Of a stretch of 64,000 bases of DNA, positions 1 to 64,000 are shown piece after piece. Under the pieces are notes generated by a model. That model was given only the letters and a program-made list of their open reading frames with translations. It was not told where the DNA came from and searched no databases. Position 1 is the stretch's first letter, and the number at the start of each line of letters is the position of its first letter. The translations under genes were made by a program, and so were the position numbers. The stretch is from an uncultured Candidatus Saccharibacteria bacterium (lineage in GTDB: Bacteria; Patescibacteriota; Minisyncoccia; UBA6257; GWB1-50-10): contig CAYISA010000003.1 of assembly GCA_964365955.1 (NCBI GenBank), forward strand, positions 677 through 64,676, given 5' to 3'.

Positions 1-1
1 G

Positions 2-934
2 AATCAAATTAACGAGATTACAAAAGCGGTTGATTTAAAACTAGGAGAGTCCACACGCGCCATGCGTGAACAATTTGGACAAAGCGCCACTATTATTCGC
101 GATGTCACCGAAAAGCTAACACGCCTCGACGAAACAAATCGTCAAGTCGTTAATTTTACCGACCAACTAAAAAATTTGCAGGATATTTTAAAAAATCCGA
201 AACAACGCGGAATCTTGGGCGAGTATTATCTGGAAACGGTGCTGAAAAATGTCCTACCGCCCGGCGCCTATCAGATGCAATACCCCTTTCGTGATGGAAC
301 TATTGTGGACGCGATCGTGCGCGTGGGTGAAAAAATTATTCCCATCGATTCAAAGTTTTCGCTCGAAAATTACAACCGGCTGGCAGGGGAGAGCGACCCC
401 GCGGAACGAGAGCGTCTTGAGAAGGCATTCAAAGCGGATTTGAAAAATCGCATCGACGAGACGGCAAAATACGTGAAGCCGGCGGAAGACACGATGGATT
501 TTGCATTCATGTTTATTCCGCATGAAGCCATCTATTATGATTTGCTGGTAAACGAGGTGGGGGCAGTCAAGGTAAATACCCGGGACTTGATCGAGTATGC
601 ATTTAAGGAAAAACACGTGATTATCGTCTCACCTACATCGTTTTTGGCGTATCTTCAAACCGTACTCCAGGGATTGCGCGCGCTTACGATTGAAGAAACG
701 GCTAAGGAAATCCGGAAAAACGTGGAGGCACTTGCGAAACATTTAGGAAGTTACGAAGAGTATATGAAAAAAATGGGGGTGCACCTTGGAACCACCGTCA
801 GTATGTACAATCAAGCGAATAAAGAATTCGGAAAAATCGATAAGGATGTGATGAGAATTACCGAAGGGGATTCAAAAATCGGGGTCGTTCCTATGGAACT
901 CGAAAAACCAAATCACAATGAAGTCGACGCATGA
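2..934 (+). CDS. rmuC: DNA recombination protein RmuC (5' end lies outside the window)
   Basis: The frame is open from the window edge. RmuC core motifs are present (DFAFMFIPHEAIYYDLL, HVIIVSPTSFLAYL). TGA stop at 932-934. Confidence 0.75.
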   Translation, partial: NQINEITKAVDLKLGESTRAMREQFGQSATIIRDVTEKLTRLDETNRQVVNFTDQLKNLQDILKNPKQRGILGEYYLETVLKNVLPPGAYQMQYPFRDGTIVDAIVRVGEKIIPIDSKFSLENYNRLAGESDPAERERLEKAFKADLKNRIDETAKYVKPAEDTMDFAFMFIPHEAIYYDLLVNEVGAVKVNTRDLIEYAFKEKHVIIVSPTSFLAYLQTVLQGLRALTIEETAKEIRKNVEALAKHLGSYEEYMKKMGVHLGTTVSMYNQANKEFGKIDKDVMRITEGDSKIGVVPMELEKPNHNEVDA

Positions 935-1823
935 CGACATTTTGGAGCTTCTCTCATTTTACCGCCGATTGGGACGGCCGCTTACGCGTTTTGAGATCCA
1001 TCGGCTTTTGCCCGCACCGGATGATACAGAACCATTGGAACTCGAAAATGCGCTTCTTGCGCTTGCCGATAACAATAAAATTTATGCGGAGGACGGATTC
1101 TATACCGTTGTGGACGCATCCCTTCCGAGTTTGAAACGACGGATGCAGGATCTGGTCTCGGATATGAAATGGAAGCGGTTTTTAAAATCGGTGCGCTGGC
1201 TACGCCATGTCCCATTTGTGGAATTTGCGCTTGCGAGCGGCTCGATGGCATTCGGGAATGTTACGCCAATGTCGGATTTTGATTTGCTGGTCGCGGTTCG
1301 GAAGGGGCGCATGTTTACCACCCGCTATCTCATCAATCTTCTTTTTACCGTGCTGGGGATGCGCCGTATGAATGACCTCCACGATGCGGACGCCGACAAG
1401 CTATGCTTCAACCATTTCATTACCGAAGCTACATTCGAAAAACAGCCCCATAATTTTTATCGCGGACAGCTCTATAAAAATTTTGTTCCCTTGCTCGGCA
1501 AGAAAAAAGCCATCGCCGCTTTCTTGAAAGCAAACCAATGGGCGAATCCTTCGGAACCCTTACTACGGGATAAACGTTTTTACGATGCGGGAGAAAACGG
1601 ATGGAAGCGGGCGGGGGGATGGATTTTGGGCGGCGTAGTCGGAGATTTACTTGAGCGCAACATTCTAAAACCTATTGCTACGCGACGTTTGGTGCATTAC
1701 ATCGCAAAAAAACCGAAAGACGGGCGCGTTGTGGTACAAGACGACGAATTGGAGTTCCATTTTGATCTCACGAAGGAAAAGAAATCTGGCAAACTTCCAT
1801 CCCGCTGGTGCTTGACCGGATAA
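918..1823 (+). CDS. Nucleotidyltransferase-fold protein (Pol-beta-type GS...DxD motif) with a winged-helix-like N-terminus
   Basis: GSMAFGNVTPMSDFDLLV matches the GS-x9-13-DhDh minimal NTase signature, as in kanamycin NTase. It overlaps the rmuC stop by 17 nt, which suggests operon coupling. Confidence 0.5.
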   Translation: MKSTHDDILELLSFYRRLGRPLTRFEIHRLLPAPDDTEPLELENALLALADNNKIYAEDGFYTVVDASLPSLKRRMQDLVSDMKWKRFLKSVRWLRHVPFVEFALASGSMAFGNVTPMSDFDLLVAVRKGRMFTTRYLINLLFTVLGMRRMNDLHDADADKLCFNHFITEATFEKQPHNFYRGQLYKNFVPLLGKKKAIAAFLKANQWANPSEPLLRDKRFYDAGENGWKRAGGWILGGVVGDLLERNILKPIATRRLVHYIAKKPKDGRVVVQDDELEFHFDLTKEKKSGKLPSRWCLTG

Positions 1824-2362
1824 AAAAACGGGTGCAAGCTAAAGATGGTTTTTTAAAAAACGAATTATCCAAAAATACTCGAGGAGTTGCGGTCTTATGG
1901 ATGCCGAACAACTTGTCCAACTTAGCTGGAAACGGTATGGTAGCGGCGCAATCAGTTTTGCGCATAATCCGAAAAACGGAATCGGAGATGCGAGGGGAGA
2001 AGACTTTTCAAGAGTTCGTCTTGGAGGATATGCCTTTCAGGTACCCTTCCAAATTAAAACCTCAAACAACGGAAAAACGATCGGACTTGTTCTGCCCTTT
2101 CGAGGGGGGGAGGAAAGAGAGTTTGCTGTCCCCCGAAATGAAAAACATGCTCAAAGAGCATCAAGAAAAACATAGCCATGTGAGGTGCCTCCTCTTCGTG
2201 GCAAAACCGTGCAAAATGATTCCGGAAGATGCGATTTTAAGGCGCGTCTGGATAGAAACCATACGGATCTTCCAAGAATTGGAACACCAGAAACATAAGA
2301 AACGCGGTAAAATCCGCCGACTTGTATTTTTACAACCGATATGCTATAATGCCTGTGGATGA
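1808..2362 (+). CDS. Hypothetical protein (184 aa), co-directional with and overlapping the NTase gene
   Basis: Six-frame ORF with a 16-nt overlap on the upstream gene. No recognisable motif. It is followed by a rho-independent terminator. Confidence 0.4.
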   Translation: MLDRIKKRVQAKDGFLKNELSKNTRGVAVLWMPNNLSNLAGNGMVAAQSVLRIIRKTESEMRGEKTFQEFVLEDMPFRYPSKLKPQTTEKRSDLFCPFEGGRKESLLSPEMKNMLKEHQEKHSHVRCLLFVAKPCKMIPEDAILRRVWIETIRIFQELEHQKHKKRGKIRRLVFLQPICYNACG

Positions 2363-2431
2363 ATGAGCTGTTTTCCTTGTCCCGGGTGTCCGAAAGGAAA
2401 CTCGGAAAATTCAAGGAAAGCTATCCAGATT

Positions 2432-2462
2432 CTCCCCCGACGAAAGTCGGGGGAGTTTTTTA
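2432..2462 (+). terminator. Rho-independent terminator
   Basis: ctcccccgac-gaaa-gtcgggggag hairpin followed by a TTTTTTA run. Confidence 0.6.
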
Positions 2463-2499
2463 TACAAAAAACCCCGCTAAAAAAGCGAGGTTTTGCAGG

Positions 2500-5400
2500 T
2501 CAGTATTCGATTTCGATACTCCACGCGGGATACCATGGGCCGCCGTTCAGATAATGGTATTCCTCAAACCGCAGGTAGAGGGGGAACCATCCAAAGATTC
2601 CCGTTTTTAGAGCGATTCCCCCGCGATGGGTAAATTGAAACGGATCATCGATCCAATTCGTAGTGCCGCCGTATAAAAATGGCGCCACACTGAAAGAGAA
2701 GAACCAAAACGGATTCCGATGCTCCCAGAATTCATAGTCCACAATAAAAGTGCGCAGGAATGGAAATCGCGCTTCGATAGTGTAGAGCAGAAACGTGTTG
2801 CCAAAATTCTTTTCCCACTCAAAATTCAGAAATCCCGGAGTGCGATACAGTTCCGGCAGAAAGAACGCATAGGGTTGATGTCCCCGCGAGATGCCGTATC
2901 CTGCTCGCATTGCGAGATATGCCCGCGATTGCCACGGCCGCCAATAATACCGCGCGTCGGCCGAGAGTGTCATATTAATGACACGGTTCCCGAATTTGCC
3001 AATTACGCCATTTGTGGTTACCAAAGACACGGTATAACGATGCCCGTGCCGTGTGGAGCGAAGATCGTCCAGGAAAGTTCCGTCCGAGACAAACACCGCA
3101 TTCAGTTGTACGAAAGGAAGTTCCAGAAATGCGGGTTGGGGAATCAATTGCTTCGTATTATTCAACGCTCCTCCAAGATTCTGTATCCCAGGCGCAACAC
3201 TATCAGGCGGTTGATGCAGGATAAATCCCGCACTCAATGCAACCGAGATTTTATTCTCAAGATCAAAGGGCCATGTAAAACGCCGCTCCACCTCCATAAC
3301 CCCCCGTTTCAGAACATCCACGCGTCCTGTTGCCGGAGAACGATAAAATTGCGGAGTCGCGCTCATCGTAATGCCTGTTTGTGTCATGAGCCGTTTTGAA
3401 AAATCAAACCAATGAACTCCCGTATTCGCGAACACCTGCTGTGTCCCAAGATAAAGGTGACCGGCGAACCCGTGTTCACCCGTTGCGTCCGTCGAAACAA
3501 TCTCACCCATTCCCGTGTACGTGTCTTCAGAAGAAAGCATGGTGCGGTAACGGCGACTCCGATCCGGCGCTTCCACGGGCAACGTGAAATTTCCACGCCG
3601 CACAAATGTCTGCATCTCCTCCATTCGAACCTCTGTTCCTTGAAGAGGGGAGGTATCGAATCGAATTTCCACAAACCTTCCGTTCGTGGCACTTTTACTC
3701 CGTGTTTCATGGAGCAGAAACGTTCCGTTTTTTCGAAAACCAATGAGTTGATCAACAAACGGGTACTGAATCGATTCCGTTTTTCCTTTTATACTTGTCC
3801 CATCGCCATAACGATACCGATACGCTCGGGAATCTCCGATCTTCCACAGATAAAGAAGCGGCACGCCATTTTCCTGAAGTATGCGCATCACCAGACGTGA
3901 AGAATCCGCAACCCACTGGTCGACAAAACCCGAAACAGAATCCAAACAAACGCGTTCGGATGTGCCGCGCATATTGGTCACCAGATAGTGCATGTCACGA
4001 AAACCGCCGCTCTCAATGTAGAAAAGAGAGCCGTTTACAAATCCCGGCGCGTCCTTCGCAAACGAATCATGCGTGAGTTTTTGCAATCCTTCGGTTGCCA
4101 GATTGAACGTGTAGATATTTTGCTCTCCGGTTGTATCGAACCCGACAAAGATCAAAGTGTCCCGCGACAAAAAACGGAGACCCTTTATCCACGGAAGCTC
4201 GGGAATGGAATATTCTCTTTCTTCATTGGACTTGCCGTTTTCCATCCGGTAAAGACGGATTGCGTTCCCGTCAATTTTTGATAGAACAATCGCAACGCGA
4301 TCTCCAAAAATGGCAGGCGGATTGCCGAGCCGATACCAAAGTGTTTTATCATCAAATTGGTGCGCGATCTCAATCTCGTCCCATGTCGTCTTGCTATATC
4401 CCGTATCAAAGCCGAAAGTGGCGACATCCACACCCCACTTTTTATTGGTGGACTCATAGAACACCATGCGCTCGGTTCGGGGGTCAAATCCGACGTTTCC
4501 GTCGGGCTGAACCAAAGAGATCCCAGCGGTTGTTTTTTCCGTCAGGATGCGTTTCGACACGCTGTCGGCAACCTGGAAGAAGGTTTGTCCGTAATATTTT
4601 TTCCGCATGGATACGTTCCATGCCGCTTCCGATACCGCGAGCGGCTCCTGAAACGTCGCTTCCCATACGCTGTCCTTGAACGGTTGATCGCGGGCCACAA
4701 GGCTGCGAAGACGGGCAAACACCGTAGAACCGAAACGCTCTGCCATAAAATGATGGAAATTGTATCCGAAAGAATAGTTCCCGAAATCTCTGGTGAGCGC
4801 GAGTAGTTCCAGGGACGGTTCCTCTTCATTCATGACAAAGATCACATTGCGCATTTCGGTTCGGGCACGGCGATAATCGTTTTGTTCCTGTAAAGAATCC
4901 AGATAAACGTCGCTTGATCCGTATTCCGCGAATCCTTCCGTGCTCCAAAGCGGCAATGTGGGCGACTCATCATAACGATAACCCATTTGCCGAAAACGTT
5001 CCGCTTGCTTTTTCACAAAGAATCGCTCAAACGCGTGCACAATCTCATGCGCCAGTGTCTGCCGAAATTCATGATCATTGCCGCCGTAGGGGAATGCAAT
5101 GCGCTCCGTAAACAACTCTGTAAATCCCAGGATACCGGGCGGGAGTATTATATGCACCAGCATCTGTTCGTTAAAACGTTGCGGGTTTGCGTAGAGCACT
5201 ATCACGAATGCCGAATCGGGTCTCCACGATTTTAACTCGTACGTCACAATCGGTTTCCCCAGTGAATCCCGCTTTATATCTTCACAACCAAGTGAATCTT
5301 TACGAACTACGAGCATGGAATCACGAAACAGCTTTTCGGAGTAGAGAGGGACAATAATTGCAAGTTCCGCACTCACTTCGCGCGCGATAGGTTCCATTCC

Positions 5401-5580
5401 GGTTGGGAAAAAAATACGGTATGCATTCTTTTCTCCGCGCAGCATGTGCCACTCAATCCCATTGCTCCATCGATTCCGCTGCGCATCCGCGTTCTCTGAT
5501 AACATGCCGAACAACAAAACAACAGCGAGTTTTATGCTCCAGTGTTTCATATCAATTACCTTCCATAATAAAATTGTCAA
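2500..5580 (-). CDS. Large secreted multidomain protein: HExxH zinc-metallopeptidase-like module, beta-propeller-like repeats and a putative C-terminal beta-barrel
   Basis: N-terminal signal peptide. LAHEIVHAFE is an HExxH motif. TolB/WD-like repeat region in the middle. The C-terminal ~300 aa is aromatic-rich with amphipathic strands and ends ...SIEIEY, an aromatic terminus typical of outer-membrane proteins. Confidence 0.65.
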   Translation of the reverse strand: MTILLWKVIDMKHWSIKLAVVLLFGMLSENADAQRNRWSNGIEWHMLRGEKNAYRIFFPTGMEPIAREVSAELAIIVPLYSEKLFRDSMLVVRKDSLGCEDIKRDSLGKPIVTYELKSWRPDSAFVIVLYANPQRFNEQMLVHIILPPGILGFTELFTERIAFPYGGNDHEFRQTLAHEIVHAFERFFVKKQAERFRQMGYRYDESPTLPLWSTEGFAEYGSSDVYLDSLQEQNDYRRARTEMRNVIFVMNEEEPSLELLALTRDFGNYSFGYNFHHFMAERFGSTVFARLRSLVARDQPFKDSVWEATFQEPLAVSEAAWNVSMRKKYYGQTFFQVADSVSKRILTEKTTAGISLVQPDGNVGFDPRTERMVFYESTNKKWGVDVATFGFDTGYSKTTWDEIEIAHQFDDKTLWYRLGNPPAIFGDRVAIVLSKIDGNAIRLYRMENGKSNEEREYSIPELPWIKGLRFLSRDTLIFVGFDTTGEQNIYTFNLATEGLQKLTHDSFAKDAPGFVNGSLFYIESGGFRDMHYLVTNMRGTSERVCLDSVSGFVDQWVADSSRLVMRILQENGVPLLYLWKIGDSRAYRYRYGDGTSIKGKTESIQYPFVDQLIGFRKNGTFLLHETRSKSATNGRFVEIRFDTSPLQGTEVRMEEMQTFVRRGNFTLPVEAPDRSRRYRTMLSSEDTYTGMGEIVSTDATGEHGFAGHLYLGTQQVFANTGVHWFDFSKRLMTQTGITMSATPQFYRSPATGRVDVLKRGVMEVERRFTWPFDLENKISVALSAGFILHQPPDSVAPGIQNLGGALNNTKQLIPQPAFLELPFVQLNAVFVSDGTFLDDLRSTRHGHRYTVSLVTTNGVIGKFGNRVINMTLSADARYYWRPWQSRAYLAMRAGYGISRGHQPYAFFLPELYRTPGFLNFEWEKNFGNTFLLYTIEARFPFLRTFIVDYEFWEHRNPFWFFSFSVAPFLYGGTTNWIDDPFQFTHRGGIALKTGIFGWFPLYLRFEEYHYLNGGPWYPAWSIEIEY

Positions 5581-5814
5581 AGATTAACTAGGGTCACTAT
5601 ATGCCTTCTTTTAAAAAACAACAACAGGAATGGCCTTGTTTCCTTATACTGATTTCTGGCATAATAAAAGCGCGACTTGGCCGCGCCTACAGATGGCTCG
5701 CGAGGGCGGTTATAAGGTTGCGCACTCATTCATTCAAATTAAAAATTTGGAGGTCACCACTTATAGCTGCCCTCCCGATCCGGCTGTCCTTCGCACGGCC
5801 GTTTGTTGTAACCC

Positions 5815-8310
5815 ATGAACTCAATTTTTCAAAAATGGTTTGGCGGCAACCCGCTTTTAAACTACGAAATCATCGTGGAGCGTATCGGCGCGTTCGAAAT
5901 CGACATAAAAAAACTCACCGATGATGAACTACAAAAAAAATCGCTGGAGCTGAAAAATCGGATAAAAAATGCGGACGACCCAAACGCGGAACTCACGGAA
6001 ATTTTGCCGGAAGCGTTTGCGCTTGTGCGCGAGGCGGCATGGAGAACACTCCACCAACGGCATTTTGATGTACAGTTGATCGGCGGTATGGTACTCCACG
6101 AAGGAAAAATCGCCGAGATGATCACCGGAGAGGGGAAAACTCTTGTAGCAACTCTCCCCACTTATTTGAATGCGCTTACCGAAAAAGGCGTGCACGTAGT
6201 AACCGTAAATGACTATCTGGCGAAGCGCGATGCGATTTGGATGGGGCAAGTCCATCACGCACTCGGGTTAAGCGTTGCATGCTTGGTGCATGACGCGGCG
6301 TATCTCTATGACCCGGAATTTGATAACCAGCCGATTGATGCTGAACGTGATGCCGTCGGGAGTTTTAAAGTGATCGAGAAGTTTTTGCGCCCGATTTCGC
6401 GTCGCGAAGCGTATGCGGCGGATATCACCTACGGGACCAATCATGAATTCGGCTTCGATTATCTGCGCGATAATTTGGTGTTGCGGCTCTCCGACCGCGT
6501 TCAGCGCCCGCATTATTTTGCGATCATCGACGAAGTCGATTCTATTTTGATTGACGAGGCACGCACGCCGCTCATTATCGCGGCACCCGATCGCCAGTCC
6601 AGCGAGTATTACAAAACATTCGCAAAGGTGGCGGAACATCTGGATGGAAAAATTGATTATGATCTGGATGAAAAACACCGCTCGGTTATCATCACGGATG
6701 CCGGCATTGAAAAAGTGGAGAAAATGCTCGGGCTTACCAATATCTTTGCCCCCGAAAATGCCCGCCTGGTCCATTTTTTGGAGGAAAGCTTGAAAGCGCA
6801 CGCGCTTTTTAAGCGCGACAAGGACTATGTGGTAAAAGACGGAGAAATTATCATTGTGGACGAATTCACCGGACGAATGCTTCAGGGGCGGCGTTTTTCG
6901 GGCGGATTGCATCAAGCGATCGAGGCAAAAGAGGACGTTTTAGTGAAAGAAGAAAACCGGACATTTGCGCAAATCACAATTCAAAATTATTTCCGGCTCT
7001 ATAAAAAAATCGCGGGGATGACCGGAACCGCGCAAACATCTGCCGAAGAATTTCATAAAGTCTACAACTTGGACGTGGTAAGCATCCCGCCTAATAAACC
7101 GCTGGTTCGGAACGATGCGACGGACTTGATCTATAAAACGAAGGAAATGAAACTACGCGCAGTCGTGGAAGAAGTAAAAAAACGCCACGCAGCAGGACAG
7201 CCCGTTTTGTTGGGGACCACATCCATCACCAACAACGAAGCGATTTCTTCGTCCCTGTATCAGGCGGGTGTCCCCCACGAAGTGTTGAACGCAAAAAATC
7301 ACGAACGGGAAGGGGAAATTATCGCGCAGGCAGGAAAACTGAAGGCCGTGACGGTTGCAACAAACATGGCGGGACGCGGCGTGGATATTGTGCTCGGCGG
7401 AAATCCCGCAACTCCTGAAACAGCCGCGAAAGTACGCGAACTGGGGGGCTTGCATGTATTAGGTACGGAACGCCACGAGGCGCGGCGCATCGATAATCAG
7501 CTCCGCGGCCGCGCCGGACGACAAGGTGATCCGGGGTCGTCGCAATTCTTTTTGTCGCTTGAGGACGACCTGGTGCGCATCTTCGGTGGCGATCGCATAA
7601 AAGGAATTATGGAGGCGGTAAAATTTCCCGACGACACGCCGATTGAATCCAAGATGGTTTCAAAATCCGTGAACCAGGCTCAACAGCGCGTGGAAGGCGC
7701 TAACTTCGATATGCGGAAACACTTATTGGATTTTGACGATGTTTTGAACAAACAGCGTTTTGCCACGTACACGCGCCGGACCGAGTATCTGGAAGAGGGG
7801 CAAGCCGGAACGATTCATGTGACACTTGGCGAAATCCTAAACCGGTTCTTAGCCGCAGTAACACAGGAAATCGAAACTTCAAGCGAAGAGGGCAAGGAGA
7901 AGAAAATAGCGCTCATTGAACAAAAAATAAAAAATATTCCGGAGATGCTGGAACCCGAACGTGCCATCATGGCAGGCCAGCATTTAGTGCGCATTTTGGA
8001 CTCGCTCTGGGTGGAGCACTTAGAAAATCTGGAGAGTCTCCGCGAAACGGTGAATATCCGTGCTTATGGCCAACACGAGCCGCTCGTGGAATATCGCAAA
8101 GAAGCACATTTTCTGTACCAGAAACTGAATGCACAGTTCGATTCGCTTGTGTTTAATACCATCTTCCCGATTTTTGAGATGGATCTCTCACAGATAAAAA
8201 ATGCGCCGCAACCGACTGAACAGAAACCACCTGACGCGAAGGAGCCGGGCCGCAACGACCCGTGCTGGTGCGGTAGCGGAAAAAAGTTCAAAAAATGTCA
8301 TGGGAGATAA
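5815..8310 (+). CDS. secA: Preprotein translocase ATPase SecA
   Basis: Walker A motif MITGEGKTLVATLP, DEAD-like helicase domains, and a C-terminal zinc finger CWCGSGKKFKKCHGR. 831 aa. Confidence 0.95.
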   Translation: MNSIFQKWFGGNPLLNYEIIVERIGAFEIDIKKLTDDELQKKSLELKNRIKNADDPNAELTEILPEAFALVREAAWRTLHQRHFDVQLIGGMVLHEGKIAEMITGEGKTLVATLPTYLNALTEKGVHVVTVNDYLAKRDAIWMGQVHHALGLSVACLVHDAAYLYDPEFDNQPIDAERDAVGSFKVIEKFLRPISRREAYAADITYGTNHEFGFDYLRDNLVLRLSDRVQRPHYFAIIDEVDSILIDEARTPLIIAAPDRQSSEYYKTFAKVAEHLDGKIDYDLDEKHRSVIITDAGIEKVEKMLGLTNIFAPENARLVHFLEESLKAHALFKRDKDYVVKDGEIIIVDEFTGRMLQGRRFSGGLHQAIEAKEDVLVKEENRTFAQITIQNYFRLYKKIAGMTGTAQTSAEEFHKVYNLDVVSIPPNKPLVRNDATDLIYKTKEMKLRAVVEEVKKRHAAGQPVLLGTTSITNNEAISSSLYQAGVPHEVLNAKNHEREGEIIAQAGKLKAVTVATNMAGRGVDIVLGGNPATPETAAKVRELGGLHVLGTERHEARRIDNQLRGRAGRQGDPGSSQFFLSLEDDLVRIFGGDRIKGIMEAVKFPDDTPIESKMVSKSVNQAQQRVEGANFDMRKHLLDFDDVLNKQRFATYTRRTEYLEEGQAGTIHVTLGEILNRFLAAVTQEIETSSEEGKEKKIALIEQKIKNIPEMLEPERAIMAGQHLVRILDSLWVEHLENLESLRETVNIRAYGQHEPLVEYRKEAHFLYQKLNAQFDSLVFNTIFPIFEMDLSQIKNAPQPTEQKPPDAKEPGRNDPCWCGSGKKFKKCHGR

Positions 8311-8314
8311 AACT

Positions 8315-8617
8315 ATGAAATACAACAAATTAGTACGAGATAAAATTCCTGAATATATTCGCAAGAAGGGCGGTAACCCAATAACGCATATTGCCGATGA
8401 CGCTGAATACTGGCGGAAGCTTAAAGAAAAGCTGAATGAGGAGCTGGAGGAATTCAAAAAGGATGAAAATATCGAAGAATTTGCTGATTTACTAGAAGTG
8501 ATAGACGCGATAGCTGATTACAAAAAGTTTGATCGAAATGAAGTAGAAATGGTCAAAGAAAAGAAAGTATCAGAACGAGGAGGATTTAAAGATAAGATAA
8601 TTTTAGATGAATCATAA
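8315..8617 (+). CDS. MazG-like nucleotide pyrophosphohydrolase (small all-alpha NTP-PPase)
   Basis: MKYNKLVRDKIPEYI...EELADLLEVIDAI is typical of the MazG-like family. ATG at 8315, immediately after the secA stop. AT-rich. Confidence 0.6.
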   Translation: MKYNKLVRDKIPEYIRKKGGNPITHIADDAEYWRKLKEKLNEELEEFKKDENIEEFADLLEVIDAIADYKKFDRNEVEMVKEKKVSERGGFKDKIILDES

Positions 8618-8727
8618 ACCCGCATAACATTTTTTATAAATCGTCCAATCTGGTAGTGTCACAGACGGAAAAACGCCTTAAAATATAGAAAATCCGTGTG
8701 TGCTAGTCAATAAAGCGTAAAAATGCC

Positions 8728-9144
8728 ATGGGAAATAATATAAGCAATAAAGACTTATTCCAAAGAGCAAAAGAGCTGAAATTACCTCTAGGCAAATATG
8801 CTTTATTTGGTAGCGCACCGCTCGGAATTCGCGGATTAAAAGATTGTCACGATATAGATATTATTGTGACGGAAGATTTATGGAATGGATATAAAGAAAA
8901 GAACTGGGAGATAAAAACGATGCCTCACGGAAGTCAATATCTCTGGAATGACGAGATTGAATTATGGAAAGATTGGAAACCTGGTCAGTGGGACATCTAG
9001 AAATTGATTGGCGAAGCGGAAATTATAGACGGACTTCCGTTTGTAAAACTGGAATACGTTGTTGAGTGGAAAAGACAGAATGGCAGAGAAAAAGATCTGA
9101 AAGATGTTGAAACTGTAGAAAAATTCTTAAGGACACAGAAATAA
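8728..9144 (+). pseudogene. Minimal nucleotidyltransferase (MNT-like) interrupted by an in-frame TAG at 8998-9000
   Basis: FGSAPLGIRGLKDCHDIDIIV matches the GS...DxD NTase motif. The same frame continues past the TAG for another 47 codons (KLIGEAEIIDGLPFVKLEYVVEWKRQNGREKDLKDV...) to a TAA at 9142-9144. Confidence 0.5.
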
Positions 9145-9158
9145 ATTCAAAAAATGTC

Positions 9159-10198
9159 ATGGGAAGTAAATTCAATAACGTTATCTTCTGGGTTCATGAT
9201 TATCTTCATGCGATACATAAACAAAGTTATGCATTTTTATACCGCAAACCACCGGCTCACTACCTTGGGTATGTAAAACATGACAAGAAACCAATAATTT
9301 TGATTCCCGGTGTATACGAAAAATGGCATTTTCTGAAGGCACTTGCTGACCCGCTTTCACGCATGGGGCACCCGGTGTACGCCCTAGAACATCTTGGATA
9401 TAACACAAAAGAAATTCATCGTTCCGCTCAATTAGTTCGTGAGCTGATAGACAAGCAGAACCTAAACAACATTGTCATTCTTGCACACAGCAAGGGAGGC
9501 CTTATCGGTAAGTATCTTCTCGCTTTTAATAATAAAAGACGATAGAATAAAAAGACTGATTACTATTGCCACCCCCCTTTGGCGGTAGCGCGGTCGCGCG
9601 CATTTTTCCACAGAAACACCTGAAGGAGTTTCATCCAGAGCACGAAACCGTCCAGAAGCTGAAGAAACAGGGTGCGATTAATAAGAACGTTGTTTCAATT
9701 TTTGGTGTTTTTGATAACCATGTTTGGCCAGTGGAAAGTTGCCGCCTTGATGGTGCAAAAAATATTCAAGTGAATAGCTTTGGTCATCATAAAATCCTTT
9801 TTGATAAAAAGGTAAAAGAAATTGTCTTGTCAGAAGTTGAAAAATACAAAAGTGTCATGGCAAATAAAACATATGTCTTGAGATTTCGCGCGATCAATCG
9901 TGATATTTTTTGGCGATTAAAAGTGGAAAGAATAGAGACCAGAGCCGCAACCCTACGATATCGGCACGTCAAGGTAGGGGACGGGGTAAAATTGATCTGC
10001 GGGAAAAGTACATTTCAGAAAAAAGTGAAAAGAATAAAAACTTTCCGGACCATTCCTGCGATGCTTAAAGTCTATCGAGTCAAAGAAATCAATCCCAACA
10101 CCAGTTCCGCAAAGGAGTTAAAGGAACTCTATCTTAGTTTTCCGGGATATAAGGAAAAAATAAAGAAATTCGGTCTGATAGCTCTAGAATTAAAATGA
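9159..10198 (+). pseudogene. LipA-like alpha/beta-hydrolase lipase disrupted by two frameshifts; the C-terminal ~115 aa may be a separate ORF
   Basis: The N-terminal ORF carries the AHSKGG nucleophile elbow (compare Bacillus LipA AHSMGG). The C-terminal ORF carries CRLDGAKNIQVNSFGHH (compare LipA SRLDGARNVQIHGVGH). The joining peptide RIKRLITIATP is only readable in the third frame across an A4 and a C6 run at about 9530-9580. A possible separate ORF starts at MANKTY (9857). Confidence 0.55.
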
Positions 10199-10761
10199 GC
10201 TGCGTCTTCATTAGTGGAATCCCTGCGGCAGGAAAAAGCTATTTAGCAGAAAGGGTAGCGAGAGCTTGCGACGCTCGGCACGCCAAAATTGACGATTGGG
10301 TTGAGGAATTTCGAAGCGACCCAAAACTTGAACCTTGGGTAGATTTTTATTGGAATCAGGACGAAAAAAAGTATTTTAAAAACACTACATGCGAGAAGCA
10401 GTGGGAAAATCTGAAAAAACAATCGGAGATGTTATGGCCGGCCATCTTAGAAAAAATAAGAGAGGTCGAGGATTCGGACAAAGACACTATTTTTGAAGGA
10501 GTGAATATTTTGCCCCGTCTGGCAAGGCGCGATTTGGATTTTGACGGAATTGTTCTTCTGGGCGAATCCTACGAGCTGATTTTGGACCGGAATAAAAAAA
10601 GTCCACGCTGGGGCGAAACGGAAGAGCTGCAAATTTTGGAGGCAAGCACATTTTGGAATTGCGAACGGCTCTATTATGAAACAGAGGCTAAGAAATACGG
10701 GTTTAAAACTTTTTCTGACACCATTGTTGCCGAAAAGGAGTTGCTGCGGTTATTGAGTTAA
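10195..10761 (+). CDS. P-loop NTPase / putative kinase
   Basis: Walker A motif GIPAAGKSYLA. ATGA overlap with the upstream ORF. Confidence 0.55.
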   Translation: MSCVFISGIPAAGKSYLAERVARACDARHAKIDDWVEEFRSDPKLEPWVDFYWNQDEKKYFKNTTCEKQWENLKKQSEMLWPAILEKIREVEDSDKDTIFEGVNILPRLARRDLDFDGIVLLGESYELILDRNKKSPRWGETEELQILEASTFWNCERLYYETEAKKYGFKTFSDTIVAEKELLRLLS

Positions 10762-10763
10762 AA

Positions 10764-11720
10764 ATGCAGAAGAGTATTCTGATCATATTTATTTTATTCG
10801 CTATTCTTGTCAGCGGTTATTATTTTTTTGCGAACACACCAAACCCCGGTGCCGGACCAGAACGTTTTATCGTGCCGCGCGATAGGGGAGCGGATGTCTC
10901 TGCTCTTTTAAAAGAACAAGGATTTGTGCGAAGCGCTTGGATTACAAAATTATTCTTAAGTGTCAAAAGTGGGGATACGACGCCGGGCGGCTATAAACTA
11001 TCCAAAGGGATGAACGCGTGGGAAATTGCGGGTGTTTTAACGCAAGCGCCGTATATGCGCTGGGTTACGATACCCGAAGGGCTTAGAAAAGAAGAGACCG
11101 CGGAGGTTTTGGGTGCGTCTCTTATGTGGCAAGAAGCACAATCCAATGATTTTTTGAATGCATATAAAACCATCGGAGCCCAGTATAGAGAGGGTTATTA
11201 TTTTCCGGAAACGTATTTGATACCGACCGACGAAGACGGCGCCGTGGTCGCAAAACGAATGATTGATAAATTCAACGAAAACTTTTCTCCGTATTACGCC
11301 ATGTTCCTCAAAGAAAATATAAAAGAGGGGACAGCGATAAAAATCGCATCGCTCATCGAGCGCGAGGCCGCAGGACACAATGATATGCCGCTTGTTGCGG
11401 GAATCATTTGGAATCGGCTCTTGCAAAACATGAAGCTGGATATTGATGCGACTCTCCAGTACGCGCAAGGGAAAGTAGGGGACTTGTGGTGGGCGCCGAT
11501 TCACGGTCCGGATGCGCGGAAATTAGAGTCGCCTTATAACACGTATCTGCACAAAGGACTTCCGCCTACCGCAATCTCAAATCCAGGATCAGCCGCGATT
11601 GAGGCGGCGCTTCATCCCGCAAAAACAGATTGTCTGTACTATCTCCACGACAAAACCGGACAGATCCACTGCACCAAAACCTACCCCGAACACCAGAGAA
11701 ATATTCAACTCTACCTCTAG
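10764..11720 (+). CDS. mltG: Endolytic murein transglycosylase MltG (YceG family)
   Basis: N-terminal TM segment. YceG hallmarks include EGYYFPETY. 318 aa, TAG stop. Confidence 0.9.
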   Translation: MQKSILIIFILFAILVSGYYFFANTPNPGAGPERFIVPRDRGADVSALLKEQGFVRSAWITKLFLSVKSGDTTPGGYKLSKGMNAWEIAGVLTQAPYMRWVTIPEGLRKEETAEVLGASLMWQEAQSNDFLNAYKTIGAQYREGYYFPETYLIPTDEDGAVVAKRMIDKFNENFSPYYAMFLKENIKEGTAIKIASLIEREAAGHNDMPLVAGIIWNRLLQNMKLDIDATLQYAQGKVGDLWWAPIHGPDARKLESPYNTYLHKGLPPTAISNPGSAAIEAALHPAKTDCLYYLHDKTGQIHCTKTYPEHQRNIQLYL

Positions 11721-11842
11721 CGGTTTTTTCCGCCGCTTTGCTAAGTTCAGGTGATTTTTTCGGCTTCAAAAATGTCGCCTATGAGACAAAATTGAAGTCA
11801 CCCAGATTGTGCCATATTTGCAATGAACATTACCGCTCTAAT

Positions 11843-11871
11843 TTGACAGCACGGGGGGAAAACGCTATTAT
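11843..11871 (+). promoter_or_regulatory. Sigma70-like promoter (TTGACA-17-TATTAT)
   Basis: Consensus -35 at 11843-11848 and -10 at 11866-11871 with a 17-nt spacer, about 35 nt upstream of the ATG at 11907. Confidence 0.4.
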
Positions 11872-11906
11872 AAAGAAAGTATTTTTTAATATTATTGGGG
11901 TTCCAA

Positions 11907-12266
11907 ATGAAAATTCCACAAATGCGACTGTCTGATTTTACCTATGAGGTTTTCCAAAAAATCGTGGATGTATACGATCGTGCGCGACGTGGCCGCGGAA
12001 GCTCTACATTAATTTCTCCCGAAATGTTGGGGAGAGGAATAGACGAACTTAAAATGCGGCGCCCCGTTGAGTGGCGTTTTCACGGCACAAAATTGTGGGT
12101 GGAGCATGTTCCGTTTTATGAGACCAACTCCGAAGAAATGCTGATACGCTTCCGGTTTGATGGCGATGAGGCATTGAGCAAAAAAGAAGCGAATCGAATT
12201 GAGGAAGTCTTCAACGGGGAGGTTACAAAATTTCTCACAACCCGAGGTCTTATCACTGGGAACTAA
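11907..12266 (+). CDS. Hypothetical protein (120 aa)
   Basis: ORF with an ATG start (MKIPQMRL); the tabulated ORF begins at a TTG 12 nt upstream. A promoter lies upstream and a terminator-like hairpin downstream. Confidence 0.45.
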   Translation: MKIPQMRLSDFTYEVFQKIVDVYDRARRGRGSSTLISPEMLGRGIDELKMRRPVEWRFHGTKLWVEHVPFYETNSEEMLIRFRFDGDEALSKKEANRIEEVFNGEVTKFLTTRGLITGN

Positions 12267-12270
12267 ATTC

Positions 12271-12300
12271 CCGACCGTCAAAGTATCGGCGGTTTTTTTA
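12271..12300 (+). terminator. Putative rho-independent terminator
   Basis: ccgaccg/cggcgg stem with a one-nucleotide bulge, followed by TTTTTTT. Confidence 0.35.
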
Positions 12301-12311
12301 TTTCTTTTACT

Positions 12312-12509
12312 AAATCTCTAAAATCCCTTTTAGTGAATATCGCCGAGGAAGCGTAAAAATAACCGAGCGCGGAGGAAGGACGTAGGAATTCGCCGCTGTC
12401 TGAATCCCGACTCCGCTAGTCGGCGGAGAGGTTGAGTTCGGAGAATTACGTTATGTCCAACAAGAAGTGAGAGTTATTTTAGCGAGCGAGGATATGAACG
12501 AAAGGGGAT
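12312..12509. repeat. Non-coding element flanked by 14-bp perfect inverted repeats (atctctaaaatccc ... gggattttagagat)
   Basis: IR arms at 12312-12325 and 12496-12509. The ~170-nt interior has a nested hairpin (ccgactccgc-tagt-cggcggag) and degenerate cgagcgNgagga repeats, and no ORF. Confidence 0.45.
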
Positions 12510-12510
12510 T

Positions 12511-13275
12511 TTAGAGATACCCAACTTTCTTCAACCATTCAACATTTTCCCATTCCCATAATTTCTTTGCGCCCAAAAATGCCTCAAAGTCCTCTTTCCA
12601 GTAGGGGAATTCCTGGAGTTCAATACGCCCCTCGGTCTGCCCCCATTCATGCGTACAAGCCTGCATAAACGGGTTCCCGCGCTGGGTTTTGACCTGATGC
12701 TTGCCGCCCTTGCTTCGCAAGGTAGCTCCGCAATGGACACAGCGACGATCCTGGTCGATACGCAGTATCCAACGCGTCTCGAGACCCTTTACGGAATCCT
12801 TCATCGCCGCCAAGTACGCGGACGTTTGCAGGTTATAATCCCGATAAATTTCTTTGGAGGTTTTGATGTCCAAAATTCCCAATTTTCCGCCAATCAGCGC
12901 CACCGCATCCAGTGTGCCCGCGTACCGATGTTCATAATTCACCAAGCGGTGCTCCACGTATGCGGGATCAACCTGGATTTTGTTTGCAAGCATAAATTCC
13001 AAAAATGCTTTTACGGACGGCTGGATAAGCGAAGGGATTTCCGGTTTTTTTCCGACCAAGATTGCCTCCACGGCTTCATGGATCATCGTCCCTTCGGTGG
13101 CAGACTGATTTTTCACGCGTTCGCCCTCGGCAAAACTCCCCATGCGTCCATAAAAATGATAGAGAGCCGGTTTTGCCTTTATGTCCACGATCTTCGTGAC
13201 GCGCGGATACCACGTTCCGTTTATGTTATAGCCGCTTTTTGTTTTAAAATCTTCAGGAGTTTTGTATAAATCCAT
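12511..13275 (-). CDS. PD-(D/E)XK family nuclease with a C-terminal CxxC...C cluster
   Basis: GTLDAVALI...ILDIKTSKEIY gives a D...D-x-K core. A CVHCGAT...C...H metal-binding-like cluster lies near the C-terminus. Confidence 0.5.
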   Translation of the reverse strand: MDLYKTPEDFKTKSGYNINGTWYPRVTKIVDIKAKPALYHFYGRMGSFAEGERVKNQSATEGTMIHEAVEAILVGKKPEIPSLIQPSVKAFLEFMLANKIQVDPAYVEHRLVNYEHRYAGTLDAVALIGGKLGILDIKTSKEIYRDYNLQTSAYLAAMKDSVKGLETRWILRIDQDRRCVHCGATLRSKGGKHQVKTQRGNPFMQACTHEWGQTEGRIELQEFPYWKEDFEAFLGAKKLWEWENVEWLKKVGYL

Positions 13276-13532
13276 TGTCAGATGTTTCCTTATCGTATCA
13301 GTATTTCAAAAACCTCTCAACGAACGAGTGTTGGTTTAAACACTGGGTCCCGGGTTGCTTAACATATTTAGGCTCATACACAAAAAACAGGGCTGAAATG
13401 GTCAATTTTGAGCCAAAAAGACTTATTCTGGACCTCAATCCGGTAGAGGAGTAGTCCTTGCCGGCTTTTATTTTAATCTAGTATCTGTCGCACAATATAT
13501 CTTTTGCGACATGATATATATCTGAAATAAGC

Positions 13533-13973
13533 TCAAAGTTTGGCTATCGCCCACACCACAATCTCTTTCACAATATCGATTACGTATAAAAACAAACTCC
13601 CTATCGCTTTCACGATCTGCCGCAGATCGAATCCGATTTTTGACCGCATCCAGTCGTTTATTCTCTGCCACCACGATCCCGAGTCCCGCAGAATCTCCGC
13701 GGGGTTTCCTACCGCCCCTTTTACGCTCTGAATGGCCGCTTTGAGCTTCGGAAATTGGTTTAGGTCTATCTGTGTGCCTCGTGCTTTATTTGCAAAATCC
13801 TTAATCGGCTGCGGGATAATAGTTTGAAAATTAATATCGTTTATTTTCGCGTTTCCAGGAGGAAGGATTTCCGCAAAAAGATTGGGCGGTGTTTGTGCAT
13901 AAGTAAATCCTGTACCTATAAGAATCATGCCGATTGTTATCGCCGCTATTTTCCCCATACTGTTATTATACAA
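13533..13973 (-). CDS. Small secreted hypothetical protein
   Basis: N-terminal signal peptide (IAAITIGMILIGTGFTYAQT). 146 aa. Confidence 0.45.
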   Translation of the reverse strand: MYNNSMGKIAAITIGMILIGTGFTYAQTPPNLFAEILPPGNAKINDINFQTIIPQPIKDFANKARGTQIDLNQFPKLKAAIQSVKGAVGNPAEILRDSGSWWQRINDWMRSKIGFDLRQIVKAIGSLFLYVIDIVKEIVVWAIAKL

Positions 13974-13982
13974 TAACTTTAT

Positions 13983-15293
13983 TTAAAGATAAAGTGTGGG
14001 ATCGATATGCCCGCCGATGGGCATTAAACCACATTGGCGCGATGGTTGCGAACCTTCCGGAACCCCTGCGCGCGCGGGCGAAAGCGTTTGATTCGCGAAT
14101 ACGGTGAAATGAAGATGGGGACCTGTGGCATATCCCGTGCGGCCCAAAAATCCGATAATCTGTCCCCTCTCAACCCGGTCGCCGGCATTCACGATGTAGC
14201 GGGAAAGATGACCATAGAGCGTAGCGAGTCCATTTTCATGTTTGATCTCCACAAATTTCCCGTAAGCGCCTTTCCGGCAGAATTTATCCTGATCTCCGGA
14301 ATTGATCACAACACCTGACTCCGCCGCAAGAATCGGCGACCCCACGGGGACACCTCCTAGATCCACTCCGTTATGAAAACGTCCACGGTAATTCCGAAGC
14401 GCAAATGCCGTAGAGCCGTAGCCTTGAGTCAGCCGGGCACCCAAGACCGGCCACAGAAAAAGGCCCTTCCGCGCAATCGGTAACAGATTAGGATCGATGC
14501 TTTTCCGCAATACGGATTCGATTTTTTCAACCTCCGCGGAAATCTCATCTTGTACTTTTTCAAGCGCTGAAAGCTGTTGTTGATAGACGCGTTCGCGATT
14601 TTTTGTCTGTTCCAATAGCCGTTGACGCTCTTCTTTTTGGTCTTTGACGATGTATTGCTGGCCAACCAGCGTAATGCGTTCTTGTTCTTTGCTTGTTTTT
14701 TTCGTCCGCGCCTCGTCCAATTTATTATTCATCTCTTCCTGTAGTGAACGCAGGCGTCCCATATTCTCCGTAAGGGATGAGCTAAGCGATGAAATGGAGC
14801 GGATTTCGGAAACGGCTTCGCTCAACCGAGCGTTCCGTAAAATAGATGTAAGCGGATTTTCGTGATCCTTTTCCTGCAGTTCAATAAATAATTTTGCCAC
14901 TGTCGCCTGCTGGTTCACGATGCTGCCATGAAGCCCCGTAATCTGATCGCCGAGCGATCCTATTTCATCTGAAAGTTTTTCAATATTCAGGCGACTTGCC
15001 TTGATGGAAAGATTTAATTGACCGATGTTCGAATCCAATACATTGATCTCGCGATTCAAGGAATTTTTGGATTGGAGCACGGTGTCTAAATTTTTCTGCA
15101 CCACGTTTTTCTGATCCTGAATTTTTTGCAATTCCTCGGCTTTTTTCTGAAGCGAGTCGCGCAATGTCGTCGTGGCCCCTCCGCCAGAGGGCGGCACGGA
15201 AATCTGCGCGTACGTCAAAAATACGCCCGTGGCTGAAAGGATAATAGATAGCGCAATTAAAATACGAAGACTGTATAGAGGAATAGATTCCAT
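13983..15293 (-). CDS. M23 family peptidoglycan endopeptidase with a coiled-coil N-domain (EnvC-like)
   Basis: TM/signal segment, a long coiled coil, then a LytM domain (HNGVDLGG, YGHLS, GPHLHF). The ATG (MESIPLYSL) lies 12 nt after the gltX stop. Confidence 0.8.
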   Translation of the reverse strand: MESIPLYSLRILIALSIILSATGVFLTYAQISVPPSGGGATTTLRDSLQKKAEELQKIQDQKNVVQKNLDTVLQSKNSLNREINVLDSNIGQLNLSIKASRLNIEKLSDEIGSLGDQITGLHGSIVNQQATVAKLFIELQEKDHENPLTSILRNARLSEAVSEIRSISSLSSSLTENMGRLRSLQEEMNNKLDEARTKKTSKEQERITLVGQQYIVKDQKEERQRLLEQTKNRERVYQQQLSALEKVQDEISAEVEKIESVLRKSIDPNLLPIARKGLFLWPVLGARLTQGYGSTAFALRNYRGRFHNGVDLGGVPVGSPILAAESGVVINSGDQDKFCRKGAYGKFVEIKHENGLATLYGHLSRYIVNAGDRVERGQIIGFLGRTGYATGPHLHFTVFANQTLSPARAGVPEGSQPSRQCGLMPIGGHIDPTLYL

Positions 15294-15304
15294 GGCCTGA
15301 TGAT

Positions 15305-16714
15305 TTATACCGTTAGTTTCAGAAGCGCCTGATCGATACGGCGGAGAGATTCGTCCTTGCCTAAAATATCCAATAACTCGACCGGTCCGGGCGACGCTTC
15401 CGATCCGGAGAGAGCTACGCGCAAGGGCCACAAAACGTCTCCCCTCCCCTTGGCCTCCGCAAATGGCATGAGAACCGCCGTTAATTTTTCTTTTGAAAAA
15501 TCGTGTTCGGGAACATCCTGAAGAATATCGCGCGCGCCGCGCATCATCTCTGCCGTTTTTGCCGGCTCGCTCCCCTTCCAGGCAAGAAGCGCTCCTGTAT
15601 AACTCGGTAATTCAAAAAACATTTTTGCAAGTGAAACAAAATCCGACAGAGTGCGCATCCGTTCCCGCTCCACTTTCAAAACTTTTTTCACGAATGCCTT
15701 TTTGTAGAGCCATTCCGGCGGTAAAAAGGGCGCAAGATGGTGGATGAGGTTTTCGATGGGAAGATGTTTTATGTAATACCCATTCAGCCAGTTAAGTTTT
15801 TCCTCATTAAAAACGCCGCCTGATTTTTGAACCCGCTTGATTTCAAATTCTTTGACCATTTCCGCAATCGAAATGACTTCACGATCGACGAGAGGGTGCC
15901 AACCAAGCAAGACCAGAAAATTCAGGATGGACTCCGGCAAATATCCCCCATTTCGATAGGTGTCGATGGAGGTCGAAACGAACCGCTTTGAAAGTTTTTT
16001 CTTATCTAGGCCCAAAATAAGCGGCAGATGGGCGTAATGCGGAATTTTGAATCCCAGCGCCTCCTGGAGTGCTATCTGTTTGGGGGTATTGGACAAATGA
16101 TCTTCACCGCGAATCACATGGCTGATCTCCATCTCTTCGTCATCCACGACCACCGCAAAGTTATAAAGCGGTTCCGTAAGACTTTTCGCAATGATAAAAT
16201 CACCCGAAAGCGCCACGTTAAATTCGGTCTTCCCGCGCACTAGATCGGTAAAAGCGATTTTCTTGTCCGGAACGCGAAAACGGATGACCGCCGGCATGGT
16301 CGCGTGTTTCTCTTCTGCCGCTTCCGACGAAAGCGCCCGGCATCGGCCACTATACTTCGGCGACAATCCTTGGCTTAACTGCGCCTGCTGTTCAGCTTCT
16401 AGTTCCTCTTCTGTGCAAAAACAATAATATGCTTTTCGTTCATCGATGAGTTTTTGAAGGAATTTTCTGTAGACGGCTATCCGGTCACTTTGACGGACTT
16501 CTTTTTCGTCCCAATCAAGTCCTAACCACTCCAAACTCTTAAAAATCCCCTCTTCGTACTCCTTTTTGGAACGTGTCGTGTCGGTGTCTTCAATGCGCAA
16601 TAAAAACTTCCCTCCTTCATGGCGGGCGAAAAGCCAATTAAATAATGCGGTCCGCACAGTCCCCAAATGCAGAGAACCCGTGGGAGAGGGCGCAAACCTT
16701 ACTCTCACTACCAT
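15305..16714 (-). CDS. gltX: Glutamyl-tRNA synthetase
   Basis: HIGH-region PSPTGSLHLG and KMSKS-like KLSKR. 469 aa. Confidence 0.95.
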   Translation of the reverse strand: MVVRVRFAPSPTGSLHLGTVRTALFNWLFARHEGGKFLLRIEDTDTTRSKKEYEEGIFKSLEWLGLDWDEKEVRQSDRIAVYRKFLQKLIDERKAYYCFCTEEELEAEQQAQLSQGLSPKYSGRCRALSSEAAEEKHATMPAVIRFRVPDKKIAFTDLVRGKTEFNVALSGDFIIAKSLTEPLYNFAVVVDDEEMEISHVIRGEDHLSNTPKQIALQEALGFKIPHYAHLPLILGLDKKKLSKRFVSTSIDTYRNGGYLPESILNFLVLLGWHPLVDREVISIAEMVKEFEIKRVQKSGGVFNEEKLNWLNGYYIKHLPIENLIHHLAPFLPPEWLYKKAFVKKVLKVERERMRTLSDFVSLAKMFFELPSYTGALLAWKGSEPAKTAEMMRGARDILQDVPEHDFSKEKLTAVLMPFAEAKGRGDVLWPLRVALSGSEASPGPVELLDILGKDESLRRIDQALLKLTV

Positions 16715-16747
16715 ACACCTATTATAGGCATAGTTCGAGGATTTTGG

Positions 16748-17872
16748 CTACCTCCAACCGAGTAAAAGCACTTCTTTTGCAATGATTTCCGCAGCTTCTG
16801 GCGTGAAAAAATGTTTTGCCGCGTCGATCATTTTTTGCCGCCGTTCGGGCTTTTCGAGAATTTCCTTCAACTTGGCTGTGAAAAGATGGATTCCGAGATT
16901 ATTTTCTTCGAAAACAGCCGCCGCGCCTGCAAGCGAATAGGCGTAGGCATTCGCTCTCTGGTGGTCGTTTGCGGAACCCGTAAGCGGGATTAGAATCGCC
17001 GGTTTTCTGAAGGACGCGATCTCGTAAATAGCTCCGGATCCCGCACGCGATAGGATAACGTCCGCCGCGGAAAATGCTTTGACGGTCTCCGAAAGCTCCA
17101 GATACGGAATCATTTTGTAGCGCACCCAGAGCGCAGCATCGATCGTTGCAAGCGCGGGAGTTAAAAAATCCTGTACAACCCTTGCGTTCGTGGCACCCAC
17201 CTGATGATAAACCTGTGTTACACTCAAAATCTCCTTAAGATGTTCGGCAATAAACGTATTGATTTTCATTGAACCCTGCGAACCTCCGACTACCACCAAA
17301 AGAGGAAGTTCAGAATTGAATCCCAGGTTTTTTTTCGCGGTCATTTGTTCTGGGCGATCCTCCAAAAGTGCGGCACGGATGGGATTTCCGGTAAAGGCAA
17401 TTTTTCTTTTTGGGAAAGATTCCGCGGCGGAAGAAAATGCAAGCGCAATTTTAGCGGCAAGATAGCCCGATAAACGATTGGTAAGCCCCGGGACGGCATC
17501 CGACTCATGAATGACGACCGGGATGCGATAGAACCAGGCCGCCAGGACAACCGTGAAGGCCCCGGGTCCGCCTTTCGAAAAAACAACATCCGGCATCTCG
17601 ATATAGAGCCAAAAGAGCGACTGAAAAATACTGACAAAGAATTTCGGGATGTCAAACATATTCCGAATATCGGCGTAGCGCCGTATCTTACTGGATAAGA
17701 TAGAGCGGATGCGGATTGCCCGATCGGTAAACTCTTTATTCAACGGGGAATGCGGGCCGATATATGAAAAATCAACCGGAGCCTTCGCTAATGTTTTGAT
17801 TGTGTCCGCAACCGCAAGAAGCGGATAGATATGCCCGCCCGTTCCCCCGCCGGTGAGTGTAATGCGCATCAT
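16748..17872 (-). CDS. murG: UDP-GlcNAc:undecaprenyl-PP-MurNAc-pentapeptide GlcNAc transferase MurG
   Basis: MMRITLTGGGTGGHIYPLLAV glycine-rich loop and GT-B fold. The ATG is 1 nt after the ftsW stop. Confidence 0.9.
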   Translation of the reverse strand: MMRITLTGGGTGGHIYPLLAVADTIKTLAKAPVDFSYIGPHSPLNKEFTDRAIRIRSILSSKIRRYADIRNMFDIPKFFVSIFQSLFWLYIEMPDVVFSKGGPGAFTVVLAAWFYRIPVVIHESDAVPGLTNRLSGYLAAKIALAFSSAAESFPKRKIAFTGNPIRAALLEDRPEQMTAKKNLGFNSELPLLVVVGGSQGSMKINTFIAEHLKEILSVTQVYHQVGATNARVVQDFLTPALATIDAALWVRYKMIPYLELSETVKAFSAADVILSRAGSGAIYEIASFRKPAILIPLTGSANDHQRANAYAYSLAGAAAVFEENNLGIHLFTAKLKEILEKPERRQKMIDAAKHFFTPEAAEIIAKEVLLLGWR

Positions 17873-17873
17873 G

Positions 17874-18986
17874 TTATGTTCTCGTTCGATATTTTGAAAT
17901 ATTAACGACAATGCCCGCCATCGTCAAAAAAATCGTGAGTGCCGTGCCTCCATAACTCACAAATGGAAGAGGAACTCCGGTGATCGGAATAATTTTTGTC
18001 ATGGCTGCGATATTGATAAATGTCTGGATTCCGACAAGGGAAACGAAGCCCGTCACAAACAACCGCCCGAACACGTCGGGAGCGTGGCTTGCGATGCGCA
18101 GTCCGGTGAGTAAAAGAAATAGAAACAACAAAACCAGCGCCACCGTCCCTGTAAAACCAAGCTCCTCCCCGATTACCGCAAAAATAGAATCCCCAATCGG
18201 CTCCGGAAGGGTCTTGAGTTTTGTGGTCGATTTCCCGAACCCCACACCGGTCGCTCCGCCCGATCCGATCGCCATCAGAATCTGGTTTATTTGATAGGAT
18301 TTTCCGAGTGTATCGGTTTCCGGATGCAAAAATGACGTGAAGCGCTCTGACCGGTATGGCGTCACATAAATCAACGCTGCGACAACGCCCACGCCCACCA
18401 GAATTGCGACCGCGATATACCACCACTTCGCGCCGGCAATGAAATAAACAGCAAACGCCGCACCCAAAATAATGACGGCGATGGACGTAGCGGGTTGTAT
18501 AAACAAAAGTCCCGCTGTGAGTCCCAAAATAAGCAAAAAGGGAATAAGACCGTTTTTGAGACTTTTCACTCGAGCGGCGTTCTTTCCAAGCCATGCCGCC
18601 AAAAAAAGAAAGAATGTCAGTTTTAGAACTTCTCCCGGCTGGAATGTGATGGGTCCCACGCTCAACCACCGCTCACTGCCTTTTGTACCGAATCCCAGGG
18701 GGGAAAAGACGAGGATCAGAAGGAGAAGGCTTGCGGCAAAAAGCCACGGCGCCCATTTTTCCCATCGGCGATAGTACACCATCATGCCGATAAAAAATCC
18801 CAAAAGTCCCGTACCGAATCCAAAAAGAAGCTGGTGCTTCAAAAAATAAAGACTGTCGCCAAAGCGGGCTTTCGCCATATCGGAAGATGCGCTCGTGAGC
18901 ATCACAAAACCAAAGACGATCAAAAGTGCCAAGAGCACGATGAATACCAAATCGGGTGAGGATGCACGGGGGGTTCGTGTTGCCAT
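17874..18986 (-). CDS. ftsW: SEDS-family peptidoglycan glycosyltransferase FtsW/RodA
   Basis: About 10 TM segments and conserved SEDS motifs. It sits between murG and mraY. Probable start at MATRTP. Confidence 0.85.
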   Translation of the reverse strand: MATRTPRASSPDLVFIVLLALLIVFGFVMLTSASSDMAKARFGDSLYFLKHQLLFGFGTGLLGFFIGMMVYYRRWEKWAPWLFAASLLLLILVFSPLGFGTKGSERWLSVGPITFQPGEVLKLTFFLFLAAWLGKNAARVKSLKNGLIPFLLILGLTAGLLFIQPATSIAVIILGAAFAVYFIAGAKWWYIAVAILVGVGVVAALIYVTPYRSERFTSFLHPETDTLGKSYQINQILMAIGSGGATGVGFGKSTTKLKTLPEPIGDSIFAVIGEELGFTGTVALVLLFLFLLLTGLRIASHAPDVFGRLFVTGFVSLVGIQTFINIAAMTKIIPITGVPLPFVSYGGTALTIFLTMAGIVVNISKYRTRT

Positions 18987-18994
18987 ATGCGGGT

Positions 18995-20500
18995 TCACGC
19001 AGTGCGTTTTAGAACTGCTCCGGACAATAAGCGTTGGGGAATGGAGTCCTTTAAAGCCCAACCGCCGTTCACAAACACATGCAGGGGCTTAAAATCGGAA
19101 GCGAGTACAGCGAGATCGGCATAATATCCTTCTTTCACCAACCCGCGCTGTTTGATACGATATTTCTCCGCTGGCAGTGACGTTGCTTTCTGCACCGCAG
19201 TTTCGAGGGGCATTAATTTCTTTTTCTCCGAGCGCTCAAAAAAGGTCGGAAATGCCCAATCATTGCGTCGGTGTTTATACCCCCCCTCCCTTAAACTAGC
19301 TCCGTTCGAAGCGATGATCGCTTGGCGATGCGCCATTGCACGATCGAGCGCACTCCCATCGATGTCGCTATAAAACAATGTCCCCAAAAGACGCGTCATG
19401 CGCATCAAGCGAAGCAATGCCTCCGGCATGCCGCAGTTCTGATTTTTCGCGAATTCTTCGATTGTTTTCCCTTCCAAAAAGCGGAACGATGCATCCTGCA
19501 TGTGACCGATAATAATTTCCTTGCGCGCATATCGTTTAAAATATTCCAACAATCTTTCCTCACTCGCGCCCGAAAGAATTTGCTCGCGCATAACCGGCAT
19601 CCCACCTTCTTGTAACCACTTCGGCAAAAACATATACATGGAAAGCGCGAGTGTTTCGAATGGATAGACATCAAAGTGGATGCGACTATCGGAAGATGTG
19701 CGTTCGATCGCCTCAAAGACCGTCTCATAGAGCGGGGCAAAACTTTGGCGCGGCTCCAAATGGCTGATCTCTGTATTGACTCCGGTTGTTTTCGCCACTG
19801 TAATCGCCTCTTCGGCCGCTTCCAAAATCCCCACTTCCGAATCCCGTAGATGTGTCGCATATACGCGGTCATAGCGAGCCGCGACCGCCGCCAATTTTTT
19901 TATTTCATACAGCGGTGTCCCGCGAGAATGCGCGTAACTTAATCCTGTTGAAAATCCGAACGCTCCTTCCTGAAAGGCGCTTTCTAGCAACCGCGCGAAC
20001 ATCGCAAGTTCACCCTCGGTCAAGTCGCGGAGCGTATCCCCGAGCATGCCGCGCCGTATTGTTGCGTGTCCTACCAGTGTTCCGAAGTTCACCCCGAGTT
20101 TATTTTTTCGAAGGATGGAAAGGAACTCCCCTACCGTGCGCCAGTTAATATTGATATGAGATGGGTCTCCCCATTTCATGATGGATTCCAGGGAATTTTT
20201 TAAAAGCGGGGCAAGTGACGAACCGCAATTCCCGCCGATAATGGTTGTAACGCCCTGTTTTAAAAAATCGCTCTGGAGAGGGTCTGTAAAAAGCGAAAGA
20301 TAATGGTCGGAGTCCGTGTTGATATCCACAAAACCGGGCATCACAAACACGCCTGTTGCATCCACCGTGGTGTCCGCACGCTGTTTTGAAAGATCGCCTA
20401 CCCGGATAATCTTGTCGTTTTGGACAAGAACGCTTGCGGGTCGCGCTGCAGCTCCGCTTCCGTCAAAAAGTGTCCCATTTTTTATGAGAATCGTTGCCAT
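18995..20500 (-). CDS. Amidohydrolase, N-acyl-D-amino-acid deacylase (D-aminoacylase) family, with a degenerate metal-binding motif
   Basis: Amidohydro_3-like N-terminus (ILIKNGTLFDGSG...VMPGFVDINTDSDHY). The usual DxHxH motif reads NTD. It occupies the slot between mraY and ftsW. Confidence 0.65.
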   Translation of the reverse strand: MATILIKNGTLFDGSGAAARPASVLVQNDKIIRVGDLSKQRADTTVDATGVFVMPGFVDINTDSDHYLSLFTDPLQSDFLKQGVTTIIGGNCGSSLAPLLKNSLESIMKWGDPSHININWRTVGEFLSILRKNKLGVNFGTLVGHATIRRGMLGDTLRDLTEGELAMFARLLESAFQEGAFGFSTGLSYAHSRGTPLYEIKKLAAVAARYDRVYATHLRDSEVGILEAAEEAITVAKTTGVNTEISHLEPRQSFAPLYETVFEAIERTSSDSRIHFDVYPFETLALSMYMFLPKWLQEGGMPVMREQILSGASEERLLEYFKRYARKEIIIGHMQDASFRFLEGKTIEEFAKNQNCGMPEALLRLMRMTRLLGTLFYSDIDGSALDRAMAHRQAIIASNGASLREGGYKHRRNDWAFPTFFERSEKKKLMPLETAVQKATSLPAEKYRIKQRGLVKEGYYADLAVLASDFKPLHVFVNGGWALKDSIPQRLLSGAVLKRTA

Positions 20501-20521
20501 CTCTCTTTTATTATACTCCAC

Positions 20522-21568
20522 CTAAAGAAAACGATAGAGGAAAAAAACCACTAACCCCACCGTGCTCATGACCGCCGAGATAATCCAAAACCGCATCGTA
20601 ATCTGACTTTCGGGCCAACCTAAACCCTCAAAATGATGATGAATGGGCGTCGAAAGAAAAATTTTTTTCTTCCTGATTTTTTTGCTTATGACCTGTACGA
20701 TCACTGAAAGGGATTCTATCATGGGGATAAACGCGAAAAACGGGAGTAGGAGCGCGGTGTTCGTGAGCATCGCCATCACTCCGAGTGTAATTCCAAGCGA
20801 CATCGAGCCCGTGTCTCCCATAAAAAAACGCGCAGGATAAATATTGAACCATAAGAATGCCAGAAGCGCACCCAAAATGACGCCGTTCAGCGCGGCCAAA
20901 TCATACCGATGCAGAACAAATGACACCACCGCAAGCGCGGCAAAAGCGAAAAAAAGTGTGCCTCCGGCAAGACCGTCCAGCCCATCCGCTTCATTCGCGG
21001 AAAATGCCGTAGCGGCGAGGATGAAGATAAAAATGGGGATATACCACCACCCTACTTCTACGCCACCGACAAACGGGATGTAGAATGTTGTCCACGAAAG
21101 CCGGAAATAGAACCACCATGCACCGATTGTTGCGACTAAAAAATAGAGTCCCAACTTTTGAACGATACTCAATCCTCCACCCTTCGGCCCCTTTCCCAAA
21201 ATGCCGAACATGTCGTCCGCGAGCCCCACGATAGCGGAAAAGAAAAGCGCGGCGAGCGGCAAATATGTTTCGGCGCGGTTCACAAAATCAAAATAGGACG
21301 CGAACCCATCGAACAATTTTGCGAATATAAAAAAGATCAGCGCGAGCCCTACGATCGTTCCCCAGACGATGATGCCTCCCATGGTAGGGGTGTTCGCTTT
21401 TCCTTTGTGGAATTGGTTGAAAACAGGAGCGGTGATTTCATCGCGGATATTTTTTTTGCGCAGATTGAATCGCAAAAGAAAATGCGTGATAAATGGCGTA
21501 ATAAAAAGCGCGGCAACAAAGGCGAGAGCGAATAGGATCAAAATGCGAATCGCTTCAAATACTTCCAT
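20522..21568 (-). CDS. mraY: Phospho-N-acetylmuramoyl-pentapeptide transferase MraY
   Basis: Polytopic membrane protein with characteristic MraY loops. 348 aa. Confidence 0.95.
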   Translation of the reverse strand: MEVFEAIRILILFALAFVAALFITPFITHFLLRFNLRKKNIRDEITAPVFNQFHKGKANTPTMGGIIVWGTIVGLALIFFIFAKLFDGFASYFDFVNRAETYLPLAALFFSAIVGLADDMFGILGKGPKGGGLSIVQKLGLYFLVATIGAWWFYFRLSWTTFYIPFVGGVEVGWWYIPIFIFILAATAFSANEADGLDGLAGGTLFFAFAALAVVSFVLHRYDLAALNGVILGALLAFLWFNIYPARFFMGDTGSMSLGITLGVMAMLTNTALLLPFFAFIPMIESLSVIVQVISKKIRKKKIFLSTPIHHHFEGLGWPESQITMRFWIISAVMSTVGLVVFFLYRFL

Positions 21569-21572
21569 AGTA

Positions 21573-22532
21573 TCACCACTGATAAGCTTCCTCGACCCAT
21601 TTTAAAATTTCGCGTGCGGTGCGCATGCGGTCACGACTTCCTAAAATAATCATCGCGATGCGCTGGTTATGGAACGAAAAGAGCGCTACGAGATTTTCCC
21701 GCGCGGCAGGCGATGTTCCGGTTTTCCCCCCTAAGAAATTTTTCTCCGTCACAAGCGGATCGATATTCTCGATCGTTTTGATTGTGGTTGAATTGAGCGG
21801 TTGTACGACCACCACTGGAAGTCGGGTCCAGCTGAAAATGTCGGGATGGCGTTCCACAATATATCGAACCAGTTTAAGAAGATCATTTGCAGTCCCCACG
21901 TTCGTGTCGGAAAGTCCCGAAGCATCTTTCAACACCACGCGGTTCATCGCGATGGCTTTCGCTTTTTCCGCAAGCTGCGACACAAACTTTTCCTTTCCAC
22001 CGCCGTATTCTTCAAAGGCGACTGCGGCATCGTTCGAAGAAACCATGAGAAGGATTTTTAAAAGATCTTCGGCACTATAAACCTCTCCGCTTTTCAATTC
22101 TCCCGAAAATCCTTCCGTCTCGACCGCTGTTTCGCTGATCGGAATTTTTTTGTTGCTCCCCATATCTTCCAGAACCGTGACGGCTGTCAACAATTTTGTG
22201 AGCGATGCCATGGGCCATTCGGTATAGGTATTCAGCCGGAAAAACGGAAAATCGGTGTCGAGCGACTGTACTAAAAGTGCTTCCGCATCCACCCGAGGAT
22301 CCAGAACATCCCATTTGCGACGCGGAAATTGAGGATCCGCCGCTACGGAAGCGCCTACGGATGCGCGCAGATCGAAGGTTGTGTTTTGAACGGTTCGGGG
22401 CTGGCCGCTATCCGAAACGGAGACATTATCCGCCGCACTGAAGGCGGGCGCAGAAATCTGCGTCCGTGTAATCGCAACGGAAATAAGAATGATAAGCACC
22501 AAAAGCAGTGCTTGTATGCGCGTGGTCATCAT
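21573..22532 (-). CDS. D-alanyl-D-alanine carboxypeptidase (S11 / PBP5-like)
   Basis: Signal peptide. SxxK (SLTKLLTA), SxN (SSND) and KTG (KTGTS) motifs. Confidence 0.8.
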   Translation of the reverse strand: MMTTRIQALLLVLIILISVAITRTQISAPAFSAADNVSVSDSGQPRTVQNTTFDLRASVGASVAADPQFPRRKWDVLDPRVDAEALLVQSLDTDFPFFRLNTYTEWPMASLTKLLTAVTVLEDMGSNKKIPISETAVETEGFSGELKSGEVYSAEDLLKILLMVSSNDAAVAFEEYGGGKEKFVSQLAEKAKAIAMNRVVLKDASGLSDTNVGTANDLLKLVRYIVERHPDIFSWTRLPVVVVQPLNSTTIKTIENIDPLVTEKNFLGGKTGTSPAARENLVALFSFHNQRIAMIILGSRDRMRTAREILKWVEEAYQW

Positions 22533-23143
22533 GCAGCTGGAGAAATTGGATCCGCCATCGAAACATTCTCGATGGATTGCGACTCAACCGACTGTGCTTC
22601 AAAGCGTTTGAGAATGGTGTGGAAATGATCGAATTCCGGCAAATCGCCTGTTTTTTCAATCCCCATATGCTTTAGAAAAGCGAAGCTGGGCCGATAGGAA
22701 TACATATTCCCCTCCTGATCGCGATCAATAAGTCCTCGCATCACAAGATTCCGCAATGTGAAACTGGAATTCACCCCACGGATATAATCCACCGTAGAAC
22801 GCGGCAAAGGACCCAAGTACGCAACCAGCGCCAGCGTCTCGAGAGTTGCGGGGGTGAGATTTTCACGAATTTCCTCTTTCAATACTTTTTCGCCGATGTC
22901 TTTGAGCTCGGATTTTGTCACTAGCTGGACCATGTCGTCTGAATGTAGCAAGGCGACACCGCGGGAACCGCTATTTTTTAGTGCCGCCTCCCACTCGAGA
23001 AGCGCCGCTTCACACTCATCTTTTTTGATCCCCAGCACGTTCGCCATTTTTTTTATCGGAATCGGCTCTCCGTAATAAAAAAGAAGCGCCTCCATTTTTG
23101 CGTGCAGATCCAGCCCCGGTGTCATATTTTTTTCTTCGTCCAT
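22529..23143 (-). CDS. scpB: Segregation and condensation protein B
   Basis: ScpB winged-helix repeats. 4-nt overlap with the downstream gene. Confidence 0.85.
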   Translation of the reverse strand: MDEEKNMTPGLDLHAKMEALLFYYGEPIPIKKMANVLGIKKDECEAALLEWEAALKNSGSRGVALLHSDDMVQLVTKSELKDIGEKVLKEEIRENLTPATLETLALVAYLGPLPRSTVDYIRGVNSSFTLRNLVMRGLIDRDQEGNMYSYRPSFAFLKHMGIEKTGDLPEFDHFHTILKRFEAQSVESQSIENVSMADPISPAA

Positions 23144-23161
23144 AAAAACAACAGTTTTATT

Positions 23162-23878
23162 TTACGTAACGGGAGACTTTTTCGCAATCGTGATAGCGCC
23201 GAACTGCGCGTCCTGTACCGCGTGCACAAACTGGTCCTTGATCAAATGGAGAACAGCAAGGAAGAGCACTACGATCTCCTCGCGCCCCTTTCCTTTCTGA
23301 AGCGCATTGAATTGTGTGGGTAGTTCCGTAAGCCGCGCGAGCACTTCCTCGATTTTCTGCTTCAAGTGCAAAATTTCCCGACGCACGGTTGCCGTGGGGC
23401 GGAATACTTTTTCCAGCTCCCCTACCATGCGTGCGAGCGTATCGCGTAAAAATTCCGGCCCCATATTCGCCGGAGGATAAAAAATAGGTTCCGTTGTCAT
23501 TAAAAATTCCCGCGAAAACATCTGTGATGTTTCATCCCATGTGGAACGAATCATCTGATGCGTCGCTTTGAGTTCGTGATATAACTTGAGCCGTATCTCC
23601 AAACTTTTAATATCGGTTTCTTCTTCTGCGGTCAGTTGGAGCGACGGCAGGAGTGCTTTGGATTTGATAAGAATGAGCCGCGATGCCACCACCAAAAAAT
23701 CCGCCATGGATTGCTGTGCAAACGCCTCACCTTCAAGCGTTTTGATGTAGTTCAAAAAATCCGCAGTCACGTCCGCCAAACTTAACTGCGTAATTTCAAG
23801 CTTCTTTTCCTCAATTAATTCAAGGAGTTTTTCGAGCGGACCCTTAAACTGTTCGTTTTTGACCTCGTAGGGAGCCAT
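23162..23878 (-). CDS. scpA: Segregation and condensation protein A
   Basis: ScpA (kleisin) family. 238 aa. Sits upstream of scpB. Confidence 0.85.
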   Translation of the reverse strand: MAPYEVKNEQFKGPLEKLLELIEEKKLEITQLSLADVTADFLNYIKTLEGEAFAQQSMADFLVVASRLILIKSKALLPSLQLTAEEETDIKSLEIRLKLYHELKATHQMIRSTWDETSQMFSREFLMTTEPIFYPPANMGPEFLRDTLARMVGELEKVFRPTATVRREILHLKQKIEEVLARLTELPTQFNALQKGKGREEIVVLFLAVLHLIKDQFVHAVQDAQFGAITIAKKSPVT

Positions 23879-23905
23879 TTCTTTAATACTATACTAACCT
23901 GCGTA

Positions 23906-23950
23906 GAAACCCAAAAAATAAGCTCCCATACCAAGCAATGGTACGGGAGC
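23906..23950 (-). terminator. Rho-independent terminator (minus strand)
   Basis: Minus-sense gctcccgtacc-attgcttg-ggtatgggagc hairpin followed by TTATTTTTT. Confidence 0.5.
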
Positions 23951-24305
23951 GGGGTCCTTGATGCGGCGATAAATATGCCTATTGGCACGGGGTTTGGTTA
24001 CTGGCTGAAGAATTTCAGCAAGAATGCAAACCGAAATCGAGATGCGCCGTGATCAAGGAAAAAGGTGGGGTGGTTGGGGTCACGGGAGCGATATTATTCC
24101 ATCCGGTTAAGATTGGCGGAAATGTACACGCCGGTGTACTTATCGATTGCTCCTGCTTAGCACTATGCTTTGCGCCATGGGGTCACATCGGTACCGGTAT
24201 CCGACTATGGACGCCAACCACCCACATTCAATGCACTAGTGTTCAGTATACTTCCCTCTCATTCATTTGTCAAATCACCGTCATTGACGGACTGGTCCGC
24301 CTACC
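23951..24305 (-). ncRNA. Candidate structured non-coding RNA (family not identified)
   Basis: No credible ORF. GC-rich, with a long-range 12-bp pairing (gtgggtggttgg / ccaaccaccccac) and internal hairpins (gtacac-cggc-gtgtac). It ends at the terminator above. Confidence 0.3.
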
Positions 24306-25301
24306 TTACCCGTGGCGGATAACCAACACATCCCCGTCCTGCACGATATAATCCTTCCCCTCCAAACGGAGCCAGCCCTTTTGCTTTGCCTTATTCCATC
24401 CGCCGGCTTCCAATAGTTTTTGCCAGTTCACAACTTCCGCGCGGATAAAATTATGCTCAAAATCCGTATGAATGGTCCCCGCCGCCTGCGGTGCTTTGTC
24501 GCCGTGCATAATCGTCCACGCTCGCGTTTCGTCTTCTCCTGTCGTAAAAAAACTGATGAGATCCAGAATTTCGTATGCTTTTTTGATGAGCGAATCGAGC
24601 ACAAGCGTGTTTGCCAGATTCACGATCACGTAATCCGATTTCTGTCCCTTAATATAGATTTTAATCTCATCCGTTACATCACTTTCTTCGCCATTTAATA
24701 AAAAAATCTGCTTTTTAGCGGTTAATAACTGGAGTTCTTTTACGATCGGCTCATGCACAAAATCGGATATAAAATTCCCCCTCTCGATCTCTGATTTTAC
24801 CCCTTTCAAAATTTCAACGTCTTTGAGCGCCCTTTTATCCCCCGTTCTGCCTTGCGCTTCCGCCTTACCCAAACGGCGTTCCACCGTGTCCAGATCTTTA
24901 AGCCCAAGCTCTGCCTTGATGATCTCCATATCGCGGATGGGGTTCGTTGTACCTTCTACGTGCGTTATATCGCTTCCCCCAAAACAGCGCACTACTTGAA
25001 CAATCGCTTTACAGTCGCGGATGGTCGCCAAAAACTGATTGCCGAGCCCCTCGCCTTTGTTAGCCCCCTTAACCAGCCCTGCAATATCGTAAAATTCCAC
25101 AACCGCCGGAACCACTTTTTTAGACTTTTCGAGCTCCGCCAGTTTGGAAACGCGTTCGTCGGGTACGGTTACTACGCCTACATTCGGATCGATTGTTGCA
25201 AACGGATAATTGGCGATATGCACTTCTAGTTTTGTAAGCAGTTTAAACAGCGTGGATTTCCCCACATTCGGTAGTCCTACAATTCCTATTGACAATTTCA
25301 T
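24306..25301 (-). CDS. ychF: Ribosome-binding ATPase YchF
   Basis: GLPNVGKSTLF G1 motif, with C-terminal TGS domain. Probable start MKLSIGIVG. Confidence 0.9.
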   Translation of the reverse strand: MKLSIGIVGLPNVGKSTLFKLLTKLEVHIANYPFATIDPNVGVVTVPDERVSKLAELEKSKKVVPAVVEFYDIAGLVKGANKGEGLGNQFLATIRDCKAIVQVVRCFGGSDITHVEGTTNPIRDMEIIKAELGLKDLDTVERRLGKAEAQGRTGDKRALKDVEILKGVKSEIERGNFISDFVHEPIVKELQLLTAKKQIFLLNGEESDVTDEIKIYIKGQKSDYVIVNLANTLVLDSLIKKAYEILDLISFFTTGEDETRAWTIMHGDKAPQAAGTIHTDFEHNFIRAEVVNWQKLLEAGGWNKAKQKGWLRLEGKDYIVQDGDVLVIRHG

Positions 25302-25362
25302 ATCTTTATTTGTATAATGCCCACAGTAATTTAACTTCATCTTACAGGAAAGGGAACGGGTT

Positions 25363-25989
25363 GTGAAATTCTCTGAATGGTTCGAAAAGCTGTTTGAGAC
25401 GAAAGATGATTGCTTGGCGACAAAAGCGGATGTAATTATCGCTATCGGAACGGATGTTTCTGCTGATGGATGGTTGCCCAGCCCCCAATCACAGGCAATC
25501 GCGATAAAAACGGCAACGCTCTATCAAAACAGGCGTGCGGACACTATTATTTTTTGTGGTGGCTACGCCACACGCGGATTAACAGAAGCAGAACGAATGT
25601 GGAACTGTGTAAAAAACAGGGTTCCGTTTCCGTCGGGACGTTACACCACGGATGGACAATGTTTTTTAGAAACGAAAAGTACTCGTACCTATATGAACGC
25701 GGACAATACGCTCGCGATCATGAAAGAAAACGGCTGGAAATCCGCAATTATTGTAGCCCAGCAGTGGCACGCACGTCGTGTTCGAGCAACGTTCTGGCGA
25801 CGCTGGAACAAACGACATAAGTTTTTCTGGCGTAAAAAATGCACCGGACCGTATCAAATAGCTGTTGTGAAAGCACGCTCGGAATATACCGGCAATAATT
25901 CTCAAAGCCGTTTGGGAACGTTCTGGAAATTTTTCCTCACGTGGGATACTCCTGCTTTTATCCTGTCGTGGTTGAAAGGATGGTGCTAG
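25363..25989 (+). CDS. DUF218 / YdcF-SanA-ElyC family protein
   Basis: GTG start. IIFCGGYATRG...AIIVAQQWHARR motifs of the DUF218 family. Confidence 0.55.
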   Translation: MKFSEWFEKLFETKDDCLATKADVIIAIGTDVSADGWLPSPQSQAIAIKTATLYQNRRADTIIFCGGYATRGLTEAERMWNCVKNRVPFPSGRYTTDGQCFLETKSTRTYMNADNTLAIMKENGWKSAIIVAQQWHARRVRATFWRRWNKRHKFFWRKKCTGPYQIAVVKARSEYTGNNSQSRLGTFWKFFLTWDTPAFILSWLKGWC

Positions 25990-25995
25990 AAGATT

Positions 25996-26023
25996 GCCCC
26001 CTCACAAAAGGGGGCTTTTATTT
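25996..26023 (+). terminator. Rho-independent terminator
   Basis: gccccct-cacaaa-agggggc hairpin followed by TTTTATTT. Confidence 0.6.
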
Positions 26024-26089
26024 GACATTAAATACTACGAGGCGCACACTGTAATTAGTTTCTTTTGTTAAAATCCTAGAGAGTAGGCC

Positions 26090-26242
26090 ATGGATGCTCT
26101 GAAACAATTTTGGGAAAGTTTTGATATCTTCTCCGAACTCATTACTCTCGTCACGGTTGTCATTGTGGGACTTCTGATCTCACCTCGATGCTGTAAACTA
26201 ATGAAACTTCCTACCAAAACCTCCAGCGATGAACCGGAATAA
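26090..26242 (+). CDS. Small hydrophobic peptide (50 aa)
   Basis: MDALKQFWESFDIFSELITLVTVVIVGLLISPRCC... Too short for the ORF track, but it lies between two terminators. Confidence 0.25.
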   Translation: MDALKQFWESFDIFSELITLVTVVIVGLLISPRCCKLMKLPTKTSSDEPE

Positions 26243-26270
26243 TCCCTACCTCTGTGGGGATTTTTATTTT
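26242..26270 (+). terminator. Rho-independent terminator, bidirectional with the mpg 3' end
   Basis: atcccta-cctctg-tggggat stem with a G-U pair, followed by a T run. Confidence 0.4.
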
Positions 26271-26815
26271 TCGATATAAAACCTATATTTCTTTTTCGCC
26301 CATACTCGACCGGCATACTCTACTCCAATGCGCGCTACGCGCTTGATCTGTGATTTTTGAATGCGCTCCTTTCTATCTTCAATCCATAAACCACTTTGGC
26401 GGTTTGCGAGTTTTGTATTGAGTGATTTTCCGATCTTGAAAAACTTTGTGACGCGCGCGGTACCGGTTATTCGCCGATTGGCAGATTCCACACCCCGAAT
26501 AAGAACCGCTGCCGGGTGGCCAACTTTTCCGGTGACGATATTCAGCATCCAGTGCATGCCGTATGTAAAATAGACGTACCAGTACCCCGCCGGACCAAAC
26601 ATCACCGCGTTGCGATGTGTCTTCCCCCGCGCGGCGTGCGATGCTTTGTCATGCGGACCGTCGTAGGCCTCGACATCGGTGATCATCGCCGCAATAACTC
26701 TTCGACCGTATTTTCGGCATAGATACATTCCCAAAAGCGACTGTGCCATTCGTACTGTCGGTTCTTCGAAAAACCGCGACAAAAGGATGCTCTGTTTTCC
26801 TGTTGACTTCCGCAC
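26264..26815 (-). CDS. mpg: DNA-3-methyladenine glycosylase (Mpg/AAG family)
   Basis: Conserved AAG-family core (TDVEAYDGPHDKASHA..GYWYVYFTYGMHWMLN). Confidence 0.85.
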   Translation of the reverse strand: MRKSTGKQSILLSRFFEEPTVRMAQSLLGMYLCRKYGRRVIAAMITDVEAYDGPHDKASHAARGKTHRNAVMFGPAGYWYVYFTYGMHWMLNIVTGKVGHPAAVLIRGVESANRRITGTARVTKFFKIGKSLNTKLANRQSGLWIEDRKERIQKSQIKRVARIGVEYAGRVWAKKKYRFYIEK

Positions 26816-26870
26816 ACTTCAATTTTAAACTACAAATAGGTATTTTAGAAACTTCCCAGAAAGGAGTTGG

Positions 26871-27083
26871 ATGGAACGACGCGAATGGACCCCGAAAACC
26901 GCGCTCATCATTCTTTTGATTTGCGCGTGTATTACGTCGATTGCTACTGCATTATTTCAATGGTTTGATCTTGATGCTGGCATTCTATGGATATTCTATG
27001 CTGTGGTAGCGCTCGCTATTTTCCGGAATATTAAATTTCCGCCTAGTGGATCTTCCGGTCACGGCCCTCCGCCTGCTATTTAA
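26871..27083 (+). CDS. Small membrane protein
   Basis: Strong SD (aaaggag). Two predicted TM segments. It is followed by a perfect terminator. Confidence 0.5.
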   Translation: MERREWTPKTALIILLICACITSIATALFQWFDLDAGILWIFYAVVALAIFRNIKFPPSGSSGHGPPPAI

Positions 27084-27086
27084 GTA

Positions 27087-27120
27087 AATCCTCCGCATAT
27101 GCGGAGGATTTTTGTGTTTT
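27087..27120 (+). terminator. Rho-independent terminator
   Basis: aatcctccgc-atat-gcggaggatt hairpin followed by a T run. Confidence 0.65.
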
Positions 27121-27255
27121 TAGAGAATCTGTCCGAATTTTTTCTGTAACGGATATCCATCGCATCCATTCCGGATAAAAGTTACAAGCGCAAAGCTGTA
27201 TTTTTCGATTAACCCCTGTTGCTGTTTTCTTGCCAATCCCACAGCCATGGCGTAC

Positions 27256-27657
27256 TCAATAAACTCCCCGATAGGACTTAAAACCGTCTGTCAAAACGAC
27301 ATTAGAATCAATCGTCTGCCGAGCAAATATAAGCACGCTATCAATCATATTGCGTATCTGCGGAGGAGCTGAGGAAAAACAAGATATTCTAAGATGCAGA
27401 AGCTTAAGATGTAAGTCTTCCAACTGCTTTCGCGTTTGACGTAAACCTCCGATTTCATGCTCTCGGCGAATGAGTTCTAAAACTGCTTCCTGTTGTGTTC
27501 GGTCTAGAACCTGGCCGGGCTCCACTGCAGATTTATTCCCCTCTTTTGTAACCCGATCAACCTTCTTGTCTGTATCCCCACACCCCGTCAGAAACCACAG
27601 CAGAAATAACGTACTGAGTCCGATAATCAAGATCCACAAGCTGGATTTACAACGCAT
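27256..27657 (-). CDS. Putative lipoprotein
   Basis: Signal peptide with an LTGC lipobox. Confidence 0.45.
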   Translation of the reverse strand: MRCKSSLWILIIGLSTLFLLWFLTGCGDTDKKVDRVTKEGNKSAVEPGQVLDRTQQEAVLELIRREHEIGGLRQTRKQLEDLHLKLLHLRISCFSSAPPQIRNMIDSVLIFARQTIDSNVVLTDGFKSYRGVY

Positions 27658-27746
27658 AACCTATCTCCTATGACGTTTAAAGAAAACTGTTTCTAGAGTA
27701 CCGCTCGCCATGCCAGACGTCAAACGATAACCCCTTTGTGGGGATT

Positions 27747-28130
27747 TTATAGCAGTTGCTGGACTTCACGAAGTATCTCCTGCGGAACAGGGTCGCGCTC
27801 GGGACTCTCGCCCGGATAGCGCCACGCCGTGATGATTTTTATGCGCGCATTGTTGGGTTGCCATTTCTTGAACGGCGTTTCTTCCGTTCCCAGTTTCTTA
27901 TTGATCGTTTCCTGCTTTTTCTCCAGTCGATACATCACCCACAACTCCTGCGGATGTTTGCCGTCGGATTTTTGCATCACCGCGACCGTGTCGGGCGCAA
28001 TACCTTCTTCGGTGCGCTTCGGATACCGGATAATGCGCTTAATCCGGCTCTCCGAGAGTCCGTAATACTGCATCTTTTCGAACACATGGTGTGTCCAGGA
28101 ATACCGCGCGTCATCCTTCGGAATCTTCAT
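27747..28130 (-). CDS. Hypothetical protein (127 aa)
   Basis: ORF with plausible codon usage and no recognisable motif. Confidence 0.4.
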   Translation of the reverse strand: MKIPKDDARYSWTHHVFEKMQYYGLSESRIKRIIRYPKRTEEGIAPDTVAVMQKSDGKHPQELWVMYRLEKKQETINKKLGTEETPFKKWQPNNARIKIITAWRYPGESPERDPVPQEILREVQQLL

Positions 28131-28157
28131 GGTTAATCTCTAACGGGATTCATGATC

Positions 28158-28613
28158 TTACTTCCGTTCGTAGATGCCGGTAATCGAGGTCTTCGCCAAA
28201 ATATGCCCCGCGATCGCATCTTCAAGTTCCGCACGCTTTGCGCCCGCCGCCAACGTTAATATTGTATCGAGCGCATAGAGCGTAAACCGATAGTGATGAG
28301 GATCGTTTCCCCGCGGCGGACACGGGCCTCCCCATTTAGAGTGTCCCGCGCCGCTTAGGCCTTGAAAGGCGCCCGCAGGAATACTGTCCTCCGACAGGTA
28401 CTGGGTTTTTCCGTCGATGTTCCATACAAGCCAATGATCCCAAACTCCGCCGGGTGCATCGGGATCATCCACAATCAGCGCAAAGCTTTTTGTGTTGGGG
28501 GGAGCATCCCGGATTTCCAAAAAGGGATTTACGTCGTCTCCGTCGCAGGTGTGACGCGCGGGAATAATTCCACCATCCTTGAACGCAGTACTTTTAAGCG
28601 CAAAATTTCCCAT
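28158..28613 (-). CDS. YbhB/YbcL family protein (PEBP / Raf-kinase-inhibitor-like)
   Basis: DPDAPGG..HW..WNI and HHYRFTLYALD signatures of the PEBP family. Confidence 0.85.
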   Translation of the reverse strand: MGNFALKSTAFKDGGIIPARHTCDGDDVNPFLEIRDAPPNTKSFALIVDDPDAPGGVWDHWLVWNIDGKTQYLSEDSIPAGAFQGLSGAGHSKWGGPCPPRGNDPHHYRFTLYALDTILTLAAGAKRAELEDAIAGHILAKTSITGIYERK

Positions 28614-28658
28614 GCACCCACTATAACAAAAACCCCTTGGTATCCCAAGGGGTAAGCG

Positions 28659-29228
28659 TTAATCATCTACCACGCGAAACTGTGTGGCTCGTATCCCGGT
28701 CGGATCTGCGCGCACGAATTCGAATAACTTCAGCATGTCGGGAATTGAAATCCCTACGCATCCTTTTGAGATCGCCTGGCCGATGGTTTCACTGCATGTT
28801 ACGGAGTGGATACTAAATCGCTCTTCTCCTTCTGTTTTCAGATGGCGCCGTTCCACTATTTTACGGGGCAGAAAAATGAAATCATAATGCAACATCAGTG
28901 CGCGCATTTTCTTATAATTCACGCGAACCTTGCCACCGGCACACTCTGCCGAATCCACCAGTTGGCCCTGCTTCGGTCCAGGATCCACAAACCGAAAGAT
29001 GGGGCGGTTCCTCTTTTCGCCGATGTACCCACATCCGAGCGGCGTAGGAAAGTTTCTTTTCCCCACGCGGACAGGAGCGGCAAAAACAATGGAATCGTTT
29101 CTTACAAACTCCAAAAAACGGCTTTTCCGATGAATAACAATCGTTCCGTATCCACCCGCCTTTGCGACTTCACACAGCGCAACAAAAACCAGAACGCAAA
29201 TAACATACATCCGCACTCTTCGCCACAT
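28659..29228 (-). CDS. L,D-transpeptidase family protein (YkuD-like)
   Basis: Signal peptide. YGTIVIHRK...SKGCVGI resembles the YkuD catalytic His/Cys region. Confidence 0.5.
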   Translation of the reverse strand: MWRRVRMYVICVLVFVALCEVAKAGGYGTIVIHRKSRFLEFVRNDSIVFAAPVRVGKRNFPTPLGCGYIGEKRNRPIFRFVDPGPKQGQLVDSAECAGGKVRVNYKKMRALMLHYDFIFLPRKIVERRHLKTEGEERFSIHSVTCSETIGQAISKGCVGISIPDMLKLFEFVRADPTGIRATQFRVVDD

Positions 29229-29285
29229 ATCTTCCTTTCCCGCCAGTTTTTAAATGTAATAGAACTCTTATAATTATAACTGATT

Positions 29286-30389
29286 ATGGCGCTCGCAATC
29301 TACCGAAAATATCGTCCCACAACGTTTGAGGATTTATTGGGGCAAGAAATCACCGTGCGGATTTTGAAAGAAGCAGCTCGGCAAGACAAGCTGGCGCATG
29401 CGTATTTATTTGCGGGTCCGCGCGGCACGGGCAAAACGACCACTGCGCGCCTTGTCGCAAAAATCGCGAACTGCGAAAAACGCGCGAGTGATAAAAAGTT
29501 CAAAGAGATCGGGGAACCGTGCAATCTATGCGCCGCTTGCAAAGCTATTGATGAGGGCCGCGCTCTGGACGTAATCGAAATTGACGCCGCAACCAACCGC
29601 GGCATTGATGAAATTCGGGAACTGAAAGAAAATATCCGCGTTGCTCCTTCCCTGCTCCGCTATAAGGTATTTATCATCGACGAGGCACACCAACTTACCA
29701 AGGAGGGCTCTAATGCGCTTTTAAAGACGCTCGAGGAACCGCCCGCGCACGCGCTTCTTATCCTTGCAACCACGGATCCCGAAAAATTATTGGCAACGAT
29801 CGTATCGCGTACCCAGCAGTTTTATTTCAAACGCGCTCCAGTAGGTCAGATCGCCATAAAATTAAAACGTATCGCGCAAAAAGAAAAAGTGGAGATAACG
29901 CCTGACGCGCTTGAGTTGGTTGCTTCTTCCGCCGAAGGTAGCTTCCGCGACGCCGAATCCCTATTTGACCAGCTCATCGCGTTCGGCGATCAGAGAATAA
30001 CGCTTTCGGATGTGGAATCCATGATCGGCAAAGTCGGCTTCGATACGCTTTCTGCGTTTGCGGAACTCCTTTTCCGGAAAAAAATGCCCGAAGCCATCCA
30101 CGAACTTTCCCGTATTTTTGATGGTGGCCACAACATCGTGCAGTTCACAAAAGACCTGATTGAGTACGTCCGGCGTGTGGCGGTATTAAAATATAACCCA
30201 CGTATGGTGGAGATGTTCAAAAACGAGCTGATGGAGGAACATATCGGAAAAATGATCGAACACGCGAAACTTTTTACTGACGCGCATCTCACACTCCTAA
30301 AATCGCTTATCCATGCCTATTCCCAGATGCGCTATAGCCAGTTTCCGATTATTCCGCTCGAAGTGGCAATTATTGAAACGTTAAAGTAG
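29286..30389 (+). CDS. dnaX: DNA polymerase III subunit gamma/tau (short form, 367 aa)
   Basis: AAA+ Walker A GPRGTGKTT, DEAH-like IIDEAH, sensor motifs. It lacks the tau C-terminal domains. Confidence 0.9.
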   Translation: MALAIYRKYRPTTFEDLLGQEITVRILKEAARQDKLAHAYLFAGPRGTGKTTTARLVAKIANCEKRASDKKFKEIGEPCNLCAACKAIDEGRALDVIEIDAATNRGIDEIRELKENIRVAPSLLRYKVFIIDEAHQLTKEGSNALLKTLEEPPAHALLILATTDPEKLLATIVSRTQQFYFKRAPVGQIAIKLKRIAQKEKVEITPDALELVASSAEGSFRDAESLFDQLIAFGDQRITLSDVESMIGKVGFDTLSAFAELLFRKKMPEAIHELSRIFDGGHNIVQFTKDLIEYVRRVAVLKYNPRMVEMFKNELMEEHIGKMIEHAKLFTDAHLTLLKSLIHAYSQMRYSQFPIIPLEVAIIETLK

Positions 30390-30402
30390 GATAAATATCG
30401 TT

Positions 30403-30473
30403 TGGGGGGTGGTGTAAAGGTAGCACGTCAGGCTTTGAACCTGAAAATTGGGGTTCGACTCCCTGCCCCCCAG
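30403..30473 (+). tRNA. tRNA-Gln (anticodon UUG)
   Basis: Cloverleaf: acceptor t/gggggg..cccccc/a, U8, anticodon stem tcagg/cctga with loop cTTTGaa, T-arm tgggg-TTCGACT-ccctg. CCA is not encoded. Confidence 0.8.
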
Positions 30474-30641
30474 CACTTAGTTTTTCTTAGCGAAGAATGA
30501 GTTTAGAAAAACAAGCGCTCCGATTGATCCGCCGGCTGGCGGAGAGCATCGGAGCCAACTCGTGATAGGTTATCCCGCTCGAGACGCGTCGAGGGAAATT
30601 TACTGTGATTTTTTGTCACAGAAGTGTAAAATCAAATTGTT

Positions 30642-31352
30642 ATGGACGCTCCAAACAAAGGTAAAAATAACGGCGGCATAGTCTATATTTTGACTAATGA
30701 GGCAATGCGTGGCTACATCAAAATTGGAAAGACAACAACCTCCGTCGAACAAAGAATCTTGGAACTATCTCGGTCATCAGCGGTTCCGTTACCGTTTGAG
30801 TGTTATTACGCCGCTCGCGTTTCTGATATGAATGATATTGAAGAAGCACTCCACGATGCTTTTGGGGATCATCGCATAAACCCAAGAAGGGAATTTTTTG
30901 ACATCGCCCCAGAACGCGTTGTGGCTATTCTTAGACGTTTTGCAACTGAGGAAGTAACCCCTTCTCGTACGGCAGGCATAGAATCTAGAGAAGATGCTGT
31001 TGCGCTTGAAAAAGCAAAGAAAAGAAAGTCCGCTTTTAACTTTAAGATGTTGGATATTCCAGCTGGTACAGAGCTGAAATTTATACGCGATGAGAAGGTT
31101 ACGTGCAGTGTAGCTCCAGACCAAAAACACGTGATTTTTAAAGAAAAAGAAATGTCCTCTTCTGAGGCTGCAGCGCAAGTGTTGGGAAGTAAATGGTGGC
31201 CCGCAGGATCAGATTATTGGACATATGACGGTGAAATTTTAAGTGAACGACGGATACGTCTGGAAGAGGGCGATGAACCCTCAGAGGCCGAAATTGATGC
31301 TGCTGGCGATGCTTGGATACAAAACCAGCTCGATCAAGAAAGAGGGAAATAA
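30642..31352 (+). CDS. GIY-YIG / T5orf172-domain protein with a C-terminal DUF4357-like region
   Basis: GGIVYILTNEAMRGYIKIGKTT matches the T5orf172/GIY-YIG core. AT-rich. Lies 170 nt downstream of tRNA-Gln. Confidence 0.6.
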   Translation: MDAPNKGKNNGGIVYILTNEAMRGYIKIGKTTTSVEQRILELSRSSAVPLPFECYYAARVSDMNDIEEALHDAFGDHRINPRREFFDIAPERVVAILRRFATEEVTPSRTAGIESREDAVALEKAKKRKSAFNFKMLDIPAGTELKFIRDEKVTCSVAPDQKHVIFKEKEMSSSEAAAQVLGSKWWPAGSDYWTYDGEILSERRIRLEEGDEPSEAEIDAAGDAWIQNQLDQERGK

Positions 31353-31356
31353 TTTT

Positions 31357-31966
31357 ATGCACAATTCAACTCCCTACAAAGGCAAACCAACTTCCGAATG
31401 GCTTTCCATCACAAAAAATCTTATTGAAGCACATCCACTTAATTCAAAGGATATTGTTTCAATTGTTCAAAGATCCTGGGATCAAATATTCTCGGGTAAA
31501 ATTGGTGGGGTAATTAAAATCGGAGAAGAAATTACCTTAACTCCTCAAATGGTGGGTAATTTTTTGCATGTACTTGTAGCTCATAACTTATCCACAGAAG
31601 CACCAAAATTATGGAGAATAGAAGCTACAACCGATGAAAAGGACATTGTTTATATACCTGATAGTTTCTTCTCATTTGAAATGAAAAGCTCTTCTAGTAA
31701 AAATGATATTTATGGTAATAGGAGTTACGGACAACAATTAACAAACGCTAATAGCAAAAAAAGCGAAGGATGGGTACTATCTCTCTGTTAATTTTACAAA
31801 GCCAATCAAAGGTGAGAAGTCGTATATAACAAAGATAAAGTTTGGTTGGCTAGATCACACAGATTGGATAGCTCAAACAGCCGCAACTGGTCAACAATCA
31901 AGACTTACTCCGGAGGCGAAAAAGCAATCGTGGCTTACGGGTACGCCAAGAGTGCTACTCCCATAA
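31357..31966 (+). pseudogene. PD-(D/E)XK endonuclease-like protein, frameshifted in an A7 run (or a sequencing error)
   Basis: IVYIPDSFFSFEMK gives D-x6-E-x-K. The ORF stops at 31791, but the +1 frame continues coherently (KDGYYLSVNFTKPIKGEKSYITKIKFGWLDHTDW...) from the A7 run at 31756-31762 to a TAA at 31964-31966, where a terminator follows. Confidence 0.45.
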
Positions 31967-31968
31967 AG

Positions 31969-31992
31969 AACTTCCCGCGCGGGAGTTTTTTG
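31969..31992 (+). terminator. Rho-independent terminator
   Basis: cttcccgc/gcgggag palindrome followed by TTTTTT. Confidence 0.5.
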
Positions 31993-32005
31993 TTATACTC
32001 AAGAC

Positions 32006-32203
32006 ATGAAAAGAAAATCACTGGGCGACGTCCTTGAAATTGACGACGTAGAATATCTCATTACCGCCGATGCACTTGAGGCGCTAGCGAAAGATGCGGA
32101 ATTAATTCCTTTAGTAAGGCTTTTCGATAAAGAAATATTTATGATTACGAAAGAAAAACTCGAAAAGACTCCGGTGATTGATCACCTGGATCGAAAGTCC
32201 TGA
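32006..32203 (+). CDS. Small hypothetical protein (65 aa)
   Basis: ORF only, with no clear RBS. Confidence 0.25.
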   Translation: MKRKSLGDVLEIDDVEYLITADALEALAKDAELIPLVRLFDKEIFMITKEKLEKTPVIDHLDRKS

Positions 32204-32254
32204 CTTTTTTGCGGGCATAGCTCAAGTCGGCCAGCCACTCTACATAAAGCAGGT

Positions 32255-34333
32255 CTATTCCGCCCGTTCGAATCGCTCCATCTCCCATACTTCCTCGCCG
32301 ATATGTTTTTTTACCGACTCCAGATCTTCAAGGAGTTTTCTCTCGCGCTTTTTTTCTTCTTCCGCAAATGTTCCTTTCAACCTTAACCGGTGAATTACGG
32401 CGAGTTCCGATTCGATATCGCGGCGCACAATCGCAAATCCGCGTCGGATGGACTCTTCCGCCTCTTTTATCTTTTGTAAAAGCAAACGGCGCTTTTTATG
32501 TCCTGCGCGAAAATGGTAAAAAATAAACGCAACAACTCCCAATAAAATCAGAAGGAGCACCAACGAGATAACCAGGTACACAACCTCCGCGCTGAAACGG
32601 GACGCACCCAGATGCAAGGATGTGCGCGAAACGGTCAGTTGAAACTGGGGACTCGGCGGACTTAGATCATTTCCTATTTTCGCCTGCATCCATAACAAAT
32701 ACTTGCCCGCGGCTAAAAAGGTTGGATGGGAATAGAACCAGTTGCCTACTTTATCGGCGGTGACGGTTTCGCTTAAAACCTCCCCGCTCTGCGGATTTTG
32801 AAGATACACAATTACATCACTGCGCGGCGCTTCCGTTTTACCGCCGATGTAGAATAGCTCTTCATCCGAAACATCTTTTGAAAAAACGTTCACAAGTGGC
32901 GGAGCAATCGGGGAATCGGACTGCGCATTTGCAAATCGCCCCCACATAATAAACGAGCCAGCGATCAGGAGAATAAGAATGGCTTTTGCATACTCTTTTT
33001 GTTTCGCCTTCAACTGCGCCATACGGTCTTTAATAATCGGGTCATCCAAAATATTGGAATTTAACTTAAAATGTGCGTGATGATGACTACGCCAAACTTT
33101 CCACGCAATCCACCCGAACAAAACCAGTAGCACGCCGATGATCATCCACAAGGTTGCCCATGAAATCGTGATGACCCCGCCCTGAACCAAAAGACCTTCG
33201 CTGTTTACAAACTGAAATATTGAATTCACCATTTCAAGCCGGAGCGTGGAGTCGGTGATGTTCCCCGCATGATCCGTTACGCGCACAATTACGTCATAGT
33301 TTCCAAGCGCCAGCTCCGGCATATAAGGACTGGAGGTTTCGATAAAAAACGTTTGGTCGCCTCCGTTCACATTCGGTTTCAAAATAGAATTTTGCGCGTT
33401 GGTGAGGGAGATGATTTTTATTTCATAGTGATCGACGCCGGATAAATTATCGGTGGTAATGAAAGAAAGGATGGGTTTGGTATCTGACGTACGCCGACTC
33501 GGGGAAACTTCGATGGGGAATTGCGCCGGCGGAGTCGCATCTATTTTTACCGCGTAATGCGTGGCACCTCCCCATACGCCGTCCCGCAGTGTCTTAATGT
33601 GAAAATAATAGACACTGTCCGGAACGTTTTTAAAGGAAACACTCCGCCGCGTGCCTTCAGAAATATCGTCCGGAACATCGGTCGGATTCCGGTTGAGGAT
33701 ATAACTTACCTCTCCTACCGCTTCGTTATTCCCTCCCCAATTGAAAGAGATATTGTTGGAGTTGTACCACCTCTCCTGATCCGGATGCGTGGGAGAAACA
33801 ACGATTGGACCTTCTGGCGGTGGCAAGGTCAGTGTATAAATCCCGTTCGTGGTTTTATTCAAAATATCCGTTCCGCGTCCGTCATTCAGCAGTACGCGAG
33901 ATTTGTCGGAAAATTTGATAAGAACCGTTCCGGCCGATTTTACACGGAACGTTACGGTAGAAATAAGACCGGCGTCCGTATTGATGCCGGGCGCGGGAAC
34001 GACTCCTTGAAAATGTAGTGAACCCTGCGCGTTCGAAAACGTAGGAGCCACCATCCACACCTGAATGAAAGATGAAGCGGCGGACGGTGAGACCACTTGG
34101 AGTTTATCGGGAGGAAACAAAATTTCCGCATCTACCGCGTTAATAAAATGGTCGGCGGTATTCAAATAAAACGAAATACTGAACGTGTTCCCTACCGTAA
34201 AAGAACCCGAAGCGGGCGCGATATAAAGAGAGGCGCCATTTTTAGTATCCGCTCCAAATGAAATAGCCGGTAGAAAAAAAACGACGCTAAATACAATGAG
34301 GAATACCCTGCCCCAGAACTTCATTGATTCCAT
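32255..34333 (-). CDS. Cohesin-domain cell-surface protein with internal TM segments
   Basis: Signal peptide. Cohesin-like module (LYIAPASGSFTVGNTFSISFYLNTADHFINAVDAEILFPPDKLQVV). Ig/fibronectin-like repeats. Two TM helices and a coiled-coil tail. Confidence 0.55.
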   Translation of the reverse strand: MESMKFWGRVFLIVFSVVFFLPAISFGADTKNGASLYIAPASGSFTVGNTFSISFYLNTADHFINAVDAEILFPPDKLQVVSPSAASSFIQVWMVAPTFSNAQGSLHFQGVVPAPGINTDAGLISTVTFRVKSAGTVLIKFSDKSRVLLNDGRGTDILNKTTNGIYTLTLPPPEGPIVVSPTHPDQERWYNSNNISFNWGGNNEAVGEVSYILNRNPTDVPDDISEGTRRSVSFKNVPDSVYYFHIKTLRDGVWGGATHYAVKIDATPPAQFPIEVSPSRRTSDTKPILSFITTDNLSGVDHYEIKIISLTNAQNSILKPNVNGGDQTFFIETSSPYMPELALGNYDVIVRVTDHAGNITDSTLRLEMVNSIFQFVNSEGLLVQGGVITISWATLWMIIGVLLVLFGWIAWKVWRSHHHAHFKLNSNILDDPIIKDRMAQLKAKQKEYAKAILILLIAGSFIMWGRFANAQSDSPIAPPLVNVFSKDVSDEELFYIGGKTEAPRSDVIVYLQNPQSGEVLSETVTADKVGNWFYSHPTFLAAGKYLLWMQAKIGNDLSPPSPQFQLTVSRTSLHLGASRFSAEVVYLVISLVLLLILLGVVAFIFYHFRAGHKKRRLLLQKIKEAEESIRRGFAIVRRDIESELAVIHRLRLKGTFAEEEKKRERKLLEDLESVKKHIGEEVWEMERFERAE

Positions 34334-34358
34334 AATAACACAAGCAACTGGTGGTGTA

Positions 34359-35300
34359 CTAACCTCTTTTTTGTGCTCTGTAAAACCGTCTTAATCCCCA
34401 CAAACCTACTGTGATGAGCAGAAAAATGCTCGTTCCCAAAGCCCAAAGAGAAGAAACCTTCTCCGCTTCTCCGTTTCTCGGTGGAAGCTCTACTACTCTT
34501 TCATCCCCCGCAAAATCAACAGCGCGAACATAAATATAACTTTTAAGCGTCTGATCTAAAAGGATGACGGGGCTCGTTGCTTGATTCCAAACCTTCTCCC
34601 CAATCCCTTGCATGCGTCGAGGAGACTCTGCGATTGCATACGACGCTACTCCGCTTTCTTTGTCATGAGTTTGAAATACAACAAACCATTTCCCTTCTGC
34701 CACTGTTTCGTCCCTGCTAATTTTAGGTATAAAACTTTCCGGAGGATTTTTGTCGGGGGGAATACTCTCTGTCGGCAACACAAGAGTATAACTCGGTGAA
34801 TCTACGCGAACCGAAATAATGCGCGGTCCAAAAGAAATGGCAGTACCCTTTCCGTCGTTTAAAAATACCTTTGTCGCTTCCGTACGTATTGTGCCCAGCC
34901 CCCGCTGTACTGCCTCAAAAACGAGTGTAAATAGTCCCCCTGGTAATAGCCCCGTACGGTAGGGGTCTTGCACGCCAAGAAACCCCCCCGAAAAAATACC
35001 GCCCCACTCCACCGTATCGCCACCCGAAAGACGCGGCGAAACAATCCACGCGCTCACCATAGAACCTCCGGTTTCCACTCGCACCAAACGAAAAAGATCC
35101 GATGGGAATACAACACGCCCTTCTGTGGCGTTAATATTTTGCTGTTCAGGATCGAGCGCAACCTTAACACGTAACACACCGCCTACCTCCGTGCTAGACG
35201 CGGAAGAATCCAGCGCAACACTAGCTGCATATACCGAAGAACTCGAAAAAATGGCCAGTGCGCCCATAAAAACGATGCCAATATATGATAGTTTACTCAT
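34359..35300 (-). CDS. Cohesin-like surface protein with a C-terminal TM anchor
   Basis: Signal peptide (MSKLSYIGIVFMGALAIFSSSSVYA). VLRVKVALDPEQQNINATEGRVVFPSDLFRLV resembles a cohesin. C-terminal TM plus basic tail. Confidence 0.5.
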   Translation of the reverse strand: MSKLSYIGIVFMGALAIFSSSSVYAASVALDSSASSTEVGGVLRVKVALDPEQQNINATEGRVVFPSDLFRLVRVETGGSMVSAWIVSPRLSGGDTVEWGGIFSGGFLGVQDPYRTGLLPGGLFTLVFEAVQRGLGTIRTEATKVFLNDGKGTAISFGPRIISVRVDSPSYTLVLPTESIPPDKNPPESFIPKISRDETVAEGKWFVVFQTHDKESGVASYAIAESPRRMQGIGEKVWNQATSPVILLDQTLKSYIYVRAVDFAGDERVVELPPRNGEAEKVSSLWALGTSIFLLITVGLWGLRRFYRAQKRG

Positions 35301-35304
35301 AACA

Positions 35305-36387
35305 TTATCCGGTCCAATAAAAAGCGAGAATGCTAAAATCTGCCATTGTGATTTTTCCGTCTTTATCAAAATCAATTTTTGAGGGCGGCGCCAAACGTTG
35401 ATACCAGTATGCCAGAATAGAGAAATCGGTAATATCAACGTGTTTATCTCCATTCATATCCCCTTGTGGCACGCCAGAACCGGAAACGATGTTCTTCGTT
35501 TCTGATCCTACGGAAAATTGAACCATTATACTGTCTGCACTCATTTCTTCCGAAAAACGGCTCTTTGTGCGAATGGCATAGTTCCCGTTTTTCAAAGCGG
35601 AAGTGCCAACGGAATAGATGTAATTCCCTTCCGTATCGGAAACTACAGTGAATGCTTTTTCCGTGTCGGACAAGAACGAAATAATAACCTCGCTATTAGG
35701 AAAACTCTTTCCCCGAACGGTTACATTGTCTCCGCGACGTACTTCACTGCGATCAATCGCGATCGTGGGTGAAAGAAAAATATTTGCCACATTCGTGACA
35801 GCACCCGGCGTTACCACAAGAGAAAGCGAAAACAAACCGGAGTGCATCTCTTGGTTATCTTCCGCACTCACCCCAAAAAGATATGTCCCTTTCGGCAACT
35901 CGCTCATCAAAAATCGAAATTGTGCATCATTCCCCGCAATCGTTGTGGTCGCCACACTGCCATCTTTTAACAAGTGCACGCGACTGCGCGGATAAGCACG
36001 TCCCGTAAAAACAACCGTACCTTTTGCTGTCGTGTCCAAAACAACTCCTACACCACGCGGCGCGGGCAAGGAAACTCCGGACTCGTCGTTATCGTTTGAA
36101 TCGACACAATCACTGTCCGCAGGATAGTCAATCGCGCCATCGCCGTCATTATCACTGCCGTCAGAACATTGCGGCATGGTGACCGTGACAGAAATAATCG
36201 CGGTGGATGCAGAGGCCGGCAAGGAAAAATAAATTCCGTTCTGTGCGATAAAAAAACCGAACGCTACCATCGCGACTAGGATGAACGCATAGATTCCCCC
36301 AAAACGAATTTTATGCACCTTTTCGTCTTCGGATGAACCAGATCGCCCCGATAAGAAGGACAAGAACGCCGCCACCCAATTCTGCAT
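35305..36387 (-). CDS. Dockerin-containing surface protein
   Basis: The C-terminus carries two Ca-binding dockerin repeats (DMNGDKHVDITDFSIL / DFDKDGKITMADFSIL). There is a D-rich CSDGSDNDGDGAIDYPADSDCVDSNDND segment and Ig-like modules. Confidence 0.6.
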   Translation of the reverse strand: MQNWVAAFLSFLSGRSGSSEDEKVHKIRFGGIYAFILVAMVAFGFFIAQNGIYFSLPASASTAIISVTVTMPQCSDGSDNDGDGAIDYPADSDCVDSNDNDESGVSLPAPRGVGVVLDTTAKGTVVFTGRAYPRSRVHLLKDGSVATTTIAGNDAQFRFLMSELPKGTYLFGVSAEDNQEMHSGLFSLSLVVTPGAVTNVANIFLSPTIAIDRSEVRRGDNVTVRGKSFPNSEVIISFLSDTEKAFTVVSDTEGNYIYSVGTSALKNGNYAIRTKSRFSEEMSADSIMVQFSVGSETKNIVSGSGVPQGDMNGDKHVDITDFSILAYWYQRLAPPSKIDFDKDGKITMADFSILAFYWTG

Positions 36388-37192
36388 ACAATGTGTAATT
36401 TACCTTTTTCTTTTCGAGAACATTAAAAATCGTTCGAAGCTCTTTTACGGAATTTCCATCGCGATATAGATTCACCGAGCCCCAATACTCTCCCCTGCTC
36501 AACGCGATATCAATGGGGAATGTAAGCGTAAATGTTTTTGTCTCAAAGGGCTGAATCTCTGGAATGTCTTCTGCCTGCGCGAACCCCAACCGTATTTCGC
36601 CATATTTATCAAAGAGATCAAACGTGGCGCGTTCCGGGGCAATCGGCACATTCCCGGTGTTTTCGATCGTTACTTCTATCGCAGGATCGTCACCCTCGTG
36701 AACGTCTAAAATATTGATTTTCCTAACATTGAAATCCGCTACTACATTTTCCCCTACCGTAAAATTGATATCAATACGAGCGCCTACTGAAATCGCAATT
36801 TGTTGTCCTTCTGCACGTTTCGGAACCGTATTAATACGCAAAAAACCTTTATAACTGCCGAAATCTGTGTCTTTCGGTACCGTAACCGCCACTTTGATGG
36901 GGAACTGCTGGACACCTGCGGGAATAATAAAACTTTCGCCTTTATCAACCGTGAGCCAATCTTTGATTTTAACCGGTAGATCGAATTCCGCTTTCACTTC
37001 AAGATCTTCCGTTGGCTGGCCTTGAACGAGATAAATCACCGTTTCAAAACGCGAACCTTTCACCAAGCGGGAATTGGTGACAAACGGAGGCGACACACCA
37101 AAAGCACCGGCAGAAAATGGCAATGCAAAATAAAGAAGGCTGACGAAAGACAAGAGGACGACGGGCTTCTTGAAAATGGCCATAATCCCCAT
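36311..37192 (-). CDS. Secreted protein with a C-terminal TM anchor
   Basis: Signal peptide, beta-rich body, C-terminal TM plus RRRKGA tail. Confidence 0.5.
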   Translation of the reverse strand: MGIMAIFKKPVVLLSFVSLLYFALPFSAGAFGVSPPFVTNSRLVKGSRFETVIYLVQGQPTEDLEVKAEFDLPVKIKDWLTVDKGESFIIPAGVQQFPIKVAVTVPKDTDFGSYKGFLRINTVPKRAEGQQIAISVGARIDINFTVGENVVADFNVRKINILDVHEGDDPAIEVTIENTGNVPIAPERATFDLFDKYGEIRLGFAQAEDIPEIQPFETKTFTLTFPIDIALSRGEYWGSVNLYRDGNSVKELRTIFNVLEKKKVNYTLYAELGGGVLVLLIGAIWFIRRRKGA

Positions 37193-37209
37193 TCTACATG
37201 AACCCTATA

Positions 37210-38151
37210 TTAATTGGAAGAATAGACTGCGGTGAATGTATTGGTTCCCGTATAAGAGCCCGCTACTTGTCCGTTCGGGATCGCAATACCCCAGAATGTC
37301 CCTTGCGTGGAAGGAGTAGAAGACGATGTGGCTTTTACGATATTAATGTCGCGTGCGGTTGCTGTCGTTGAAAGATTAAATGTTAGCGACGCGTAGGTCA
37401 CCGAAGATGTGGCATATTTTTGCTGTGTGGCATTAATGGTATTACTACCATCCGTCATATTTGTTCCGGAAAACTCCGAATCAATTTTGAAGTTTCCTGT
37501 ATTCGTGACAGTGGCGGTTTGGTTCGAAGCGCCCGTATCCGCGCCTGCGGCGACCGAGCCATAACTAATACTTCCCGTAATGTTTAAAGCATAGAGAGAA
37601 TTAAGTTCGGTAGCGGCGGTCGACGTCGCGGTGGAACTGGCACTTGCAAAGTCGCTTGCTTTCACAAATGCCACCCACCACTGTGTTGGAAATGTAGAAC
37701 TGGCGTCGGTAGCTTCCGCAAAGTACTGCATCGGGACCGTTCCTGAAGCATTACCGGATGTATCCGTACCTCCCGTACACGTACCGCCGGTGTCCACAAG
37801 TGTGATACTTCGATAACAATTACTGTCGTCCGCAGTACACGATGATGTTGCCGCAACGCCCGAGCGATACAGAACCGCGCTAATAGTTCCGCTTGAAAAC
37901 ACGTCACTGCATCCGTTCCCATCACTGATCGTTGCGGTTATGGTAACGGTTGTCGTTGTATTTTCCGTAAGCGTGATAGGATCGGAGCTGATGACAACGT
38001 TAGAAACTGCCGGTGTGGCGTTCACAACGGATACGCTCGTACCTGAACTGTCCGCTGATACCAATTGCAAGTGCAAGAAAACACCTAAAAATACGGCAAT
38101 AAAAGCCGCCGACAGGAGATAAGAACGAAACAGAATAGAGGAAATTTTCAT
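37210..38151 (-). CDS. Ser/Thr/Gly-rich secreted protein (paralog A)
   Basis: Signal peptide and low-complexity S/T/G-rich body. Conserved C-terminus ...SYTGTNTFTAVYSSN shared with the next gene. Confidence 0.5.
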   Translation of the reverse strand: MKISSILFRSYLLSAAFIAVFLGVFLHLQLVSADSSGTSVSVVNATPAVSNVVISSDPITLTENTTTTVTITATISDGNGCSDVFSSGTISAVLYRSGVAATSSCTADDSNCYRSITLVDTGGTCTGGTDTSGNASGTVPMQYFAEATDASSTFPTQWWVAFVKASDFASASSTATSTAATELNSLYALNITGSISYGSVAAGADTGASNQTATVTNTGNFKIDSEFSGTNMTDGSNTINATQQKYATSSVTYASLTFNLSTTATARDINIVKATSSSTPSTQGTFWGIAIPNGQVAGSYTGTNTFTAVYSSN

Positions 38152-38223
38152 GTCTTCAGTATACCACACTTTAAATTTTTACAGTATGTTATCCACATTT
38201 ACAATAATATAGAACGACTCTTT

Positions 38224-39813
38224 TTAATGAGTAACGGCCGTAAACGTGTTGGTTCCTGTATAGTTTCCTGAAGGATTTGTCCCAACGGAAAGACCCCAAA
38301 AAACATCCCTTGTGCTCGGAGTCACGGAGGTAGGTTTTGTGACATTTAAAATATACTGCGTGGGCGTTGTGGAAAGAGCGGTGCAGACCGTACAGCTTGA
38401 ATACGTAAAAGTGCTGGTGGCGTATTTTTGATTGCCGACAGCGATTGTGTTGGAGCCGGATATAAGGTCCGTACCGGAAAGGTTGACATCAATAGCGCCG
38501 TTCCCTGTGTTCGTAACCGTGGTGGTTTGGTTCGCGGCTCCAGTAGTTCCGCCGGGAGAAATAGAGCCATAACTGATGGACGCTGTTACATTCAGTGCAA
38601 GGAGCGTGTTCAGTTCCACACCGGACGCGGACGTGGCGGAACCAGACGCGCCCGCCTGATCCACTCCTGTGATTGATGCCTGCCATGTTTCTGCCGCGTA
38701 GGTTCCCGCGTCTGTCGGTTCCGCAAAAAATTGAACCGGCACGGAACAGGTGGCGGTGCAACTATTCCCTACACAAGAACCAAGAGGGCAACTGGACGAT
38801 GCTAATCGATAACAATTATTTTGATCAGCGGCGCATGCCGCACCAACACCCGACCGGTACAAAGTTCCGGTGGCATACGCAATATCCGCAAATCCATCTG
38901 TGTCGGTGACGGTTCCTGCAAAACTTATACTTGTGCTTGTATTTTCCGTAAGCGTGATCGCCGCGCTTCCGTTCACGGTAACCGCAGAGACCACCGGAGT
39001 TGCATTCGCGGCGCTTGCAAGCGTCACCGTGGGATATCGCGTATAAACAAAATTGGTTGCGGACCCTGTGTTCGTAACGCGAAAGCAATATGTGCCGCTC
39101 GATGTTGCGGCGGTAAGCGCTTGGACGGCATATTCAAGTTCCACAAACTTATCGCTCGCAAGCGTAAGCGCGCCAGTCTGACTTGTGGTTTCGCGTTGAC
39201 CTCCGTTTGGAGAAAGGAACTGCGCATTCGCGTCCGTTACGCCACCCGATACCCACGCGATATTCGTCGTGTCACCTCCTTCTGTAAGTTGTGACGCACC
39301 CATATCCCAATCGCCACCCACTATCCCGACGTCGGTATAGGTCGCCGCCGCACATGTGGATTCCAAAAAACCGTACTCGATCTGAAATTGCTGTGTTGAA
39401 AATCCTTCCCGCGTGCCTCCAGCATTGGTTATCTCCACGCGCAATCGTGTCACGATATTTTTTGAAAGATTGGAAAGGGTCGTATCCTCTATTTCTCCTG
39501 TTGCAGAGGTAGCCTGCGATTCGACATTATCGTCGTTGCGCCAATGAAAATGAATCTGCGTATATTGAGGTTTTATGTCCCTTAACAAACTGAACAAATG
39601 CCCCGAAAAAACTTTAAAGGCGCTTGAGGTTGAGATGCCAAACCCCGACTGTCCCCCGCCACTCCGATTTTGAAATGTCGTTGAGGTGCTTAATCCCGTA
39701 ATGGTTTGAACGTCCTGACGCACGAAAAAAGATGTGGATGTTGCATCCCATGCAAGCACCGTAAGAGGAAACGCGATTCCTAAAATTCCCGCTATAAGAA
39801 TTTTCTTACTCAC
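38224..39813 (-). CDS. Ser/Thr/Gly-rich secreted protein (paralog B)
   Basis: Signal peptide and S/T/G-rich body with Cys pairs. C-terminus ...NYTGTNTFTAVTH is paralogous to 37210-38151. Confidence 0.5.
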   Translation of the reverse strand: MSKKILIAGILGIAFPLTVLAWDATSTSFFVRQDVQTITGLSTSTTFQNRSGGGQSGFGISTSSAFKVFSGHLFSLLRDIKPQYTQIHFHWRNDDNVESQATSATGEIEDTTLSNLSKNIVTRLRVEITNAGGTREGFSTQQFQIEYGFLESTCAAATYTDVGIVGGDWDMGASQLTEGGDTTNIAWVSGGVTDANAQFLSPNGGQRETTSQTGALTLASDKFVELEYAVQALTAATSSGTYCFRVTNTGSATNFVYTRYPTVTLASAANATPVVSAVTVNGSAAITLTENTSTSISFAGTVTDTDGFADIAYATGTLYRSGVGAACAADQNNCYRLASSSCPLGSCVGNSCTATCSVPVQFFAEPTDAGTYAAETWQASITGVDQAGASGSATSASGVELNTLLALNVTASISYGSISPGGTTGAANQTTTVTNTGNGAIDVNLSGTDLISGSNTIAVGNQKYATSTFTYSSCTVCTALSTTPTQYILNVTKPTSVTPSTRDVFWGLSVGTNPSGNYTGTNTFTAVTH

Positions 39814-39814
39814 G

Positions 39815-40213
39815 TTACTTTAAATACAGCATTACCGGAGAGGCCGGGGAAATCGGTTGCCAATACAACACTTGCGCTCGGTTCAAAAATATCTCCAAAC
39901 TGCGAAATACGGGAATATAACGCACTTCGGGTTCAATTCCTCCATTTAAACCGAATGCGGAAGAAGAAGCGGAGGCCTCCGGACTGGGTCGTGTGAATTT
40001 TTCCGGCACATATACATTCGTAAGTTTTATAGTATCTCGCGTAACACCGGAAAGGACGCCATAAAATAACTCTCCGTTTGTAAGATTCGCCGCAATCCAC
40101 ACATCGGGTAAGGGAGTGTGGAGTTGCCAATACAACACGCCACGCTCAAAACCAAACCATGTGCCTGCGGTGAGAAAAATAAAAACAATGATCCAGAAAA
40201 CAATGCGCATCAT
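39815..40213 (-). CDS. Membrane-anchored hypothetical protein
   Basis: N-terminal TM segment. 132 aa. Confidence 0.4.
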   Translation of the reverse strand: MMRIVFWIIVFIFLTAGTWFGFERGVLYWQLHTPLPDVWIAANLTNGELFYGVLSGVTRDTIKLTNVYVPEKFTRPSPEASASSSAFGLNGGIEPEVRYIPVFRSLEIFLNRAQVLYWQPISPASPVMLYLK

Positions 40214-40680
40214 TTGGGATTATACCACACCCCTTTTATCCCCTGGTCCGCAGAAATTACGTAATACGTTCCTTCGGCAAGATTTTTTAGATCCGAAAGC
40301 GCGAACTCATAGAAAAATATTTTGTTCTGTGGACATGGGATTGCGCGATTTACCAAAGCCCGTGAAGGGTCCTGCCGATAATCAATGCGCGAAGAAAAAA
40401 TTAACAGCGCGACATACGCGTCGCTGCACCGCCCTTTAAACGTGAGTGTGTTTTCTTTTGAAACAAAACCGTCCTTAAAAACAAACGTGCGAAATGTTGA
40501 CGGATCCGGATAGGTGCGGAATATGTCTTCAAGAGCAACCTGCGGTGAGCCCGCCATGGGCGATTTTGAGGATGGAGAACTGTTCCCCTTCCACCAAAAT
40601 CCCGCGATACTTAACAAAAAAATAAGGAGCGCGAGCCCAAGAATGCGATAGCTCCGCTCGCGCTCCGTCCGTACTTTCAT
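40210..40680 (-). CDS. Membrane-anchored hypothetical protein
   Basis: N-terminal TM segment. 156 aa. 4-nt overlap with the downstream gene. Confidence 0.4.
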   Translation of the reverse strand: MKVRTERERSYRILGLALLIFLLSIAGFWWKGNSSPSSKSPMAGSPQVALEDIFRTYPDPSTFRTFVFKDGFVSKENTLTFKGRCSDAYVALLIFSSRIDYRQDPSRALVNRAIPCPQNKIFFYEFALSDLKNLAEGTYYVISADQGIKGVWYNPK

Positions 40681-40681
40681 A

Positions 40682-41194
40682 CTAATTCTTGACCACGCGA
40701 AGCTCGACCAGCATATCGGAGATCACATTCCAGTAATGCTGTTGCGCAAACTGCCGCGCCTCTTCGGATTTTTTATCCCACGGAGGATTAAAGAACACTA
40801 CCATGTTTATTACGTCGAAATTGCATTTGATCGGATAGTGATCCAGTTTGTTTGCCTTGAGCCAATTTTGGTTGTAATACATCCATGTCGCCTCCGAAAG
40901 CGCGCGCGTATGCGTGGGATCCTGCCACGCTCGGATGGACGCGTAATAAGGACCGACAATTGTGACTTTCGCTCCATCGCAACAAACACGATACACCTCA
41001 TTCATAAACTTCATCAGATCTTTAGTGTGCTCCGCGTAGTGACTCACATGGACTTCCGTTACGGAATCATTTTTGATTGGTTCCCACGGAAATTGCTCCA
41101 AATCCCAGACAAAATCAACATCGGGTCCTGGCGCAATATCGATTCCTTTAAATCCCTTCTGTTTGTTCTGCCCGCAGGCAATATCTAGCTTCAT
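40682..41194 (-). CDS. Class I SAM-dependent methyltransferase
   Basis: Motif I LDIACGQNKQKGFKGIDI and an acidic post-I motif (DVDFVWDLE). Confidence 0.6.
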   Translation of the reverse strand: MKLDIACGQNKQKGFKGIDIAPGPDVDFVWDLEQFPWEPIKNDSVTEVHVSHYAEHTKDLMKFMNEVYRVCCDGAKVTIVGPYYASIRAWQDPTHTRALSEATWMYYNQNWLKANKLDHYPIKCNFDVINMVVFFNPPWDKKSEEARQFAQQHYWNVISDMLVELRVVKN

Positions 41195-41203
41195 AATAGT
41201 TAA

Positions 41204-42004
41204 TTAGTAAATAATTTCAGTTTGAAAATCCAGATGGCCACACCGAATATTAGTATCTACACAAATCTTGTATCCTAATTTCTTAATTTTCTCGTAGAAA
41301 TACAGGTCTTGAGTATAAACACGCGCTACACCATCTTTTATTTCGTTTACGGTTCGAAAAAAAGGTTTTTCTATACGCGGATCTTCGAAAATTGCGCGCT
41401 TCATTAAGGTCATGCCCATGCCGCAGCCATTCACCTCTACAATATCGCCCGGTTGCCAATTCATATTAACTTCAAAAGGATTGGGCACGTTAAAATTACC
41501 GGTCCCGTAAGTTAATGGTAGAGATGGTTCTCCTTTCAACCAGTACAAACCGGAAGCCACATCAAATTTCCCCATATGCTTGTAAAGCTCGATAAGTGGC
41601 CCAAAACTGTTATCCATAAATGGCACTATGATATCGTCTTCAAGGAAGAGAATGTGTCGAAAATTCTTCAGCTCTGGTTGACCCAGAATCTGCCCCACGG
41701 CCTTCTCGTAGGCATCCCCGACCTCATAACCAGAAACGATCATTTCCATCGTCGGAATATTCATCGGTTTGATGAAACGTTTCCATGATTCTACCACCCA
41801 TGGGTGGAATCCAACGTAATGTTCTACCTCAAAAGAGTGGTCACAATGTGGACACTTGGCGCGGGTACTGCTTTTTCCACGAGTAGCAATTACGATGATG
41901 GTGGAAAAATTCTTATACGTATCGCCTTTTAATATCTTACTTTCCCACTGCTTGGCACGGGCATTGCCCAAAAGCTCATCTATGTCTAACTTTTGAGGTT
42001 CCAT
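41204..42004 (-). CDS. Putative GT-A-fold glycosyltransferase (DxD motif)
   Basis: ILFLEDDIIVP matches a DxD motif in a Rossmann-like context. CPHCDH near the N-terminus. The assignment is tentative. Confidence 0.35.
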   Translation of the reverse strand: MEPQKLDIDELLGNARAKQWESKILKGDTYKNFSTIIVIATRGKSSTRAKCPHCDHSFEVEHYVGFHPWVVESWKRFIKPMNIPTMEMIVSGYEVGDAYEKAVGQILGQPELKNFRHILFLEDDIIVPFMDNSFGPLIELYKHMGKFDVASGLYWLKGEPSLPLTYGTGNFNVPNPFEVNMNWQPGDIVEVNGCGMGMTLMKRAIFEDPRIEKPFFRTVNEIKDGVARVYTQDLYFYEKIKKLGYKICVDTNIRCGHLDFQTEIIY

Positions 42005-42005
42005 G

Positions 42006-42944
42006 TTAATTATTTATGACATAATCATAGACCATCCTGGATATTGTTTTCATAAACTCATTTGCCTTTTCTTCGTTTCCACCATTAAAACCGGCACATA
42101 AAATATAATTGCGGTTTGGGGCGTAAACAATTCCGCAATCCGAGAATGTCTCGTCATTTTTGGAAACCCCTATTTTATGGGCGACCAAAATGGAGTTTGG
42201 AACGCCATCCCTTATCTTCTCGTTGAAAGGAGTGTTTGTTAAGTAATCGAGAATTTGCTGAGAATTCGCGGCATTTATGTATTTGACATTATATAAAGCT
42301 AAAAACATATTGGAGAGGGTTTTGAGGTTGATCTTCGTGAAATTTGGATTTTCTCCGAAATCAAACGTCCAACCGAAACTTTCGTAAACCGGCTGGAGCG
42401 GATTTTTTATTCCTAATTGTTCGAGAGAATTCAATAAAGCGTTTTTTGCGGTATTGTCCGAGTGCTCCAACATTATTTTTGCCAATTCGCGAACGGTTAG
42501 TGATTCGCCCGGACCAACCATGTAAAGATCTCCAAAATTTTTGTCTAAATCCGATGCATCTAAAGTATAGACATCCTCAAAATTTATTTTCCCCTCCTCG
42601 ACCGCCTTAAAAAGGGAGATTGCGAGTGGCACTTTGGTCGTACTAGCTGCCGTAAATTCGTCCCGTTCATTCAATCCTATCCAAGACCCGCTATTGAGGT
42701 ACAAAAAATAAACGTAGGTTTTTTGAGGGTACATTTTCTGAACTTTTTCCAACTCCACCCTAAGCGGTTTGAAATTTATGATAAAGTGCTTGTTGAGATC
42801 GCTTAAAATAGTCGGATTGATAAGAGGAAATTGAGATTTATTTTCTACTATCGCTACTGTTCTTGAATCAGATTTTATCGAAAATCCTAAAACAAATCCC
42901 ACTACAAAAATCACCGTTAAAGCGAATATTTTTTTGGTGTTCAT
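42006..42944 (-). CDS. Serine hydrolase, class A beta-lactamase/PBP-like
   Basis: N-terminal TM/signal. SxxK (ASTTKVPLA), SDN (EHSDNTAKN) and KxG (HKIGVS) motifs. Confidence 0.6.
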   Translation of the reverse strand: MNTKKIFALTVIFVVGFVLGFSIKSDSRTVAIVENKSQFPLINPTILSDLNKHFIINFKPLRVELEKVQKMYPQKTYVYFLYLNSGSWIGLNERDEFTAASTTKVPLAISLFKAVEEGKINFEDVYTLDASDLDKNFGDLYMVGPGESLTVRELAKIMLEHSDNTAKNALLNSLEQLGIKNPLQPVYESFGWTFDFGENPNFTKINLKTLSNMFLALYNVKYINAANSQQILDYLTNTPFNEKIRDGVPNSILVAHKIGVSKNDETFSDCGIVYAPNRNYILCAGFNGGNEEKANEFMKTISRMVYDYVINN

Positions 42945-42947
42945 GAC

Positions 42948-44420
42948 TTAGTTTAAATCCAGGTTGGTAAATAAAATCCAAGGCTTGCGGTTCCAAGTAG
43001 TTCCGGTGCCACCCTTTATATTGGTTATAGCTATAGAGGTTGGCATGGCTGTGGTAAAACTAGCATTACTATAAATACCCAAACCCAACTCCGCTTGACG
43101 GGAAGAGTTGGCGGCAATGCCAAAATTGCCGGAAAATGCAGCCGTTGTACCACCTCCACCCATAATAGAAACTAATCCGTTGTTGCTACTACGCATCCAG
43201 ACCGCATACCAATAGTCACCGGGCGTTAAGTTCAAGTTTAATGGAACCGAAAGTCTACGCATGCCAAAAGCCAGAGAAGTTTGAGAACTCGCGTAAGCAA
43301 AAGATTGGGAACCGGAAGAAAGCAGTGAAAGAGTACTGACGTTACGAGTATAGAGTCCTAAGCTAACGCTATAAGTACCACTAGAGTTAGTATTGCCGCT
43401 AATCGAGGCCATCATCATCGCACGAGTGGCGGTTAATTGTTCTCCTAAATTGAATGGTACGACACTCATTACCGCGTTAGAATAAGCTCCGAGCTGGCTA
43501 GTCGCGCCTAAAGGAAAAATGAAATTGCTTAATGTTTGGCCACCTCCGCCACCTGCTGCAGTGATGCTTGCGGTAATGGTCGAACCATTCAGACCAAACG
43601 TTACGTTGTTAGAATTTGAAAACACCACGGTTCCGATTGAAACCGGTGTGGAAGCATTCACCCCGACTGCTGAAATAGTTGTTGAAGAATTCGATACGGG
43701 TTGAATGGTTCCGTTTTCACAGAGAAGCGCACGTGTATTTGCGGAATTATACCAAAGCGACCCATTATCTGTGCAAGCACTCCCGAGCGCATCCACTATG
43801 TTTTTTACATCGAGAGACAATAACGTTTGCCCCGAAGCAACGCCGGCGCCTGTTCCAACCTGTACTTTTGTGCTGGTCGGCGTGCGAAGTGCACTGCCAT
43901 ACACGTTACTTGCGCTCAACGCAAACCCCGAAGCAACAACCTGCTGACGCGGCGCAAGTGTTTCCCATGTGCCTCCGCAGGTGCTGGTCGTCTGGTTTAC
44001 TTCTACATTCAGATATACCGTACTGGTCGAGACAAAGTCGTAGGTTAAGGGGTCCATACGGCCGATCTGATCCGAAAACACCCCATCCACCACGGTAGTA
44101 GTGGAATTTGAAGCGGTCCCCGCGGGCCAAAGCTTGTTTCCCGCAGTCTGCGCATCGTAAAGTGAGTAACGGAAACAATAAACGGTGCCCGTGCCACCCA
44201 AAGGATTTCCGGATGCGTCCGTAAGCCGCCCTTGATAAGACAGAAGGGACGGGATGCCCGCCGCGGACTCTGCCGGTGGGGAATCAAACACGTGCTGGGC
44301 AAGAGAAAGATAAAGAAAAAAGGTAAAAATCGCTTCAAGGGTAATAAGCGCGACAAGAAATATCGCGCTCTTTTTTTCCTTAGGACGCTCGAATTTAACT
44401 CCGTCTTTACAAATAGACAT
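42948..44420 (-). CDS. Large membrane-anchored surface protein (Gly/Ser/Thr-rich beta-strand repeats)
   Basis: N-terminal TM segment. 490 aa of low-complexity body. No enzymatic motif. Confidence 0.45.
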   Translation of the reverse strand: MSICKDGVKFERPKEKKSAIFLVALITLEAIFTFFLYLSLAQHVFDSPPAESAAGIPSLLSYQGRLTDASGNPLGGTGTVYCFRYSLYDAQTAGNKLWPAGTASNSTTTVVDGVFSDQIGRMDPLTYDFVSTSTVYLNVEVNQTTSTCGGTWETLAPRQQVVASGFALSASNVYGSALRTPTSTKVQVGTGAGVASGQTLLSLDVKNIVDALGSACTDNGSLWYNSANTRALLCENGTIQPVSNSSTTISAVGVNASTPVSIGTVVFSNSNNVTFGLNGSTITASITAAGGGGGQTLSNFIFPLGATSQLGAYSNAVMSVVPFNLGEQLTATRAMMMASISGNTNSSGTYSVSLGLYTRNVSTLSLLSSGSQSFAYASSQTSLAFGMRRLSVPLNLNLTPGDYWYAVWMRSSNNGLVSIMGGGGTTAAFSGNFGIAANSSRQAELGLGIYSNASFTTAMPTSIAITNIKGGTGTTWNRKPWILFTNLDLN

Positions 44421-44424
44421 AAAA

Positions 44425-45054
44425 TTATAATGCCAACCCCCCGATCGTGTGGTCGAGATTTCTATAGCTCCCCTTCATGATTGTAGCAAATTCTTCCATT
44501 CTGGGGAGTGCGCGAACACGCAAATGTTTATTAAAATGAACGGCAAGTTCGAGTGGAGCGGTAATTTTTACAAAGTATCCCTCGAGCGATCCATCCCCCA
44601 TACCTACCGTCCACTGCCATCCGAAATCCAGAAGAGAGTCCCCGAGCATTTTGGGTGTGGGATGCAGACGCGAAAAGATTTCCTCAAGGCGGATCACATC
44701 GGAAAATTGATAATAGAGATCGAAATTAGCGCCTACTCCTTCCAACGCTTCTTTTTTTTCGGGAAATAATTTTTCAAAGATATCCCACGCGCTCTTAAAA
44801 AGAGACGATTCATCCGGTTCTTGATTTTTTTTATCTTCAATGCGCAAACGCCGTCCTTCCCAAAAAACCTGCACGTTTTGCGACGGAACATCGAGCATTT
44901 TCGTACCAATCGCCGTATCATCCAATAAGTGCACTCCACGCGAAGCATCTCCTTGGAATAAACCAATAAGCGCTTCATTCGAAGGAGGCGTGATAATTCC
45001 CTCTCTGAAAAGAAAGACGATATTCATCCCATGTAACGATTTTGATCGAATCAT
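44425..45054 (-). CDS. Hypothetical cytoplasmic protein
   Basis: Start taken at MIRSKS so that the overlap with the upstream gene is 4 nt. Confidence 0.4.
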   Translation of the reverse strand: MIRSKSLHGMNIVFLFREGIITPPSNEALIGLFQGDASRGVHLLDDTAIGTKMLDVPSQNVQVFWEGRRLRIEDKKNQEPDESSLFKSAWDIFEKLFPEKKEALEGVGANFDLYYQFSDVIRLEEIFSRLHPTPKMLGDSLLDFGWQWTVGMGDGSLEGYFVKITAPLELAVHFNKHLRVRALPRMEEFATIMKGSYRNLDHTIGGLAL

Positions 45055-46565
45055 GGAAGTGTGGAAGTGACGGTATACATTGTGATGCGTTGCATGGAAC
45101 TGCGTGGAGTCCACGTACCGCGTTTTTCTTGGTCCCCTAAAAGCAGAAAATAATCTCCATCCGCAAATGCTGTGGGGATAAGCGCCGTTGTTATCGTAAA
45201 CTCAAATCGTTGATCCACACAAGATGTTGCGCGATTCACAATCGCACGCGCAGGATCCCGCGTAGCATCTTCCTCTTTGCGAAAAAGGAGCGCGGCAACA
45301 TAGGGAGTCTCACACAAGCCGGAAATTACAAGAGAATCCCCCGCGCCATTCACGGTGATCATTATAGATGCATCCTGTTGGTGTTGGTTTTCAAACGAGA
45401 ATTTTCGAATTGATTCAACGCGTATCTCCTGATTCTGCACCGGAACGGTAAGCACAACGCTTGTTACTTCAATCGGAGGATTCTCGAAAAAATCCGAGAC
45501 ATTTTGGACTCCCGCTTCTACGGCGTCCGCAACCACATTTGGAATATCAGAAATTGCGGAGGTAATTGCCTCAAAAGCAGAAGACGATGTAGGCGCCTCC
45601 GAAGGCGTATTTTCTTCGGGCACATAGGTTGTTTCAAACCATAGTGCGTCAAGATAAATTTCAGGAAGTCCTTGACCTTCCCGCAACGTGGTAACGCGTA
45701 TCTTTACTTTCTGAAGATCACCTAAATCTGCAAACGGCATCTCAAGTTCACTGTTGTTTACGGGTTCCCACCGTTCTCCATCTAATGTGTATTCAATGTT
45801 CAAAAAATTTTCAATACCGTTAAAAATTAACGCCGCACTTACCAAAGGCACCCCCTCTACATTTTTATCGTTTTGCGCAAAAACCGTTTTGATAAAAAAC
45901 TTATGCCACGCACTCGACGAAGTGCTTTCTGTGGCGGGAATAAAAGGAGGAGAAATAATTTCCGGAACCGGTTCCTGCAACGTTGTGCTTGGTGAAACGG
46001 TTTCTGTTGTTGTGGGAACTTCCATTATAGGAGTATCCGTAGCGGGGGTTTCTCCCGCGGGTGATAACGATTCAGGAGAAGCTGCCGCCCCTGATACACT
46101 AGGCGCAATCACAGAAGGCGTCTTGAACATCCACGATAAATGCAGACGCACCCGGAGAATCCTTCCGGGAGTAACGTCACTTCCAAAATTTCCGCAAATG
46201 ATTGTTTTATTAGCGCCGCTTTTCCACACCGCAGAATTAGATTCTGTAAATTGCGCCGCATCCGTCGGATCTGCGACCTCCGATGCGCCCACGGACGCTT
46301 CAGGACGATCCCAATCCCCATTGCACTGCGACGGATAAAATCGCGCAATCTCCGCGCGCACAATAACATTCCCTACCCACACAATAACCAGAAGCACCAA
46401 AAAAGAACCTAGGGTGATCTTGACCGGCTTTTTGTTCCAGAAAACCAAAAAGGAGCGAAAGAATTTTATCCCCGATATTTTTTTTATGGGTATTTTTGAT
46501 ATATTTCTTTGCCGAATATCCTCGATATTTCTCGTTTTTGCATGTTTCATCCATCGCTCTTTCAT
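45051..46565 (-). CDS. Membrane-anchored surface protein with a Pro/Thr/Ser-rich linker
   Basis: N-terminal TM (ITLGSFLVLLVIVWVG), a PTS-rich linker, and a beta-rich C-terminal domain. Confidence 0.45.
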   Translation of the reverse strand: MKERWMKHAKTRNIEDIRQRNISKIPIKKISGIKFFRSFLVFWNKKPVKITLGSFLVLLVIVWVGNVIVRAEIARFYPSQCNGDWDRPEASVGASEVADPTDAAQFTESNSAVWKSGANKTIICGNFGSDVTPGRILRVRLHLSWMFKTPSVIAPSVSGAAASPESLSPAGETPATDTPIMEVPTTTETVSPSTTLQEPVPEIISPPFIPATESTSSSAWHKFFIKTVFAQNDKNVEGVPLVSAALIFNGIENFLNIEYTLDGERWEPVNNSELEMPFADLGDLQKVKIRVTTLREGQGLPEIYLDALWFETTYVPEENTPSEAPTSSSAFEAITSAISDIPNVVADAVEAGVQNVSDFFENPPIEVTSVVLTVPVQNQEIRVESIRKFSFENQHQQDASIMITVNGAGDSLVISGLCETPYVAALLFRKEEDATRDPARAIVNRATSCVDQRFEFTITTALIPTAFADGDYFLLLGDQEKRGTWTPRSSMQRITMYTVTSTLP

Positions 46566-46623
46566 ACTCCATCATTCTACACAAAAAACAGAATTTGTGC
46601 ACAAAACAACGGAGGAAAATTGC

Positions 46624-47091
46624 TTATTCCTTGGTATATGCCAAGCGAATCTCTTCCAAATCCTTGAGTGGAATCTGATCCGCCGGCCCAGAATAAAGTT
46701 TTCCGTCCACCGTTACAACCAGCGTGTATTCATCACGAATAATCGGGCGATCCCAAACACTGAAAAAATCGCCAAGTGTGTATGTGCGGCTGTCTTGGGA
46801 TTCCACATGGATAACCCCGCGCGCGACATCGTCTGCGTGTGTGTGCACAGCGCGCTCGCAGGAAGGCGAAAGTCCAATGCCTGCAGGGATCGTCTCTGCG
46901 ACGCCGTCCACAAGAATGGGTAGGGTCGGATGAATATGCTGGACCAGCGGAAGTCCTTCGCGAAGACAAGGAACGCTGTCCTCTAACCCTGTGCCAACAG
47001 ACCCACCAAAAATCCGCGGAAGCGAAAACCCAGCGATAAGAACCACCACAATCCCGATCCCCCACACAACCGTTTTCTTATCTTTCAGCAT
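46624..47091 (-). CDS. Membrane-anchored His-rich hypothetical protein
   Basis: TM segment (VVWGIGIVVVLIAGF). HIHPTL and VHTHADD motifs may bind metal. Confidence 0.4.
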   Translation of the reverse strand: MLKDKKTVVWGIGIVVVLIAGFSLPRIFGGSVGTGLEDSVPCLREGLPLVQHIHPTLPILVDGVAETIPAGIGLSPSCERAVHTHADDVARGVIHVESQDSRTYTLGDFFSVWDRPIIRDEYTLVVTVDGKLYSGPADQIPLKDLEEIRLAYTKE

Positions 47092-47181
47092 ACTTATTAT
47101 CTTACCGAACCGCACCATAAAACACAAAAGCGATCCTAACAGAAAGGTTTTCAATCGGGAATGGTAGAATAAATAATAAGG

Positions 47182-48207
47182 ATGGGCTCAAAACTTTTGC
47201 GGGTTTATATTTTAGGTGGGTTGGTTCTTCTTGTAATCGTAGCGGGGGGCGGTTTTTATTATGCGTTTGAGTCATCGCTCCCCGATCTGCCACCCGCAAA
47301 ACAACTTGTGGTCGGTGCGCCGTATTCCGAACCCATACCCGAAACGCCAAAAAATCCGGAGTTCAATATCCGCATCAAAGATAAGCACACAGTGATTGTG
47401 GAGTGGCGCTATCTTCCTTCGCTTACCACGCATATCAATATCTTTCGCGGGAAAAACGCGAATGCGGCTTTCGCATTCTGGGAATCCCTGACGCTTGCCA
47501 ATTCGGACCTAGCGGCCGGTTCGCGCGAGCTTGCACTTTTACCCGGTGAAAATTCCGCATCTTATTTTTATTATCTAGCAACATTTGGAACAAATGGCGA
47601 CCCCATTTGGACATCGTCGAGCACTGTCGCAACGTCTACATCCATTTTGGATACCCCGCCTCCGAACACCGACGGAATACCGCCTATGATCACCCCAACT
47701 TCTACCACGACTATACCGCCTACAACGACCACATCGACCGCTACCTCCACTACCACATCCACTCCTCCCGTAACCAGCACGTCCACAACGACAAGTACGG
47801 AACCCACACCAACTTCCACTAGCACGCCGCCTACGCCAACATCTTCCAATCCTTTCTCTTATCCGCCGGGCGCCATTTTGTTCTATTCGCCCTCGGGACA
47901 GATTACGGGGTACATTGTCCCCGTGGATTATAACTTCTGGGCGCAGTATGTGAACAAAAATATTGAGCTGAACTGGCAGAGCATGCCCACCGCAACGGAT
48001 GCTATCTACGTCTATCGCTCCACAACCAACACGGGCCCGTGGATAGAACTTTTGATCCAATATAACCCGCCTATAGGAGCTCCGGGATCCATTAAAATCA
48101 TAGACGAGACGGTCACACAACCGTTTTATTACCGGATGGAGGCGCGACAGGGTTCCCAGATTCTGGGGATTTACGGACCGGTGTTTCTCGCCGGCCTTAC
48201 CCAGTAA
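47182..48207 (+). CDS. Membrane-anchored protein with a Thr/Pro/Ser-rich repeat linker
   Basis: N-terminal TM. About 70 aa of degenerate TSTTTSTPP-type repeats, encoded at roughly 47640-47860. Confidence 0.5.
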   Translation: MGSKLLRVYILGGLVLLVIVAGGGFYYAFESSLPDLPPAKQLVVGAPYSEPIPETPKNPEFNIRIKDKHTVIVEWRYLPSLTTHINIFRGKNANAAFAFWESLTLANSDLAAGSRELALLPGENSASYFYYLATFGTNGDPIWTSSSTVATSTSILDTPPPNTDGIPPMITPTSTTTIPPTTTTSTATSTTTSTPPVTSTSTTTSTEPTPTSTSTPPTPTSSNPFSYPPGAILFYSPSGQITGYIVPVDYNFWAQYVNKNIELNWQSMPTATDAIYVYRSTTNTGPWIELLIQYNPPIGAPGSIKIIDETVTQPFYYRMEARQGSQILGIYGPVFLAGLTQ

Positions 48208-48675
48208 CTAGCGTGTTATCGAAATAACTTTTCCCGCCTCCGCAAATGGAGCAGAAATAGTGATTACACCGCTTGAAGCGTTCCGAATAATATAATATGC
48301 GGAATCATAATCCGTCGTCCCCCCGTAATGAGCGCCCGACGCGGATGGATCGAACGGCATTTTTTGCAGATAGACAGGGACAAGACAGGGCCCGATATCG
48401 TACGTGGTTGTCGCCCCGGCCGTTGCCATGCGGACCGTTGTGGTTGGGATAGAACCGGCGGAACAAGAAAATCCGCTTCGATTGTCGGAGATGTTCTGAC
48501 GAACGACATTCATCAGCGTATTGATATGAGAATTGCGCTGAGAGTTTCTTCCGCGTGCAAGTTGTCCGGCGGGATTTAGCATCGTAATTCCGATAACCGC
48601 CACCACCACAAACACCATCACACCAATAGTGATTTCCGCAATCGTAAATCCACGTTGTTTTTTTCTTTGGTGCAT
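48208..48675 (-). CDS. Type IV pilin / prepilin-type N-terminal cleavage-methylation domain protein
   Basis: KKQRGFTIAEITIGVMVFVVV is a class III signal peptide with the GFT..E motif. Confidence 0.7.
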   Translation of the reverse strand: MHQRKKQRGFTIAEITIGVMVFVVVAVIGITMLNPAGQLARGRNSQRNSHINTLMNVVRQNISDNRSGFSCSAGSIPTTTVRMATAGATTTYDIGPCLVPVYLQKMPFDPSASGAHYGGTTDYDSAYYIIRNASSGVITISAPFAEAGKVISITR

Positions 48676-48680
48676 TTCTC

Positions 48681-50117
48681 CTATTTTACCTCATCCCAGG
48701 AAATCTGAACGTATTGGTCTCCCGTCAACGGAAAATTCGGTGGCGGACCGAACAGCAAATTTCCGTCGTACGTGATATTCCGAATTTGATACCCCGTTCC
48801 ATTCGTATATGCAAACCCATAGCGCAAACTTGAGGCAATCATTCCGTACAGTGTCAAGGTATTACGAATATATCCAGTCCCGCAATTAGACCCATAGTAG
48901 TACCGCCCCGCACGTCCGCTCTGTGCGATTAGCGCCGCATCGATACGCTCAACATCCGCGCTGCCGAGTCCCGTATTGATGTTATATTCCGCGATCAGTC
49001 CGATCACGTCCGTTCCGTCATAATTCGTATACAACAGGTTATTGTTGAGGGTAATGCTCCCGGTACCAAGCGCGTTACGGGCCCCCACGACAAGGCGCGC
49101 TCCGTTAATTTGTCCCCGAATCCACGCGTGATCTTCCAAAAAAATGATTCCGTTTGCGGGGAACGGGTAATTTCCCAATGAGGTCGTCGCGAAAATAGTC
49201 CACGTCCCCCACCCCGATTGATTTTGCGAGTTTGTACAATACTGCGGAGCTACGGTAAGCGACGTAACCTTGTATAAATCGAATGTGTCGTCCGTTTTAA
49301 AAACAATCTCATATCCGTACGCGGTCGATGACGCCCGGTAAAACCCGGAGGCCTGTGCATCGGTGCTCATCTGCGAAAGCGTTTGTGTAATGCCCACAAA
49401 ATCCACGGGGGGCACGCCGACCTGACGACCGGACATAAAGATAGTTGGCTGCGACGGCATGGCGGCAGGAGGAAATGGATCAACGGGTGTGTGTGTATGC
49501 ACCCCGAATTCCCGATTAACGTCCGGATGCCAGGAATGATCCGGGCTGTCGACGTCGTCATGATCGGGATCATCGTAGGATGTTAGAACACTACTGATAA
49601 GATTGTGCGCTACACCATCGAAACGGATACCCTTGTTGGAATGAATAGGTCCGAACACTTCCGTTCCGGCTCCAAACCTCACATTGTCGTTCATCGCAAC
49701 CGCATATTTTGCGAGCGACGGAACGCCCAGACGCACCTCGATAATTTTTTCGATTGATGTATCGGTAAGAAGTTTTCCCGTGCTCCTTATTTTTACGACA
49801 CGGGAGCCCACCGGTGGTGGCGTGATATCAAGCGTAAATGTTCCGATTAGACTTCCCGATTTATCGTAGTAGTCGTGCACATAAGGCCCGGCTGTGCCCG
49901 TTCCGTCCTGATAATCAAGCGGCGCGTGTGCCAAGTGCCAGCGATAATATTCGATGCCCGCCTCGGCAACATTGAACGCCAGAAGCTTTCTAAAGTCCCG
50001 GACGGAAGAATTCAGAAGCGATGATGACCACACCACAAACCCGATTACCGCGGACAGTGCCACGGTGGAAAAAACGAGAAGTTGAAGAGAAATTTGGCCG
50101 GCCGAGCGTTTTCGCAT
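48681..50117 (-). CDS. Putative pilus-associated protein (PilX-like minor pilin/adhesin)
   Basis: N-terminal hydrophobic helix and a large beta-rich extracellular domain. It sits inside the pilin operon. Confidence 0.45.
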   Translation of the reverse strand: MRKRSAGQISLQLLVFSTVALSAVIGFVVWSSSLLNSSVRDFRKLLAFNVAEAGIEYYRWHLAHAPLDYQDGTGTAGPYVHDYYDKSGSLIGTFTLDITPPPVGSRVVKIRSTGKLLTDTSIEKIIEVRLGVPSLAKYAVAMNDNVRFGAGTEVFGPIHSNKGIRFDGVAHNLISSVLTSYDDPDHDDVDSPDHSWHPDVNREFGVHTHTPVDPFPPAAMPSQPTIFMSGRQVGVPPVDFVGITQTLSQMSTDAQASGFYRASSTAYGYEIVFKTDDTFDLYKVTSLTVAPQYCTNSQNQSGWGTWTIFATTSLGNYPFPANGIIFLEDHAWIRGQINGARLVVGARNALGTGSITLNNNLLYTNYDGTDVIGLIAEYNINTGLGSADVERIDAALIAQSGRAGRYYYGSNCGTGYIRNTLTLYGMIASSLRYGFAYTNGTGYQIRNITYDGNLLFGPPPNFPLTGDQYVQISWDEVK

Positions 50118-50120
50118 GGA

Positions 50121-50729
50121 TTAATTGGATTTTAAATTCCGAATAGTAACCAATGTGGACAGTGTGATGGAGCGGGGCGTGGTGGTTGTACTTATGTCGG
50201 CGGTGAACATAACCATAACGGAACGGATTGCCGTCACGTCTACGGGATATACGAGTGGGGCACCGGTGCCTGTATAATTCGTATCATAATAAGCGAACGA
50301 GCTCTGAGACCCGAGTAAATTTGTCACGGGAACAGAAACCGTTTCGGAGGATGATGGGTACGTTATCGGGTTGCCTACCGGACGGATTACGCCTTTTTGA
50401 AGCGTACCGGAAGCAATCGTGTATCGGACATGTTCCATAAGACCGTCACGGTCAATGTCACTAAAAAACGTAAACGTTGTGGAACTTGCGGCTTCGATGG
50501 GAAACGCTCCCGCGCTCGATTGGCCGATAGACCGGATCTCAACCACGGCCGTCTGCAAGGCCTGCTCCACATCCGCTTGGGTCGGAAGTTTTGCATCCAA
50601 ATATTTCTGAATATTCGTTATAATCCCTACAAATTGTGTGAGAATCACAACCAAAATAACCGAAATAGCCGCCCCCAAAATAAGTTCAAGAAGAGAAAAG
50701 CCGTTTTGTGAACCAAACTGTTTTTTCAT
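50121..50729 (-). CDS. Prepilin-type pseudopilin
   Basis: ATG at MKKQFGSQNGFSLLELILGAAISV, a prepilin motif. It starts 1 nt after the upstream stop. Confidence 0.65.
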   Translation of the reverse strand: MKKQFGSQNGFSLLELILGAAISVILVVILTQFVGIITNIQKYLDAKLPTQADVEQALQTAVVEIRSIGQSSAGAFPIEAASSTTFTFFSDIDRDGLMEHVRYTIASGTLQKGVIRPVGNPITYPSSSETVSVPVTNLLGSQSSFAYYDTNYTGTGAPLVYPVDVTAIRSVMVMFTADISTTTTPRSITLSTLVTIRNLKSN

Positions 50730-50730
50730 G

Positions 50731-52494
50731 TTACGGCGACAAATTGATTTCGGCCTGCGTCCATTCTCCCGAAACGGAGATGGAGCTTGTTGCCGGTAAA
50801 TACCCGGGAACCGTGGCTTCGGCAAAATAGGTACCCGCAGAAAGATTCTGGAAAAGAACCTGGCCCAATGGAACACAGGGACCCGAAAAGTATACCGTAA
50901 GATCCCGTAACTCCGGCGTTGTGCCCGCATCTTCCGTAGACAGCAGCACTTTGTATCGGAAATAGCGATTATTAGTTAAAGACGCGTGCAGTGCCACGGA
51001 AGAAGAGGTATAAAATGTCCCCGCGGTTCCGTCCGGACCGATAAAATTCCATGTCGTGTCATCGCTATTTGCCGCAAACTGAAGCCGGAGGCTGTCGGCT
51101 CCCGTTGAACCGGGCTGTGATGCCGGATTCCATAGAACGTTCCCGTAGGTGGTGGAGGTCGCTCCAAAATCCAACGTCTCCGAAATCAGATATGCGACGC
51201 TCGTTGTACTGTACCCACCCGCGCCGTACGCCATCGTAATTATTCCGGGAGTTCCGACGGGATCGACTCCCGATTGCTCCGAATAAGTCCCCGCGCTCCA
51301 GTCGGTCTGTGAACGATAAAATTCGCCAGTTTTCTTTGCCCCGGAAAATCCTGTTTTGGTAAGCTCCACGGTTGCACCCGGAATAGGGGCTCCGCTTACC
51401 CCTTCTTTGACGGTTATAAGAAGTGAGTTGGGGTCGGCTGCCCTCAAAATGAATGCAAAAACCGCGTTGGTAGCTGGCGCGATATATGCGGGAGTTAGAG
51501 GAAGAGTCCCTAGTAAATCGTACCCACCAGAATAAGAGAAGGCGTGACTCCCCCACTCGATTCCGGCATATACTTTCGTTCCGTCCACGCCGGTCTGCGA
51601 GCTGGTCGAGAATTTTATTATGTCCGGATCCGTACCGATCAGCTTGCTGCCGGTTATTACAAAGGGCTGACTGCCCACGCCGGCACAAAACGCATCTTTT
51701 GTTTCCATGACAAAAGGGGCGAGTAAATCGATCTGAAAGGTGACGGGGGTGAGCGTCTGTGCCAGGACGGACAGATGCCCGACAATCGGATTGGGATTTG
51801 CCGGAACACCCACGGGATAAGTTTGATCCGTAGAATACCCCACTTTGGTAACCGTAACTTGGTACCCTTGAGTGCTGGTCGGGACTCCCACCAGCTGCAG
51901 CACGCCATTCTGGTTGGTGGTATCCGTCAGATCGATCGCAGGAGTTGTGCTGGTGTTCACAACATGAACGCTTGCGCCAGGAACCGGAGCCCCGCCGGCG
52001 TTGATAACATTCACGAACAGCGATCCGCTATTCGCGCTGCTTTCCAGATTTTTAGGAGCAATGCGCGCCGTAAGGATAAGGGGGATAAAATTCGGACAGG
52101 TGGTACAGGTTGCTTCAAGCTCCACCAATTTATAATCGGCGGGTGCGGTATCATTCGGATTGCCACCCAAAATTCCGTCGAACGGATCGTCTATATTCCG
52201 CACCGTCGTTTTGATGGCAAACACTCTGTCTGTGGTAGTGGTCGCTATTTTAATCTGCTGCAACACCCCGCTCGGAATTCCGCCCTGCGTTCCCACCTGG
52301 TCAAACGGAAGATTCCGAACCGTCTCCATTTCCTTGTTCAAAATCGCCGTTCCCATCGTACGAAGATCGGTGTTGCTTAAAACGTCCACAACGGAACGAT
52401 AAAAAAGGAAGAGTCCGCCGAACAGCATAAAAATAAGTCCCACGCCAAGGACTACTTCAATGAGTGTTGCACCTCGGTTCCGTTTTTTTTGCAT
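50731..52494 (-). CDS. Large prepilin-type protein (minor pilin with a carboxypeptidase-regulatory-like beta-sandwich domain)
   Basis: RGATLIEVVLGVGLIFMLFGG prepilin N-terminus. 587 aa. Confidence 0.65.
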   Translation of the reverse strand: MQKKRNRGATLIEVVLGVGLIFMLFGGLFLFYRSVVDVLSNTDLRTMGTAILNKEMETVRNLPFDQVGTQGGIPSGVLQQIKIATTTTDRVFAIKTTVRNIDDPFDGILGGNPNDTAPADYKLVELEATCTTCPNFIPLILTARIAPKNLESSANSGSLFVNVINAGGAPVPGASVHVVNTSTTPAIDLTDTTNQNGVLQLVGVPTSTQGYQVTVTKVGYSTDQTYPVGVPANPNPIVGHLSVLAQTLTPVTFQIDLLAPFVMETKDAFCAGVGSQPFVITGSKLIGTDPDIIKFSTSSQTGVDGTKVYAGIEWGSHAFSYSGGYDLLGTLPLTPAYIAPATNAVFAFILRAADPNSLLITVKEGVSGAPIPGATVELTKTGFSGAKKTGEFYRSQTDWSAGTYSEQSGVDPVGTPGIITMAYGAGGYSTTSVAYLISETLDFGATSTTYGNVLWNPASQPGSTGADSLRLQFAANSDDTTWNFIGPDGTAGTFYTSSSVALHASLTNNRYFRYKVLLSTEDAGTTPELRDLTVYFSGPCVPLGQVLFQNLSAGTYFAEATVPGYLPATSSISVSGEWTQAEINLSP

Positions 52495-52497
52495 ACC

Positions 52498-53604
52498 TTA
52501 GCGGCTGATCCCTTGCGATATTGAATAGATCGGAACCACAATGGAAATCGCGACAAACCCTACAATCAATCCCATGATAACCAAAATAAGAGGCTCGATA
52601 AACGCCGTCAGATTTTTAAGCGAATTATCGGTCTCTTCGGTAAAATATTCCGAAAGATACGTGAGATTTTCTTCCAAATTTCCCGTGGTTTCCCCGATTT
52701 CTATCATACCGGTTAAAATAGGCGGGAACATTTTCTGATTCCCCCCGAGCATCTTCGCGAGCGGATTTCCCTGTCGAATTCCCTCGGCCGCGTCCAAAAG
52801 GCGTTTGCGGTATACTAGATTGTCGGCGGTGTTGCTGGTGATGGTAATGGCTTCCACAATTTTGATCCCGCCTTTCAGCAACACTCCCAGCACGCGCGTA
52901 AAATTCGCCGTACCCACATCAATGGTAAATTTGGAAAAAACAGGCAACAGCAGAATCACCCGGTCGATGGCATAACGAACTTTCTCGATTTTTAAAAGTA
53001 GACGGAACAGGACGATAAATGCGACAGCTCCTCCAACCAGAATAAAGAAATACTCGCGTACAAACCCGAGCACGGAAATTAAAATGCGGGTTGTGACAGG
53101 GAGTTTGATATTCAAATTTTCAAACGCGGTAATCAGTTTCGGAAAAATGAAAAATGCCAGAAACGCGTTCACGATGATGGTCATCACGAACAAAATGCCG
53201 GGATAAATCATTGCGGACTTTACTTTGCCGCGCAGTGATTTCGCTTTTTTCATCTCGTCAGACAGGTACAGCAGGTTTTCCGCGAGCGTTCCGCTCGCCT
53301 CGCCAACTTCCACAATACTAATGAAAAAATCGCCAAAAATGCTTTTGAATTTTTTGAAGCTCTTCGCAAGCGCCTGCCCATTATTAATATCTTCAATCAA
53401 CTGGTTCGTGATGCGCCGCAAACCGCGCGATTTTGTCTGTGCCTGAACGATTTTGAGCCCCTCGAACATCGGGAGCCCTGATTTGATAATAATCGAAAGA
53501 TGCCGCGAAAAATCAATTTTTTCCTGAAGCGAAACACGCGAAAATAGAGGAAGTTGGTTTTCCTTTTCGGCATTCACTTTCTTTAAAACAGGATTCTCAC
53601 TCAT
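52498..53604 (-). CDS. pilC: Type IV pilus assembly platform protein PilC (GspF family)
   Basis: Two GspF repeats and three TM segments. Its ATG overlaps the pilB 3' end by 8 nt. Confidence 0.85.
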   Translation of the reverse strand: MSENPVLKKVNAEKENQLPLFSRVSLQEKIDFSRHLSIIIKSGLPMFEGLKIVQAQTKSRGLRRITNQLIEDINNGQALAKSFKKFKSIFGDFFISIVEVGEASGTLAENLLYLSDEMKKAKSLRGKVKSAMIYPGILFVMTIIVNAFLAFFIFPKLITAFENLNIKLPVTTRILISVLGFVREYFFILVGGAVAFIVLFRLLLKIEKVRYAIDRVILLLPVFSKFTIDVGTANFTRVLGVLLKGGIKIVEAITITSNTADNLVYRKRLLDAAEGIRQGNPLAKMLGGNQKMFPPILTGMIEIGETTGNLEENLTYLSEYFTEETDNSLKNLTAFIEPLILVIMGLIVGFVAISIVVPIYSISQGISR

Positions 53605-54832
53605 GGATAATACGGAGAACTTCATCGATACTGGTCAAACCCTCAAGAGCTTTCTCAAGTCCGTCTTTCAACATCGTCGTCATCCCACCTTTCACGGCCG
53701 CTTCTTTGATGTCTTGCGCGCTTGAACGTTGCATTACGAGTTCGCGGATCTCATCATCCAGCAATAACGCTTCTCGAATCCCCAGACGCCCCTTGTACCC
53801 GGTGTTGCCACACGACGCGCATCCCACCGGCGCGTAGAAAGATCGTTTCTCTTTTTCAACGTACGGGATGAGCTCACCCAGACTTTCCACCTCGGCGATT
53901 GTCAGTGTTTTCTTTTTTTTGCAGTCCGGGCAAAGCCGCCGCACCAACCGTTGACCCATCGCGATATTTACGGTGGACGCCACCAAAAACGGCGGAATCC
54001 CCATATCCATAAGCCGCGGAAACGTAGTCGCCGAATCATTCGTGTGAAGCGTGGAAAGCACCAAGTGTCCGGTTAAGGCAGCATTCACCGCAATGCGGGC
54101 AGTTTCTTCGTCGCGGATTTCCCCTACCATCACAATATTCGGATCTTGCCGCAAGATGGAACGCAGTCCGCTTGCGAACGTAAGTCCGACCTGCGTATTC
54201 ACTTGAATCTGTGTGGTTCCTTCGAGCGAATACTCGATTGGGTCTTCGATCGTAATAATGGAGACTTCGGGCTTGTTCAGTTTTCGCAGAATGGAATAAA
54301 GCGTTGTTGTCTTCCCCGATCCTGTAGGACCGTTCGCTAAAATCATGCCGTAGGGACGCTTAATGGCGGCAAGCACCTGCCGCAGATCGGCCGGTGAAAA
54401 ATCCTGCGTTTCCAGATCCAGTGTGCGGTTTGCCGCCAAAATACGCATCACAATATTTTCTCCATAATACGTGGGAATAATCGAAACGCGCACGTCCACA
54501 TTCCCCAGGACTTCCGCCGTTACCCGAAACCGCCCGTCCTGCGGAACCAAATGTTCGTCGGTACGGAGACCCGCCACCACTTTGATACGCGCCACCAGTT
54601 CCCCGCGCACGTCTTTAGGAATCGGATTTTTGGGAAACATATCGGTTAGATTGCCGTCAATGCGAAAGCGAATGCGCATTCCCTTCTCGTCGGGGTCCAT
54701 ATGAACATCGGACGCCCGCGCCACATAAGCGTACTCGATAATAAGATCCACCAGCTTCACCACCGATACTTTTTCCGAAGGATATTTCAGCTGTTTCAGG
54801 ATTTCTTGTTCAATAATTTTGATATCGTACAT
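53597..54832 (-). CDS. pilB: Type IV pilus assembly ATPase PilB (GspE family)
   Basis: Walker A GPTGSGKTTT, Asp/His boxes, and a tetracysteine CPDC...CASC motif. Confidence 0.9.
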   Translation of the reverse strand: MYDIKIIEQEILKQLKYPSEKVSVVKLVDLIIEYAYVARASDVHMDPDEKGMRIRFRIDGNLTDMFPKNPIPKDVRGELVARIKVVAGLRTDEHLVPQDGRFRVTAEVLGNVDVRVSIIPTYYGENIVMRILAANRTLDLETQDFSPADLRQVLAAIKRPYGMILANGPTGSGKTTTLYSILRKLNKPEVSIITIEDPIEYSLEGTTQIQVNTQVGLTFASGLRSILRQDPNIVMVGEIRDEETARIAVNAALTGHLVLSTLHTNDSATTFPRLMDMGIPPFLVASTVNIAMGQRLVRRLCPDCKKKKTLTIAEVESLGELIPYVEKEKRSFYAPVGCASCGNTGYKGRLGIREALLLDDEIRELVMQRSSAQDIKEAAVKGGMTTMLKDGLEKALEGLTSIDEVLRIIHE

Positions 54833-54876
54833 GACTCTATTATAGTATATTTAACACATAGGCGTATCATTACACG

Positions 54877-55074
54877 ATGGATATTATCTCGCACGAACTC
54901 TGGGGAGACATCGCGGTGGGACCCTTTTCGAACTATGAGTTTGATGGGATCTCGTGGGGACATCCGTCTATTTTTATTCCGAACGTGATGCTCCTTATTG
55001 CCGTGTATGCTCTTTTCTTCTTCTATCGCTACAAAACCGCAAAAAAATTATTCCTGAAAGAAAAACATGTTTGA
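54877..55074 (+). CDS. Small membrane protein (65 aa)
   Basis: ORF with one TM segment. Low confidence. Confidence 0.25.
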   Translation: MDIISHELWGDIAVGPFSNYEFDGISWGHPSIFIPNVMLLIAVYALFFFYRYKTAKKLFLKEKHV

Positions 55075-55534
55075 CGTAACTCTGTGTTTTCTTACGCGTC
55101 CGAATGAGGTTCTTCTCGCTATAAAAAAGCGGGGATTCGGCGCAGGAAAATGGAATGGGATCGGCGGAAAGGTAATACCCGACGAAACAATCCCCGCGGC
55201 CGCATGCCGTGAGATACAGGAGGAAATCGGCGTCATTGTCCGAAAAGAAGACTTGGAGTCGCGCGGCACGATTGAGTTTTTCTTTCCGCACAAGCCCGAA
55301 TGGAATCAGCGTCTTCATATCTTTTTTGTAAAGTCATGGGAATTGGAACCGCAGGAATCCGAAGAAATGCGTCCGCTCTGGTATGCGCACGACCAAATTC
55401 CCTACAATGAAATGTGGGTAGATGACTTCCACTGGCTTCCGCGGGTACTTGCCGGAAAATCCATTCGCGCAACCTTTCGTTTCAAGCACGGCTTTGACAA
55501 CGAGTTGGAACAAATGGATATAAAGGAAATATAA
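55067..55534 (+). CDS. NUDIX hydrolase
   Basis: Nudix box GGKVIPDETIPAAACREIQEEIGV. Confidence 0.8.
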   Translation: MFDVTLCFLTRPNEVLLAIKKRGFGAGKWNGIGGKVIPDETIPAAACREIQEEIGVIVRKEDLESRGTIEFFFPHKPEWNQRLHIFFVKSWELEPQESEEMRPLWYAHDQIPYNEMWVDDFHWLPRVLAGKSIRATFRFKHGFDNELEQMDIKEI

Positions 55535-55535
55535 A

Positions 55536-55566
55536 AACCCGCATCTACAAGGTGCGGGTTTTAAAA
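55536..55566. terminator. Bidirectional rho-independent terminator
   Basis: cccgc-atctacaaggt-gcggg hairpin with an A run upstream and a T run downstream. Serves NUDIX (+) and the DUF378 gene (-). Confidence 0.5.
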
Positions 55567-55576
55567 AATCAAAACC

Positions 55577-55804
55577 TTACTTCGCCATTGGCTGTGCGGA
55601 CATATTTTTTTTCTCACACATCTTGCAATTTTTCGCGTGCGTTACGACTTCATAAATCGCGGAAAGTCCCACGAGGACATAGACAACTTTCATAAACAAA
55701 CCCCACCCGTCACTCATCGACCAGTCACCAAGACCGACATTAAACACTTCAAGCAACCAGTTCAAGCCACCGATCACAAGAAGAATAAACGTAACTTTAT
55801 GCAT
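55577..55804 (-). CDS. DUF378-family small membrane protein
   Basis: ILLVIGGLNWLLEVFNV...VYVLVGLSAIY resembles DUF378. Confidence 0.5.
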   Translation of the reverse strand: MHKVTFILLVIGGLNWLLEVFNVGLGDWSMSDGWGLFMKVVYVLVGLSAIYEVVTHAKNCKMCEKKNMSAQPMAK

Positions 55805-55869
55805 AATTTTAAATCAAACTTCTGTCGACCTTTCGACTCTTCTATTTTATCACATTCGCACTACCAATT

Positions 55870-56406
55870 TTATCCACCAAAAGGCGCGGAGTGAGCTTTC
55901 ACCGCAATTTCCTCCGTGTTGGCGCGCTTCATCAATTCCTGTTGCAATCGTTCCGCGAAAGTGTGTTCGAGCGCGGGTAAAATAATCGGTTTTTGCGACG
56001 CTCGGGTCGGATCCTCTCCTTCTGCATGCGCAATCGAAAAACTCACATCACTTGTCCCAATCAACTGATCCACAATCCCCCGTTCAATCACCACATTTTG
56101 AACTCTACGAAACGGGACCACTACTTCCGTTTGGCGCAGAATGCCGCGCGTGATCGCAATAGAATCTTTCCCGAGCTCGATGCGATAGCGAATGTAATCA
56201 AACCAACCGATAAAAATGGAGATGAGTAGAACAAATACGCTTATCCCAACCCCCGCAAGCGTAATGCTCCCGAGCGTGGGCACCGAACCAATCACGCTAT
56301 TCGCCGCAAGCATAACCCCGAGCAGAAAAACACCGAGCCCAATGCGGCGCATCAGGAGTAGAAAAAAAGTCCTGGGACCCAACTGTTGGAATACGCGTTC
56401 TTCCAT
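55870..56406 (-). CDS. Membrane protein with a bacterial PH domain (YdbS/YdbT-like, bPH_2)
   Basis: Two TM helices followed by a PH-like fold (ITRGILRQTEVVVPFRRVQNVVIERG). Confidence 0.5.
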   Translation of the reverse strand: MEERVFQQLGPRTFFLLLMRRIGLGVFLLGVMLAANSVIGSVPTLGSITLAGVGISVFVLLISIFIGWFDYIRYRIELGKDSIAITRGILRQTEVVVPFRRVQNVVIERGIVDQLIGTSDVSFSIAHAEGEDPTRASQKPIILPALEHTFAERLQQELMKRANTEEIAVKAHSAPFGG

Positions 56407-56457
56407 CTGTTTTATTCTACACTATTCTTTGTGCATGCTTTCGTCTACGCAGGATAC

Positions 56458-56485
56458 TTGCAAAATAAAACGGATATGGTACAAT
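56458..56485 (+). promoter_or_regulatory. Sigma70-like promoter (TTGCAA-16-TACAAT)
   Basis: Sits about 100 nt upstream of the RRM gene. The intervening leader carries a gcactgc/gcagtgc long-range pairing. Confidence 0.35.
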
Positions 56486-56583
56486 AGCACTGCCTGTTTT
56501 TACATCCTTCGTGGAATGGACGACGTCAGTCGTAGGAAGCGCGTGGGGGTAAGGTCGAGCAGTGCGTTATATATTTTTTAGAA

Positions 56584-56901
56584 ATGAAAAAGATTTATGT
56601 AGGAGGACTTCCCTACTCTACGACCGATGCAGAAATGAAGGATCTGTTTGCAAAGTACGGTGCGGTATCTACGGCGAGCGTCCTTATGGACAAGTTCACC
56701 GGCCGCAGCCGCGGATTTGGTTTCGTGGAAATGGAGAACGATACGGAGGCACAAGCCGCCATCGATGCCTTGAACGGCACCGATTTCGGGGGACGCAAAA
56801 TCATTGTGAATGAAGCGCGCCCCTTGAGTGAGCGTCCGCCCCGCCGTGACTTCGGTGGTGGTCGTCGCGACTTTGGTGGTGGTGGTCGTCGCGAATACTA
56901 G
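56584..56901 (+). CDS. RNA-binding protein with an RRM domain and an RGG tail
   Basis: RNP-2 IYVGGL, RNP-1 RGFGFVEM, and an RRDFGGGRRDFGGGGRR tail. Confidence 0.9.
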   Translation: MKKIYVGGLPYSTTDAEMKDLFAKYGAVSTASVLMDKFTGRSRGFGFVEMENDTEAQAAIDALNGTDFGGRKIIVNEARPLSERPPRRDFGGGRRDFGGGGRREY

Positions 56902-56910
56902 TCCTTATAA

Positions 56911-56948
56911 AAACACCGCCCTGGTAAATGCCGGGGCGGTGTTTTTTA
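56911..56948. terminator. Bidirectional rho-independent terminator
   Basis: acaccgccc-tggtaaatgccg-gggcggtgt hairpin flanked by an A run and a T run, between convergent genes. Confidence 0.6.
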
Positions 56949-56952
56949 TATC

Positions 56953-57297
56953 CTATTTTTTATCGCGAACCCGTAATCGATCCCCGACAGCTCGTTCCTT
57001 AAAATCAAGAATCCTGCTCTTGAGGCTGTCTTTCAATAAATCGACAGCCGCGTGGAAATCTTCGTGGAATTCTTTCACAAATAGGGCCTTATGTGGAAAA
57101 GCAAGCGCTGCAGAAACGGAGAAACCATTCCCCTGCCGATGGTGTCTGCTCGGTTGCGTAACTTCTATCATCACCTGGGTTTCTCTTACCGTCTCGAAAC
57201 GTTTTATAAATCGCGCAAGCGTACCAATTTTCACCTCGATATACTCCCGCATCATGGGCGTGAGTTTGATCTCTGCTTTCCCAATCGTAATGTTCAT
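56953..57297 (-). CDS. hpf: Ribosome hibernation promoting factor (RaiA/YfiA family)
   Basis: S30AE-fold consensus (MNITI.G....L.R.I). Confidence 0.8.
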   Translation of the reverse strand: MNITIGKAEIKLTPMMREYIEVKIGTLARFIKRFETVRETQVMIEVTQPSRHHRQGNGFSVSAALAFPHKALFVKEFHEDFHAAVDLLKDSLKSRILDFKERAVGDRLRVRDKK

Positions 57298-57299
57298 CC

Positions 57300-59687
57300 T
57301 TATAGTTTAAGCTTTGCTTCCACGCGCTTCAATAAAACCGCATTGGTCGCGACAATAATTGAGGACGCAGACATTAAAAGCGCTGCGATTTCTGGCCGGA
57401 GCAAAAGACCGAATGACTTATAAAATACTCCCGCCGCGATGGGAATAGAAAGAACGTTATAGATTGCGGCCCAAAAAAGGTTCTGTTTCATCTTTCGCAC
57501 CGTTGCTTTACTTAACCGGATTGCCGCAACAATGTCATACGGATCGGATTTCATTAAAACGATGCTGCCTGTTTCGATCGCCACATCCGTACCGGCTCCA
57601 ATCGCGATGCCAATGTCGGCTTGCGCAAGCGCCGGCGCATCATTGATCCCGTCCCCCACCATAGCAACGAATTTTCCCTCGCTTTGAAGTTGCTTCACGT
57701 GCTTCGCTTTATCACCAGGAAGCACTTCCGCAAAAATCCGATCAATGCCGAGTTCTTTACCGATCGCTTCGGCAACTTTTTGGTGGTCACCTGTGATCAT
57801 GGCGACTTCAATGCCGAATTCTTTAAAACGTGCGACGGCATCTTTCGCATTCGGTTTTACGGTATCCGCAACCGCCACCACGCCCGCGAGTTTTCCGTCC
57901 ACCGAAAGTAGGCTTAATGTTTTTCCGCTCGCCGCAAGCTGACCAACCAAAACTTGTGACGTACCGAAAAGCACGCGGTTGTCTTTCATTAATTTTTCTG
58001 TTCCTGCGAGAATCGTTTTTCCGTTTACCACCGCCCGCAAGCCGTACCCGGCGAGGGATTCGAATTTTTCAACCATCTCAAATTTGGAAATATTTCTGTT
58101 CCTCGCTTCTTCCATGATCGCCTTCGCAATCGGGTGGTTTGACCCCGATTCGATACTAGCTTCATACTTCACGACATCGGCTTCACTAAACCCCTCGAAT
58201 GCCACCACATCCGTCACGCGCGGCTTGCCTTCGGTGAGCGTTCCGGTTTTATCAAGCACAATCGCATTGATTTTTGACGTATTTTCAAGCGTTGCGGCGT
58301 CTTTGATAAGAATGTTGTGTTTTGCACCGATCCCTGTGCCCACCGCAACCGCAGTGGGCGTTGCAAGCCCGAGCGCGTCGGGACAAGCGATCACAACCGT
58401 GGAAACAGCAAAAGTTAGCGCCACAATAAAGGTTGCCCCCGCGACAAAATACCACCCCAAAAATGCCGCGAGCCCGGAACCGATTGCAAGAACGACAAGA
58501 TACCCCGCCGCTTTGTCCGCAAGACGCTGGCCCGGCGCTTTGGAGTTTTGCGCAGTTTCAACCAGTTTGATGATCTGCGCAAGAACGGTTTCCGATCCAA
58601 CCTGTGTCGCCCTGAATTTAAGTGTTCCTGTTTGGTTGACCGACCCGCCCGTGACTTTGTCGCCCGGTTTTTTTAAAACTGGCAGCGATTCCCCCGTCAC
58701 CAATGATTCATCAATTGCACTTTCGCCTTCTATTACTTCGCCGTCCACCGGTACTTTGTCGCCCGGACGCAATACAACAATATCTCCATGAACGATTTCC
58801 GCGCTTGGAACTGCAACTTCTTTTCCATTACGGATCACATTCGCCTGCGGCGGCACAAGGTCAAATAACGCGCGGAGCGACTCCGAAGTTCCACGCCGCG
58901 ATTTCATCTCCATCCAATGGCCAAATAAAACGAACGTGACCAAAAGAGCCGCGGCTTCATAGAAGGTTTCGGACTCCGGATGAATGGCGGTAAGGAATAC
59001 GCTGAAAAGATATGCGGCCAGAACACCGGTAGCGACCAAAACCGCCATGTTGAGTTTTTTTGCCTTCAGGGAATAATAGGTCCCCGTAATAAAAATAGAG
59101 CCAGTCCAGAACACAATGGGCGTTGTGAGGATCAGAAGAAACCAATTAACTGGGATCGGTGCGGACAGATTTAATTTAAAAAAATTGATGCCGACCAGCG
59201 AATAGAGGAAAATCGGAATCGAGAGGAAAAGAGAGATCAGAAACCGGCGGCGCATATCCGCTTCCATCGCCTTTGCGATCTGCGGGTTGGTCATCGCCGC
59301 CTCGTGATCGGCATGACTCTTTTTTTGCATGTCGTGGCCCTTATAGTTATCCGTTCCTTCCCCAGGTTCGCCCGCTGAAATTTTTGCGGATGTGGGAATC
59401 AGCTCCATCCCACAGGCAGGACAGCGACCCGGCTCACTTTTCCGAACCTGCGGATGCATGGGGCAGGTGTAAATCATTTTCTCCCCTTCGATTACTTTTT
59501 CCGAAGAGGCTTTGGGGGCGTGCTCCGCGTGGCAACACATTTTTTCTATCGGGAACTCAAATTGCTTTGCCTCCATAGCACATCCACAGGTAATAGATAA
59601 TTTATCTGCGGAACAACTAAAGCACTCCTTACCGCATGCGCAGTTTTTTTGTCGAACAGGCGCGGGATTGTGATGATTGTGGTTCAT
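57300..59687 (-). CDS. copA: Copper-type P1B heavy-metal translocating ATPase
   Basis: N-terminal Cys/His-rich region and YTCPMHP...CPACGM metal-binding domain. DKTGTLT and GDGINDAPAL motifs. The TM6 motif reads CPD (VIACPDALGLATP) rather than CPC. Confidence 0.9.
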   Translation of the reverse strand: MNHNHHNPAPVRQKNCACGKECFSCSADKLSITCGCAMEAKQFEFPIEKMCCHAEHAPKASSEKVIEGEKMIYTCPMHPQVRKSEPGRCPACGMELIPTSAKISAGEPGEGTDNYKGHDMQKKSHADHEAAMTNPQIAKAMEADMRRRFLISLFLSIPIFLYSLVGINFFKLNLSAPIPVNWFLLILTTPIVFWTGSIFITGTYYSLKAKKLNMAVLVATGVLAAYLFSVFLTAIHPESETFYEAAALLVTFVLFGHWMEMKSRRGTSESLRALFDLVPPQANVIRNGKEVAVPSAEIVHGDIVVLRPGDKVPVDGEVIEGESAIDESLVTGESLPVLKKPGDKVTGGSVNQTGTLKFRATQVGSETVLAQIIKLVETAQNSKAPGQRLADKAAGYLVVLAIGSGLAAFLGWYFVAGATFIVALTFAVSTVVIACPDALGLATPTAVAVGTGIGAKHNILIKDAATLENTSKINAIVLDKTGTLTEGKPRVTDVVAFEGFSEADVVKYEASIESGSNHPIAKAIMEEARNRNISKFEMVEKFESLAGYGLRAVVNGKTILAGTEKLMKDNRVLFGTSQVLVGQLAASGKTLSLLSVDGKLAGVVAVADTVKPNAKDAVARFKEFGIEVAMITGDHQKVAEAIGKELGIDRIFAEVLPGDKAKHVKQLQSEGKFVAMVGDGINDAPALAQADIGIAIGAGTDVAIETGSIVLMKSDPYDIVAAIRLSKATVRKMKQNLFWAAIYNVLSIPIAAGVFYKSFGLLLRPEIAALLMSASSIIVATNAVLLKRVEAKLKL

Positions 59688-59766
59688 AATTATTTCTTAC
59701 AAAAAATTAAAGATTCGACCGTCGGATCAACAACGTACATGATGAGTATATACAATTCTATTTTTA

Positions 59767-60453
59767 TTATAACCGTTCGCGATGATCGTGGGAGGCAATG
59801 ATGCCCTGGTTTTTCTTAAGACGTGGAATACACATTGGAGTGCGCGCCTTATACATGTCCCATTGTGCCCCAAACGTCGCGCGTGATTCTTTCTCTTCGC
59901 GCCGCGCGAGACGCACATACATCCACACAAGCACCGGGAACATAAGAAGCGTGATAAGCGTAGGCCATTGGAACAAAAACCCGAACATGATAAGGATAAA
60001 CGCTACATACTGCGGATGACGGATTCGGGCATAGGGACCGGTTGTGGCAAGCGTGGAACCCCGTTGCGCTTTATAAAGCACCTTCCATGCGTTCGCGAGC
60101 AAAAGAAATCCATATCCGATAAGAATGTAACTTGCGATATGAAACGGCCCAAAATGCGGATCGCCGCCCCAACCAAATAGGTCTTCAAAAAGATGCCCGG
60201 AATTATGGATGAAGGGATCAATACCGGGGATCCATTTCACAAGCCAACCCAAAGCAAGATAGATTGTGAGCGGGAATCCGTACATCTCGAAAAACAGCGC
60301 AATGACGAATGCGGAAAATGCGCTGAACGACCTCCAATCGCGAGAAGTTTTCGGTTTTGTGAAGCTAAACGCAAACACAATAAAGACAGCGGAATTGATG
60401 ATGACAAGCGGCCAGAGACCATAGGCATTTTCCATAGCGATTAATGGCAACAC
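59767..60453 (-). CDS. Isoprenylcysteine carboxyl methyltransferase (ICMT/PEMT) family membrane methyltransferase
   Basis: TTGPYARIRHPQYVAFIL signature with multiple TM helices. Confidence 0.7.
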   Translation of the reverse strand: MLPLIAMENAYGLWPLVIINSAVFIVFAFSFTKPKTSRDWRSFSAFSAFVIALFFEMYGFPLTIYLALGWLVKWIPGIDPFIHNSGHLFEDLFGWGGDPHFGPFHIASYILIGYGFLLLANAWKVLYKAQRGSTLATTGPYARIRHPQYVAFILIMFGFLFQWPTLITLLMFPVLVWMYVRLARREEKESRATFGAQWDMYKARTPMCIPRLKKNQGIIASHDHRERL

Positions 60454-60722
60454 GAATGATCTCCCTTCTCATCTTTCACAGACTCGGTGACCGCAACAGA
60501 ATCCGCCTTCGGTTCGTGATCATCGGCATGATTTTTTTGAGATGAAGTATGCCCACGCCGCATCATCCAGAGATGTACCCCAACCATAGCGCCGATAAGG
60601 ATAAAGGAGGGCCACGATTGAAAAGCGCCACCTCCGGCAAACACGATAAAACCAAAGATAAGAAGACACGACACCATCATCCACATCATTGAGAATTTAT
60701 TTTTATTGTTGTGATTGTGCAT
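60441..60722 (-). CDS. Small His-rich membrane protein (DUF2933-like), C-terminal HSCCH
   Basis: MHNHNNKNKF..., two TM helices, His/Asp-rich tail ending in CCH. Internal ATG start chosen; the tabulated ORF extends to 60779. Confidence 0.4.
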   Translation of the reverse strand: MHNHNNKNKFSMMWMMVSCLLIFGFIVFAGGGAFQSWPSFILIGAMVGVHLWMMRRGHTSSQKNHADDHEPKADSVAVTESVKDEKGDHSCCH

Positions 60723-60723
60723 T

Positions 60724-60990
60724 TTACTCCTTGTCGCGCACCAAACTTGTGTTGTGCATCCAGACCATATACCACGCAAAAATCCACGCGAACGCGAACA
60801 TATAAACTACTCCAAGAAGAAAACTTCCAAACGTGAGCCATATAAATCCGGGTAATGTCTCAAACAGAGCGTGATGGATCTCGATGGCCCGGCCCGTACG
60901 CCACGGAAGAAGTTCGCCTAAAAGACACAGGAAGTAAAGGACCTCTGACCCCAGAACACACAACCATCCATACCGTTTTAATGAAAGCAT
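60724..60990 (-). CDS. Small two-TM membrane protein
   Basis: ORF in the same operon, between the repressor and the small His-rich protein. Confidence 0.35.
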   Translation of the reverse strand: MLSLKRYGWLCVLGSEVLYFLCLLGELLPWRTGRAIEIHHALFETLPGFIWLTFGSFLLGVVYMFAFAWIFAWYMVWMHNTSLVRDKE

Positions 60991-61046
60991 AATAACTATT
61001 TTTTAGTTGACTGTATTCATCTCTCGACCTTTCAAGACGTGTCCGA

Positions 61047-61319
61047 TTATTTTTGTTTAGACAATCGATACAACGATAGGATTTCCTCTACGGCTTTTTT
61101 CGATTGGCCCGACTTCATCTGCTGGACCACATGAGTTGATAAATGGTTTTTTAAAATGAAACCTTCGAAACTGGACAGGGCTTCTTTAATCGCGAGCGAT
61201 TGGTAGAGAATATCGATACAATATTTATCCTCTTCCACCATTTTTTCTAATCCTTTAATCTGACCCGCTACTATCCGCAAACGGCGGATTGCCCGTACTT
61301 TGTCAGTAATGTGTTTCAT
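61047..61319 (-). CDS. CsoR/RcnR/FrmR-family metal-sensing transcriptional repressor
   Basis: DKYCIDILYQSLAIKEAL helix, conserved Cys in the W-X-Y-Z fingerprint, and HLSTH. 90 aa. Confidence 0.75.
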   Translation of the reverse strand: MKHITDKVRAIRRLRIVAGQIKGLEKMVEEDKYCIDILYQSLAIKEALSSFEGFILKNHLSTHVVQQMKSGQSKKAVEEILSLYRLSKQK

Positions 61320-61323
61320 ACCA

Positions 61324-61347
61324 GGGTATGATACCCAGGGGGGGTAT
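61324..61347. promoter_or_regulatory. Candidate CsoR/RcnR-type operator: GGGTAT-g-ATACCC-aGGGG-GGGTAT (G-tract flanked by inverted repeats)
   Basis: Overlapping palindromes lie 5-28 nt upstream of the repressor start codon. This resembles the TACT-G6-N-AGTA / TACCC-N-GGGTA type sites of this family. Confidence 0.45.
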
Positions 61348-61353
61348 CATATG

Positions 61354-61806
61354 TCAAGAACGAATTATCCACAGAAATGTTCGTCCTTCTACGCCTCCTA
61401 CTTTGCCCACAACCAACTGGAGTGTTTTGGGTAGCGGAGCAATAGAGCCGAACATCAGTAGCCCGTTGCGATGGTGACCTCCCGGGGGATCACCCTCCCA
61501 GCGCACGGGCTTATATTCTTTACCATTTTCGTCCTTGAGCATAACCGTCTGGGTTAGATCGGCACTCAAATCTTCGGAATGTGTATCAAGCGCCACCTCA
61601 AAAGCAACTTCAGAAGAAAGGTTCGGGGTTATTTTTACGGTAACCGATCCTTCGCTATTCGTTTGCATTTCAAGCGCCGGAAGCAATTCGGTAGAAAGTT
61701 GGGACCCCGGCACTTGCTGTTTAGTAGACTGCTTTCCTCTGCTACCAAAAATCAAAAGTGTGGCGACCGTTAAAACAATCGTACCGACGATATATATTCT
61801 TTTCAT
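61354..61806 (-). CDS. Secreted hypothetical protein
   Basis: Signal/TM (IYIVGTIVLTVATLLIFG). 150 aa. Confidence 0.4.
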   Translation of the reverse strand: MKRIYIVGTIVLTVATLLIFGSRGKQSTKQQVPGSQLSTELLPALEMQTNSEGSVTVKITPNLSSEVAFEVALDTHSEDLSADLTQTVMLKDENGKEYKPVRWEGDPPGGHHRNGLLMFGSIAPLPKTLQLVVGKVGGVEGRTFLWIIRS

Positions 61807-62240
61807 GATATTTTTAGTTTAATGATACGGCGAGTGATCAATCCGATCCCCAGAATATTGAACGCGATGCCGACCCAGAACAGCTTCACTTGATACTGTG
61901 CGGCAAACGTCACGATTCCAGTAGCTCCTAAGACCGGGAGAATGTTCACAAGATAGTGAGCGCAACAGGAGACCATCGCGGCGGTGGAGGTCGTTCCCGT
62001 CGCCGCTACTACCTTCCCTGACATACTACCCTGGTGCACAACACTCTTCAGATAAGCATAGAGCCCAACCTGAATCCCAAATCCTAAGGCGAGTGCCACC
62101 ACAAAATACCAGAACTGCACGAACTGATTTGCCGTGAAATTCCATCCCGACACAAGAGACAGCGCCGCAAAATAGGCGCCGAGAAGCGTAAACGTAGCCG
62201 CAGATCCCTTCATAATGGACGTGATGATAGATCGTGACAT
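61803..62240 (-). CDS. Polytopic membrane protein (unknown function)
   Basis: Four predicted TM helices and a CC pair (MVSCCAHYL). Confidence 0.4.
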   Translation of the reverse strand: MSRSIITSIMKGSAATFTLLGAYFAALSLVSGWNFTANQFVQFWYFVVALALGFGIQVGLYAYLKSVVHQGSMSGKVVAATGTTSTAAMVSCCAHYLVNILPVLGATGIVTFAAQYQVKLFWVGIAFNILGIGLITRRIIKLKIS

Positions 62241-62241
62241 A

Positions 62242-62862
62242 CTAATTTAATTTTTCGAGTTCCGCGAAAACACGATCGTTGTCAATCCCCATAGTTGGGT
62301 CATCGAACGCGTCGCGAACAATTCCCTGTTTATCAATTAAGATAAAACTATGTCCGGGGAATGCGCCATAATGCATTGAGGAGGGCAGGGTGAGCATGCC
62401 GAGCGCCTGTGAAACTGATTTATCGCTGTCGAAAAGTACTGTCGCCTTTCCAAGCTCCGGCATTTTCTGAATTGCGCTCTGCCAATCGGAAGGAGGATCA
62501 ATCACCACGGAGAGCACAGCCGTATCCGCGTTATTGAATCGCGGGTCGGTCGCAAGCGCGACCATCTGATTCCAGCAAGCGGGATAGCACATAATGCCTT
62601 CGCTGAAAAAGAGCGCGATTTTTTTCCCTTTGAGACCAATCGCAGAATATTCGGTGCCGTTCCGATCGCGGAGCGAAAAATCCAGCATCGGTTTTCCGAT
62701 TAAATTATTGAGCGACCCCGGATCCCCTGCAACCGGCGTATGCATGGGGTCAGAACCACTTAGTTGCGACCCTTTACCATTGCGGCCCAGAAAAAAGAGC
62801 CCGCCGAGAACAAAAATAATTATAACAATTAGTGCGATCGTAGTGAATTTATTTTTTTTCAT
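62242..62862 (-). CDS. Thioredoxin-fold protein, SCO1/SenC- or redoxin-like (CxxxC)
   Basis: N-terminal TM. GKKIALFFSEGIMCYPAC motif with a downstream HS, reminiscent of the SCO family. Confidence 0.5.
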   Translation of the reverse strand: MKKNKFTTIALIVIIIFVLGGLFFLGRNGKGSQLSGSDPMHTPVAGDPGSLNNLIGKPMLDFSLRDRNGTEYSAIGLKGKKIALFFSEGIMCYPACWNQMVALATDPRFNNADTAVLSVVIDPPSDWQSAIQKMPELGKATVLFDSDKSVSQALGMLTLPSSMHYGAFPGHSFILIDKQGIVRDAFDDPTMGIDNDRVFAELEKLN

Positions 62863-63734
62863 GATGTTATTGTTGATTTTTTAGACTGTCGTATGGCAAT
62901 CGTGATAAGCCAAGTAAAGATTCCTATGAATAGAATTGCCCAGACGTATTGCGGGATGCCGCCGATAAATTGATCCAGCCATTGCTGAAACTTTGTGAGG
63001 TAGATGTTTACGTTAATTTGCAACTCGGAATGCATGGCGAGATTCCCGGTAAAGGCCCAGATAAACGTAAGAATGCCCATCACGGTGAATGTTACCCCCG
63101 CAAGAAGATCCGAGATTCGCACCGCCATTTCCTTCCCGAAGAGGCGCAGTCTAAATGGTTCCCGGGCAATAAACAGCCGTTCCGTAAGACGGGAGCGATC
63201 GAGAATGAAGGACAATACAAAGAGCGGAGTCACCATACCGAGTACATATGCGAGAGTATAGACGATCCCCCAAAGGAAAGACCCCGGGAGAATCGAGAGC
63301 GCAAGCGCCCCTGCAAGCACCGGCGCACAACATGTGGTTGCAGTTCCAGAAAAAATTCCAAGCACGAATATGGCTACCGCGCTTTCCTTTCCGGTGTATT
63401 CCCGCTTAGAGCGAAGGCTTTTAGGCAATGCGAACCGTTTCCCCAGAAGTAGCGAGACGCCCAACCCAAACAGCAGTAGTCCGACCGCTATGAAGATTTC
63501 GCGATGGTAACGGCTGAAGATTTGGCCCAATACCGATATCCCGAGCCCGAGTGGAAGAAAAACTGTCAGGATTCCCAGAAAGAAAATAAAAGTCATTAGA
63601 AATACTTTCCTTCTTGTTCGGAAGATCGAGCCAAAATAAGAGGGCAGAAGAACGGTCACGCAACAAGGCGCGAAGAGTGCGGCAATTCCTGCAATGAATG
63701 CGGCAAGAAGCGATGTGCTAATAAGTATTTCCAT
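62859..63734 (-). CDS. ccdA: Cytochrome c biogenesis / thiol-disulfide transporter CcdA (DsbD-like TM domain)
   Basis: LFAPCCVTVLLP and a second TTCCAP cysteine pair. About 8 TM helices. Probable start MEILISTS. Confidence 0.65.
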   Translation of the reverse strand: MEILISTSLLAAFIAGIAALFAPCCVTVLLPSYFGSIFRTRRKVFLMTFIFFLGILTVFLPLGLGISVLGQIFSRYHREIFIAVGLLLFGLGVSLLLGKRFALPKSLRSKREYTGKESAVAIFVLGIFSGTATTCCAPVLAGALALSILPGSFLWGIVYTLAYVLGMVTPLFVLSFILDRSRLTERLFIAREPFRLRLFGKEMAVRISDLLAGVTFTVMGILTFIWAFTGNLAMHSELQINVNIYLTKFQQWLDQFIGGIPQYVWAILFIGIFTWLITIAIRQSKKSTITS

Positions 63735-64000
63735 AAAATTAGATGCCGCAACCGCCCTGTGGGGCGTAAGGTGTCTGTTCGTTTTGTTGCGGGATTTTAA
63801 TTGCCCCCGCATTCCTATCAGCTTTTAGGCCCGCGATATAAATCCACGTGATTGAAATAACGAATGCGGAGATAAGAATGCTCACCGAAATAGAATGATC
63901 TTTATTTTGTTTTTTTCTGTATTTTCCATGTTGGTGTTTCCCCCGTTTGAAACTAAAAAACCGCGAACGATGCGGCGGGAGCTACAAGCAGAAAAGTACG

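Follow-up and report, generated by a model that had tools for sequence, protein, structure and literature searches.

A putative copper-efflux operon with a conserved CPD-motif ATPase of the CopB lineage in a Patescibacterium

We describe a minus-strand gene cluster of an uncultured Patescibacterium and read it, with a probability of about 0.68, as an operon for copper efflux that a CsoR-type repressor controls, in which Cu(I) would relieve repression and the encoded pump would export Cu(I). The CPD motif of that pump, at a site where CPC or CPH is the usual form in copper pumps, is a real, conserved variant. All elements of the operon were located in the window, which is the whole 64-kb stretch of DNA analysed here: a promoter with a palindromic operator, a repressor, two membrane proteins, an ICMT-family methyltransferase, and a P1B ATPase (Table 1). 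Gene content, motifs, and domain matches thus bear out an earlier note on this DNA, which had proposed a metal-resistance operon in this gene order. The genes that it placed within 57300-61347 are there, but the cluster runs further upstream, with p150, p145, redoxin, and DsbD_TM genes at 61354-63812. We infer the inducing and the transported metal, whereas gene content, motifs, promoter-operator geometry, conservation, phylogeny, and co-occurrence are direct observations.

Table 1. Features of the copper cluster and its upstream neighbours, in window coordinates.
Feature	Position	Strand	Evidence
P1B ATPase, CopB lineage, 795 aa	57300-59687	-	PF00122 E 1e-56, PF00702, HMBD PF19335 E 4.7e-13
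ICMT/PEMT-family membrane methyltransferase, 222 aa	59767-60435	-	PF04140 32.7 bits (cut-off 24), PF04191 32.3 bits
DUF2933-like divergent 2TM protein, 93 aa, His-rich, HSCCH end	60441-60722	-	same-position series, hhalign
DUF5676-like divergent small 2TM protein, 88 aa	60724-60990	-	PF18926 top match, below cut-off
CsoR/RcnR-family repressor, 90 aa	61047-61319	-	PF02583 E 1.2e-22
Predicted operator, perfect inverted repeat	61327-61351	none	repeat search, 100% complementary
Predicted sigma-70-type promoter TTGACA-18-TATCAT	61328-61357	-	consensus match 11/12
p150, membrane-anchored extracytoplasmic beta-sandwich protein	61354-61806	-	invariant DTH and GGHHR motifs
p145, membrane protein, at least 3 predicted hydrophobic helices	61803-62240	-	conserved MVSCCAHY motif
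Redoxin, thioredoxin-fold	62242-62862	-	PF00578/PF08534
DsbD/CcdA-type membrane electron transporter (DsbD_TM)	62859-63812	-	PF02683

The CPD pump and its lineage

The ATPase contains VIACPDALGLATP, in which CPD occupies aa 435-437 (codons TGT CCC GAC, 58377-58385). Its TGES, DKTGT (aa 479-483), SNHP, GDGIND, YN(x)4P (YNVLSIP, aa 743-749), and MSASS (aa 772-776) motifs are intact, GHWMEM lies at aa 256-261, and it scores 583 bits against the NCBIfam model of copper-translocating ATPases (TIGR01511). The N-terminus consists of a His-rich start, a Cys-rich module (aa 16-42), CCH (aa 51-53), and an HMBD (PF19335, aa 73-94) spanning YTCPMHP...CPACGM; domain match and codon reading thus confirm both the metal-binding domain and the CPD that the earlier note had seen. 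The public gene call of 758 aa loses the conserved Cys-rich module, and the 795-aa reading frame has the better start.

CPD is present in all 120 of the nearest database proteins and in 82 of 82 genome loci (58-100% identity), 80 of which come from genomes of other species, and it is fixed across a clade spanning at least four phyla. The departure from CPC noted before therefore persists in every close relative. The possibility, raised by the note itself, that CPD is a sequencing error, or more broadly an assembly error or the mark of a decaying gene, has practically no probability left. We found no support for it; the window is a metagenome assembly. Some 200 relatives from independent samples share the motif, Cys to Asp takes two base changes, and the catalytic motifs are all intact. 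This reading was rejected on the conservation data.

Between Asp (GAC) and His (CAC), by comparison, lies a single base. In a neighbour-joining tree of 59 sequences, which leaves the order of branching among CPD and CPH groups unresolved, these two kinds of pump group together with 93% bootstrap support, and the window's pump falls with them. Furthermore, 11 of 11 other residues that separate CPH from CPC pumps are present in the CPD pumps, including GHWMEM, L397/A401/G405, and P716, and the third motif residue is the sole difference between CPD and CPH pumps among the lineage-specific positions. By tree and residues, the pump belongs to the CopB lineage (CPH, formerly P1B-3) and not to CopA, the type first assigned to it. 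According to a review, CopB pumps have been reassigned to Cu(I) (PMC7558416, citing Purohit 2018).

Alternatively, the exchange of Cys or His for Asp, together with a C-H-H sensor, may have shifted the preference of the system to an ion that is harder or divalent, such as Cu(II), Zn(II), Co(II), Ni(II), or Cd(II), making the operon one of divalent-metal resistance; we consider this unlikely. Carboxylates, being hard ligands, rarely partner Cu(I), and Asp is a typical ligand in divalent-metal P1B pumps, as at ZntA-type sites, which speaks for changed selectivity. So does the presence of a canonical CPC CopA beside the CPD pump in 9 of 80 related loci and in Rhodococcus, which suggests that the two pumps are not redundant and that the CPD pump has a separate job. 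However, it is normal for organisms with CPH pumps to have both CopA and CopB, the TM5/TM6 motifs YN(x)4P and MxxSS are of the copper type and not of the Zn or Co type, and the lineage markers are all those of CopB.

In cultured bacteria, the surroundings of CPD pumps also argue against a divalent metal, with copper genes that include those for multicopper oxidases and HMA chaperones. Cultured genera with a CPD pump are Deinococcus, Thermus, Meiothermus, Rhodococcus, Mycolicibacterium, Bradyrhizobium, and Acidovorax, and a multicopper oxidase gene adjoins the pump in several of them, among them Thermus and Meiothermus. The Meiothermus locus also encodes a four-helix-bundle copper-binding protein, DUF305, an HMA chaperone, and a CsoR-type regulator, and that of Mycolicibacterium DUF302, DUF305, and a multicopper oxidase; in Rhodococcus a multicopper oxidase, an HMA chaperone, and a CPC CopA precede the CPD pump and DUF305. 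The motif itself was already reported in 2017 in ATPases of Rhizobiales (PMC5552934), and our literature search, in which this was the one paper to mention CPD, found no biochemically characterised CPD pump.

Copper control and the upstream genes

The best promoter match in a scan of positions 56800-64000 ends some 8 nt short of the csoR start codon (ATG), which would make the transcript nearly leaderless. Its spacer holds the candidate operator, a perfect 10-nt inverted repeat, TATGATACCC-N5-GGGTATCATA, whose core is TAC-N9-GTA and which contains a C/G tract; the pattern was matched once in the window (0.12 expected), and a similar second box, TATACCCTACGGGGGTATA, precedes a paralogous csoR just beyond it. 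The predicted operator fits the conserved motif of CsoR operators, TAC-X9-GTA with G-tracts (PMC3902906), which is a further point against changed selectivity.

The repressor is more ambiguous. Its predicted ligand positions, Cys34-His59-His63, give C-H-H instead of C-H-C, and His3 recreates the H-C-H-H pattern of RcnR (H3-C34-H59-H63), whose NCBIfam model it matches with an E of 3e-10; pattern and match both favour a divalent metal. Yet His3 is not conserved in close CsoR homologues, which keep C-H-H, and the closest PDB relatives in our alignment are Cu-sensing CsoRs, with His63 opposite the second Cys of Streptomyces lividans CsoR and a His of Thermus thermophilus CsoR (3AAI). Because the second Cys is missing and several metals can bind C-H-H sites in vitro, copper specificity is not proven.

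If the operon does serve copper efflux, a CsoR-family tetramer would occupy the TAC-N9-GTA palindrome in the promoter spacer when Cu(I) is absent and block the csoR, DUF5676-like, DUF2933-like, icmt, and ATPase genes, and binding of Cu(I) at Cys34/His59/His63 would release it. The CopB-lineage ATPase would then export cytoplasmic Cu(I), and probably Ag(I) too, after the His/Cys-rich and HMBD modules of its N-terminus had gathered the metal. Coordination within the membrane may involve Cys435 and Asp437 of CPD, Tyr and Asn of YN(x)4P, and Met and Ser of MSASS, where Asp437 could replace the CopB histidine as the non-thiol (N/O) ligand or proton-handling residue.

The upstream genes might hint at a different use for the pump. 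p150 recurs beside both the pump and the ICMT gene; p145, paired with p150, occurs in 22 of 80 loci (53-63% identity), and it had no family match in domain searches and no plasmid homologue that we could find. Of the 80 species loci, 17 have a redoxin gene and 23 a DsbD/CcdA-type gene along with the CPD pump; the two probably encode an envelope thiol-redox pair. Since p150 and p145, with their His/Cys motifs, and the DsbD/thioredoxin pair often adjoin the pump, and since canonical CopA coexists in some genomes, the CPD pump might be a low-turnover Cu(I) pump that feeds cuproproteins outside the cytoplasm, or the p150/p145 module, comparable to CopA2/CcoI-type pumps, and play no part in detoxification. 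We find this highly improbable, in that control by a CsoR-type repressor follows the logic of detoxification, with induction by excess metal, and in the tree the pump does not group with the CPC pumps that were included. To our knowledge, Patescibacteria generally lack the respiratory oxidases that CopA2/CcoI-type pumps serve.

The small membrane proteins and the methyltransferase

The 88-aa protein, which has conserved Cys and His residues, reaches 21 bits against PF18926, under the cut-off of 27.6 bits, and its same-position counterparts in loci L003 and L067 reach 53-59 bits. It is thus best described as a divergent DUF5676-like protein, and in 34 of 80 species loci a profile built from the group detects a member no more than 7 kb from the CPD pump. 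The His-rich 93-aa protein, whose true start (MHNHNN) is backed by homologues, carries HLWMMRRGH after TM2 and an acidic tail ending in HSCCH. It has no Pfam match, and proteins at the same position form a graded series that starts with canonical ACPLMHLFMHGGHGGH and leads to CCH-terminated tails; the CCH-tailed members of L033 and L040 exceed the DUF2933 cut-off, and hhalign joins the CCH group to canonical DUF2933 with 92% probability (E 5e-7). This protein therefore looks like a divergent DUF2933 member.

Its gene ends 5 nt ahead of the start codon of the methyltransferase, a protein with an RHPQY...EE cofactor region and, in our conservation map, an invariant His-rich loop (HxxGH...PHFGxxH). 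The methyltransferase can be aligned, RHPxY included, to the C-terminal half of Ma-ICMT (4A2N). The earlier note found a methyltransferase in a metal operon unusual, and co-occurrence across genomes contradicts this. Genes of the same subfamily on plasmids of Acinetobacter, Phaeobacter, and Nostoc lie beside a copper ATPase, always preceded by DUF2933, and of 16 metagenome contigs that are 7 kb or longer and centred on the ICMT gene, 11 have an ATPase within 6 kb, be it a CPD, CPC, or CPH pump. The methyltransferase, itself uncharacterised, is a frequent companion of copper pumps, and with DUF2933 it forms a closely linked module found with CPD, CPC, and CPH copper ATPases in different phyla. 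An accidental neighbour, the remaining form of the artefact reading, would not share the DUF2933 partner in other phyla, nor recur near the CPD pump in 16 of 80 species loci when the HPF gene, which also abuts the pump in the window, recurs in none of the 80. DUF2933-like proteins occur there twice as often (32 of 80), which indicates that the pair is not obligatory.

Any functions given to the DUF2933, ICMT, and DUF5676 proteins are guesses. Because no CopZ-type chaperone is encoded nearby (no HMA/CopZ gene was found in the 64-kb window), the two-helix DUF2933 protein, whose His-rich and Cys/His-rich ends are both predicted to be cytoplasmic, might be a membrane-tethered Cu(I)-binding partner, and the methyltransferase might modify a membrane lipid or small molecule during copper stress.

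Comparison with known systems

The pump is closest in character to the CopB-type copper ATPases of its clade, such as those of Enterococcus hirae, Archaeoglobus fulgidus, and Sphaerobacter thermophilus. Besides GHWMEM in TM2, L/A/G in TM3, and P716, it has in common with them A747, YN(x)4P, MSxS[ST] in the last helix, and a His-rich N-terminal beginning. It differs in ending the TM4 motif with Asp, not His, and in having the Cys-rich module and zinc-ribbon-like HMBD instead of a long poly-His N-terminus. The last helix of CopB is usually quoted as MSxST, whereas the window's pump has MSASS; both MSxSS and MSxST occur among CPD and CPH pumps. The CPD ATPases of Rhizobiales (cluster VIc, from Xanthobacter, Nitrobacter, and Bradyrhizobium; PMC5552934) have CPD, YN(x)4P, and MSxSS and are placed adjacent to CPH pumps. 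They belong to another phylum and are less than 50% identical to the window's pump (48% for the plasmid pump of Bradyrhizobium sp. BTAi1), and rhizobial and actinobacterial CPD pumps alike lack its HMBD and Cys-rich module and, in the loci examined, a DUF2933-ICMT neighbour. Thermus thermophilus CsoR (3AAI) likewise has Cys-His-His in place of Cys-His-Cys at the metal site, although its overall identity to the window's repressor is low.

For the methyltransferase, the nearest parallels are the merR-copA-cupredoxin-DUF2933-ICMT clusters of Alteromonas and related marine gammaproteobacteria, tabulated in 2021 (PMC8478169), and their equivalents on proteobacterial and cyanobacterial plasmids, where an ICMT gene of 63-68% identity lies directly downstream of DUF2933 and a P1B copper ATPase adjoins (with an HMBD in Acinetobacter and Phaeobacter, without one in Nostoc). 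These clusters have a CPC pump, a MerR/CueR-type regulator, and a cupredoxin gene, whereas the window's operon has a CPD pump and CsoR and lacks the cupredoxin, and their DUF2933 proteins are without the C-terminal CCH tail. A more distant precedent for an ICMT-family membrane protein in a metal-resistance operon is CzcN/NccN of the Cupriavidus metallidurans czc and ncc operons, with CzcN at the head of czc (PMC7563307). Its identity to the window's protein (29% for CzcN) is confined to the C-terminal 109 aa, without the conserved N-terminal half that carries the His loop, and it is tied to an RND/CDF system for Co, Zn, and Cd and not to a P-type ATPase, with no DUF2933 partner.

The Cys-Pro-Asp motif and the lineage of the pump

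Subclasses of P1B ATPases are set by a three-residue motif in the metal-binding helix, and selectivity is routinely predicted from this motif. In the 795-aa pump of the window it is Cys-Pro-Asp (CPD, residues 435-437), where CopA-type pumps have CPC and CopB-type pumps CPH. The earlier note had allowed that CPD might be a sequencing error, a possibility that is excluded by the two-base distance from a Cys codon and by conservation in about 200 relatives. The motif is present in 120 of the 120 closest proteins in a collection of 5.8 billion sequences (at least 70% identity, many independent samples) and in all 82 loci that we compared, 80 of them from GTDB species representatives at 58-76% identity and two from the window's own organism; CPC was never seen among these 120 and 82 relatives. 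The loci cover Parcubacteria-type groups, Microgenomates, WWE3, and Berkelbacteria, and the CPD pump appears to be a common pump type in Patescibacteria.

The P1B ATPase motifs of the pump are complete (TGES at residue 331, CPD at 435, DKTGT at 479, SNHP at 516, and GDGIND at 678), it matches TIGR01525 with 605 bits against a cut-off of 346, and it also carries VIACPDALGLATP. YNVLSIP (residues 743-749) and MSASS (residues 772-776) conform to the P1B-1 signatures YN(x)4P and M(x)2SS. Homologues show the 795-aa reading, from the ATG at 59687, to be correct, and the public 758-aa gene call drops a Cys-rich module. These homologues keep a His-rich start followed by the module, NCxCGKECxxCxAEKLxVxCGCxMEAKQ[YF]E[YF], which has no Pfam family and lies N-terminal to the HMBD domain in many of the Patescibacterial CPD pumps listed. 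The N-terminus of the window's pump has a short MNHNHHN start and nine His before the membrane domain, and its main modules are the Cys-rich domain and the HMBD (PF19335, E 4.7e-13; YTCPMHP...CPACGM, residues 73-94); the N-termini of the CPD pumps of Deinococcus, Thermus, and Rhodococcus are His-rich, with 12-25 His. A CCH triplet following the Cys-rich module occurs in 21 of the 120 homologues and echoes the CCH tail of the DUF2933-like protein of the operon.

The phylogeny did not bear out the earlier description of the pump as CopA-type. Our neighbour-joining tree of 59 pumps (669 well-occupied columns, 100 bootstraps, rooted on E. coli ZntA) comprised CPD pumps of Patescibacteria and of cultured bacteria, representatives of CPH and CPC pumps, CPC pumps with an HMBD, the canonical CopA that some Patescibacterial loci carry as a second pump, and CopA and ZntA of E. 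coli. A single clade with 93% bootstrap support unites CPD and CPH pumps, and inside it CPH pumps are monophyletic (100%) and Patescibacterial CPD pumps form a clade of their own (100%), the order of the CPD groups relative to CPH being unsettled; the canonical CPC CopAs of these Patescibacterial loci sit in a separate clade. In a column-by-column comparison, 12 positions of the CPD group show at least 90% conservation of a residue that few CPC pumps have; at all 11 of these outside the motif, the majority residue of the CPH pumps is the same. Columns common to the two include GHWMEM in TM2, L397/A401/G405, P716, and A747. The pump has neither the CPC motif of P1B-1 nor a phylogenetic place among CPC pumps, and it also lacks the CPH motif of CopB (P1B-3), with Asp in place of His; the two codons differ by one base (GAC vs CAC). 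Judged by the tree and the column comparison, it is a CopB-lineage enzyme with Asp in place of His. The two pump types coexist rather than replace each other, since a canonical CopA with CPC and MAxSS (most of the inspected ones also have an HMA domain) lies on the same strand within 7 kb of the CPD pump in nine of the 80 species loci (L016, L023, L033, L051, L053, L054, L055, L066, and L080 of the compared set).

Beyond about 50% identity, the pump's neighbours in a search of 1.84 billion cluster representatives are mostly CPC pumps, and the best 150 representatives include about six with CPD and four with CPH. Searching plasmids with tblastn recovered CPD pumps of cultured bacteria at 45-52% identity, and four of the seven contexts are plainly copper-resistance islands. 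The CPD pump of Thermus brockianus adjoins a multicopper oxidase; that of Meiothermus taiwanensis lies in a copper island with a multicopper oxidase, a four-helix-bundle copper-binding protein, DUF302, DUF305, an HMA chaperone, and a CsoR-type regulator. A Rhodococcus locus combines a multicopper oxidase, an HMA chaperone, a CPC CopA, the CPD pump, and DUF305, and the neighbours in Mycolicibacterium poriferae are DUF302, DUF305, and a multicopper oxidase. For the other three pumps, those of Deinococcus geothermalis, Bradyrhizobium sp. BTAi1, and Acidovorax, the stretch examined contained no copper-specific neighbour. On two proteobacterial plasmids a gene for polyphosphate kinase 2 lies close to the CPD pump; it is the immediate upstream gene in Acidovorax sp. 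T1 (locus L143) and is about 3.6 kb upstream in Bradyrhizobium sp. BTAi1 (L085).

The operon and its copper-sensing candidate

The minus-strand gene order proposed in the earlier note was confirmed by the ORF list and family scans. The genes for the two small membrane proteins are separated by 1 nt, the second of them, which ends in HSCCH, lies 5 nt from icmt, and icmt lies 79 nt from the ATPase gene. The gene for the hibernation factor HPF/YfiA starts 2 nt past the ATPase stop and is probably co-transcribed with it, an adjacency seen only in the window's organism. The window contains no gene for a CopZ-type chaperone.

Features of the operon and its surroundings in window coordinates, with the number of 80 Patescibacterial species loci in which the gene type occurs no more than 7 kb from the CPD pump, almost always on the pump's strand
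Feature	Position	Strand	Basis	Loci (of 80)
DsbD_TM protein	62859-63812	minus	ORF list and family scans	23
AhpC/redoxin-fold protein	62242-62862	minus	ORF list and family scans	17
p145	61803-62240	minus	no family	22
p150	61354-61806	minus	no family	19
Promoter match TTGACA-18-TATCAT	61357-61328		11/12 positions	
Palindrome in promoter spacer	61327-61351			
TAC-N9-GTA inverted repeat	61330-61348			
CsoR/RcnR-family repressor	61047-61319	minus	PF02583, E 1.2e-22, 80.5 bits	30
Two-helix protein, 88 aa (DUF5676-like)	60724-60990	minus		34
His-rich two-helix protein, 93 aa, C-terminus HSCCH (DUF2933-like)	60441-60722	minus		32
ICMT/PEMT-family protein	59767-60435	minus		16
P1B ATPase	57300-59687	minus		
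Cys-rich module of the ATPase (aa 16-42)	59562-59642			
CCH triplet of the ATPase (aa 51-53)	59529-59537			
CPD codons TGT CCC GAC	58377-58385			
Ribosome hibernation factor HPF/YfiA	56953-57297	minus		0

The pump sequence is identical to that of a protein on L001, an 84-kb groundwater metagenome contig (Hainich H43, ENA ERZ1292626); NCBI attributes this protein to a Patescibacteria group bacterium. L001 runs past the end of the window and shows the region upstream of the cluster. Just past the window's position 64000 (L001 2837-3563) there is a second CsoR paralogue of 89 aa, also with C-H-H ligands, and after it a membrane protein of 142 aa. Farther in the upstream direction, L001 encodes a DUF1573 protein, a second membrane protein of the DsbD-like/SfLAP type, and a protein of 304 aa that contains a CCGNSTYFPDCNHG motif. 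The extra csoR, DUF1573, and DsbD-like genes indicate that the copper/redox island exceeds the window.

The best promoter match of the region lies in the 35-bp gap between csoR and p150, one of two family-less proteins (with p145) encoded 5' of it. The end of the -10 hexamer and the ATG are 8 nt apart, which would make csoR nearly leaderless. The promoter spacer contains a perfect palindrome, TATGATACCC-N5-GGGTATCATA, whose core GATACCC-N5-GGGTATC occurs once in the 64-kb window against 0.12 expected. Within it, GATACCCCCCCTGGGTATC forms a TAC-N9-GTA inverted repeat around C/G tracts, an arrangement reported (PMC3902906) to be conserved among CsoR operators and to be needed by Streptomyces lividans CsoR for binding. 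The second csoR paralogue has a similar box, TATACCCTACGGGGGTATA, in front of it (L001 2837-2855). A literature search for the box sequence of B. subtilis CsoR gave no match, and a resemblance to that box is not used as evidence here.

The closest PDB matches of the repressor are Cu-sensing CsoRs. Its metal-ligand positions are Cys34, His59, and His63 (C-H-H), which depart from the x-C-H-C fingerprint of CsoR: His63 aligns with the second Cys of the S. lividans protein, whereas in T. thermophilus CsoR (3AAI) the aligned residue is likewise a His. A further His3 would give the H-C-H-H pattern of RcnR, and we considered a Ni/Co sensor on this basis. That reading was downgraded because His3 is not conserved, with a His near the N-terminus in three of nine C-H-H homologues (11 inspected), and because the operator is of the CsoR type (PMC3902906). 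Both the conservation of C-H-H in close homologues and the type of operator favour a copper sensor like CsoR. Such a repressor would occupy the palindrome inside the promoter spacer and be released from it by Cu(I).

A CopB-like pump would then export Cu(I) or Ag(I), with Asp437 replacing the CopB histidine in the membrane site, either as a non-thiol ligand or in proton handling. The main rival explanation takes the same Asp and the C-H-H sensor as signs that the system has shifted towards an ion that is harder or divalent. Evidence against such a shift comes from the pump itself (TM5/TM6 motifs of the copper type, CopB lineage markers), from the CsoR-type operator, and from the copper-gene neighbourhoods of CPD pumps in cultured bacteria. 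A review (PMC7558416, citing Purohit et al. 2018) describes CopB pumps as assigned initially to Cu(II) and afterwards to Cu(I).

The ICMT protein, its DUF2933 partner, and other neighbours

The ICMT protein matches PF04140 with 32.7 bits (cut-off 24), and its alignment to Methanosarcina ICMT (4A2N) covers the cofactor-binding half, including RHPQY and REEKE; RHPxY and the acidic-pair residues are invariant in its subfamily. Scores with the equivalog models (NCBIfam) for isoprenylcysteine methyltransferase, LmtA, and MddA were far below their cut-offs. The textbook ICMT-family gene in a metal determinant is CzcN of the czc operon (PMC7563307), an identification that we rejected because the similarity (29% identity) is confined to the C-terminal catalytic part of 109 aa and does not span the full length. 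The conserved N-terminal half of the subfamily has an invariant His-rich loop, HxxGH...(D/N)PHFGxxH (residues 76-99), that is kept from Patescibacteria to Proteobacteria and Cyanobacteria, whereas CzcN lacks it. The loop may be a metal site.

The protein is 63-68% identical to the products of plasmid genes of Proteobacteria and Cyanobacteria, which is striking for phyla so far apart; 272 plasmid records matched, 193 of them at 60-80% identity. In the four plasmid regions that we opened, ICMT always directly follows a small gene, annotated DUF2933 in three and "conserved hypothetical", with the same sequence signature, in Xanthobacter, and in three it adjoins a P1B ATPase, of the CPC type with HMBD in Acinetobacter and Phaeobacter and of the CPC type in Nostoc. 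Among 47 metagenome loci centred on ICMT, a DUF2933-type gene lies directly upstream in most where upstream sequence is present, and a P1B ATPase lies within 6 kb on 11 of the 16 contigs that are 7 kb or longer. Across all ICMT-centred loci, five have a CPD pump, seven a CPC pump, and one a CPH pump, so the DUF2933-ICMT module accompanies copper pumps generally, not CPD pumps specifically. The near-pump frequency of ICMT in the species loci (16/80) compared with that of HPF (0/80) provides a rough control for accidental neighbours.

The HSCCH protein gave no match to Pfam DUF2933 (PF11666) even at E 10. Proteins at the same position form a graded series from canonical DUF2933 (ACPLMHLFMHGGHGGH, 72.8 bits) to the HLWMMRRGH...HSCCH type of the window, and CCH-tailed intermediates in loci L033 and L040 exceed the Pfam cut-off. 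Profile-profile comparison of the ends of the series (hhalign) gave 92% probability and E 5e-7, and on this match and the intermediate sequences we assign the HSCCH protein to DUF2933. In some loci, among them L003 (5017-5193) and L118, ICMT is preceded not by a gene for a 2TM DUF2933 protein but by one for a soluble protein that resembles a zinc ribbon (CxxC...C...H) and also ends in CCH or SCH. The conserved element seems to be the C-terminal CCH tail. The 2TM protein may expose its His-rich N-terminus and Cys/His-rich C-terminus to the cytoplasm, a placement that the RR/K after TM2 fits under the positive-inside rule, and, speculatively, could act as a membrane-tethered metal-binding partner, and ICMT might respond to copper stress by modifying a lipid or small molecule.

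The 88-aa protein scores 21 bits for DUF5676 (PF18926; cut-off 27.6) and its positional counterparts in L003 and L067 reach 53-59 bits; it is probably a divergent DUF5676 member. The p150/p145 pair, directly 5' of csoR in the window, lies directly 3' of ICMT in many related contigs. p150 is a membrane-anchored beta-sandwich (AF2 pLDDT above 90 for residues 50-140, as 10-residue block means) with the invariant motifs DTH and WxGDPPGGHHRxGxLxF. The conserved MVSCCAHY motif of p145 falls within a stretch predicted to be helical and membrane-embedded, and the single-sequence AF2 model of p145 (pLDDT 62, pTM 0.34) was too poor for a fold search. Plasmid searches by tblastn gave no match for p145 or for a 2TM protein of the operon.

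Implications and relation to known systems

CPD pumps may constitute a functionally distinct, phylum-spanning sister class of CopB, and the DUF2933-ICMT pair a general accessory system of copper P-type ATPases that has gone unrecognised; we put the chance of this reading at roughly one in five. If the class is distinct, the carboxylate might change the ion, for example to Cu(II) or another harder ion, or its release, or build in a proton or counter-ion step. Because the CPD clade has no biochemical or structural representative, the "copper-translocating" label given by annotation pipelines rests on similarity alone, and should the Asp alter selectivity or mechanism, many genomes, those of most Patescibacteria included, would need their predictions revised. 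The accessory reading, if true, would imply a membrane-tethered Cu-binding protein and a metal-responsive methyltransferase acting on a lipid, a small thiol, or the pump. With its identity of about 65% between bacteria of the candidate phyla radiation and Proteobacteria and its tracking of copper pumps, the DUF2933-ICMT pair offers an inexpensive and testable entry to a missing component of copper homeostasis.

Outside Smith 2014 and Purohit 2018, our literature search found no biochemistry of a CPD pump, and the motif was mentioned only in a 2017 phylogeny of Rhizobiales (PMC5552934). Bradyrhizobium liaoningense CueA, considered as a characterised CPD pump, was rejected, its motif being CPC. 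A PDB search returned cytoplasmic-domain entries for CopB and no CopB-named chain with a membrane domain. Of the interpretation in the earlier note, the operon and the CPD motif are real and the conservation of CPD in close relatives proved to be clade-wide; the CopA assignment and the supposed rarity of a methyltransferase in a metal operon did not hold up. The placement of the pump agrees with the 2017 study (PMC5552934), in which three CPD pumps of rhizobia stand next to CPH pumps and the motif is termed novel. Clusters of the form merR-copA-cupredoxin-DUF2933-ICMT were tabulated in 2021, without a function, in Alteromonas and many other marine gammaproteobacteria (PMC8478169). Our result is mostly clarifying, in that the locus is a new Patescibacterial member, and an ordinary one, of groups that are known but uncharacterised.
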